Source: Asterias rubens (lineage: Eukaryota). Taken from it: a stretch of 64,000 nt of DNA. Positions within the stretch are counted from its first letter, which is position 1; each line of letters begins with the position of its first letter. The notes beneath the pieces are model-generated. The model saw only the letters and a list, made by a program, of their open reading frames with translations, searched no databases and was not told where the DNA came from. The position numbers and the translations under genes are program-made. Shown piece after piece: positions 1-64,000 of this stretch. The stretch is taken from NCBI RefSeq assembly GCF_902459465.1, contig NC_047081.1, forward strand, positions 2,294,001 through 2,358,000, read 5' to 3'.

Positions 1-512
1 AGACAGCGAGGAAAACAGTAGATGAAAGAGGGCACTTCCATGTAAAAAAAAACCCACATTTATGAGAACATTTTAATGGGAGGTAAAAGCCCTAGACAGG
101 GAGGTAAATGGCCATGTCGAACTCCGTCTCTATCTCCAACATTATTTTGTTTACAATAGACCTTACTAAAATTGATTTCAATTCATTGAACTTTCCCATG
201 TTTATTACCATGTACATAGCCCTATAATATGCCATAAATCCTTGAGCCAATTAAATGGTTACATTGTGCCTTTGGTGATTTGCTTGTAAACAAAAGGAAA
301 AATAATTGTCAGTGATATATAGCAGACCTTTTGTTGTACAGTATACACATTTAGCTTGTCTCTTGTCTGATTGACTTGCTCAAATTAATTACAGGCAATC
401 AACTGGGGAGCGGCTCAAACTAGTAATGTCCTCTGTTTATGCATCGGTTTTAAGTCAATAACTATCTTATGGTACATGTATATCACTATTTCTATAGCTT
501 TGGATGTGTGTG

Positions 513-895
513 CAGCCGTCGATTTCACAAAAGGGACTTTTTGTTTTCGACGACGGATGGTTCTGTGACGGTAAAGATGACATTTGGCGTCATCTGCGCA
601 TACGTCGGCTTTGAGGACGGTCGTCCCTCAATTTCTACGACAGTACTTGGGATGAATCTTCGTTGTGCTGAAAACGACAACGTTTAGCTGAACAACCGTC
701 GCAGAACCATCCGTCGTCGAAAACGAAAAGTCCCTAAAGAGTTTTTAGGACTCGTCTTATCTAGAGTTGGGACGAGTAACTCGTCCTAACTTAGGTTCAT
801 CTTAAGGTCTGCATGCTACAGTGCGGGGCTGGGACTCGCCAACAAGTCATAACATTAATCCTAATTTAGGAAGAGTTTTGTGAAATCTACAGCTG
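513..895. mobile_element. PIF/Harbinger-like MITE (host), interrupted by a nested MITE
   Basis: Ends cagccgtcgatttcacaaa / tttgtgaaatctacagctg are inverted repeats. The interior (gagtttttaggactcgtcttatc...gacgagtaactcgtcctaac) matches the uninterrupted element at 31443-31596. Confidence 0.75.
532..735. mobile_element. Nested MITE with ~41-bp TIRs and 3-bp TSD (AAA); Harbinger-like
   Basis: agggactttttgttttcgacgacggatggttctgtgacggt ... accgtcgcagaaccatccgtcgtcgaaaacgaaaagtccct. The host reads cacaaagag at 31456, and here aaa is duplicated on both sides of the insert. Confidence 0.85.
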
Positions 896-2871
896 ACCTC
901 GCTGATTGATACTTCACGGAGGCAACAGAGGCGATTGCCTCCATGCCCCGTAGTCATTGCCAAAGTGCTCTTGAAACACTCAAAAAGAAACTTACAAAAA
1001 TGCCTTGGTGCCCTTGCCCGTTCAAGAATGAACCATAAAGGCCTGCAAACACATGATGTCTTTTCAGCATCTGGATGTGCCTTACACAGTGCCTATAGAC
1101 CAGAATTCCGATAAACAAACCCCTCCACCAGCAGACCTGGTTTTGCTCAGGGAGGGTTACTTTCTTCCTCCTTGATTTGATTCCACCAAGAAAGAAAGAC
1201 GAAGAAGACTTTGAGAAACAAGCAACAAAAGACAGGCACTGCTGTGCGATATAAGACAATCAAGAACACAGTCAAGAATGTCACATCACAAGCAAAGTGA
1301 GTCACTGACTCCCATTTCTTGACACTAACCAGTGCATGGAAAGAATGTCCACTATCCAGCATAAGTAAACAAAACTCTTCATGTTTGGTCTGCTGGTTCT
1401 AATGGCTAAGGAAAAGACTATGGGTTTCCCTATTGGAAAAATGTCTGCATACCGAATCGATTAAGTGAATGGTTCAGTGAAGCTTATTGCAAACATTTTT
1501 TTGGTGAAAGTCTGGAAATTACTTCATAAGCACAGCCCAGATGAAGAAATTCCTATGGTCAGGCCAGTCACTGATTTAAGTGATGTCACTATTACACTTG
1601 CTGTGATTGGTCCATTTGGTTACTGGCGAAAATACGTATGACAATTCTGCTCTGACATTTCTCAGAGCTAACCAATCAAATCCATTGTTAGACAGCTTTG
1701 ATAAAGTCACCTTGCACCTTTTTGCTTAGAAAAATCATGTGATTGGTCGATATTGTATTTCAGCTCTAACATTGGTCGGTGTAATATTCAAATAGATTTC
1801 AGCTCTGAATTATTTGCTCTGAAATCAAAGCGGTAGAATTTACTACTAGGTAGTAGAAAGAAATTTAGTCGTCATAATATTTAGGGATGATTCCTCAACC
1901 AGCGAAGAGCTTTACAGTTCACCAACCCACCACCAAAAAAAATTGCAGCAATTGCAGGTTAGACACAAAATTAATCAAAAGTTAAATAAATGACGAATAT
2001 GTTTCCATTTATACAATCATAGAGCAATGAATCATAAAAAAAAACCTTCCAAGTCAACGACCCAGGAATTGAGGTTAGGTCTTTTGTGTAGCTGATAACA
2101 GTTTTTGAAGTACCAAGAACCAGTGTAATTAATCAAATCCTGATGGTTGCATGTAGGTTTCAGCTTAAACCAACAAATTTATCTTGTGTTTATTTGGGGT
2201 TGACAGAATCAAAGTGTTGTCAAAAACCTCACAACCGACCCTCTCTGATAAATTGAATAAACAAACCCTTGTGTTAGTTTGCCTCTCTACGCTGTTTGTA
2301 TTTTTTAGTACAAGCGTATCAGTTTGGAAAACTTTTTCAATATAAACAAATTTACAGTTGCTCTGACAAAATTCTAATTACATTTTTAGGAAGAAGAAAA
2401 CCATACAACCGGCCCTTTGAGCGCTGTTGAAACTCTCCAAATGATAACATAATGTCATCATAAAATAACTTTAAAAGAAAGTTTGAATTTCGATAAAAAT
2501 CAAAATCCTTCTACTACTAAAAAAACACATCCATATTCAAACTCCATCTTCTACCTAAACGCATTGGAAGAAACTCCCGCATCCTTCAATTCAACCATGG
2601 AGAAAAATCTAGAGTTAACCAGCCACAACATCCTTCAAGCATTAGTTAAAAAGCCCCTTTCACACGAAAGCGATCTAGCAAGTGTCCCTTGCTAAATTGT
2701 AGCAAGGTTGAACAATATTGTACAAAATGTACCTTGTGTGAAGCGACAACTTTTGTAGTGTCCGAAGTCCCTTGAAAAATCAAAATATTATTCCTTCAAA
2801 ACTAGCACACTCTCTTACAAACACAGTTTCAAACTCCAATTTGGGTATTTAGGAGGAACAAGACTAAGGAA

Positions 2872-2955
2872 CCACGAACCAAGAAATAAAGAACCAAGAA
2901 ACCAAGAACCAATAATCATGTCCAAGAACCAAAACCCAAGACCCCAAACCCAACC
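2872..2955 (+). repeat. Degenerate (CCAAGAA)n minisatellite
   Basis: aaccacgaaccaagaaataaagaaccaagaaaccaagaacc...ccaagaaccaaaacccaagacc. Confidence 0.7.
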
Positions 2956-3199
2956 AGGTGTAAACTTTTATCTACATGGTTACGTCATTTGATTGGGAGC
3001 ATTTTTATTTTCAGGCAATAGCCACCTGGCTTTTCTTCAATCTCTCTCACACTTCACAGTAAACTCTTAAGTGCACTTCCCTCCTCAACAATATTTGCAT
3101 CCGTGTCCGTTTATGACTTAATTCACTGACAACATCTCTGAGTTTATCAGCAAACATCCACGCCAACTTAAATTCTGTCAAATATTGACATTGATTTGT

Positions 3200-4570
3200 T
3201 GGTAGGGTTTTTCACAGGATTCCATTTTGATTTAACAACATCACCCGTTAAAGGGTTATGGTCCAGCAGCGCTCAATCAATCGCTGTGGGATTGGGGAGT
3301 GGATTTGACTCGGTTTTAATCATTGAATTCATGTTCAGACATTATATTGACACAAGTTTGATAAACAACACAGGCATTTTTGATTGAAGCTTACATTATT
3401 GCAATTAATTCCAATGTAGATTGCTTCCCTAATCAGAGATACAAATAATGTTTTGTAAAATTTAAACTCACATCAATCAATGAAGAAGGAACATTGACAA
3501 TTTCCAACAAAATTGTCACACTTGTTCTTCAGAGTTCCCATGGAGCTATAAACATCCTACTCTTAAACCACTACCCTTAATAAAAGTTGTAAAATACCTT
3601 CATGAAACAGCCGTGAACTTCTATACACCATTTTAGGCGGTGTCGCAAAATTTAGTGTGCTTGTTTCTTTCCAACTTCAAACTATTTAGTAGGCTTTTGA
3701 AATTGGATAACTCCATGTATGCGCTGCCCCTTTAACCTTACCCCTTTCAACCCTCCATTTATTTTTCACCGTAACGTCCTACGCAAAGAGAAGTATAGAT
3801 AACTTCACACCATTGCATCCATGAGACAGACGTTTAGGTCAATGTATAGACCGCCCGCTGACACTGGTACACGCTAAGTCCCTCCAGATATTTACCCGAT
3901 AATTTCCTAAGAAAAGTGTTACAGAACTCCTCTGTCAACGGTCAAGTCCCCCTACAGTATATACAGACCTCGTACTGCGAACATGAACACCAAATGGTTT
4001 CCAAAAATAATTTCCGATCTCTGCTTGGCTATCTCTCTCTATTTTAACCTGGGGCATCCGTGTGTGGAACACATGATTTGGATATCCAAACCTGGATTTT
4101 GTTTCAACACTGGACTGGAAAAGTTCTGCACGACAGAAGATGGAGAAAATAAATGTGGGTTTGCTAAGGGACCAATTGGTTTCGAGTTCACAGCAAGTTT
4201 TCTCTTTCTTGGCTTTTTATTGAGGCGCTGACAGATTGATACTGGTGAGTTAAAAGGTTCCAAGTCCTTGAAGTTTACCCGCTTTACCGAATTTCCTTAG
4301 GATTTACGGGCGATCTTGACATGAATTGATGTCCTTTTCTTCACAGGCCCACCTGGCTTTGGGGTTTTGTCACTCAACTTTACAGGACGGGCGGGAGTTA
4401 AGGAATTTGTCTTACCACCTGCCGCCGCAAATTTACACTTGAAGAAAAGTACATCTGTAGATTTGGCAACAAAAACAGGTCGTGACGTTGACAACAACTG
4501 TCTAAAAGTTCTCACCACACTGCCCCATTTCTCACCGTAATTAGACCCACGTTTAGACCTAAAAATCATG
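3200..4570 (-). pseudogene. Decayed intronless reading frame, origin unknown
   Basis: Track ORFs 4297-4569 and 4039-4263 are in one frame, separated by a single stop and 11 codons (..IARKS*GNSVKRVNFKDLEPF..). Further protein-like segments with stops and frameshifts continue toward ~3200. No motif recognised. Confidence 0.4.
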
Positions 4571-6172
4571 CCCTAATTGAGTCCATGTTACAAGTTCGCC
4601 ACCATTAAAAGTGCACGAGTTTTCTTAGGAATTGTAAAAAAAAAAATCAGCGAAGTGTGGACTTAAAGAGATAACATTTCATAGCCCTAAACCACACACG
4701 TGCAGTTCAGCACAATGCCCGCTCTTTTGTGGATTTAGTATTCAAGTTTTATAGAATTAGGAAACAATAAGGACCTTCAACTTTATTCAATCACACAGTC
4801 CAAGTAACTCTCTTGTGGTTAGCTTTCGGCAGGGTCTCAAATAAAAGAACCTACTGGTTCCTCCACCACAGCTACACACAAAATTGTTGATCAGTGGGAA
4901 AAGGGGCTTGTATACGACGGGAAACCTGACTGAGAACACACTGTGAGGTCGCAGAGCAGATGCCTGGAATTAATTGGCGAAAAACAAGCCCCAGTTGGTT
5001 CATGGTTGGTTTGATGTGAAGAAAAGCCTCCCTGTTTGTTAGCCATACACGGGAAAAACTTCCCTCTTTTTTTTGTTGATGGAAGGTCAAAAGTTCCGAT
5101 TTCAAGGGACCGGTGCTTGCTTGGTGTAAGGGTCACGTGCCAATACTCATTCAACGCAGGCAGATTTTGCTATTTTAGCACGATTCGTTGCGTGGAGACA
5201 ATAGCGATGAAAAGTTTTTTTATTTCTAACAGTGGGGACCGCAAAAGCAGCAAGTTTCGGGTGCCAAGTTTGCCGTCTCTGGGCAGCTAAACGCCCCGGG
5301 GGCTTGTGGCGTTTGGCGGATTGTCCAGGCTTAACCCGGTGTTCCCTCAAGCCGTTTGAATTTGTTCTTCTTTATATAGAAAAAAAAATCCAGCAAACTA
5401 AATCAACAATCTGACAAGAAAAACCCCGCAGGTACCTTGCCTGCCAATATTATTACGTTGCAAAAATAAACAGAAGCAGCATTTTCTTTGCAACCGTGCA
5501 CTGCAAGTTCCAACTTCAAACATGTCTGGACGTAACAACCGCTTACCGGTACACCACAAAAAAAGGGGAAACATTTGAAGTGACGGTTGCAAGATGTGAC
5601 CAAATTATTTTACCAATAATTTAAAAAGGGGGTTATGCCAATTAAATACTATTAGAACTGGAAAATACTAATCGGACCGTGCAATTTGTGCATTGGGTCA
5701 CTTGCCTCAACAAACAACCGTTATTATGTATTTGCTTCCAGTTTTTATGAAGAAAAAAAAACATTTCAAAATCAAAACCTATAGAGTGTATAAAACAACC
5801 CACATAATAATTTGTAACGATTACAATTTGGTTTATCCATGTAGGTTTCCTTCCCTTGTTTGAATGTTTCTTTTTTTCCACGTTTTCCTTCTTTATCATT
5901 AGAGCAAATACCTTGGTATTCTAACCATTGGTTGGATTTGAATATTTTATTTTATTCAATTTGAAGACTCCTTCTGTTCTGAGTTAGCCTACAGTAGTTT
6001 AATACAACTATACGTCTCTGTATGCATTCTTGAATATTTTGTACAAATATTAACATAATCAGTAGTTTCAAATTAATATTTATATAAAAATATAGTGCAG
6101 GAACTGACCCACGCAGTGAGATTGAGAACTGACCGACGAAGTTTGTATAGTAAAAAACTACACACCCTGAAA

Positions 6173-6551
6173 TTAAAGGCAGTGGACACTATTGGTGATT
6201 ACTCAAAATAATTATGAGTTATTCTTGATTACGAGTAATGGGGAGAGGTTGATGGTATAAAACATTGTGAGAAACAGCTCTGTCTGAAGTGACGTAGTTT
6301 TGGAGAAAGAAGTAACTTTTCACGAATTTGATTTCGAGACCTCAAGTTAAGAATTTTAGGTCTCGAAATCAAGCATCTGAAAGCACACAACTTCCTGTGA
6401 CAAGGGTATTTTTTCTTTCATTATTATCTCGCAAATTCGACGACCGATTGAGCTAAATTTTTCACAGGTTTGTTATTTTATGCATATGTTGAAATACACT
6501 AACTGTGAAGGCTAGTCTTTGACAATTACCAACAGTGTCCACTGCCTTTCT
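6173..6551 (+). mobile_element. Kolobok/T2-type MITE, family A
   Basis: TTAA-AGGCAGTGGACACTATTGG ... CCAACAGTGTCCACTGCCTTT, ~380 bp, near-identical to 8 other copies. TTAA target plus AGG termini are typical of Kolobok/T2 MITEs. Confidence 0.9.
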
Positions 6552-6804
6552 AAGGGATACAAATAGTCTCAGGCTCTAAGAAAACCAGTAATTTCTTTCA
6601 CAGTAGTATAATATTCTTCTTCTTCTGTCCAGAGTTGAACCTACATCAATACTTGAGATTCCAAAGCAATCCTTTCTCCTTGACGATAATAAACTCGAAC
6701 TGCGTCAAACAACACTTGCCCCCAGGTAACAAAAAAACGATCGCACGAACTTGGAGGCAGGAGAAGAAGCCAAAGCTAGCGAAATATGATTACACTTCCT
6801 TCAT

Positions 6805-7235
6805 TTAAAGGCGCTGGACACTATTGGTAATTTACTCAAAATAATAGTAAGCAACAACAAAAACTACTTGGTATAAAATGTTTAGCAATGCAGAGCTATT
6901 GATTGTATAAAACATTGTGAGACCATTGAGGTAGCATGGTCAGATTGAGAAGCGGCTCCTTTGGAAGTACGTAGTTTTTTTAGGGTATTTCTCACTCAAA
7001 AAAGGAATAATAAAAGACTTTAGCTGAAGCCAGTTTATTATCTGAAAACACAAAGTTGTGCACTGTTTTCTTTTATTGTTCTTTAACAACTTCGATGACG
7101 ATTGAGTCAATTAATTTTCACAGGTTTGTTATTTTATGCATATATGTTGGGATACACCACAGAGCAAGGGGGAAACACCAAGTGCGAATACTGGTACTTC
7201 ATTTGACAATTTCCAAAGGTGTCCAGTGCATTTAA
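6805..7235 (+). mobile_element. Kolobok-type MITE, family B (A-related ends, different middle)
   Basis: ttaa-aggcgctggacactattggtaat ... ttccaaaggtgtccagtgcat-ttaa. Subterminal blocks are shared with family A. Confidence 0.85.
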
Positions 7236-8651
7236 ATTGTGGAAAAAGTGATTCGAGTATATTCAGTACGAAACACTTCATGAATTTGATGAACTTACCT
7301 TGTGAAAAGGCCTCTGGTATTAACAAACAGTTGAGAAGACACAACGCTGTGGTTGTTGTCACTCGCCACATTGTAGTGGGGCCCGCTGCCGACGTATGTC
7401 CCATGATTCTAGCAAAGGCGGTCCGCTTCGTAAGCATTCCTCGTAAATTCAGTCCGTTTCCACATTCACCTACGATACTGCCACAGTCCAGAGCTGTTTT
7501 CACCCAAATTCCACCGAAATATAGCGTTCAGATTTAGGCACAAGCTAGTTGAAGACTTCTTCTGGCGGAATCTTCAAGAAAACCGCTGCATAATATAACA
7601 GGGGAAAACAAGAATGATTTAAATGGAAGGCCTTACTCCGTCAAAAAATAGCGTTATTTATGTTAGAGTCCCATAAAGCCTGCACACGTGCATACCCATA
7701 CGATTGCACCCAATGAATCTATGATACTACGCTCATCGCAGTGAATCGCCCGCAGCAGACGTCTGCTGTGCGTTAAGACTATACTATTCCCCCAAGAGGG
7801 GTGTCCAGAAATTTATTTGTAAACATTTCAATTAATAAACACAAAACCAACCAATGGATTTAGTTCATAAATACCTTAAACAAAGTACTCGTACAAATTA
7901 GATGTAGAAGTATTATTTTGTATTACAATATCGCGGTTTTAACCACTTAAAGCCACAAAAAATTGAGTAATAGTGTCCTCTAAGAATTTTAATGGTTTAG
8001 TCTGTGATTGTTTCAACATTGTCTAGCCACGGACACAAGGTGGCGCGCCAGGCTTGCGTCGATTATCTACGCAATTCCATCAACTAGTTTGCATAAATCA
8101 TTAACTCTCTAAAGAAAGGGGAACGCAGAATTAGCGTAACAGAAAAGGTTAATGCGACTGAGAAGTCAAGTGGATATTTTGTCGCCACTCAGCCACAATT
8201 TAAGAAGGTAAACAAATTGTTTGCAAGAGTGATTCTTATCAATCAACAATAAACGGGACAAAAGGCATTAAAAGCCCTCACATTTTAAACAGATTTAAGC
8301 CCGTGACAATATTATTCTATGTTTAAAAGCGAGGCGCAATACTTTGTTTTCGTTAAGAAGTTTTACACAGAATACTGTTGTCAAAATGCACCTATTTTCA
8401 TTAAAATAATTGTTTTTAAATATAATTGTATGCTTCAAGTTGAGGGTTCTAGCCAGGAGTTGGTATGCCCTATAAAGGATTGTCAAAACTTGCTTGAAAT
8501 TTTAAAACTTCGGGACAAAATAATTGTTCACTTACAACACATAATACATGTTGATTTTAGGCTAAATCACACATAAAACAATGTGTCAAACTTTGAAAAC
8601 AGGGTTTACTTTCTCAGAACCAAATTTGGGGGCTGAAAATTACCTATTTCT

Positions 8652-8692
8652 CTGAAACCATGGAGGAATAATTTATTCCTCCATGCTGAAAC
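8652..8692. mobile_element. 27-bp perfect palindrome between exact 7-bp direct repeats (putative transposon footprint)
   Basis: ctgaaac|catggaggaataa-t-ttattcctccatg|ctgaaac. Confidence 0.8.
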
Positions 8693-10072
8693 TAAACTAC
8701 TTCAAAGGAGCCGTTTCTAACAATGGTATTTGTAAACTATCACAAGCTCTCGAGTGTTTTCTATCAAGTAGCCTAAGTTTAACCGTTTAATTGATAAAAC
8801 TACTTCAACAATGCATGACTCAAACTCAACTTAGACAAAATGTACATTTTACAAGACAATACAAGACCAGAGTTCAAAAGATTTTTTTCTGCGAAAAATT
8901 ACAATTATTTTATGTGTCGGTGTCTTTCTGACTCAAACTAAACAAACACATTTTGAGTTATCAAAGAGCAATGATCTTTGTGGTTGACCGTTCTGTACCA
9001 ATTAAGTGATAACAAGTTCCTTTGAAGTTAAAGAATGACAACAATTTATTGTGTAAAAGTGAACGAAATCAATTAACGAAGACAAAACAGAGAATTAAAA
9101 TGAAGCGAAGCTGAGCTTCATCCAATAAACCCTGCATTAAAGGGGCGGGACAACAGTCACTCCCATTTTTTTTTTTAAACAGCTGAGACCTTCATTGAAA
9201 TCATAGCTTGTTCATTATTTGTTCCCAAAAGAAGAAAAAAGGTTCAAAATTGGTTGACCTAATGAATTTATTCGGCCACTCTGTCCCCAGTTGGGCGCTA
9301 TTTATAGTTGGGCTTTCTCGTTGTCAACCGATGGTAAACCCTAGGAATCACAACGTAACGTATCGGTTTTATATCCTCACTCTGGGGGTCGCGAGCATCG
9401 TTCCAAGATGGGCAAACTATATTCAACAAACAAAACGATCGTATTGTTGGCCTCGCCCCTTTAATTCCAGACGCCCCAATCTCTGCGCATAAATCTTTCC
9501 CCTCCTCGTTTGGCTGCGGCCTCCGCGTTAAATTTAATGGTGAGCGATAAAAAGTGGTGTTGTCCTAGAATTCCTAACCGCTGACTAAAGGGGGAGAAGG
9601 CGGCAATGTACCGCAACGTAAACAAATGCGAGCCTGTTGTACCATGGGGTAGAACCAGAACTACCACAGACCATTCCTTGCTCCCAAAGCAGTGATTGTT
9701 ACGTTTGTAAACTAATGAAAACATTTGTTTTATCAATGCTTCATGTTTTCGTCACCTGTTCAGGTTTTAAATCAGATTGCGTGAAAACGGCACCATTGTG
9801 TGATACCACCGTGGTTGTTACCCCCAGTTTCTGCTTCACTAATATTTTACGTCCGATAACTCATGCCTTCCCATACTACAAAAGTGTTTGTAAAACAGGA
9901 GGATCCGGAAGCGCACAGCTTAACTCACGTATGGCCATAGCTGGGAATCGAACCTGGGCCGATTTCAAAGATGCAATTGTAGCTGCCACGTAAAGTGTGA
10001 TGTCACAATACAATTAAATCACTACGGTAATAATGACAATTGTCTTCCGAATGCGATGATTTGTATTGCTTA

Positions 10073-10098
10073 GTGAAACCATAGAGCAAAGGTGAAAC
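10073..10098. mobile_element. One-sided 12-bp CATAGAG insert between 7-bp direct repeats
   Basis: gtgaaac|catagagcaaag|gtgaaac. Confidence 0.55.
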
Positions 10099-11099
10099 TA
10101 TGGGTAGGTTTCTAATGGTGGACTACATTGGTGAGAGAGGTAAGCAATTTTACGCACGGTGCCACACACGTCATCTGAGCCAGAGTGGACAATCTCCTTT
10201 GCAGAAAAACTTGCTCCAGCTTGGTCTACTCTTACTGATGTGTACGCTTGTTGTTGTGTAATTACTTATACTTTTTAGTGGCTCATGATAAAAAAAATGT
10301 ATGTAGGTCTACGTACATGTACTTCATCACTACTTGAGGCGCTTCACTGGTACATATTCTCTTACCAAAATAAACAACATCTATCATGTTTAATGTGTGA
10401 CTTTTTCTTCCGGTAATGTCCGTAGGTGGGAGCAAAAAAAACGACACCCATACCTGGTTTCGATTTGAAGGACATCTGGTTTACAAAAACTCGTTCCTCA
10501 ATCTGTTTAATGTAACCATATAATAATAAATAGATGTAAAACGCGTTGGAGGTCTATGGTTAGCTCCGTGGGACAAGCAACAGGTCGTGTCCTGTCAGCA
10601 GGTCGTAGACAGGGGCCCCCATTAGGGACACCTGGTCGTAAACAATGGGGGATAATCAGGCACTGTTTGCGGGCGGACATCCGCTTACGACTTCCCCCAT
10701 TTCCGTCCTAAATGAGGTAAACCGTTAGACACGTACAACCCGATGGAGCCAGCTATTCACGGGCTTATGGTCAAGCTCAAAAACCGACAGAATTTCCACG
10801 GTCCGAAACTCAAAGGAGGCTCGTTTTCAAGTAATTTTCTTTAGAGAAACTATCATTACCAAGTGTATGTTTTTACTGTTAATACCTGGTTATCTTTACT
10901 CCTGGTTAGGCCCACATGCAGCTGTATTATTGCACAGTTTAGCAGGAGGTTCCTCCGTGGAGAAAAACCTTTTCCTTTCTCCATGCGTGGAGGAACCAAC
11001 ACCCCAATTCTACGGGTAGGGCGAGTGGGAAGGATCGAGCTTTTAGCCCGGCTACCCTTGATTGAATGATACGGTGGTAGCTCGCAGTGTGGTAGTAGT

Positions 11100-11760
11100 G
11101 TGGCCATGCATGGACACATCTCAAGCAACAACAGGCCATGCGTTTTAACTTTTTCAAAAGTCTAGCCGACGGGGCCAACAAATTGTGCATTATTTTTCAT
11201 TTCCACACATAAGATGTTTTATTTAGCCCAGATTTCAAGCATGTTTTCAACCATACGTCTATTTTAAATGTAAAATATGTGACTGGTTAGGCCCATACTG
11301 CCAAGATCTGCTGGCACCAAAAGTGACCAAAACAAAACTGACCCTGTTTCCACGCAGCTCTCGCAAATCTAGGCTAAATCCATGCTCTAACCATAGGCGA
11401 ATCGATCCAGCGTGCCACCTCCCTCTGGGTTTTAGAATGACCTTTCCGTTCTCAGATGCAATTTTCGATGCAGAGGTCGGTAAATCAATGTCCATTATCT
11501 ACTTTGATATCTCGAGGGCCAATACGTCTTGGAAACGAACAGGGGACCTTATTTCTTACCCACATGCTTGCCCTGCAAACTTCAACCTGTAAGGAGCACA
11601 TATCACTTTGTTCATATTCTTCTCCCCTTCAAATTAAGTTTAAGGTTGGGAATATAACTTGATAGTTGGAAGGGTCCATGAACAATTTTGGAGAAGAGAG
11701 TGAAGTGCACAATGTTCGACCTACTTCGGTACCAGACTACACGGTGCATCATAGCATAAC
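11100..11760 (+). pseudogene. Heavily decayed CR1/L2-type LINE reverse transcriptase fragment
   Basis: Motif remnants occur in the expected order across frames: SNNRPCVLTFSKV (cf. NYRPISL..SK), LGFR, DAEVGKSMSIIYFDISRA (cf. D.G..V..IYLDFSKAF), HILLPFKLSLRLGI (cf. H..LL.KL...GI), and a weak V..TSVP. Confidence 0.45.
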
Positions 11761-12114
11761 TTTTTACAAGGGGGAAGAAAACAGAACAGGAAATAGTGCA
11801 TTGCATGACGTTGAGCACATCGTTACCTCAAAACGTGGTTGTAAAACCAAGAGCCCATTTTTAATTATGAAGTGTTAATGAGGCCCGGCCTTGTCTTCTC
11901 TCCATTGCATTGGGCTATTGGCTATATATTACAGTAATTTTGTTAGAGAGCTCTAATGACATGATGTCAGTTGTGTGTGTGACTATGCCCGTTTCTGATA
12001 ATACATTTTAGCATGTTAGAAAGTGTATATTTTTGCTATAAAATAAGGACCATGGCGACCCTGGATCCCATGCAAACATGTCACACTTCATTTATAGCTG
12101 GATGACCCAATATT

Positions 12115-12417
12115 TTATACAACCAAAACTTTTGAAATTCTCCAGTGTTGGTGGTCAGGGTTTTGTATGCCAAGGTTTTCAAGGTTCAATCGCATGCTAT
12201 GGAATGTCCCGAAGCGCTGAGCTTTAGTCCCAGTGGGTACCCGTAACAACAGACGACGCTCCACCGGCAGCCGTTTTATGATCAGATCTACGGATGGATC
12301 AGAACCAGAAGGGTCGGTGACCAGACCATGCAAGGACACAAAGTTCTGTCGGTCTCTTTTTATCATTTTGTAGCGTTGCGTTGGTTTCTGCACCCTGGAG
12401 CTAAACGGCTGATACAA
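12115..12417 (-). other. Protein-like 100-aa frame, weakly PLAT/LH2-domain-like (exon or pseudo-exon)
   Basis: NFVSLHGLVTDPSGSDPSVDLII...FGTFHSMRLNLENLGIQNPDHQHWRISKVLVV*. The pattern resembles PLAT GTD..V.I and G.L..I.L..EN.G....W.L.KV.V by eye only. A possible acceptor gttttgtatcag lies at the start. Confidence 0.25.
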
Positions 12418-15400
12418 AACAACGGTTCATTTTCTCTATGACTTAACCATGGAGCGTAATATTAACAACGTCGTTTCTATAATGGACAGTGGTCGACCCC
12501 AGATGTCACAACAAGCGAAATTACACTGTTGAGATTATGATGAAACTAAACTTATCTGGTTTGGGCTTCCCCTGGCCGATTTCTTAACACCGTTTGTTTT
12601 GTTCACGGTTCTGAATTTTTCGGTGACAAATCGTTGCTATTGACCCGCGTGTGAATCTCACGACGTTTAACCTTCGGGACAGGTTAAAGTGCGAGATTTC
12701 GTTTCCTTTACACGGTTAACGCAATGCAAAGTGCAACCCAAAAGTGTTTCCAACGAATACGCATGAGACTTCAAGGCAAAAACACCTTTGGTTTGTGCAA
12801 CCATCGTCTTATCCCTTGAAATAAATGTAGACATAGTATACAACTAATAAGCTATGCGAAATTCATTTCAAAAAGCGGTGACGTTTTTGAGACATCGCCG
12901 AAAAATGATCTTGATGTGGTTATGTCCGCGCACAAGAAGAATAATCTGTAAATGGAATTCTCAATCTTAAAAACGATTCATGTATGAAATGTTTGGTAGA
13001 TTGAATTTTATTTTCAAAGCCCTTCTCTCCAACAACATTTCTTAAAGGGAATCTTTTCTCAAAATGTTATAAAATGCATTACCACACAGCTGTATTGCTT
13101 CTCAGCGAGTAAGGTTGTTTTTATGGACATTCGTTGTTGGAGTGTTTACTGACATAAGGAACAGCAGAAGAATTTATGGAATGGTCAAGGAAGATTCTTA
13201 TAATATCAACAATCAGTAAAAAACTTTAAAAGGATTCAATTCAAGAAATGAGCCGTTTATCATCACCTCCCAGCTCATCGGTCAATTCCGGAAGCCAAAG
13301 TTCAGAGAGTTCCTTTCATTTTATGAACATTCGAGAGAGACATAAAACACATTTCAGTTTATTGTATCACTTGAATCTGGTCGTGCCATAAACAACTGTG
13401 GGTGTATAATCAAAGCGCGGGAAAACACATTAATAAATATGTCAGGTATGGGGCGCCATTTGGGTAATAAACAGGTCTTTAATGGTCCCCTTAACGTTTT
13501 GCAATATTGCCTTGAACTAGACCTGGCAATAAACAAACGTAATAAATGACGTTTTTAGTTTCATCAGATGTCTCGCGCGCAACCAAATGGCATAAATCAA
13601 AGCTACCTGATTGAGAAAATAACGAGGGAAAGGCAACTGTATCCTTTCTAATGTGGGAACAGTGTCACTTTCGATGTCTGTCCTAAAAAAAAAGTACACC
13701 ACCGTTCGCGAAACATCACCGGGGAATATTGTACACGGTTAAAATATCCCTGATTGAGAACTGCTTTACCCGCTAATAAATCTGTAAATTGTCCATATTG
13801 AACGCATCAAATTTATGTGTTTACACAATAACCAGATAAATGGGCCCATGTGGTTTGAGAAAATAGACAAATAAAAGGTGGACGTAGACTGGAAGCATTT
13901 TTTTTATTCTGGACAGTTTTTTCGATCTGAGATCGTTACAGATTGAAGGTTCTGCGACGCCTTCAACTGTCACAACAAGGGCCAGCGAGTGAGAGACACA
14001 CGACTGTTTCATGTCATTTGAAGTTCCGTTAGAGTCGGTTTTAGTCAGATAGATAGTTTAGTTTATTCTGTTTACAATCGATGCCAATGGCTAAATTACA
14101 GAAACTTACTATAACGATTTGTACAAATATAGTTAAACATGTCAATCTCTGGTTAGTTTGTAAACAAAAGCATTCTCTGTCAAACCTGAAACAGTGACAG
14201 ATTTTTACGAATGACCATTATAATTTTAAAAACTACCATTTTCGCTTGTAGCTCAACATTCACTTTTGTTATTAACTGACTTTTGCAAGATCATAAATTT
14301 AAAAGAGTAAATGAAAGAGTCGTCAGAAACACTCTCTTAATCAATCATCAGCCAAAGATGCAGGTGAAAAGTTGAAACTGCGATTAGAGAAATGCGAGTT
14401 GGGTGTATCAGTATATACGCTAGTGTCCATTTCAATTTTCTAATCACACAAACAGGAAAAAGTAGACGGTAATTAGCCAACCTCGTTCCCCGATGAATCC
14501 ATAATCGCAAGATGACTTCAAAAATGGCGTCACTCGCTGGCAAGTCATACCACGACTTATGATATGATGGGACTAATGAAATTGTCAGAATATTCTTTGT
14601 TTTAATAGACTCTCAAATTAGCGATCATACAGCGGGTATAAAGTACAGAAGACCATAGCTTAACCACGGTCTAAACAGACGAATTGTTCATTATGGAGAG
14701 GCCTTTACAACAGGTGTCCAGCGGCATGCAGTTAACACATTTTGATAGCGCAAAATGACTACACCTCGAACGAAATTGTACTCATAACTGGAGAAACCCT
14801 TGGTGTGTGTTTGGCAAGAAGTTGATCTGTGACCTCAAGGTCAAAATGAGAGGATATCTGATTGTTGACCTTTACACAGTGAATTGTTATTGTTAATGGG
14901 AAGCACTTAGCTCTCTGGCCTGCCCACTTGGCCACTACCCACGGGGTCAAGATGGTGCTTGATGGGACTGATCAACATTAATACTGAAATTAAGACTGAG
15001 AGTGTAAACTTTAGACTGTTGGAGTGTGTCCAACCATGTCCAACAAAGGAACCGCTGAAGACAATAAACATAAATATCCCTTACCAGAGGGTACCAACCT
15101 ATACAAACAACAGTTCTTGACACACAAAGTAATAGTAAGACTTATTGAAAGTTTACAAGTAGCTATATTACAAAGTAGCTATTACTTTGAAAACACCTGA
15201 ACTCGGCTGAAAACAGTTTTCTTTCTAATTCTGAATGAAGCTACCTTAGCCTCTAATTGAAATAATTTTCTTCTATTGACAGAGATAAACTTGACACCAT
15301 TAAATCACGTGAATCGAACGATCCTTGAATAAAACTTGGGCCATATCTGAAAGACTTAGAACATTTAGAATGCAGCGGTATCTATTTGTAACAACTGGAG

Positions 15401-16044
15401 AAAAGACGTACTTATCCACGGGTCTAAAAGGGTTCCGGAGTTAATGGGGGCAAGTTAAAAGCTATGAATGAGCATCGATTGATAAACTCTAGAATTACAA
15501 AACATTTTCTGGTTTTAATCAAAACTGTATAAAGATATACAAAAGGGTCGTTTTTAATCTAATAACGATCTTTTATAAGAAAGGATGGAAATTTGAAATA
15601 AGAGGCTTTGGTTTGTTTGCAAAACTCGGGTGATGCGAAGGCCGAGGAGAAAAATGTGTCAGTTTCATATTGTGTGGGGCCCGGCAGAAGTATCGAATAA
15701 AATGTCTTGATTTTGTTGTTGCCTTTGCCCAGTATATGTTGCCATAGATAACGCTTTAGCACAATGCGGTTTTCATTATGCGGGTTGGGAACTATTGTGG
15801 GCCTGGAGCGTGAACACGGGGGTGTTAATAAATAGCAGTATCTAGTTTCATGGCATTTGTCACGGACGAGTTGTCTGCTTTTGTGAATAGCACTTTTCTG
15901 TATATGTTTTATATTATACTTCATGTTGAACTGTTTGTACAAAATGTTATTGCACCGCCATCGGGATTGGAGAAATCTTTAAATAACTTTGGAACAAACT
16001 TTTTCCCGTCGAGCCATCAGAGAGTTAGGGCATTTTCGGAACCA

Positions 16045-16225
16045 CGCGCTTTAGGCTTGGGTTCCGCGCTAGGGCTGCAATCTCAGGCCCGAGTTCCGGC
16101 TAACATTTAGGTTTACTCTTGGGTTTGGATTCCGTCTTAGGCTTGGTTTCCGGCTAAGGCTCGGGTTCTAGGCCTGGGTGCGCTAAGGTTAGGATTATGC
16201 TTGAGGGCTCCGGCTTATAGGCTCC
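16045..16225. repeat. Degenerate ~18-bp GC-rich tandem array (GCTTGGGTTCCGGCTAAG-like)
   Basis: gcttgggttccgcgctag, gcccgagttccggctaac, gtttggattccgtcttag, gcttggtttccggctaag, gctcgggttctag, gcctgggtgcgctaag. Confidence 0.65.
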
Positions 16226-17515
16226 TTCGGACTGTTTGAAGCCCCGTACGGAGGGCGCACTTTTTAAAATAACTGGCGGAGCGCACGCCGACGCATGGCT
16301 GCGCTTTTAGAACACTGTTTACCATCGAGCAACGGTCTCACGGGCAATGACGATGCCGACACAGTAGTGTGCCTCCACCAACAACCTTGTTCACGTTCCT
16401 CGAAGATCCTTTCCAGTTACCCCCATCCCCTCTCCCCATAATGTCATGCTCGCAGTCTGCGGAACGTGGTCTCGACCCCCTCGCCAATTTTCAAACTTCT
16501 AAAAAGGGACCAGATTCACCCCATCATGTCGCACGTGGTGTATAAACTAGAAATAGTTATACGAACTAGAAATCAACTACATATTAATATTATAAGAGTG
16601 GTAATCAAATAAAGATTTAGATTCAATGATGGGGTGAAAAAAGACCCACATAGTTCGCTTTGTCACGAGATAATCATTAATTTAGGCACACTCTTAGGGG
16701 TAATGTCTCACTGGTAACATGATTGCTTTTTGTCTAACATACCAACCAAGCCTTACATATCACACACTAAACACACACCAAAAATATGGTCAATTTCATC
16801 ACCTCGGTAAATTGAAATTGACAGGTACCACCTGAAATTATCGTTTTATGGTTTTGTGAGAATACCGCAAATTACTGGTAGACAAATAGCCCAGGGTGTA
16901 GGCTGTCGTGATCTATCACACGGGGTTTGTAAAGGTGTTTATTAGAGGGTGGACAGCGTGGAAGATTGGTGTGAGACACGGTGTTTGGAGAAGAGCATTC
17001 AAGTTCAACGGTCATTCGTTTTCTATGTTTTGGGGGGTGGGGGTTAACTGACTATAGCATGCTTATTGGGAGGGGAGGGGCATAAGTCCCGAAGTGTTTG
17101 AAAGGAAACATTTGGAGGAGGCATTCAAACTTGAATGTTGATCTGATCATATGATCATGCAGGTAGGGCACAATTAAATTTTATTATGAATCATAAACAA
17201 TTAGATACCTGTACCATCAGTTTACTCATACTGATCAGAGAATAGACTCCAAACATGACAATGAAATTTACTTTTTATAATGAGAAGCACTGCAGCTTCT
17301 GATAGTATGAAATATTTTGAGAAAGGATTCCCCGTCGAAGGGAATGAATATGGTTTGGATAATTTGTTCTGTTCACCCCACAACATCCGAGTTTCTGCAA
17401 TTTATGACCCTACCTATATTAGGACTTTAATTGCATGATATCTACAACATGCAATCGTGAGCATTCATCTCGCACATCTCCATCTAACAAAATAGTATAA
17501 ATATGGAAATGTATG

Positions 17516-17899
17516 AAATACACTGGACATTATTGGTAATTGTCAAAGACTAGTCTTCTCACTTGGTTTATCTCAACATATGCATAAAATAACAATCCTG
17601 TGAGAATTTAAGCTCATTTGGTCGTCGAAGTTGCGAGATAATAATGTAAGAAAAAACACCCTTGTCACACGAAGTTGTGTGCGTTTAGATGGTTGATTTC
17701 GAGACCTCAAATTCTAAATCTGAGGTCTCGAAATCAAATTCGTGGAAAATCACTTCTTTCTCGAAAACTATGGCACTTCAGAGGAAGCCATTTCGTACAA
17801 TGTTTTTTACAACCAACCTCTCCCCATTACTCGTTACAGAGTTAGGTTTTATGCTAATAATTATTTTGAGTAATTACCAATAGTGTCCACTGCCTTTAA
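17516..17899 (-). mobile_element. Kolobok/T2-type MITE, family A
   Basis: Decayed left end cactggacattattggtaattgtcaaagac; right end ccaatagtgtccactgcct-ttaa; perfect internal hairpin at ~17694-17738. Confidence 0.9.
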
Positions 17900-18088
17900 A
17901 TCGGTAGGCTACGGTATCCTGGTATTCGACAACACTTGACGAAACCTTTTTCATTTATTGAAACGTTTGCAACCAGTTAATGTTAAATTTCACCGAATTA
18001 ACCTCTCGCTTTCACCAGACAGACCAAACTGAATGTACGACCAGGTGGTTTTATTATCAGACTATGGCCCTTTAACTGGTGGCTCGCG

Positions 18089-18150
18089 ATACAACCACAG
18101 GGTGAGTGATACAACCATAGAAAGGCCCGGTCCTTTCTCTATGATACAAC
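18089..18150. mobile_element. Two adjacent CAYAG micro-inserts separated and flanked by the same 7-bp repeat
   Basis: atacaac|cacagggtgagtg|atacaac|catagaaaggcccggtcctttctctatg|atacaac. Confidence 0.75.
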
Positions 18151-20725
18151 GAACAAAACCGTCCTATGGCGACAGGTGTGGTTCGTATCATCCCCCAACC
18201 CCCCACATAAAATAAACTGGCTTTTCCTTTCTCTTGGAAGCCAGTGGTTCTCACTCTTGACGAGGTTTGACTCCGCAGTGGGTTTAAGTTTCACCGGGAC
18301 GCCGCTCCAAAAACCTGGAAAGGTTCCTCAAGGCCTAGTGCTTGGGCCTTGAGGCATCTATTATATTCCGCGTGTGATCTACAAAATGAAGTGACTTTGG
18401 GGAAATAAAATATCATTAAGAATAGTGGCGATCGCCGCCTGCAGGTGGTAGATCAATGCAGTGACTATTGTATCAGGTTTTTCCTTTTAACTTCCTCTCT
18501 TTCAAGGTGGTTTGATTTTCTTAAGTTCTACTTGACCCCTGAGCAGATGTGAAACTGGTGCGGTTTTTAATAGCGGTCTAGCTACGATCTGGTAGACGTG
18601 AACATAACACTACCTGACATGGTGAAATCGCACTTCACTAGAGACGGGGCTAGAACCAGTTTTACTGATGAGGTGGTGGCCCGCCCTCAGGAAACAAAAA
18701 CCCCGATTAAAGGTCGTATGTTAAAGGGGAGAGGTCATCGTAAGAAGCGGTTACGATCAGTTGGATGGATCTGTGTACAGATTTGATAAACTTCGGTTCT
18801 CATGTACCCAGTTATGTGTGAACATGATATTGGATTCTACCCCCACGGTATGAAGTTACCAGTAGTTCATTAAGGGGGGGGGGGTATCTCGCTAGATGCT
18901 CATCAGTATGAGGTGGTCTCGGTTTGTGTACTATTAGTTCTTTGGTTTTTTTTGTGGAAACTCGAAGCACATCACTTGTCGTCACTCATTAAAATCTGCT
19001 ATCACTAATGTCAAGATGTCTGAAATTGAATAATTATTCCCATTGTGGTTTCGATCTTCCTTCATGGCAAAATTCAGATCGCATCCCATTGCTTACGTGT
19101 GTATCGATTCATTGGCTTAAAATTTCGGCTCACCCGTCATCTTAGCAATCGAATAAACATTACCAGTTTGGGTATCGACTTCATTGTGCTGAAACTGATC
19201 ATCACTTGCCATTATTTCTAGTACTTGGTATCGATTCCTTTGTTTTGAAACTCTCCTCACGCACCGACAAACCCATAGCAAACTGATCGAGTGACATGTA
19301 TCGAGTGCTTAGTCAACATCCGTAGAATCCTGGAGTGCGCTTTGTATAAAGAATATCAAGGGGTTAGCGGGGAAACTACAGAGGAACATGGACGATAGAC
19401 TTGACCAATCGCTTGGCCTACATCGTTTCACCATGGACACCACGGTCACTGTTCCACTGGGGAATAGGATCTCGGTCTTCTAAGCAAGTTTCAAAACCAC
19501 AAACTTTTTAATTTCAATTTCAAATGCACATAAAGTTCATGAAAAAGATCGACAACTACACCTGTCTATATGGAGTAAAGCAAAAATAATACTAGGTAAC
19601 TTTCAGAACTTATTTTGTATAGATTCAACAAAGAAGGGGTTTGTTCACTCTAAAACTGAAATGTTTAAATCAATACCTCAAACAAAAGTTAACTTCAAAA
19701 TGTGTAGAGACCATGCCCCGATGGTGGCATTTGTGATATTGGCATAATAATAGAGGGCGCTAGTGCCTGGGACAACAGTACTATTCCGAAATATCTGTTC
19801 TGGATTCTCGTATACGATTGTTCCGAAACGACCATTGAAATTGAGACGGTAAGTTTCTTTCAATTAAGGACATAACGGTAAATTTGTCGGATATTAACCT
19901 AAATGTATTTCTAACCCAGCACAGTTGAAGGTACTGAGCCCATGCGTGATTGGTCAGCCCCCCTCCCATGTATTAAGAACAAGAACAACCTCAAACCTGG
20001 TCTTCAGGAATGTGTTTGTAAAAGCAGCCATGGAACAACGAGGAACCAATACATAGATGACTTGTTCTAGGAACCAGAGTTCGATCACAATCCGAACGTT
20101 CCGGATATGTAGAACAATCAATATTCCCCCGTTGAGGGTCTGATTTTTTTCTTTCTTCTTCATCTCGATCTGATGTGGTTCAAAACAGTTGATGAATCCC
20201 CCTCAACTTGATTGTTGTGTTTTATGGAAAGCTTTTTAGAGTGTTCTTCGTTTGTCTTGGGTGCTCGATAAAGGAGCGGGTTGTTTACTCGAGCTGTGTG
20301 TACCGGGGAGCAAGAAAGCAAACAAGGAGCAAAGACGGACGGGATGGCGTCGTCTTCAGGTAAAAGGAGAGGAAGAAACGGGGGCCCAGTATAGGTCAAA
20401 CTTTTCCATTTCTTCTTAAATATCTCCCCTGAAAGGCCAAGATTCACCGTGTGGTAAACAAAATGCTGATGGGAAATGTGTTTATGTGTGTATTTTTTTA
20501 ATGGGTTATGGTTAATAAAACAAGACTAATTGATAAGAAACTTTCTCTCTCTCATGTCACCTTTAATCATTACAACAATTATTGAAGGTAACAGTAGGAA
20601 AAGAAGATTTGTTAAGAGGTCGATCTTCATTGCAATAATTGTGTTATTAATTTACACTTTGCATGGGTTCCTTTGGGCTTGTGACGCCATAAGCCCCCAA
20701 AACAGTACCCTCACTTGGGTCAATA

Positions 20726-20874
20726 GGCCTCTCTTAATACTTATGCATGACGTCATAATTCTTACCAAAAAAGAGGCTATGGGCGCACTTCCCCCATCCC
20801 TTGCAGTGGCTGCGCCCATCGCCTCGTTTTGAGTTAGCATTGTGACGTACCTCATGCATACATTAAGAGAGGCC
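20726..20874. mobile_element. 149-bp fold-back element (unclassified MITE)
   Basis: Arms ggcctctcttaat..atgcatgacgtca..aaagaggctatgggcgca and tgcgcccatcgcctcgtttt..tgacgtacctcatgcatacattaagagaggcc, ~23-nt loop. Confidence 0.75.
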
Positions 20875-21938
20875 GACAGTCGTGCACAGCGCATACACGC
20901 GTGCGCGTTTGTATTGTTTGATATCTACGCCCTGTCAACGATGTGGTAGCCTTGCTTTGATTCAGCATGGAGGTTCTTCAGGTATTTGCTTTGAAAGCAA
21001 AAGGTTAAGAGTTCGAGTCCCGATGCAGGCGCTTGTGGATTTTCAGAAGGATGTGAGTATATATTTTGTGAACGAGCATTTAACTTAAGGCAAACGAAAT
21101 TGTAGAAACCAGCACGGTTTTATTTATCTATTTTACTATATATATATAAAAAAATGAACCACTTCACACACGGGTGAATGAAAAATGTTGCAGCCTAAAC
21201 ATTTCAACCATCTCACTAAACCTCTATTCATAAATATTCGTTGCGTCTACGAATACCGCTAACAGAATGGACTGACGGATTTATGTAAGTGCTACTGATA
21301 GTCAAATTGCCACCAAGCCTCTGTAGGGAATGGCTTCATTGGGAGGCAGTGCACGGGTAACCCACAGTCATTGACGGATGCGAACGATTTCGCTTGATGG
21401 TCGTCAGTACTATGTGACGTTCGTGATACCGACGCTGTTATCCGGGCCCGTTTTACATGGCCGGTGACCTGGGTAAGGCATTCGAAAGAAGCAGAGGACC
21501 GAAAGTCGTCCGTTATGACAAATATTGTTTGAAATAAAAATACGATTAAACTTCTGTTTGAATGTAATTAAATGGCTTGTTTATTAAGTGATTCTTCTTC
21601 GCAAGTGGCTCCATGATTAAATCTCCACCATGCAGAGTTTAAAAACCAACCCAGGACTAAAACCAGATTCAGACGTCACATAAGCAAAACCGAATGAACT
21701 GTGATGATGCATGCTATCGTTCAGTCATGCACAAAACAAATGCCCACCCCTCCACACACGCACACTTCGCAAGAGGGCGCACTGACTCATAAAAATCAGC
21801 CAGAGTTTTTTTTTGAGAGAGATAGTTGCGACCATTGATATTAAACATAGGTCAATGTTTATCAGTTTTCTTTTGTCACGTAAGTTGCCGGACGCCCTTT
21901 TTGGTAAAAATGCGACCAAGACCAAAGTACAGACTAGT

Positions 21939-22405
21939 CCGGTGTCGCATGCAACTATGTCCTCTATGCAATACTATCCGGAGCATATTATTGCATATGC
22001 AATAATGTCCGCCGGACGGTTTTGCATATGCAATCGTGTCCGCCCGGAAGCTGCTGCAAAATGCAATTTTGTTCGCCTGGACATAACTGCATATACCGTC
22101 CTTAAATTAAACGCCCTGGTGGCCGGAACACGTTCGCCATTTTTGTTTACAAGCTAAGTGCATGTCATGAATGACATTGGAAATGTTCGGCTGTTGGGTA
22201 TTCGCAGCAATCATAAAATACGTGAATATTCATGCTCCATATACGTAGGTTCAGTGCATGCACGCTCGCTTACGCGCGCACATACATGTACAGTCATGTA
22301 CATGTCCACCGGACGGTTTTTGCATAGCCCCGGACACGATTGCATATGCAAAAGTGTCCGGAGCGGACAGTATTGCATGGTGGACACAATTGCATCTGAC
22401 ACCGG
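21939..22405. mobile_element. MITE with long TIRs built from tgcatatgcaat/gtccg subterminal repeats
   Basis: ccggtgtcgcatgcaactatgtcc... / ...ggacacaattgcatctgacaccgg. About 75-100 bp imperfect inverted arms; no clear TSD. Confidence 0.8.
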
Positions 22406-23599
22406 CAGCATGTGTTCGCCCATGCGTTTTTTTTTTACACAAAATCGCAAGTTGTCGCAACGCTCTCACTACTACGCTTACATTCGATCAATCTATATCG
22501 ATACTAGCGACAGTTATTAAATCGATACCACAACCGATCCAGTATCGACACCAGCCTTACACCACTATTTATCCAAGTCGGTGTTTTGTTTTTCTGCAAT
22601 TACGTTAATCACAGTGACAGACCACCAAGGCCTGTCCTGGATCATGACATAGGATAGGATGATATCGATGTGCCTCCTGGGCACGAGGTTGTTGGCCTGA
22701 TGACGTCAAACCTCATTTCATTAACAGTGTTCTCTCCACTCTCGCTCTTGTTTTAAAGAGCTTCCGTGTGTAATTACCTTAAGTATGTTTTTATCACGTT
22801 GTTCTTTCTATTTGAATGAAGTGCTTTAATTCTAAATGCATTTTTGCAAATAATCTGACGATGTACTGATCAGTGACTCAACTATTATATATAAATCATT
22901 GCAATCTTCAACAAACCCTCAAACATTACAAACTTTACAACCAAGTTCGTGACAATAAAGGCCGAAAATTAGTCTGGTTGTCTCATAATGCCCGGAAATA
23001 AGCGTTTCAAGCCTGAAGTCAATGCAGGAAACCAGACAAGGATGACCACGCTGACTGAAAATAAATTGGGCACATATTGGATGGGGTATTTTTGGCAGGC
23101 GTCCCCAAGAGCTTTCCATGTATAAGTTTCCATACATTGGTTGCATAACTGACCAATAGCCTGAAAAACATAAACATTATTGCTTACTGCCAACCAAGAA
23201 GGTTACATGCTAAAGTACCGTGTGATGCTACCACCTGACTTCTGACTACAGATTTGTAGTAAGCAAAAGGTTGAGACTAAGCAGAATTTGCTAATTGAAC
23301 TACCACACATAAACCCTACACAAATCACGCAGGTAAATCTAATAATAAAAATATCAAATGAGACGACCATGTCACACGTTACTGATAGAACAAGACTCCC
23401 CACGTGACCGATAATAATTCAATCTCATTGGACGATGCAAAACGTTTCCAAGGCGACACAACGATTATTGCATATTCCACGTCCGGACTTCATCAAAACC
23501 GCTCCCGAACACGCCTAGCTATTATTAGACTAGCCAACAGCATTTAGTCAGATTCGTGACCAGGTATTTTCTGTTGCGGTGGATTCAAGATTGCGTTTT

Positions 23600-23978
23600 G
23601 CAATTTTGTATTTCGTGTGGAAATACAAGAGAGGTCGATGTATGCAAATACAGTATTATGATGTACTTCGTGATTTACTTAGAAATTACTTTAATGCAGT
23701 CTCTTTAGAACACATTGCCATTCCTTTTAGAGCAGGCATGAAGCTTCTCTTATAAGATATATTTCAATATTCCCTTCCAATATCTGCACTAATCTGTACA
23801 CTGTTACATATATAAGTAGAATTTATTATATGCTTCCATAAACAAGTCATATTTTGATTTATGTTGCAAACTAACGTTCACATTTGTCATACAAGTTGTA
23901 TTTACTGATATTGAGGATGTCAATTTAAATTAACTTTCATAATTAAATAAATTGAATTGAATTGATTTGAATTGAATT
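23600..23978 (+). mobile_element. Probable LINE 3' end with (ATTGA)n tail
   Basis: AT-rich 3'UTR-like stretch ending aaataaattgaattgaattgatttgaattgaattg. Similar tails occur at ~30440 and ~45265. Confidence 0.4.
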
Positions 23979-24260
23979 GTTAACCGAGTTAAAATGGCTG
24001 AACCGTAATACAGATCGACGGAGTGACGCATTATATGGTAACTAAAAGGAGTTGTTTTATACCATGAGCTTAAATTCAACCATGCTTGGAACCCGTCTAC
24101 TTTACCTCCCAGCCTCGTTTTGACCACATACAGTACATGTTAACCGAGTTACAAGGGCTTAACCGTCATACAGATCGACGGGTTTACGCACTAATTACCA
24201 GCAGTTGTTTTACCATGAGGTTAATTAAGGGACATTGAACCATCTCAACTCAACCACCTC
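23979..24260 (+). repeat. Two-copy tandem duplication, period 160 bp
   Basis: gttaaccgagtt..aaccgt.atacagatcgacgg..gttgtttta.accatgag starts at 23979 and 24139. Confidence 0.8.
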
Positions 24261-24834
24261 TCTACGTCACCTGCGCGTTTTCTATTTACACGCCGTGCAT
24301 TTTATTTGTCCCTCCGAACGGCCCGAAGCAAGACTAGCATGAGAGTAAAGGAATGCGAGTTTAGCCCGCAGCGTCCATGGGTATTCAGGAAACGAGACCA
24401 CCGGTGATCGTGTGAATTTGTTTGGTCATGTTCATAGTTGAAATGCGCGGAATATTCATTGCATTTTTTCCCCTTCTTCCCTGTGATCAATATACCAACT
24501 TCCTGATTGATTTTTAATTCAGTGACACGGGTTTTAGGTTTGAAGGCAGAATATTAAAGAGGTAAAGATTTAGAGTTAAAATAAAAACAAGAATTAAAAG
24601 TAAGGATGAAACGATATGGCTCTTAATATATCTCAATGAAAAGGGAAACACCATACACCCACCAATATTTCTTCGTTTCTGAAATAAGAAACAATTTCGG
24701 TAATCAAAGTATAGCTATATTTTAATTTATATGTGGAGACGTCCACATTTGAACCTTGTTTCACCCGAATGTCATGTGTTAACAAACAATACCAACAAAC
24801 ATAGCTCAATGTACAAGTGCTGCACACATTTAAT

Positions 24835-24905
24835 TTATTTTATTGGTCTTTATTTACTCAGGGAACCCATCTGCGAGAATACTGCTTTCCCCAGGGCCCC
24901 CTAGA
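24835..24905 (-). mobile_element. L2/CR1-type LINE 3'-terminal remnant
   Basis: tttatttactcagggaacccatctgcgagaatactgctttccccagggcccc aligns with the LINE end at 25593-25645, next to an (AAAT)-like tail. Confidence 0.5.
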
Positions 24906-25069
24906 TTTCAGATTAATTTCACTGAATGGCAGGAGCTCGTACAGTAGGAAGGACAAAATATATTAAGATGTTTTATAATGCTGTATGCGAATGGGCAGCT
25001 ACCTACGGCTACGTCATCATGAATTGAAGTTTATGACGTCATTGGCAATTCCCCAGGTATTTTTCATGG

Positions 25070-25218
25070 ACCCAATATCATGACGGAGCTGCTTAAGCAG
25101 AAATGATTGTTAGAAACGTTCTTCTTAGCAATAGCATGGTACCTCGTAAATGGCGCACTTGACGTGGTATGATGGCTGGTAGCCGTATATTCTGGTATGC
25201 ATATTTTGTTACTGTGCT
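25070..25218 (+). mobile_element. Truncated Harbinger-like MITE (ggcccaatttcat..gagctgcttaagc family)
   Basis: ggacccaatatcatgacggagctgcttaagcag...gctggtagccgtatattctggtatgcatattttgtt matches 59907-60066 and is cut off by the (TTTA)n array. Confidence 0.65.
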
Positions 25219-25219
25219 T

Positions 25220-25258
<39 letters not shown>

Positions 25259-25268
25259 TTTTTTTATT
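25219..25268. repeat. (TTTA)n microsatellite
   Basis: Direct observation. Confidence 0.95.
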
Positions 25269-25509
25269 TTTTTTCTCTTGATGTGGAGTTATATTACTCC
25301 GTTTATTCAACATTCATCAGCAAAGGCATACATCAAATAAACACACTATCAAAAGACACTCCGGTAAATACTTCTAATATATAACAGGCACAGTAAGTAA
25401 CAGAAGCTCAGAAAATAACAATAATAATAACAATAAACAAAATAATTAAATAGTTAATTAATACCTCTGTTATATATACAAATATCTACAATTTAGCGTG
25501 ACTCGGGAA

Positions 25510-25510
25510 T

Positions 25511-25589
<79 letters not shown>

Positions 25590-25592
25590 TTT
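25510..25592. repeat. (TTTA)n microsatellite, about 20 units, tail of the adjacent LINE end
   Basis: Direct observation. Confidence 0.95.
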
Positions 25593-26030
25593 CTTGTTTA
25601 CCCTTGGGAAACCTCTCAGTAAAACACTGTTTTTCAGAGGTGCCCAGCAGCAACTACATACACATTAAAATTTTAAAATTGTATTAATATAAACATATAT
25701 TTATAAAAACATTTCTTAATACTAAAAATAGAAACACAGCAAAATTTAAATAAAGACTACGGAAATACCACAACAGCACACAAAACTTTACAACAAGCAA
25801 AATATACAATGGAGACATCCAAGTGCTTAACCAATTCTTGTGCCCTATAAATTTTGGCCCAGATAATTCATTTCAATTTTTAAAATACAAAGCGAGCGTT
25901 TCTATACAAATCTCTCACGAAGCGTTTACTCCAAATATCTCGCGGCACCGGCCTTGACAGGGTTAGAAGTATATCCAGGGCAAGGCTATCAGTCGTGACT
26001 GATCATAAACTCGGAAACGTTCGTGTTTTG
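25593..26030 (-). mobile_element. L2/CR1-type LINE 3' fragment
   Basis: The minus strand ends ...ctgggcaccctctgaaaaacagtgttttactgagaggtttcccaagggtaaacaag-(aaat)n. The upstream decayed frame LTLSRPVPRDIWSKRF..YRNARF..*NELS resembles the LTLP.PRT..GKR.F.YR....WN.L ORF2 end. Confidence 0.55.
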
Positions 26031-26371
26031 TTCCGTCATTACCGGAATAAAGTCAACAGAGGGCGTGCCGAATGCAAACAGCTGTTAGTTTGGGAGGGCG
26101 ACATTAATCAGTTTGAAAATGACTTGCTGGATTGGGTTACATAGGACTGCGTAACTTGTAGTGACTTTACGATGTGATTGAAAACAAGAAAATGAACGGA
26201 AACGCAAGCTGCGACTTACTTCCACTGTCATTCTTAGAATAGAGTAAACTGGGACCCAACAACTGTTACTTTAAATTAATAGTTAGCTTCAGCTGTAGTT
26301 GTTTAGGTCTTGCATTGGATGACTGTAGGTTTGCTTCCCAAGTCTATACTCCAAAATAAAACACTGAAAAT

Positions 26372-26738
26372 TTAAGGCAGTGGACACTATTGGTAATTAC
26401 TCAAAATGATTATCATCATAAAACCTTTCTTGATTGTAAGTAATGGGGAGAGGTTGACAGTATAAAACATTGTGAGAAACAGCTCCCTCTGAAGTGAAGT
26501 AATTTTCCACGAGTTTGATTTCAAGACCTCAAGTTTAGAATTTGAGGTCTCGAAATCAAGTATCAGAAAGCACACAACTTTGTGTGACAAGGGTGTTTTT
26601 TCTTTCATTATTATCTCGCAACTTTGACGACCGATTGAGCTCAAATTTTCACAGGTTTTTTATTTTATGCATATGTTGAGATACACCAACTGTGAAGACT
26701 TATCTTTGACAATTACCAATAGTGTCCACTGTTTTTAA
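26372..26738 (+). mobile_element. Kolobok/T2-type MITE, family A
   Basis: ttaaggcagtggacactattggtaattac ... ccaatagtgtccactgttt-ttaa. Confidence 0.9.
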
Positions 26739-26766
26739 AAGTACACTGTTTTATAGTCACGTATAG

Positions 26767-27157
26767 TTAAAGGCAGTGGTCACTATTGGTAAATGTCAAA
26801 GACCAATCTTCTCAATTGGTGTATCTCAACATACGCTCAAAATAACAAACCTGTGAAAATTTGAATGAGCTCAATTGGTCGTCGGAGTTGCGAGATAACT
26901 ATGAAAGAAAAAAACACCCTTGTCACACCAAGTTGTGTGATTTCAGATGCTTGATTTCGAGACCTCAAATTCTAAACTTGATGTCTCGAAATCAAATTCG
27001 TGGAAAATTACTTGTTTCTCGAAAACTATGGCACTTCAGAGGTAGCCATTTCTCACAGTGTTTTATACCATCAACCTCTCCCTATTACTCGTCACCAAGA
27101 AAAGTTTTACGCTAATAATAAATTTGAGTAATTACCAATAGTGTACACTGCCTTTAA
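26767..27157 (-). mobile_element. Kolobok/T2-type MITE, family A
   Basis: ttaa-aggcagtggtcactattggtaaatgtc ... ccaatagtgtacactgcct-ttaa. Confidence 0.9.
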
Positions 27158-28005
27158 TCAGAAAGGTTGGTTGCATTTTGTTATAGCATTTTAATACAGT
27201 ACTGCAGCCCAGGATCTCATCCAGTGAAAACAGACATAATCTTTAAATCTCAAATTTTCCAAAGCAAAACATTTAGAGAAAACGGTTATCTACGTATGGT
27301 TATTGATAAACCCTACAGTGTTTGCTGGTAGTTTACTGCCGTTTATTTACAGGCCCCCAAACCAGCCTTAAAAATAATAGTAATAAAAGCCAAGTGCCAA
27401 ATCCGCCCGGTTCCGACGACGGGTATAAAAAAAATCCAAGATTTTTATCTGACCCAAAATTTTGCCTGGCGGTATTTTTATTTTGATGTTAAACAATCTC
27501 GACAGTTCCTGATCATCACTAGGATCAATAAAGCTGCTTTAAACATTGGATATTATCCGCTAGATCCATCAGGCGTGTTCCAGTACACGAACCCCAGTGT
27601 TTTCCAGGCCCTCCCGCGGGCCTAGCTTAGGCTCCTAGAGACAAAACCGCGCCATCCAAATTCTCTCAACTACAGGGTCACGTGTGCCGTTTTTCTCTCT
27701 TCAGACGGGCGGCATTGTGGGAGCGGATGCTTGTACTGCTTCGGATGCCTGCCGTTTTAGCCTCAACATCAAAGCCAGTTGAGGCGCGAAAATCCATTAT
27801 CTCGTCCGGATTATCGAACATGTTTTTGTGACACTATTGAGCAAAGAAGCCCGCGGGTTTCCAAACCACTTGGCCTGAATCTGAGCCACAGTGTTGAGGA
27901 GAATATTTTTTTTTAAATTGTCCTCATCAAAAGTTCAACTGGCTTGTTTTCTGTTCTAGAGAGTTATGGTTACCATAGACAACAATTCTACCAACGAGGA
28001 CCATT

Positions 28006-28396
28006 TTAAAGACAAGTGGACACTATTAGTAATTGTCAAAGACCAGTCTTCTCACTTGGTGTATCTCAACATATGCATAAAATAACAAACCTGTGAAAAT
28101 TTGAACTTGATTGGTCGTCGGAGTTGCGAGATATCTATGAAAGAAAAAACACCCTTGTCACACGAAGTTGTGTGCTTTCAGATGCTTGATTTCGAGACCT
28201 CAAATTCTAAACTTGGGGTCTCGAAATCGAAATCGTGGAAAATTACTTCTTCCTACCTCGAAAACTACGTTACTCCAGAGGGAGCCGTTTTTCACAATGT
28301 TTTTTACTATCAACCTCTCCCCATTACCCGTTACCAAGTGAGGTTTTATGCTGATAATTAGTTTGAGTATCTGCCAATAGTGTCCACTGCCTTTAA
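28006..28396 (-). mobile_element. Kolobok/T2-type MITE, family A
   Basis: ttaa-agacaagtggacactattagtaattgtc ... ccaatagtgtccactgcct-ttaa. Confidence 0.9.
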
Positions 28397-28479
28397 CTCT
28401 GACGCGTTCTTGAAGGAAGAAATCTTACTGACGGAAATGACGGGATTTGACGGGAGTAGTAACCAGCGTGTTGGACACA

Positions 28480-28760
28480 TGCCAACAGTGACTATTAGAA
28501 TTACATTATAGTCATTAGAACCACAAGTGCCATAACCCGGGAGATTTTCAAATTGTTCATAAGAACATGTTAAGATTTGTGTATTTTCAAAAGCATTCTG
28601 CAGAATCAAGGAGAGTTGGCTGCTGTGGTTGAATGCTTGTCCGCAACTCTTCCCTGAGAACTGCTGAATATTAGGAGTCAAATGGCGCCACGCATCAATT
28701 AACGACCAACAAACAACAGGTGAACAACAGGTCCAACTTTGAGTGGATTTTTGCAAAAAA
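28480..28760 (+). pseudogene. Decayed LINE reverse transcriptase fragment (the track's 139-aa minus ORF is its antisense)
   Basis: The plus frame reads ..P*PGRFS..HVKICVFSKAFCRIKESWLLWL..ILGVKWRHASINDQQ, cf. GFRPGRS / DFSKAFD.V / LL.KL / W..S.L.DRQQ. Confidence 0.5.
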
Positions 28761-29244
28761 TCCAATTGTAAAAGCATTTCTTAAAACTCTAATCCTATGA
28801 TAAGGCATTTAATTTTTGTTCTAATAATATGGTCACTTTACTCAAGCATCATCAATCAAACACCAACATTGACGCAACCTTCATCACCGAAGACATTGAA
28901 TTCGAAAATATATAGGTTATATAGGGCACGAATCAATTACCCAAAGCATAATACACAAAGTTAATTAACTTCATTCACGATTCAGCCATTAGGTAAAACA
29001 AAGTAATGTCTGTCAATGATTTAACCAAGTTGTGTGTATCCTACTTGACGTTTCTGAACTCATTAGGGCACAGACTATTTTAACCTCACTCTCAAACAAA
29101 AAACCATCACTGAATGTTGTCATAATGCTATTCCCATTTCTGAATAATGTCAAGCAATTCCCTTTTGAACTCTCAATCGTGCGTGACATAAAACATTGAA
29201 ATTGATTTGTCAAGGTCTAGTTTTAAGTCTACGCTGATTTCTGT

Positions 29245-29336
29245 AGACAAAAAAACATTCACGGACAGCTCGTGGGTAAATCGAACCTACGACCATCTTC
29301 ATCGAGATGAGACGTCTTCACCACTAGACATGAACT
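29245..29336 (-). mobile_element. tRNA-derived SINE head (degenerate)
   Basis: Minus strand: tgtctagtggtgaagacg (A box) ... ggtcgtaggttcgatttacccac (B box), followed by a T7 run. Confidence 0.55.
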
Positions 29337-29644
29337 AAATTGACTTTCGTACTGTGCGAGCCAGGTGAAAAGACATTCTTGTCACGACTCAGACCCGGCT
29401 GAGTGAAGTGGAGTCGAGTGTAAAAATCAGAGATGACTTTGGCCAGCTTCCCATCCAATGTTTAGAACTGAACTTGCATCATCTGCAAATTGCTACAACA
29501 TCACATGAGAGGCGAACAAGTTGTCTAACTATTTCGGATTTGATAATCGATACACAATAATGAGCTTGTGTCAATACGATAAATACAATAAGTGGTTATT
29601 AACTCGCAAGTAAACGGTATGGGTTCGATCGATTCCTCATCTGA

Positions 29645-29893
29645 CACCTCTGAAAATTGACCCACAATTGGCAAAGATTCCGGGTCACAGTGACCAGGAT
29701 TCCGGGTCACAGGGCCCCTGACCCATTTTTGGTTAGGCTGACCCCGGAATCTGGTTAAAACATGAGATTTCAACTCGGAATCTGCCTCAGTTGGACCAAT
29801 TTCTGGTTCATGTTAAACCAGATTCCGGGTAAAAATGAGCCAGAATTGGTCCGGCCCCAAGGGACCGCCAAGTCAATTCCGACCCGAGTGCAC
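29645..29893. mobile_element. CACT..AGTG (EnSpm/CACTA-like) non-autonomous element with gacccg/ccgggtc subterminal repeats
   Basis: cacctctgaaaattgaccc ... gattccgggtca x2 ... ttccgacccgagtg. Shares motifs with 32337, 42305, 44232 and 62225. Confidence 0.55.
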
Positions 29894-30139
29894 CTACGTT
29901 AGGATGATTATGTATGTAGCCAGAATGTTTCAAGAATTCTAGACGTTTGAGTTGGTAGTGATTTTTTCAGGTTCGGTATGAGTTGGTGCTGGTTGCGATC
30001 ATGATAGCGTGCTGACAGAGAGGAAACACAGTTAATGTAAACGGTTGACTAATGCACCTAGGTCAAATCTTATGGTGAAGATCACATCCATTATTTTTAT
30101 TTTATGGCTATTATGAAACTGAGTAAACACAAGCCCCCA

Positions 30140-30680
30140 GGGAGAGCAGCCATGTTTTATATCACTCAATATGCATATTGTCAATAATTTGTGACGTGTT
30201 TTGTTACTGTGTAATAAAGACCGACTTGAAAATTAAAGACACTGCTACAGATCGAGACATTGTGACGTGTTTCTGTGTCTCTTGTACATATTTAATTTCT
30301 AGTTATTTATTATTATTTGCTTTAGAATTGTTTCTGTATAATTTTATGCACTTTAGATTTTGTTGCATTTTAATGGACTGTAAAATTCTCACAATTGTTC
30401 TTTTTTGGGGGGTTCTATCAGAGTATGGAATAAACGTATTATTGAATTGAATTGAATTGAAAAGAGTGAAGTTAAAAAGCACTAGATACAAAATGGAGAT
30501 ATCAAACCGACCTCGTTCCCAGGACGGAACCATGGAGAGCCGCCATGTTTTATTTCACTCATCATGCAGATTGCAGAGAATCTGTGACGTATTGATTACC
30601 GTGTAAAGAGTGAAATTAAAAGCACTGCAGATCCAAAATGGAGATATCGAATCGACCTCGTTCCCAGAACGGAACCTAAT
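30140..30680 (+). repeat. Tandem repeat, period 144 bp, interrupted by a LINE-like 3' end with (ATTGA)n tail (~30270-30460)
   Basis: gagtgaa.ttaaaagcact..agat.caaaatggagatatc.aa.cgacctcgttcccag.acggaacc at 30464 and 30608. The ggagag.cgccatgtttta block occurs at ~30141 and ~30535. Confidence 0.75.
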
Positions 30681-31442
30681 TGAACGGGTATCCGACACAT
30701 TGCATTGTGGATAAATAACGCGTCGTGCTTTCCTGAAAGGTCGTCCGTTATAATATGATTGAACTCATTTACAACCCTATGGTGGGATCTACGTTTACAC
30801 CCCTTGGGATCGACGCAACACTCACGATCAAACCACCGCCGTACCACCGGGGACGCAACCCCACACTACAATTGACTGTAATTAGGCAATTACCCGAGTT
30901 TTACCGCGGCGAAGTCGCAACGGGCTTTCCCCTCCCCGTCCTATAGGAACGACACCCTCTTGGCCCAGTTTAAAGCAATAATCGCTGACCAAACCCACCT
31001 ACAGTTGATGAAAAACTGGCCAATCTGAGGTGTGTCGTAATTACAGCTATAATGTGAAATGAGTTATTTATTGACAGAGAGCAACGATCACAATGTGTGA
31101 CCGACATTTAAAGCGATTGCGTTGGACAGGAAACCACCTGCAGATATAGCATCTTTATTCAGATCTTCCGGGAGGACTGAAGAAACCATTCTACGAAACA
31201 ATACAGTATAATCAATCGGTACAGTGCAAATAATCTCCATCACTATAAAACATTTTTAAAACAGTATACATATTTTTAATATTAAGTGCAGATTTGATTT
31301 TGTACTGCTTAGGTCTCAATACGTACTTTTTGTAATGATTAAACGCTGCACCTTTTATCGTCAAGTTTGCTTGCCGTGATAGACAATTTAAAGGTATGAA
31401 TACTTAATAATATTGTTGGATAACTAATCCTGCATAAAGGGC

Positions 31443-31596
31443 CAGGGGTGGATTTCACAAAGAGTTAGGACTAGTCTTATCTCAAGTTAGGACGAGTTAC
31501 TAGTCCTAACTTATGACTAGCTGTACGTTTTTGATATCTCTTAGGACTAGTCTTGAGTTAGGACTAGTCCTAACTCTTTGTAAAATCGACCCCTTG
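31443..31596. mobile_element. PIF/Harbinger-like palindromic MITE
   Basis: caggggtggatttcacaaagagttaggactag ... ctagtcctaactctttgtaaaatcgaccccttg. Confidence 0.85.
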
Positions 31597-32336
31597 CATT
31601 AAGAGCCAAGCACCACAATCTAGCCATGACTTCGTATTGATACCGACTCGAATGAAAGAAGGATATCGTTTAAATGAAAAACGAGTATCGATCATAGTGA
31701 AAGGTTTGGCGTACTTTTTAACATTTTGTGAACATTGCAATAACTAAACAACCCACTGATCGTTTCCCAAGGAACTTTGGATCATCATTCGCACAAAATT
31801 AATAAGTCTTCGTGTAAAGCCCCCAAATAACGAGTTTGGTAAACAAAATGATAAAGACAGTTAACCTCCTCACACGGCGTTGCATTTCACCTGGCAATCC
31901 GGTCGCCACCGGACACCACAGGTACAACCTCGTGGTCGTTTCGGATTAAAAATTTGTTTCAAAAACCGGCTAAGCTTCTCGCTCGTGACTTTTGAGAGCT
32001 GTACGTCCCTTTATGATAGGTCTATCTGCGCAGTTCGCTCAGACACCAATCACTGGTTAACGATGTCGACAATTCAGCGGTGTACGGAGCTAAAATTGCA
32101 CTTCGACCGCTGGATTTTACAAGTTTGTCAGCTTCCCGTTTCGTTGACTTGTTAATCGAAATGTCTCGTGATTGGATGACTCTATCCCTTTCAGAATAGT
32201 GTTATACAATGGGAATGATGGGTGACCTATACTTGACCATGTATAGCAAGTTTGTTTCATGTCTGGAACACTTTGGATAGGTTGATAAGTTCACATTTAT
32301 AGAGATCACGAAGCCGTTTAAAAACTCAGCGGAATA

Positions 32337-32530
32337 GTAACTCTGGGGTCAGATTTGACCAGGATTCCGGATCCCAGTGAGGCTGAAACAGAACCGGGTC
32401 AAGCTGACCCAGAAGGTGGTTAAAATGGGATTTTAATTTGGATTATGCGTAAGTTGGACTCATTTCTGGGTTATTTTGACACATGTTCGGATCCAGATCA
32501 ATTCTGACCTTCATTGAGATTTCAGAGTAT
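32337..32530. mobile_element. CACT..AGTG-type element remnant
   Basis: aactctggggtcagatttgaccaggattccgg ... ttctgacc..gagatttcagagt. Confidence 0.5.
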
Positions 32531-32799
32531 AAAAATTTAGAATATATCATTCGGCTTCACACCTAACAAAGAGAACAATGTCTTTCTTCAAAACAATATA
32601 AACGCATTTATCTGACATTTGTGTATATGGACGTGAAGTATCCGCATGCACTTTCGATTCAGTTAGCGTTTACTGACAGTCATCTGCAATATTGAATGAA
32701 AGAAAAGTATGGTTCACAGGCTCGTAATTATATACGTTTCTAGATCCGGATTGATTATGAAAGGCATATCGGAAACCAGACTATTCAGGTAAACGGGTT

Positions 32800-33960
32800 A
32801 AAACGACTGCAATGGAGGCTACTGCTTCGTTTATGCGGAAAAAGTGAATTACACGCCACAGAAGAAGCATCGCGCATGTTGGTTGGTGGCAATGCATTTA
32901 GATAATACTCCCGCACTATATGATAGCCAAGCTATGGGCATCAAAACTTCTGTAAGTAATGGTCGATCCAGGGCCAACTAGCGATCCTTGCTCCTTGTGC
33001 ATTTGACGCTACAACCTTTCGAATTAGCCAACAAGATGTGAATGAGTTCTTGCACGGCTAAGTGAAGATGCTACTTAAGTACCCAGCTCCGGCTGGTTAT
33101 GAGGGTAGATGCTTGCTGGCAGGAGAGACCCCCGTGAGCAGGTACTTACCACAGGGGTGGGTAGGGCAATCTCTTGAGGCCATGACTTCAACAATGTCTT
33201 CCGGGGGATGAGGAAAGAATTATTAGGGATGTGTTTAACAAGATCAAGCTGAATACTCGTCCGTGTTGTCGACAAAAAAAAATGAAAGGGCTAGGAGGTC
33301 GAGGAGGAGTTTATATTGACCACTTGGAGGTAGTTCACTTGAATACGTTGATCTAAAGTCGGGGTGAATTACGTGGATGCATGAATACAAATGATACTAG
33401 GGTTTCAAGACGCCGTAACTGTCCGAGCATGCTTGGTAAACACCAAGATCTTGAAAACTGGACCAGACCATGGCCTGTGTCACAACAACTTGAGAGAATT
33501 CCAAAGCGACGAATAAACTATAAACTAGGTCAGAAATGTTTTCAAGGAAGTCCGTCTAAAGCATGGCTTGAACCAGTTGGTACGATTGCGTTTTTATTTA
33601 AAAAAAGGAAGAAGACAGATATTTATGGTTTAGTCACGAAGAGCGAGAATAGGACTGGAAATAATTTGAGTTTTACGTGACTTGGGAGGAGCCTTTCAGA
33701 CATCACGTTCATGTTAAGGGGACTTCCGTTGTCCTATATCCTTAATGCTGTCAATATCCCATTAATGAAGATTTGATGAAGTATCCTTTCCAATTGTTTA
33801 CACCAAGGCTTTTTACTCAAACAAATTAGCAGTAACAGGTAGTCTTTAAGATGGTCTTAGTATCTCACGTTGCTTAACGGTGGATCATTATTGGAGATGC
33901 CAATATTGGCAATGATTTTGGTACAAGAAAGCGTAGGACACCTAAGGCATATAATCTTAC
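32800..33960 (+). pseudogene. Decayed intronless gene (~1.2 kb), origin unknown
   Basis: Consecutive protein-like segments linked by frameshifts: NDCNGGYCFVYAEKVNYTPQKKHRACWLVAMHLDNTPALYDSQAMG; DATTFRISQQDVNEFLHG*VKMLLKYP; and frame 33207-33680 with one internal stop (DEERIIRDVFNKIKLN...). Confidence 0.5.
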
Positions 33961-34696
33961 GTTTATTGCACGATAAATAACAGTCCACCTCTTGCCCCCC
34001 CCAAAAAAAAAAAAATGTATCTGTTTTAATTTCGGGATTTACGAAAATAATAGAAACACAGTTTTTGGGGGACTTGTCTTTCTGTTGTGCTAGTTTCTTT
34101 TAAGAATTGTCAAGTTTGCCTCAAGAAATAAGTGATATTTGGTAGAATTACATACCGACGTATTCAACTTTTTTGAAGCAGCTGAACATAACCTTGCACA
34201 ACGAAGAGCGCACCTCATGCGTACCGCTATCAAATTTGGGGTCACTACATACCTTTGTGCACTATATTTGAAATCCAAAATGGCGGACAACAGGAGGCGC
34301 ATCTTAATTTTTGGGTATGTTACGGTTCTTTATGTATATACTTAGAAGTTCTTCATAACATTTCTAATGCATTATATGTTAAACTAAATCATCTATTACA
34401 GATGCTGTTGATTAAAATACGGATAAAAAACCTTTCACGCTCCTGCATCTTAGGGGGTAAAAAGAAGTCAAAAGTAGACCACAACGTATCGGGTTACAAT
34501 TTTCGTGGAGGAATATTACCACTTAAGCACTATACAACCATAAAATGTGCGTGTACGAAATTAAGAGATTGAATTAATGGGAGTCTCAAGCTAGGTGCGA
34601 TTATTCGATCAAATTTCGCGGCACTAGTAAAATGAAAGTTACCAAATGTAAAAAACGAGGCCTCCCAACACAAAGTAGACTAATTTTTTAGCCTTA

Positions 34697-34824
34697 GGCC
34701 GTGTCCGAATTGGCGACTTCGGCTACAGCTACGGCTAGGGCGCGCGCGTCTGCTATTCTTTAACACTGACAGACGCGCTGATCTAGCCGTAGCTGTAACC
34801 AAAGTCGCCAATTCGGACACGGCC
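34697..34824. mobile_element. 128-bp palindromic PIF/Harbinger-like MITE
   Basis: tta|ggccgtgtccgaattggcgacttcggctacagctacggctag ... ctagccgtagctgtaaccaaagtcgccaattcggacacggcc|gta (TWA-like TSD with one mismatch). Confidence 0.85.
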
Positions 34825-35720
34825 GTACACAGGGCCTAACAACAGTGGGGCTATGGCAAAGACACTAGTCTGGTATCTTCTTTTTCAGGCAGCATGGCTA
34901 TATCATTACGGAACACGCATACAAGTAACTATACCAACATGGCTACTGTATCGCTGGTTCCCTCCCCTTGTAGGCACCCGACGACCGTGCTCGCTCCTCG
35001 TTATCATTGTACTACCAGTTAATTAGTACAGACGCCCCTCCCTTTTATCAACCGCTTTAGAGGCGGGGCCCTAAGGTTAATAAAGTTTGTATTACACACA
35101 TTAAAGCATTGGATTGGACGACATACCGACAGATATAGAGAAACCACTGTTAGGAGTTAGATCTACCCCAGGGTTCTACGGGAATAGCCCGGGCAAATTA
35201 ATAAGCTTGAGGTTGCAGCGTCTCCCCAGGCCCGGCCTTACGTCGTCTCGTATTCCAGGATTTACCAGCCGGTAAATGATCCAGGATTTGACAAGGAAAA
35301 TATGATGGATCACCTCAAGTCTCCGGAGACGTTATCATTCAATGATGACACCATCCATCCGTCCTCCTCAAATAACACCAAAATACAAGGTGAATTACCA
35401 TTTTCATGTTGGCGCCAACGAGCAACGGGTCGCCCCGTACACGGCACACCGGAGGCTGTCGCATACGACACTTTGTGACTCACTTCCAATGCAAATGTTG
35501 TCAATCGCCGTGACAAATTTCTGCCGCAAATTATCAAAGAATCTGTTAATTTGGCTAATTTTCTGCCAGAGCAGATCCCGATGGGGAACTGATTTTTTGT
35601 TCAGGAGTGAAAAAAAATGATGAGTCTTTTTTTAAGGTGGGGGAGGGGGGGGGGGTTGAAAAGAAAAAAACATCGATAATGATTGATTTCAAAGGAAATA
35701 TGAGAGGCTAATCCAAGTCG

Positions 35721-36350
35721 ATGTTATTCGGGCGAAAAACCAGCAGCCAGGATGCAATCTGGTCTCTCGTGGGATTTAGATATGCAGCACCTTACGCGTT
35801 GCCATCGGCTAGAAACAGGAGTGTGCTTATTCGTCTCTTTTCTCTCCATGGCGTTTTGGACGGGTTAAAAAAAATCCTGGCGGGAAAATATTCGGAGTCC
35901 TTCCTATCCGCTAGGATAATTGGACTTCTAATGATAAAAAGGTCTCCAGGCGTGCTGTATCGACGTGGCTGCCCCTAGCGGATGGGTTATAATATAATTC
36001 CTATAATACAAAGAAAGCACAGGGGGCTGAGTCCTGAGCACTTATGGGATCCTTTAGGGGGATGTAGAAAGCATGGGCGTTCATATTTTCTCATTTCTGA
36101 CATTCACGGGAGGGTAGTGAATAGATTTGATTGTAAGACTCCTGAGGTCAAAATAAGAAGCTGGTAAATATCTGACGACACTTCATTAAGACTTAAAATA
36201 TGGACAATATTCCACCCGGGGCGCGGCCCCGTTCCTCACTGGTACTGGTGACTTGATAGCCTGTGTATATGTAATGCTGATTTTGTAGCTGGTGCCCGGA
36301 CGCTGGTGGCCCTACGGGAAGTCATTAAGAGTCCAACCCAACGTCCTTCA
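35721..36350 (+). pseudogene. Decayed reading frame, origin unknown
   Basis: Track ORFs 35721-35978 and 35982-36167 are the same frame, and it continues 27 more codons after the stop at 36165. Confidence 0.35.
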
Positions 36351-36819
36351 AGCGATTCAAACAATTTCTAATACTACCCTTTTAACAACCAAAGTCTTTT
36401 TGTAACATGGTGAAAATCAAATTAGTGTTTCCCCTGTAGATACCAGGTATAGCGCAAGCATAAAGTGAATCCTATAACCTCATGTTTATTGAATAAACAG
36501 ATTTATTTTTCTGTGGAAACAATTTTGAAGGGCGTGTTTTTTTTGCGGCAAATTCCATATGGGTAGCCAAAACATGAGCAGTGTTAAATGCAAACTAGGT
36601 TTCAGCTTCACTAATTATAATTAGTTTTAATACCTGTTATAAATGTGGTTGTCGCAGGTAAAGTTAAACAATTCTAGACGGACAAAATGTTTGCTGACAA
36701 ACTCCCTAACGAGGCAAAAATACGCATAAGTTTCGGCAGCAGTGATTTATTTTAGTGCGAGATATTGTCGTGAACAGATCTGTAAACGATTCCCCAAACT
36801 AAAGTCTTTTAATATTTGA

Positions 36820-36966
36820 ATGAAAAGTTACCTCTTTTTCAAAAATTACGTGACTTCTTTCTTACAATGTTTTATACCATCAACAGCTCCCCATTTCTTG
36901 GTACCAAGTACGTTTTTAAGTTCACAATTATTTTGAGTAATTACCAAACAGTGTCCAGTGCCTTTA
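36820..36966 (-). mobile_element. Partial Kolobok-type MITE end (B-like)
   Basis: cttacaatgttttataccatcaacagctcccc...ttttgagtaattaccaaacagtgtccagtgccttta. The matching opposite end was not found. Confidence 0.7.
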
Positions 36967-37289
36967 TTATAAGCACGGAGAAAAGTACAAAATAGGAGAA
37001 GTAGGGCAACACAAACGATGAATGAAAACAAACAGCTCTCAACGGAGCGGGAATAAATGATGCGTACAAGTCTAGAATCAAAGTTGAGGGAAATCGAAAC
37101 GATTTAAGACAGAAACATCAGGAAAATGACGGGGGGAAATAGCATTAGGAAACAACCCATAAAAGACTGGCGAGAATCCGCCTTGCATGGGAAGTGTCAA
37201 CATTTCAAAAGTACAGTGATGTATGTGGTTACCCTGGTAACCGCTAAAAAGTAGGTGAAGCAAGCTTAAATTTGTGTCGAAAGGTCAAT

Positions 37290-37910
37290 TTAAGATTCAT
37301 CTGGGTCAATTACGTTCCTTCAGGTCCCCCTTTCTTCTTCTTAAACTGTACCAGGGACCTCGGCTTCCTGGGCTCAAGTTCTATCATATGTCGTAATTCT
37401 CACCCCCTGAATCTTGGAGATTGTGTTTATTTTAGCCGACTCTCCGGCAAAGTTAAGCTCTTATACATTTCATCAAGTAACCATCGATAAACATTCAAAG
37501 CTCTAATTCTGCTGCTTGCAGTTTCAGATTCACTCGACCACAACTTTCGACGCAAGTGCATTATCATGATTTATTTCCCCCGAAATCAAGACACGACTTC
37601 TCCTTCAAGATATGTCACCTTCAAAGCCCTCTTTTGCTCGACTGATTTTCTGATCCTTTTTCTCTACATTTCCTTATCTGCCCACAAGTAACTACTCCGT
37701 TCTTGGCATTCTTGAACACACGTCCTTGCTCACATACCCCCACTGTTCTTCTGTCACATTCCATCTAGTGTCTTCAAAGAAACAATCACCCATCTCTCTG
37801 CCTATATGATGAAGCAAGTCTAGTATCGCATCTATCGTCATACCCGTTTATGCTGCCTCTGCCTTGCCTTTTTACCCTTCTTTTTAGCCCCACGGTTCCC
37901 TGAGGAGCGG
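37290..37910 (-). pseudogene. Decayed intronless reading frame, origin unknown
   Basis: Minus-strand segments: MTIDAILDLLHHIGREMGDCFFEDTRWNVTEEQWGYVSKDVC; RKRIRKSVEQKRALKVTYLEGEVV; RIRALNVYRWLLDEMYKSL; ELRHMIELEPRKPRSLVQFKKKKGG. Confidence 0.45.
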
Positions 37911-39061
37911 CAAGGCATCAGTGACAGCCATTGGCTTGGTAAACATCAAAACTCAGATCGAGCGCTTGCAGCCGTTCTATCCCCCTGACAGAGTCTGCTT
38001 ACACGACCGATGCCTTGCACATATACACGGCTAAACATATTTCTAAACACCTGTCCTCATTGTAGGAGCTCTAACCGGGGCTAAGAAACACGACATAACA
38101 AAAAAAACATCCCGGCCATAGAAAAAAATGCTCACCGATTTTAACCCAGAAATATATTACTTGGTTTGGGATATTGAAGGGTGCTATCAGCTGCAACTAC
38201 GGTGAAACCCCCGCTCCATTGACACTGATTTCATCCGTGCTAACGCATCAGCGTCTTGCAAGGTCTTGATGGTACTGTCTAGTACACGTCCTTGTTGTAT
38301 ACAAGCCCCCCTTGCAAGAATAATATGACCTAGGTTGGAAGCATGTTCTTGCGATTGATTTTAGACTCCTCTCCCCGTGTGTACTGTGGTGTAGTTATTG
38401 ATTACTTGCAAGAACTCACTAGCAGCAAGGGAGGGCAGGAGCGTGATGGGAAGTAGCGTAGAGTTTGATTTGATTTTGTATAAATAGAGCGGGAATTTGG
38501 GCCCGTCCACGACGAAAATATCTATGGAAAATTATACACGATCAAGGAAAATTAGAGATATACAAAAGAAAATAATGAGATAAATGTGAAAATTTATTTT
38601 GTAATTACAGATAAAAATCGTTGTCCAGACGGACAAAAATGAGCACCGGTGAATGTTCTCTATTACTGTGTCACTGTACACTCACGCATAAACAATGACA
38701 TATCAATGACTGTGTATGGCACCTCAAAGTTGAAGACTTCTGCGTTAATCTATAAAGCAAAGTATGCATCTTTCAGCATTTGTGTTACTTTCACTGTATA
38801 GAAAATCAGCCATCTAATTACATTATACCAAAACAGATACCAGACTATATTGTCCCTAGAGCCTCGGTTTGCTTTGTTGATTTTGTAGGGAAACCAACAT
38901 GGCTGATTACAAAAGTCCGATCATTCAAATACTACCAAATTGATGTTTCGGGAATGCGTTCTATCTTGAATCAATCACTGCATTAAAAACAACATTACAA
39001 AATGTCAGCAGGAAACAAGCGTTAATACTCCTCAATATGTACAAAAAGGGAAACCGGGAAA

Positions 39062-39185
39062 AGACAAACTTGGAATTGACCAACTTGGAATCAACCAACT
39101 GGGAACAGCAACTGGAAATGGACCAACTGTGAATAGTCCCGGTTACTAAATGGGAATCCACCAACTGATGGGAACAACTTATTTT
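39062..39185. repeat. Degenerate ~14-bp array (gaccaactgggaat-like), probable TE subterminal repeats
   Basis: acaaacttggaattgaccaacttggaatcaaccaactgggaacagcaactggaaatggaccaactg. Confidence 0.65.
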
Positions 39186-39563
39186 CCTCTCATTCAAATC
39201 AGTGTAACCGACATCAGAAGACGAAATAGTCTGGTCCCTTTACGCTGATTAAAAACCAGCGTTGAGAACTGCTTGTGAATGCAGATAGCACACAGAAATG
39301 GCGACATAATGCCATGCATATAGGGATCTCTTGTACTATTTCCATAACTCGAATTATTAAGCTGTTCGAAAAAACTACTTCAAAATACTTAGCTTCAGAA
39401 CCGCTTTAAAACTAATAGAGTATGTTTAAAGGTAAGTGTGCTTTTAGGCATCATTGGATTACAAGTTAATGAAATTCTGGCGAGGTGAACATTTTCGAAG
39501 AACTGTGGATGGGGTGTGTTAGCCAGACTATACCCTGGAACGGATAACCATTACTGTGTGGGT

Positions 39564-39952
39564 GTTTGCTTGCTTGCCTGTTTGCTTGTTTCCTGGGATG
39601 CCGACGTGGTTGCTTGCTTATTTACTCGAGTGTTTGTTGGGTTGCTTGCTTGCTTGCTGTTGTACTGCTTGCTTTGCTCGTTCGTTCGTTTGTTTGTTGG
39701 TTGATTGCTTGCTTGTACTGCTTGCTTTGATCGTTTGTTTGTTTGTTGGTTGCTTGCTTGTTTGGTTGTTGGTTGCTTGGTTGCTTGTTTGTTTGTTTGG
39801 TTGTTATTTGGTTAGTTTGTTTGTTTGTTTGTTTGTTGCTTGCCTGTTTGATTGCTTGCCGTCGTGGTTGCTTGTTGAATTGATAGTTTGTGTTGGTGTG
39901 TTTGTTTGTTTGTTTGTTTGTTTTGTTGCTTGTTTGTTTGGTTGCTTGCTTG
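39564..39952. repeat. Compound (GTTT/GCTT)n microsatellite running into an assembly gap
   Basis: Direct observation. Confidence 0.95.
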
Positions 39953-40109
39953 NNNNNNNNNNNNNNNNNNNNNNNNNNNNNNNNNNNNNNNNNNNNNNNN
40001 NNNNNNNNNNNNNNNNNNNNNNNNNNNNNNNNNNNNNNNNNNNNNNNNNNNNNNNNNNNNNNNNNNNNNNNNNNNNNNNNNNNNNNNNNNNNNNNNNNNN
40101 NNNNNNNNN
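39953..40109. other. Assembly gap (157 N)
   Basis: N run. Confidence 1.
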
Positions 40110-40243
40110 AATTTCTCGTTGTAGTGATATTGCCACTCATCTTTAGATGAATCTTAGTGCGTTGTTTGTGAATTGATTCGCTGGGGTGAACACTATGGTG
40201 AACGCCTTAATCGTTTACTGGAATATTTTGTATATTCTAGGTG

Positions 40244-40405
40244 NNNNNNNNNNNNNNNNNNNNNNNNNNNNNNNNNNNNNNNNNNNNNNNNNNNNNNNNN
40301 NNNNNNNNNNNNNNNNNNNNNNNNNNNNNNNNNNNNNNNNNNNNNNNNNNNNNNNNNNNNNNNNNNNNNNNNNNNNNNNNNNNNNNNNNNNNNNNNNNNN
40401 NNNNN
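40244..40405. other. Assembly gap (162 N)
   Basis: N run. Confidence 1.
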
Positions 40406-40715
40406 TTGATGTGGTCTTGCTGGTGTGATGGCTATACCGTTTGTTAGATTATTCGCTTGCTGCTTTGGTGTAATTTTGTGTGTTCGTTTTGTTTTGCTTT
40501 AACTACCTACTTAAATGGATCCATTTGCCAGTTCTCCTCCCTATAAGAGTGTACAGTACTTCTCCCTCTCAGTTTTTCTGTGTAAGATTTAGGTAATTTT
40601 AAATAGTAATGTAATGTTTTACTCCAAATTTTTAACTATGTAACTGTTCATGTAATTCTGCTGCTGGCAGCGAATTGAATAGAATTTTAATAAACCATTG
40701 AATGAATCATTCATA
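40406..40715 (+). mobile_element. Probable LINE 3' UTR and tail
   Basis: T-rich UTR-like stretch ending aataaaccattgaatgaatcattc. Confidence 0.35.
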
Positions 40716-41754
40716 GAATTCAAACGGAACTGTATTTGCACTCAATGTTAATGTCAGTAATGAACAAAACTTCACACCCCTTTACTTTAATGGCCATATG
40801 AGATAATGTACACACAACCCATTCCGAAGCGTGAATTAATATCCCAATTAAATATAAATGGTTAATACTTTGATCTTCTCTATTGCTAATTCAAGACCGA
40901 TTAACGCACGGGGAATATCCAACAAGCTTAAAAGCTCTTTCAACCCACCCTTAGTCAACGCTTGGCATGGTTTACAACGCCAACCCCCTCCGATGAATAA
41001 ATTGAGCATTAAAGCCTCCTGAACCTAGTACTATATAGAAAGGGAAGGTTATTAATGAAAAAAATAGGCCCCAGCTAAGATCAAGTGCAGAGTTAACAGC
41101 CGTGGGGCGTAATATTTTCCAGAGCAATAGTCCCGGATCTCCGAATTGCCTTGTGTTTTTCTTAGTGTGCGCGTAAACGTCCCCACTTATAGTATGGCCC
41201 CGGAGAGTTTGGGCATCCAACACGTTCCTTCGTCTGGTGCCAACCGCTTCCCCTTACTTATAGACCTTTCTCTTGTTTATCAGAGATTACAAGAACTATA
41301 TGTGGGTGTTGGAGAAAAGATGTTAAAAAATAAATGTACTTCAGTTTTGAAAATAATGTGACTTAAAATGTTACATTTAATTATTTCAATCTATGAGGAT
41401 GGCTTGAGTTCTAACATATGGATTGTCTGGTTTCTGTTTCAGTTCTTTTAAATGCAAAAGCCATTAATTAACAAAGCAAGTTATTGTGCATTGCTGATAT
41501 TCTAACCTTAACATTCACCCTAACCTCTATCCTGTACATTCGCGCGATCTATGAGGATGTATAGTCAAAGTTCTTTTTATTAATGAATTTGATGTTTTCT
41601 GTTCACATAATGTTGTTTTTTATATGAATGATACATCGCATAATATTAAGCATTGCTGAGGTTCACCAGCTATGCACGGATATCCGCGCAATCGGTGAGT
41701 ACAGAGTTCTTTAATAGATTGACATTTGGATCGGGAATAAAGAATATAGGACGG

Positions 41755-41895
41755 GTACTGTTACTCAGTACTTCCTGGAGCTCGCACGCATATTACTAGG
41801 GTGGGATTTGAACCCACGACCTTTGCAGTTCTAGAGCACTGTCTTACCAACTAGACCACCGAGATTGCCCGGTAACTACATGAAGTTCGAATCCC
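41755..41895 (-). mobile_element. tRNA-derived SINE
   Basis: Minus strand gggcaatctcggTGGTCTAGTTGGtaagacagtgctctagaactgcaaaggtcgtgGGTTCAAATCCcaccc has Pol III A and B boxes and a tRNA-like head without a clean acceptor stem. Confidence 0.75.
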
Positions 41896-42304
41896 CCAAA
41901 ATAATGTTAGTGCTTTGATAGATGGAAATGGTAGATTTTATAAATGGATTGATGTTTCCTGTTTTCATGTTATTGTTCCTGAATGTATACAAGGTAAGAT
42001 AAGATATCACTCAACATCTCATATTATTATTCCTGGCTGAGAAACTATGTAGATTACAAAGACCATTCAAGTTAGTCTCGAATGGATTGCATGTCTCCAA
42101 AGGCTGCACCTGTTTCCACGGGAAGCCACCAACCAGAAAACCGCCTAATGTGAAAAGTAGTCATGCGCCTAAAATGAATTAAAGTTAACCATCCATCATT
42201 ATGCGATGTTCAATAGAATGTGTAGCCTCTTTAACTTTGCAGGGCTCAAACTAGGGCAGTGTGTGAGTCTATAGAGAGATGGTGCTAAATTTGTGTAGTA
42301 TGTT

Positions 42305-42570
42305 GACACAGATTCGGGTCATTTTGATTAACAGATTCGGGTCATTTTGATTTACAGATTCGGTTAATTATGACACTGATTCGGATCAGTTTGACAAAGT
42401 TTCGTCGTGTTGACAGTTTCAGATCATTCTGACAAAAAAATACGGGTCAACCTGACCCTGCAGTTTTCAGATTAACGACACTCCTCCTAAAAAAAATATG
42501 AATGAACCAATAACTTTTATCGCCGGGTCAGAATGTTAACTGAGATGTTTACTGAGTGTGTGGGGGTATA
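42305..42570. repeat. ~23-bp tandem array (acagattcgggtcattttgatt) within a CACT..AGTG-type element
   Basis: Two near-perfect and 2-3 decaying units from 42308. The end motif tttactgagtg is at ~42550. Confidence 0.7.
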
Positions 42571-43480
42571 TCATCCGAAATAGTTGTGGGTTACTTTGGT
42601 AATTCTGGTAATTTTCACACAAATCTTTTTTGAAAAAGAGTCCAGATCACAATGACCCAAAATTAGGACACATGGAACCCGGGGTCAACTCTTTCAAAGT
42701 GAGGACTCCCTTCCCAAAATGAATCAACCGTAAACTTTTTTCGTTCACAATGTTAACTGAGATGAGCTAAAACTATTAACACCTCTCCCCTCCTATGCTC
42801 AAAGCAAGTAGGATTTTCAGAGTAATAAATTACTAAAAATAGAAACCATGTGCGTGGGTATCATTACCCGCCACTCCCCACCCGGGGCCTCCTTCTGGGC
42901 GTACAACTGTTTCAGAAAGCTTCTTTATTAAACTCGATGATGATGATGAAAGAAAAAAACTCTCGCTCGAAAAGTGAAGTAGTAAAATGATTGCATTCTG
43001 CCCTGGTCCAATGTACGCTGTGGCCATAATAATTATTGTATGACGTTGCTATAAATAGATGGTTATTTTAAATAGTCTTTCGGGAAACAGATATGGGGTA
43101 ATTTTTTTACATGTCTGTGGAGTCCTTGATTCTAGTTCCAGAATTGATCCTCAAATCGTTTGCCAATATTACATGAGTCTTTTTTTTTGGTCGTGTGAAA
43201 TACTAAGGGTGGCCTTGGATAGGTATATACACGCGAGGCAAGGCTACAGTCGTGTGAATGAAGACGTCTCTTAACATTTTGCGCTCTCACACACTGCGAG
43301 GTTTGACTTCAATGTAAACAATCACCTTTAAATCGATGGAGTCTTTAAAACTATGAGGGTGGAGGTGACACAATAATTAATTATGATTATGTAGTGTTTG
43401 CGTATAGGATGGGGGAAAGCGTATGAAAGTGTCTCCACATAAGTGGTTCTGTTGATACAAATCATCGCAAGATAAGCTAA

Positions 43481-43866
43481 TTAAAGACAATGAACACTTA
43501 TTGGTAATTGTCAAAGGCCAGTCTTCTCACTTTGTGTATCTCAACATATGCACAAAATAACCAACCTATGAAAATTTGAGCTCAATTGGTCGTCGAAGTT
43601 GCGAGATAATAATGAAAGAAAAAACACCCTTGTCACACAGGTGTGTGCGTTTAGATGGTTGATTTCGAGACATCAAGTTCTAAATCTGAGGTCTCGAATT
43701 CAAATTCGTGGAAAATTACTTCTTTCTCAAAAACTATGGCACTTCAGAGGGTGCCGTTTCTTACAATGTTTTATACCACCAATCTCTCCCCATAACTCGT
43801 TTACCAAGTAAGGTTTTATGCTAAAAATTATGTTGAGTAATTACCAATAGTGTCCACTGCCTTTAA
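43481..43866 (-). mobile_element. Kolobok/T2-type MITE, family A
   Basis: ttaa-agacaatgaacacttattggtaattgtc ... ccaatagtgtccactgcct-ttaa. Confidence 0.9.
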
Positions 43867-44231
43867 CACGGTAGGTACATCTTAGTGTGATTAGTGTGCA
43901 TATTTGAAAAGTAACAATTAGACCGAGCTGTGTACAGCTTAACCGATGAAGAGCTAATTGATATTGTTTTCCCTACAATAATTACCATATCAAAAGACTA
44001 TGTTAAATTATCGGGTGGGGCAAAGAAAGTTGTACATATTGTAAGCGTTACAACAAATTTAGCTTAATTGAAGCCACTTCAGATACAATGTATTGGTTTT
44101 TTTTGTACTTAGAGTTAGTTTGACTAATTAGTATACACAGACAGTACGCCAATATCTTCAAGATCCAAGAAGCTCACGCCTCACCATCTTAATATCACAG
44201 GAGAAATACTATGAACGCCGTTTAAAGAAGT

Positions 44232-44462
44232 CACTCTAAAACCTTCTGGGTCAGAAAATGACCCGGATCAAAGTCCCGTTAGGCCTGAACCTATTTCGGG
44301 TCTGGAATATGTGTCAAAGGACACACAATGGTTCTAACTGACGTCTAATCCGAGTTTAAGCCCAAATTGTTGACCACTTATCGGGTCAGCCTGACCCAGA
44401 CATGAGTCAGGCCCCTGAAATCTGGAATCCAGGTAAATTCTTACTCTGGAATTTTGAGATTG
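44232..44462. mobile_element. CACT..AGTG (EnSpm/CACTA-like) non-autonomous element
   Basis: cactctaaaaccttctgggtcagaaaatgacccgg ... ggaattttgagattg, with gaccc/gggtc repeats. Confidence 0.55.
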
Positions 44463-45371
44463 TATGTATGAACGAGCACACTCTCTTCAAAGACATCAAC
44501 GGTTAAGACATGTTTCTTATTTCTTATGTTCATATTTCTCATGTAAAATATTGTACAAGGTTATTGTTAATATTGTACAAGGTTATTGTTACATGTCGAC
44601 ATCATACAAAGAAATGTGTTAAAACTCGATTTCAAAGACCTATCAGCCATAGACCTTGCAGCACGATTGCCTCAAGATCTTATCGTTTGAAGTCATTCAC
44701 ACTTAATACATGGGTTCCGAGGCATTGAACTGAATATGCACTAATTTACTTTCAATTCTTCTCGACAGAGCTCGACAGTACTTCAGATTTAACGCTTCCA
44801 ACCAACAAGGAAGCTTTAGACAATTAAAGTGTTTAATTATTCCTCCAATAATGACAACAACATTTGCCAAGCTGAATTGGGACTCCACATTGCTAATACA
44901 ACAAGGCGTGAATGGATAACGTTAGCGGGAGTACGTTATTGACAATTACCCCCACCAAACCTTTAAGTGACTGCTTCCTCTGTATGAATGATTGGTAAAT
45001 AATCAACAGCAAGAGTTGTTACATAACCACGATACCTTTCAAGTTGAAACACTTTACCCACGGTTATTCATAAGGTCTTTAATTCATGAGGGATGTGGAC
45101 CGATGTGTATAGCGAAGGTATTCGACAATAAAATATAGTGAGGACCTGGAAAGTGGATTAAATATTAACCAAATTAATTCTTAAAAGGCAATTCATATTA
45201 TTTTGACCCCAGGGGGTTTGTGTTGTGTTTGCAATTGATGACCATGAAGGGAAAATGTTTTATTGAATTGAATTGAATGAACAAGGTCATGACTGATCGT
45301 TTTGAGTCACTATTACTCAATACCCACTCAACCTATAGCTCGATGTATAATTCAGAATTTTTATCGGGTGA

Positions 45372-45515
45372 GTTATACGGTTCCGGTTGTTATTAAGTCC
45401 ACAAGACTCCGATGTTATCCGGACTCAATCTAACCAGAAATAGTTATACTGTTCCGGTTATTTATTATTAGTTCACAAGAGTCCTCTGTTATCCGAACTC
45501 AATCTAACCCCGGAA
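45372..45515 (+). repeat. Two-copy ~70-bp tandem duplication
   Basis: ttatac.gttccggtt....ttagt.cacaaga.tcc..tgttatccg.actcaatctaacc occurs twice. Confidence 0.8.
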
Positions 45516-45525
45516 TTGTTAAGGA

Positions 45526-46440
45526 TTATCAGTAGATCGATGCAGGTCACACCTCACATTTCAACGGTAAACGTTTTCTCTATCAGTTGCAATGGTTTGA
45601 TAAAATTGTACCTTTAAAATCGTACCTTAAAGGTAGTGGACACTATTGGTAATTACTCAAAATAATAGTTATTATAAAACCTTTATTGACTACGAGTAAT
45701 AGGGAGAGGTTGATAGTATAAAACATTGTGCGAAACAGCTCCCTCTGAAGTGGCATAGTTTTCGAGAAAGAAGTAATTTTCCATAAATTTGATTTCGAAA
45801 ACCTCAAGTTTAGTATTTGAGGTCTTGAAATCAAGCATCTGGAAGCACACAACTTCGTGTGACCATGGAGCGACAAGAGTGTTTTTTCTTGTAACTTCGA
45901 CGACCAATTGAGCTAAAATTTGCACAGGTTTGTTATTTTATGCACATGTTGAGATACACCAAGTGAGAAGACTGGTCTTTGACAATAACCAATAGTGTCA
46001 CACTGTCTTTAAACATGATACCTAATGGTATCTTTGAAATTGCACATAACAATTGCACTGAACAAAGGCCCAAGAGGGTTATAAGTAGATCTATGCAGGT
46101 CACATCTCACATTGTAACGGCAAAGTAATGCACTAGTGAATCACCATTGGAAGTGTATGAGAAATGGTACCTTTAAAATGGTACCAAAATGGTATCTTTG
46201 AAAGTGTACATAACAAGAGCACTGTTGCGATGTAGGATTAATTATGAGGGTTATCAGTAACTCGATGCAGGTTACATCTCACATTTGAAGGGTCAACGTA
46301 TGCACTGGTGCATTAGTACCATTGAGAAAAGGTACCTTTAAATTAGTACCTTTAAAATGGTATCTTGAAAACGGTACATAATGATATTTTTGAAACTTTA
46401 CATAACAATGGTACTGTTGCAATGTAGAATAATTAATGAT
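45526..46440 (+). repeat. Three-copy ~171-bp tandem array; first unit split by a MITE
   Basis: ttat.agta.atc.atgcaggt.aca.ctcacatt starts at 45526, 46079 and 46251. Confidence 0.8.
45627..46012 (+). mobile_element. Kolobok/T2-type MITE, family A, carrying an 11-bp CATGGAGC insert
   Basis: ttaa-aggtagtggacactattgg ... ccaatagtgtcacactgtct-ttaa; extra catggagcgac at 45864-45874. Confidence 0.9.
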
Positions 46441-49213
46441 CAACTATTGTTTGTTTTTGTTTTATCCACACAATATTACCAAAAAACAAATGATGCCTAA
46501 GCAATCAATGTTTCTGTATTGCTTTAATTTATCTAGGGTATTTCAGAATACCACTCACGGAAAGGTTGAAATCAAATAAACGTTCCCAGTAATCTATTTT
46601 ATATGGAGCTATTAATTCAATTTTGAAGCACATTGGGAGAGCCATTCAAACTCGAAACCCAGACAGGTATTTATTGACATATCAAGGAGAGCTCTGTCCT
46701 TTTAAATTGCATGCCATGTTGCAAACGGTTACCGATTTAAAATTGAACATGTCATAAGGTATGAGATGAAGAGAGCTGTGTTCACACACGTCATTACAAC
46801 AATTAAACAAGCATACTAACTTCGTTAGAGCAACTAGATTGTCAACCACCAACCAGGAATCGCGTGGTTTCACTTGAGAAAAACAATTAAAACAAATGAG
46901 TATTTAATTCCCATCCTTCGGTTGATAGACAGACGCATGGGGTTTATAATAGATGCAGAGTGACAATTCTCTAAATGAGTGAACAACATTACGACAAGTG
47001 TAATTACTCAGAGACGCGCGTGTCCAACCCGAGCCCCCCGTAGCGGCCCGTTAATTCCTTGCATGTTTCTCCCTGCGAAGGTATGCTTTTAATCCCTTGC
47101 TCGGGAATCCGGATCGACACTAGATAATGAGTCCCGACTTCCGCGGTCTAACTCAATCGAATCATCTTTGATTTGATAACCGAAAATTTGCCGTGACGGC
47201 ACGAGGCGTTACTCAACAGTCGCTATATACCTAGAGTCAATCAATTTGTGGTGAAAAGGTAACAGAATGGAACCCCGGCTTCTCATATCATCCTTGGGCT
47301 GCTTAGAGAGCCGTAGGAGACCATACCTCCCTAGGTTCTTATCAATGTTGCCTCATTATTACCTCTGCAGCTCCGTTGAGTAGAACCGTAGATAGACTCG
47401 CTGGTGCCTCTTTATCCCGCATCCCCAAACCACACCCGGGCTATTTCCCGTCCCAAAACAACCGATCCCCACCGCTCGTCGTTTCTCACTCATGTTTCAT
47501 TTTACCCCCGGGCGGGGTCTTCACAGCATAATGCACAAGCTCCTCTGGGACGTCTGATTCTTTCTTGTTAGAAATTGCCATCATTTCATAACGATCAAGG
47601 GTACACCGTAGGTGACGCGGTCATCTGGGAATAAGTCGGGCAATCTCAGCTCTATACCGTGCCAAATATTGTCAGGCTGCGTGTATTGAACACTATCATT
47701 TACTCCGACAAATCTGAAGCTTTCCGTGTCAGACCACTTAAACGGCTTTGAATTATACATTCAATCCAATTGATCTGATTTGTTTATACTTGATCTGTTT
47801 TTAGGCCATTACTAAAGACGAAAAACGCGCTGCATAATTGCTCATACACCGGGTCGGCTGTCTGTCTCATTGTGACTTCCGGTCAGTTGATTTAGAAGAG
47901 GTTTGAAATGGCCTGAACTTCACCACCAAATAAAAAGAATTAACAAAATGACACAAGCAGAAATAATTTCAATGTCTCCATTTCTCTCATGCGAATTCAG
48001 AGACAAACGGAAGACTGATTTTTTTTGTTATAGTGTCAATAAAAGATACGGGAATACATTACTCATCACAGTATACATCTTGAGAAATATCTAAATTTAT
48101 TTCCATGACAACGTCATAAACTTCCCTAGAATTGTACTTTTTCAATTCTAAATTATCGTTTTGACATGGTAGTGTGACTGCCTAGCTAGTAAATGGATTT
48201 CCCATCATGATTTGAAGACGGAGTATACGTAAGATGTCTTAGCTGCCGGGGGTAATCATGATAAAGGCTCGTATGTTTGCAAAGCTGCTTCCCTGCCTCT
48301 CCACCTCTCACCCAGCCTCCCCTCATCAAATCTTATTTGATTCTCATTCCTCTCCTTGATCACGAAGATTCTCAATCCCACGACCAATCGACACCGGATA
48401 GGGAGGCGACCCCTACACTCACCATCCACGGGTACCGTGTCAGTCCAGCAGCGTACTAATCATCAAAGGTGAGAAAATATTGACATGATTTCGTCTCCTT
48501 GTAACTAAAACATGCCTCGCGATAGAAAACATTGCCAATAAATCTCGAGCATTAAGTGTCAGAAGCTAGAGAGAGCGTCTGAGATGCAATATCACCAGGC
48601 ATATGATACCCTTTAAGTGCGCCGTAAATGCCTTACAAGTGTTGAGGTTTGATTGGGATTCAATCTACTTCGGTCATATTCAACGAACCGCTTTTACATT
48701 TCCTCAACATCACACCCTCAGCTGGTGTTATACCTGCCAATTTAACACAGGTGATTTCTAGAAATGATTATTCAAGTAGGAGAAAAATAATCCATACTTT
48801 TTTTACATTCTGAGGCGAGTGTGGCTAAAGATCCCGTCAGTTGCGTCACGAGAAATAAAAATTATTACTTAGGCCAGACGATACATCAGTTAGAAATGGG
48901 TTCGGTCTGACAAACCTTTGATTATTTATGGAAAACAAGAGGCTATAAGGGGGAAACAGCATAAGCAGACAACTTTCACAATTTTATAAACACAGAGGTC
49001 ATGAGTTGTAATCTTTGATGTTCCTTTTTGCTTCGCTGGAAACGAACATTCCTTCCACAACAAAACGACTTCCATTTCCCCCTGCTTTATAAGCAGACAC
49101 ATAAAATACACTCAAAAAAAGTAACTGCTTACCTTTCAATCCATATGCTAGTCCACAATCCATAAAAGTTATGTAGATGTAAGGAAATTATTATGATTTT
49201 AAGAGCACCTTAG

Positions 49214-49291
49214 CCTGGGAGTATATTCGTGATATCTTCTCTGTTCTGACAATCCACAAAGATTTCACATTCAGTAGAAGAGCAATAAAAC
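49214..49291 (+). CDS. Candidate internal exon (phase 1-1), unknown protein
   Basis: ccttag|CC TGG GAG TAT...ATA AAA C|gtgagt. Open frame WEYIRDIFSVLTIHKDFTFSRRAIK; strong donor, weak acceptor. Confidence 0.2.
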
Positions 49292-61551: not shown

Positions 61552-62224
61552 GGTAACGAGTTATATCCGATTGCAGAGCGGCATAACTGAGTCATAATCG
61601 AACCCTACAAGTGCAAATCGGTACAGCAAGATTGAATTATGTTTACCTACCCCATTAGTGATTGTATCTTGTCATTCATAGAGCGAACAGGGATGAAATA
61701 TCATCGGGTCCGAGCTCCAAGTGAACATTCAAATAGAAGAAGTTTTTTTTTTCAGGTTACAGCAATCTTTTCTCTTGCGGTATATATGAGTCACAATTAA
61801 GAACAATAATCACAAAGTTATTAAACTATCAGGAAATTGCAACTTAGAATGCCCGAAAGACGGTTTACATACCACTTGATAAAGCTTTTAATTAATTTGA
61901 ATCAAGTGTTTGGTCTAATTGTACAATTGACAATGGGACCAATCACAATAACTTCACCGGCGCCTTTTGGAAGGAGGCTTGATGGTTTCCTTACGTTTTG
62001 TTAGGAGTCTCGATCGCTTTTCCGCAAAAAAAAAAAAAAAAAAAGGTTCTTTAACTGAATTAGGCCTCGGTGAAAAATTGAACATTAAAAGCGTGTAAGG
62101 GCCTTATATGAAAATGTGCAAACTGCTTTGTTAAAGTAATCAGTTGTGGCAATAAATCGAGGCCAGTTTGATTGTGTTTACAAAGACGAACTGTAAATTA
62201 AAAAATAGCTATTGTACATAAAAC

Positions 62225-62350
62225 AAGGGGAGCTGATTTGACCAGGATTCCGGGTCAGGCCACCTCTAAAAATAGTTTTAAAAAATTGTAACCCGGATTC
62301 TGCGTCAGTTTGACCAATTTCGGGGAATTTTTTTCACGAACTCCGGGTCT
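62225..62350. mobile_element. Fragment of the CACT..AGTG / gacccg family
   Basis: gatttgaccaggattccgggtcagg..gtaacccggattctgcgtcagtttgaccaatttc matches 29690-29810 and 32355. Confidence 0.55.
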
Positions 62351-63654
62351 ATGCCTATTACATTCATCTCTCCCTTTCTCTGGTCGACCGAGGTCGGAAT
62401 CATGTTAAGATTTTCCCTATCTTGTTTAGTCCTCATAAGGTTGGGAAGATAAAATCATATGCACTGAAAATCACACTTTATAATATCTCTGAAATTTGAA
62501 ACATTTAAAAAAAAAAAAAAAAAAAAACATTAAAGTATAACGTACGAGCTCAAAAAGTGAAAAGCTCATACATGTTTTTCCTGCTGAGCTTACAAAATCT
62601 TATCTCGCTCTAATCATCTTGAACCAAAATCTTTACTCATCTTTTTTAAATTACCCCGCCCCGTGCCGTTCCCCTCGGTGTTCCTATTCGAATCATCCCC
62701 GCGTAGCCAAAATTACAAAACCGCAGTGCCACTGTTTCCCCCTTCCCTAAAATTTCTCAGGTTTCTCTTGTCGAGCCCTGTGGCATTTACATAATTGATT
62801 GCTAAGAAAGAGCAATGTTAAAATCATGTCTAATTAAGGTTAACATTCATAAAATGAACTTCAGTAAATAACAAATCTCGCTCCTGGCACTCTGCGTACA
62901 TAAGTTGTGCGTTATTTCCATATAACCTATGGCTGTTGGAGCAAGCCACGGTCAACTACGAGCTGAGTGAAATAGTCACGACGTTATCAATTTATAGTTG
63001 ATATTTAAAACATATCGCTACAAGTTAAGTAAATGCACAGCCGGTTTGTGCTAATTGCTGTGGCGATCTCTGAAAATTTAAGTTTTATCCACTATGATTG
63101 ATATTTTTTGGGAATAACACTCCGCGTTGCGTATACATGTTTCTAACACTGGACTTCATTTGAGGGTATTTTCGAAGTAAATTTACAATTAATTCAACTA
63201 CGAAGAAATTAATATATAATCGAGAGTTTGACATCGTCCCTGGGTAGCCGCTCTATCCCTTAAGCCCACTGCATAATACGTCAAGTGAGCCCTCAGCGGC
63301 GCCACTGGAACTCCATTTTTTATTCTCGATTGTTTTAGCACCTCAAGTGTTAAGGCGGTCAGTTGAATAAAATGAATTTATAATAGCCACATCCCCTATA
63401 TAACCTCGTCGTCATACTTTGTCATCTTTCACGTTGTCATCTGTGCAAGTTTTTTGCCTCGTAGCTTACCTTAAAGAATTAGGCTATCTTAAAGAATGAC
63501 TGTTCTAAAACAAGAGTGTCAAAAAAAAAAAAAAAAAAAAGATTAACAATTAACGCATGACTTTGCCCTCCTGATTTTTATGAAACATGTTGTGTGGCCT
63601 AATACGTTTTAAGATTCTCAAGTAGTTAACACATGGCAATGTGACAATATAATT

Positions 63655-63877
63655 GACATCGGATGCCTGGATTCGGCGGCTACGGCTACTTCGCTGCGTC
63701 ATTCTAGCGTTAAAGTATAGGACATCCCTTACAGTATACCCCTTTTTGTAGCAGTCGTAGCTACTATGCGGCTTCGGTTCCGTGTCATCCCACGTTGACG
63801 GATACTCCGTAATTAGAAACACACTTGGCAACAGTCGTAGCCGGCCGTAGCTCTAGCCGGCAATTCGGATGCGGCCT
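63655..63877. mobile_element. Decayed Harbinger-like MITE related to 34697-34824
   Basis: Right end gccgtagctctagccggcaattcggatgcggcc; left part ggattcggcggctacggctac. Confidence 0.55.
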
Positions 63878-64000
63878 GTGTACTATTTATCCTCGTTGTT
63901 GGCAGGGGCCCCCACCCCAACAGTAATTATGGACATGTTTTCTTATCAGACAAAACAAGGTAAAGACTAAATATCCTTCTCAGCCAGGTAAGACCGTGTC

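Follow-up and report, generated by a model that had tools for sequence, protein, structure and literature searches.

A 27-bp palindrome between 7-bp target duplications in a sea-star genome, a probable excision footprint of a P-type transposon

We analyzed a 64,000-nucleotide stretch of the Asterias rubens genome (hereafter the window), which is repeat-rich and contains no long open reading frames and no Pfam matches; its two N runs (39953-40109 and 40244-40405) were left out of the analysis. Within it, a 27-bp palindrome lies between two copies of CTGAAAC (Table 1), and the perfect 13 + 1 + 13 bp arrangement described in the original prediction is exact in the sequence. Extension by even one base breaks both the direct repeat and the palindrome, and a rough estimate of the chance of finding 13-bp arms together with a 7-bp repeat in 64 kb is ~6e-8. 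Thirty-eight short palindromes (arms of at least 8, loop of at most 12) were found in the window; a flanking direct repeat of more than 3 bp accompanies one of the 38, the palindrome at 8659, and there it measures exactly 7. The palindrome is unrelated to the sequence that flanks it. As single-stranded DNA it is predicted to fold into a 12-bp hairpin (z = -6.5); a functional RNA was considered and rejected, with no Rfam match and a stem of just 12 bp.

Table 1 Coordinates of the palindrome locus, the other sites of the same design and a MITE family in the window.
Feature	Coordinates	Strand	Remark
Left target duplication, CTGAAAC	8652..8658	.	X6 empty site with a single copy, CTAAAAC
27-bp perfect palindrome, CATGGAGGAATAA-T-TTATTCCTCCATG, 13+1+13, CATGG...CCATG	8659..8685	.	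Absent from X6 orthologous contig
Right target duplication, CTGAAAC	8686..8692	.
One-sided scar, GTGAAAC / CATAGAGCAAAG / GTGAAAC, left end only	10073..10098	.	Inside tRNA-derived SINE-like repeat
One-sided scar, CGTGGAG / AAAAACC + TTTTCCTTTCTCCATG / CGTGGAG, left end lost	10956..10992	.
Double scar, ATACAAC / CACAGGGTGAGTG (13 bp) / ATACAAC / CATAGAAAGG..TCCTTTCTCTATG (28 bp) / ATACAAC	18089..18150	.
GTGTGAC + 11 inserted bases (CATGGAGC + GAC)	45857..45874	.	Inside TTAA-flanked MITE copy
MITE copies	45627-46013, 6173-6549, 17516-17899, 26371-26739, 26767-27157		~385-bp TTAA family
MITE copies, further	28005-28396, 43481-43866, 52221-52609, 58833-59217		~385-bp TTAA family

Logan contigs from four public runs were compared with window positions 8000-13900. 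One run (X1), from the same species as the window and possibly from the source individual, carries the 8659 palindrome. Another (X6) represents a related species, with approximately 4-9% differences over the aligned pieces. Contig 24 of X6 (2,581 bp, at a single-copy depth of 19.5) was collinear with the window on both flanks, and window positions 8640-8688 were represented in it by 16 letters (AATACCTCTTTCTCTA), followed by AAACTAAAC... These 16 letters aligned base for base to the window minus 34 bp, with one 7-mer, CTAAAAC. Since the X6 site has no palindrome and a single 7-mer, the 34 bp are an insertion with target duplication in the window's lineage. An orthologous empty site without a single copy of the 7-mer had been named beforehand as evidence against the prediction, and the X6 site holds exactly one copy. 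Among the scars, this outgroup comparison concerned the 8652 locus only.

The palindrome is present in many copies. At position 8669, the summed contig depth, a rough measure of copy number only, was 17,927 in X1 against ~150 for single-copy sequence (~120x) and 899 in X6 against 19.5. Matches to the palindrome ended at 8655 and 8692. Consensus agreement in the loose flanks was ~0.5 around the palindrome, which we took as about the level of unrelated sequence, versus 0.74-0.79 for the true repeat at 9974-10013. The high depth combined with disagreeing flanks places the palindrome at an order of a hundred independent loci. Those copies that could be placed share a similar 7-mer; ascertainment accounts for part of this, since a match of 27 bp by itself is probably too short for contig placement. 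A 28-bp variant with an extra A after 8669, forming a perfect 14 + 14 palindrome, made up 20-31% of the depth in 4/4 runs.

Polymerase-theta repair is able to make short inverted and direct duplications (PMC2895639), and a structure of this kind might be ascribed to a repair or replication artefact (snap-back synthesis or templated insertion) or to chance. However, the palindrome was not copied from its flanks, its chance probability is that estimated above, the same end motif returns at independent loci with repeats of exactly 7 bp, and the palindrome occupies ~100 loci. We regard an origin without a transposon as highly improbable and as effectively refuted already by recurrence and copy number.

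Five more sites of the same design occur in the window, including one-sided and eroded forms. The inserts at the six sites measure 27, 28, 13, 12, 23, and 11 bp, all at most 34 bp, and exact 7-bp repeats are present at 8652, 18089/18109/18144, 10073, and 10956. The recurrence predicted at 18116 was found as ATACAAC, a 28-bp imperfect palindrome and ATACAAC, and the adjoining partial form at 18096 as two ATACAAC separated by 13 bp of the form CAC...GTG, with three 7-mers overall. The 28-bp insert reads CATAGAAAGG CCCGG TCCTTTCTCTATG; its right arm implies an end CATAGAGAAAGGA, and the whole may correspond to a 30-bp perfect palindrome on the end CATAGAGAAAGGACCGG, minus 2 bp and with one substitution. 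Likewise, GTGAAAC, CATAGAGCAAAG and GTGAAAC follow one another at the partial form expected at 10080. The site at 10956-10992, absent from the earlier list, has a 23-bp insert ending TCCTTTCTCCATG, the right end of which matches CATRGAGAAAGGA at 13/13 positions. For the partial form at 45864, 11 extra bases stand after GTGTGAC that are missing from the eight sister MITE copies in the window, in which GTGTGAC is directly followed by AAGGGTG. The sister copies without the insert make 45857-45874 a proven insertion and provide an internal empty-site control. The remaining form, at 2596, is a candidate only: AAC followed by CATGGAG is present and the second 7-mer is not, the region being bracketed instead by a 10-bp repeat (CATCCTTCAA).

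Further structures with similar ends were seen in the window. A 31-bp palindrome at 915-945, CACGGAGGCAA-CAGAGGCGA-TTGCCTCCATG, has the same kind of end (CATGGAGG) between the dissimilar flanks GATACTT and CCCCGTA; this palindrome without a duplication counts against the footprint model, which leaves it unexplained. An ends-out arrangement at 12418-12470 consists of AACAACG, 16 nt ending CTCTATG, ACTTAAC, 16 nt starting CATGGAGCG, and AACAACG. It keeps approximately 16-17 nt on each side, and X6 contig 29 shows that the related species has it too, with no large indel. In appearance it resembles a junction at which two neighbouring elements meet (right end, shared 7-mer, left end); its outer AACAACG repeat may be due to chance.

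Three candidates were rejected. AACCATGGAG at 30528 belongs to an unrelated repeat unit and was discarded as a false positive. In this area, a mosaic of two short repeat units extends over 30137-30214, 30458-30531, 30530-30606, and 30602-30676; the unit that mimics a scar begins CATGGAGAGCCGCCATG, and its paralogue reads CAGGGAGAGCAGCCATG. At 60702, AATGGAGGAATAATTT matches the end at 15/16 positions and was dropped as evidence for an inverted repeat past position 13, because a local repeat lies there and its paralogue reads differently. An outer 9-bp inverted repeat at 10944-10997 was at chance level by a rough estimate.

Both the end motif and the design far exceeded the shuffled expectation, which had been proposed as a check. 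With up to one mismatch, CATRGAGRAA had 37 matches against 16.9 +/- 4.1 in shuffles, and AACCATRGAG had five against 0.23 expected. Relative to Markov shuffles, 7-mer repeats enclosing an insert that starts with CATRG were found five times (mean 0.5), and those with an insert ending in CYATG five times (mean 0.44). The five duplications agreed with GTTNAAC at 19/30 specified positions (p = 5e-5 against random 7-mers of the window), and the GTTNAAC-like target preference suggested earlier equals the published motif of the 1360 element (PMC3276498). The match is lopsided, with 13/15 positions in the AAC half versus 6/15 in the GTT half (n = 5). Between 8652 and 45874, the duplications ending in AAC or GAC are all on the + strand and none appears as GTT on that strand, whereas the window as a whole contains AAC (1290) and GTT (1295) equally often. 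Such a one-strand AAC bias is not expected of a symmetric transposase and counts against the explanation preferred below, though n = 5.

P elements of Drosophila offer the closest comparison. Their transposase makes a staggered break: one cut falls on the 3' strand, at the edge of the element, and the second on the opposite strand, 17 nt into the inverted repeat, so that the chromosomal flanks retain 17-nt 3' tails of the element (PMC7776569). Chan et al. sequenced repaired donor sites after excision of P{wa} (PMC2895639, Table 1) and obtained, between 8-bp duplications, a 30-bp perfect palindrome joined at AT, CATGATGAAATAAC(AT)GTTATTTCATCATG, 14 times and a 32-bp palindrome joined at TA five times, besides 17+17 blunt joins, one-end-only junctions, deletions into the duplication and templated filler. 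One fly junction thus recurs in independent events, which is the kind of recurrence needed for a hundred identical palindromes (PMC2895639). Each class of junction in the window has its counterpart there: the layout of duplication, both inverted-repeat termini head to head, and duplication; perfect palindromes from pairing at a short self-complementary stretch; and the minor classes, namely junctions with one end only, losses reaching into the duplication, and filler. The Drosophila P end, CATGATGAAATAACATA (PMC2895639), begins with CATG, as do the sea-star ends, and its first 13 nt match the sea-star end at 10/13 positions (CATGATGAAATAA versus CATGGAGGAATAA). By contrast, the P duplication is 8 bp rather than 7 bp, and the fly junctions came from a laboratory cross whereas the sea-star scars are high-copy germline variants in a wild echinoderm genome.

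The duplication length agrees with other members of the superfamily, being 7 bp in 1360 and Galileo and 8 bp in P (PMC3276498, PMC3698922). In 1360 (Hoppel/ProtoP), the target motif GTTNAAC (PMC3276498, Table 4) matches GTGAAAC, CTGAAAC, ATACAAC, and GTGTGAC of the sea star; the likeness concerns the duplications, and 1360 and Galileo are insect elements whereas the host here is an echinoderm. Excision footprints of either element were not found in PMC3276498 and PMC3698922. P elements are prone to double insertion at a single site, with the duplication shared between the two copies (PMC5932611), and the three ATACAAC with two inserts at 18089-18150 fit such an event. A deuterostome P-type element, zebrafish Pdre2 / THAP9, has 13-bp terminal inverted repeats and P-type excision but an 8-bp duplication, according to excerpts of PMC10983969, which describe no footprints of these elements. 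Our literature search found experimental P footprints in flies and did not find fixed P-type scars, or their abundance, in echinoderms.

We consider the structure at 8652-8692 to be probably (roughly 0.65) an inert excision footprint of a transposon of P-superfamily type, as originally predicted; the empty site in X6, the shuffles, the match to GTTNAAC and the architecture of the fly junctions argue for it. The ends CATGGAG.../...CTCCATG and CATAGAG.../...CTCTATG show the 5'-CA...TG-3' termini of the P superfamily, the exact 7-bp repeats fall within its 7-8 bp target duplications, and a palindromic target motif (GTTNAAC in 1360; GTCCGGAC in P) is present, in lopsided form. The insertion with its target duplication, the many copies, the recurrence in full and partial forms and the match to the target motif are shown, and the excision step, the long stagger and the P-type enzyme are inferred from them. 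The differing terminal sequences are the one observation that suggests several P-like families, as had been proposed.

In the mechanism we propose, a P-type cut-and-paste element with ends 5'-CATRGAG...CTCYATG-3' would have inserted at CTGAAAC, duplicating 7 bp. A transposase would later have excised it by staggered cuts, severing the transferred strand where the element meets the host DNA and its partner deep within the inverted repeat (17 nt in Drosophila P); each chromosomal flank would thereby retain a single-stranded 3' tail of the transposon end. The two identical tails may then pair at an A/T-rich self-complementary part (AAATTT, AATT or AT) before ligation, yielding two stretches of 13-14 nt, one from each end, between the duplications, a scar that would be inert today. 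Because the pairing would be set by the tail sequence, each excision would tend to give the same 27/28-bp palindrome, hence ~100 near-identical copies with unrelated flanks. Tails of one putative family (A), CATGGAGGAATAAAT(TT), could pair at AT, AATT or AAATTT and would in each case give the same 28-mer; with 17-nt tails, 17 + 17 - 6 = 28. The odd length of the 27-mer would call for slippage by one base within the A3T3 run or for two ends that differ slightly; the majority 27-bp form is not producible by perfect pairing of identical tails, which counts against the mechanism. The 13-14 nt kept per end at 8659, and six inserts of at most 34 bp, are compatible with at most 17 nt per end; since any palindrome fits some stagger, the 27/28 bp alone are no proof of 17 nt.

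Long elements with these ends had been proposed as a further check; searches for such a parent, made within the window, gave no elements of 35-8000 bp with the scar ends, and no CATRG...CYATG ends with matching 7-mers up to 15 kb apart, under either exact or relaxed matching. None of the 11 open reading frames of at least 110 aa in the window, screened for a transposase, had a Pfam match. With no parent element found in this search, the P assignment rests on analogy. An exact scan for the palindrome in JGI metagenome and IMG/VR contigs returned 0 matches, a zero that is uninformative because these collections probably hold no sea-star DNA.

The same end-to-end layout would also arise by interrupted gap repair, already named in the original prediction, if copying from the sister chromatid stopped after ~13 nt per side and the ends were joined, leaving a maximally deleted element; in wild-type flies, P{wa} excision most often ends in incomplete repair synthesis and subsequent end joining (PMC2895639). 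Such repair predicts, however, a continuous range of lengths up to hundreds of bp, as against six inserts of at most 34 bp and none of 35-8000 bp in the window, and it gives no reason to expect one 27/28-bp product throughout ~100 loci. We therefore regard it as unlikely: where excision scars and minimal deletion derivatives had been offered side by side, the scars are supported, and the absence of 35-8000-bp forms together with the uniform product disfavours the deletion derivatives.

Copy number and presence/absence are explained equally well if the 27/28-bp palindrome, with bare 13-14-bp ends and no spacer, is itself a self-mobile unit that a P-type enzyme mobilises in trans with 7-bp duplications of its own. 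As expected for a mobile element, the source species has ~100 near-identical copies whose flanks are unrelated and the related species ~46, and the 8652 locus is occupied in just one of the two, an outcome that is the same for a 27-bp insertion as for a larger insertion plus excision. Inverted-repeat ends, a target duplication, many dispersed copies and presence/absence between species are all found here as in MITEs, whereas the partial sea-star forms point to repair products; to our knowledge, 27-28 bp without internal sequence is far under the size of any known MITE. The spacerless 13-14-bp ends could hardly be paired in one complex, and the one-sided or eroded forms at 10073, 10956, and 45857 read as products of repair, not of insertion. 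Moreover, the unit has no room for the internal transposase-binding sites used by P elements (PMC7776569), and independent fly excisions give identical junctions too, one of them 14 times (PMC2895639). Mobility of so short a unit thus seems improbable; if it were real, every other mobile element known from animals would be far larger.

The superfamily call draws on duplication length, ends, target motif and footprint shape only, and the window search linked no transposase to the scar ends, so that the footprint might instead stem from a non-P cut-and-paste family with 7-bp duplications and long staggered cuts. Excision of hAT and Transib elements leaves hairpin-derived flank palindromes with 8- or 5-bp duplications, Tc1/mariner footprints are 2-3 nt with TA, and piggyBac excision is seamless at TTAA; these marks all differ from the sea-star scars. 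At 8652, the palindromic nucleotides of host flanks and the 8- or 5-bp duplication that characterize hAT, Transib and RAG-type events were not found. In addition, retention of as many as 17 nt from each end is known for P alone (PMC7776569, PMC2895639), and the target motif equals that of 1360 (PMC3276498). We give a non-P source a low probability.

It is well supported that the sea-star scars are a natural record of a mechanism already known from fly P footprints. If footprints, they make the sea-star genome a natural record of cutting by a deuterostome P-type transposase. Measurements of so long a stagger exist for the Drosophila P element only, and scars keeping 13-17 nt per end would, if this reading is true, mean that the stagger is old and common to the superfamily. 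The sites also represent a class of hairpin-forming indels of 20-40 bp that is abundant and has escaped annotation, with six in the 64-kb window and about a hundred copies of one palindrome; these indels differ between closely related species, sit in introns and other repeats and are too short for repeat annotators. Such scars would allow past excisions to be counted beside surviving insertions, a history that is normally invisible.

Several neighbouring repeats were also characterized. The 10073 scar is contained in a ~250-bp block at 9961-10210, tRNA-derived and SINE-like (GGGAATCGAACC box), which was present in one X6 contig and missing from another (depths 14.9 and 12.5) and is probably a segregating insertion in the related species. 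Positions 9974-10013 within it are of extremely high copy number (depth ~19,850 versus 150 in X1). A TTAA-flanked MITE of ~385 bp, with the termini AGGCAGTGGACACTATTGG.../...CCAATAGTGTCCACTG and a hairpin of 17-bp arms in its interior, occurs in ten copies in 64 kb that are ~80% alike, and it probably belongs to a TTAA-targeting family of Kolobok or piggyBac type. On the - strand, 41793-41865 gave an Rfam tRNA match of 42.8 bits and no ARAGORN call, and is probably a tRNA-derived repeat or pseudogene.
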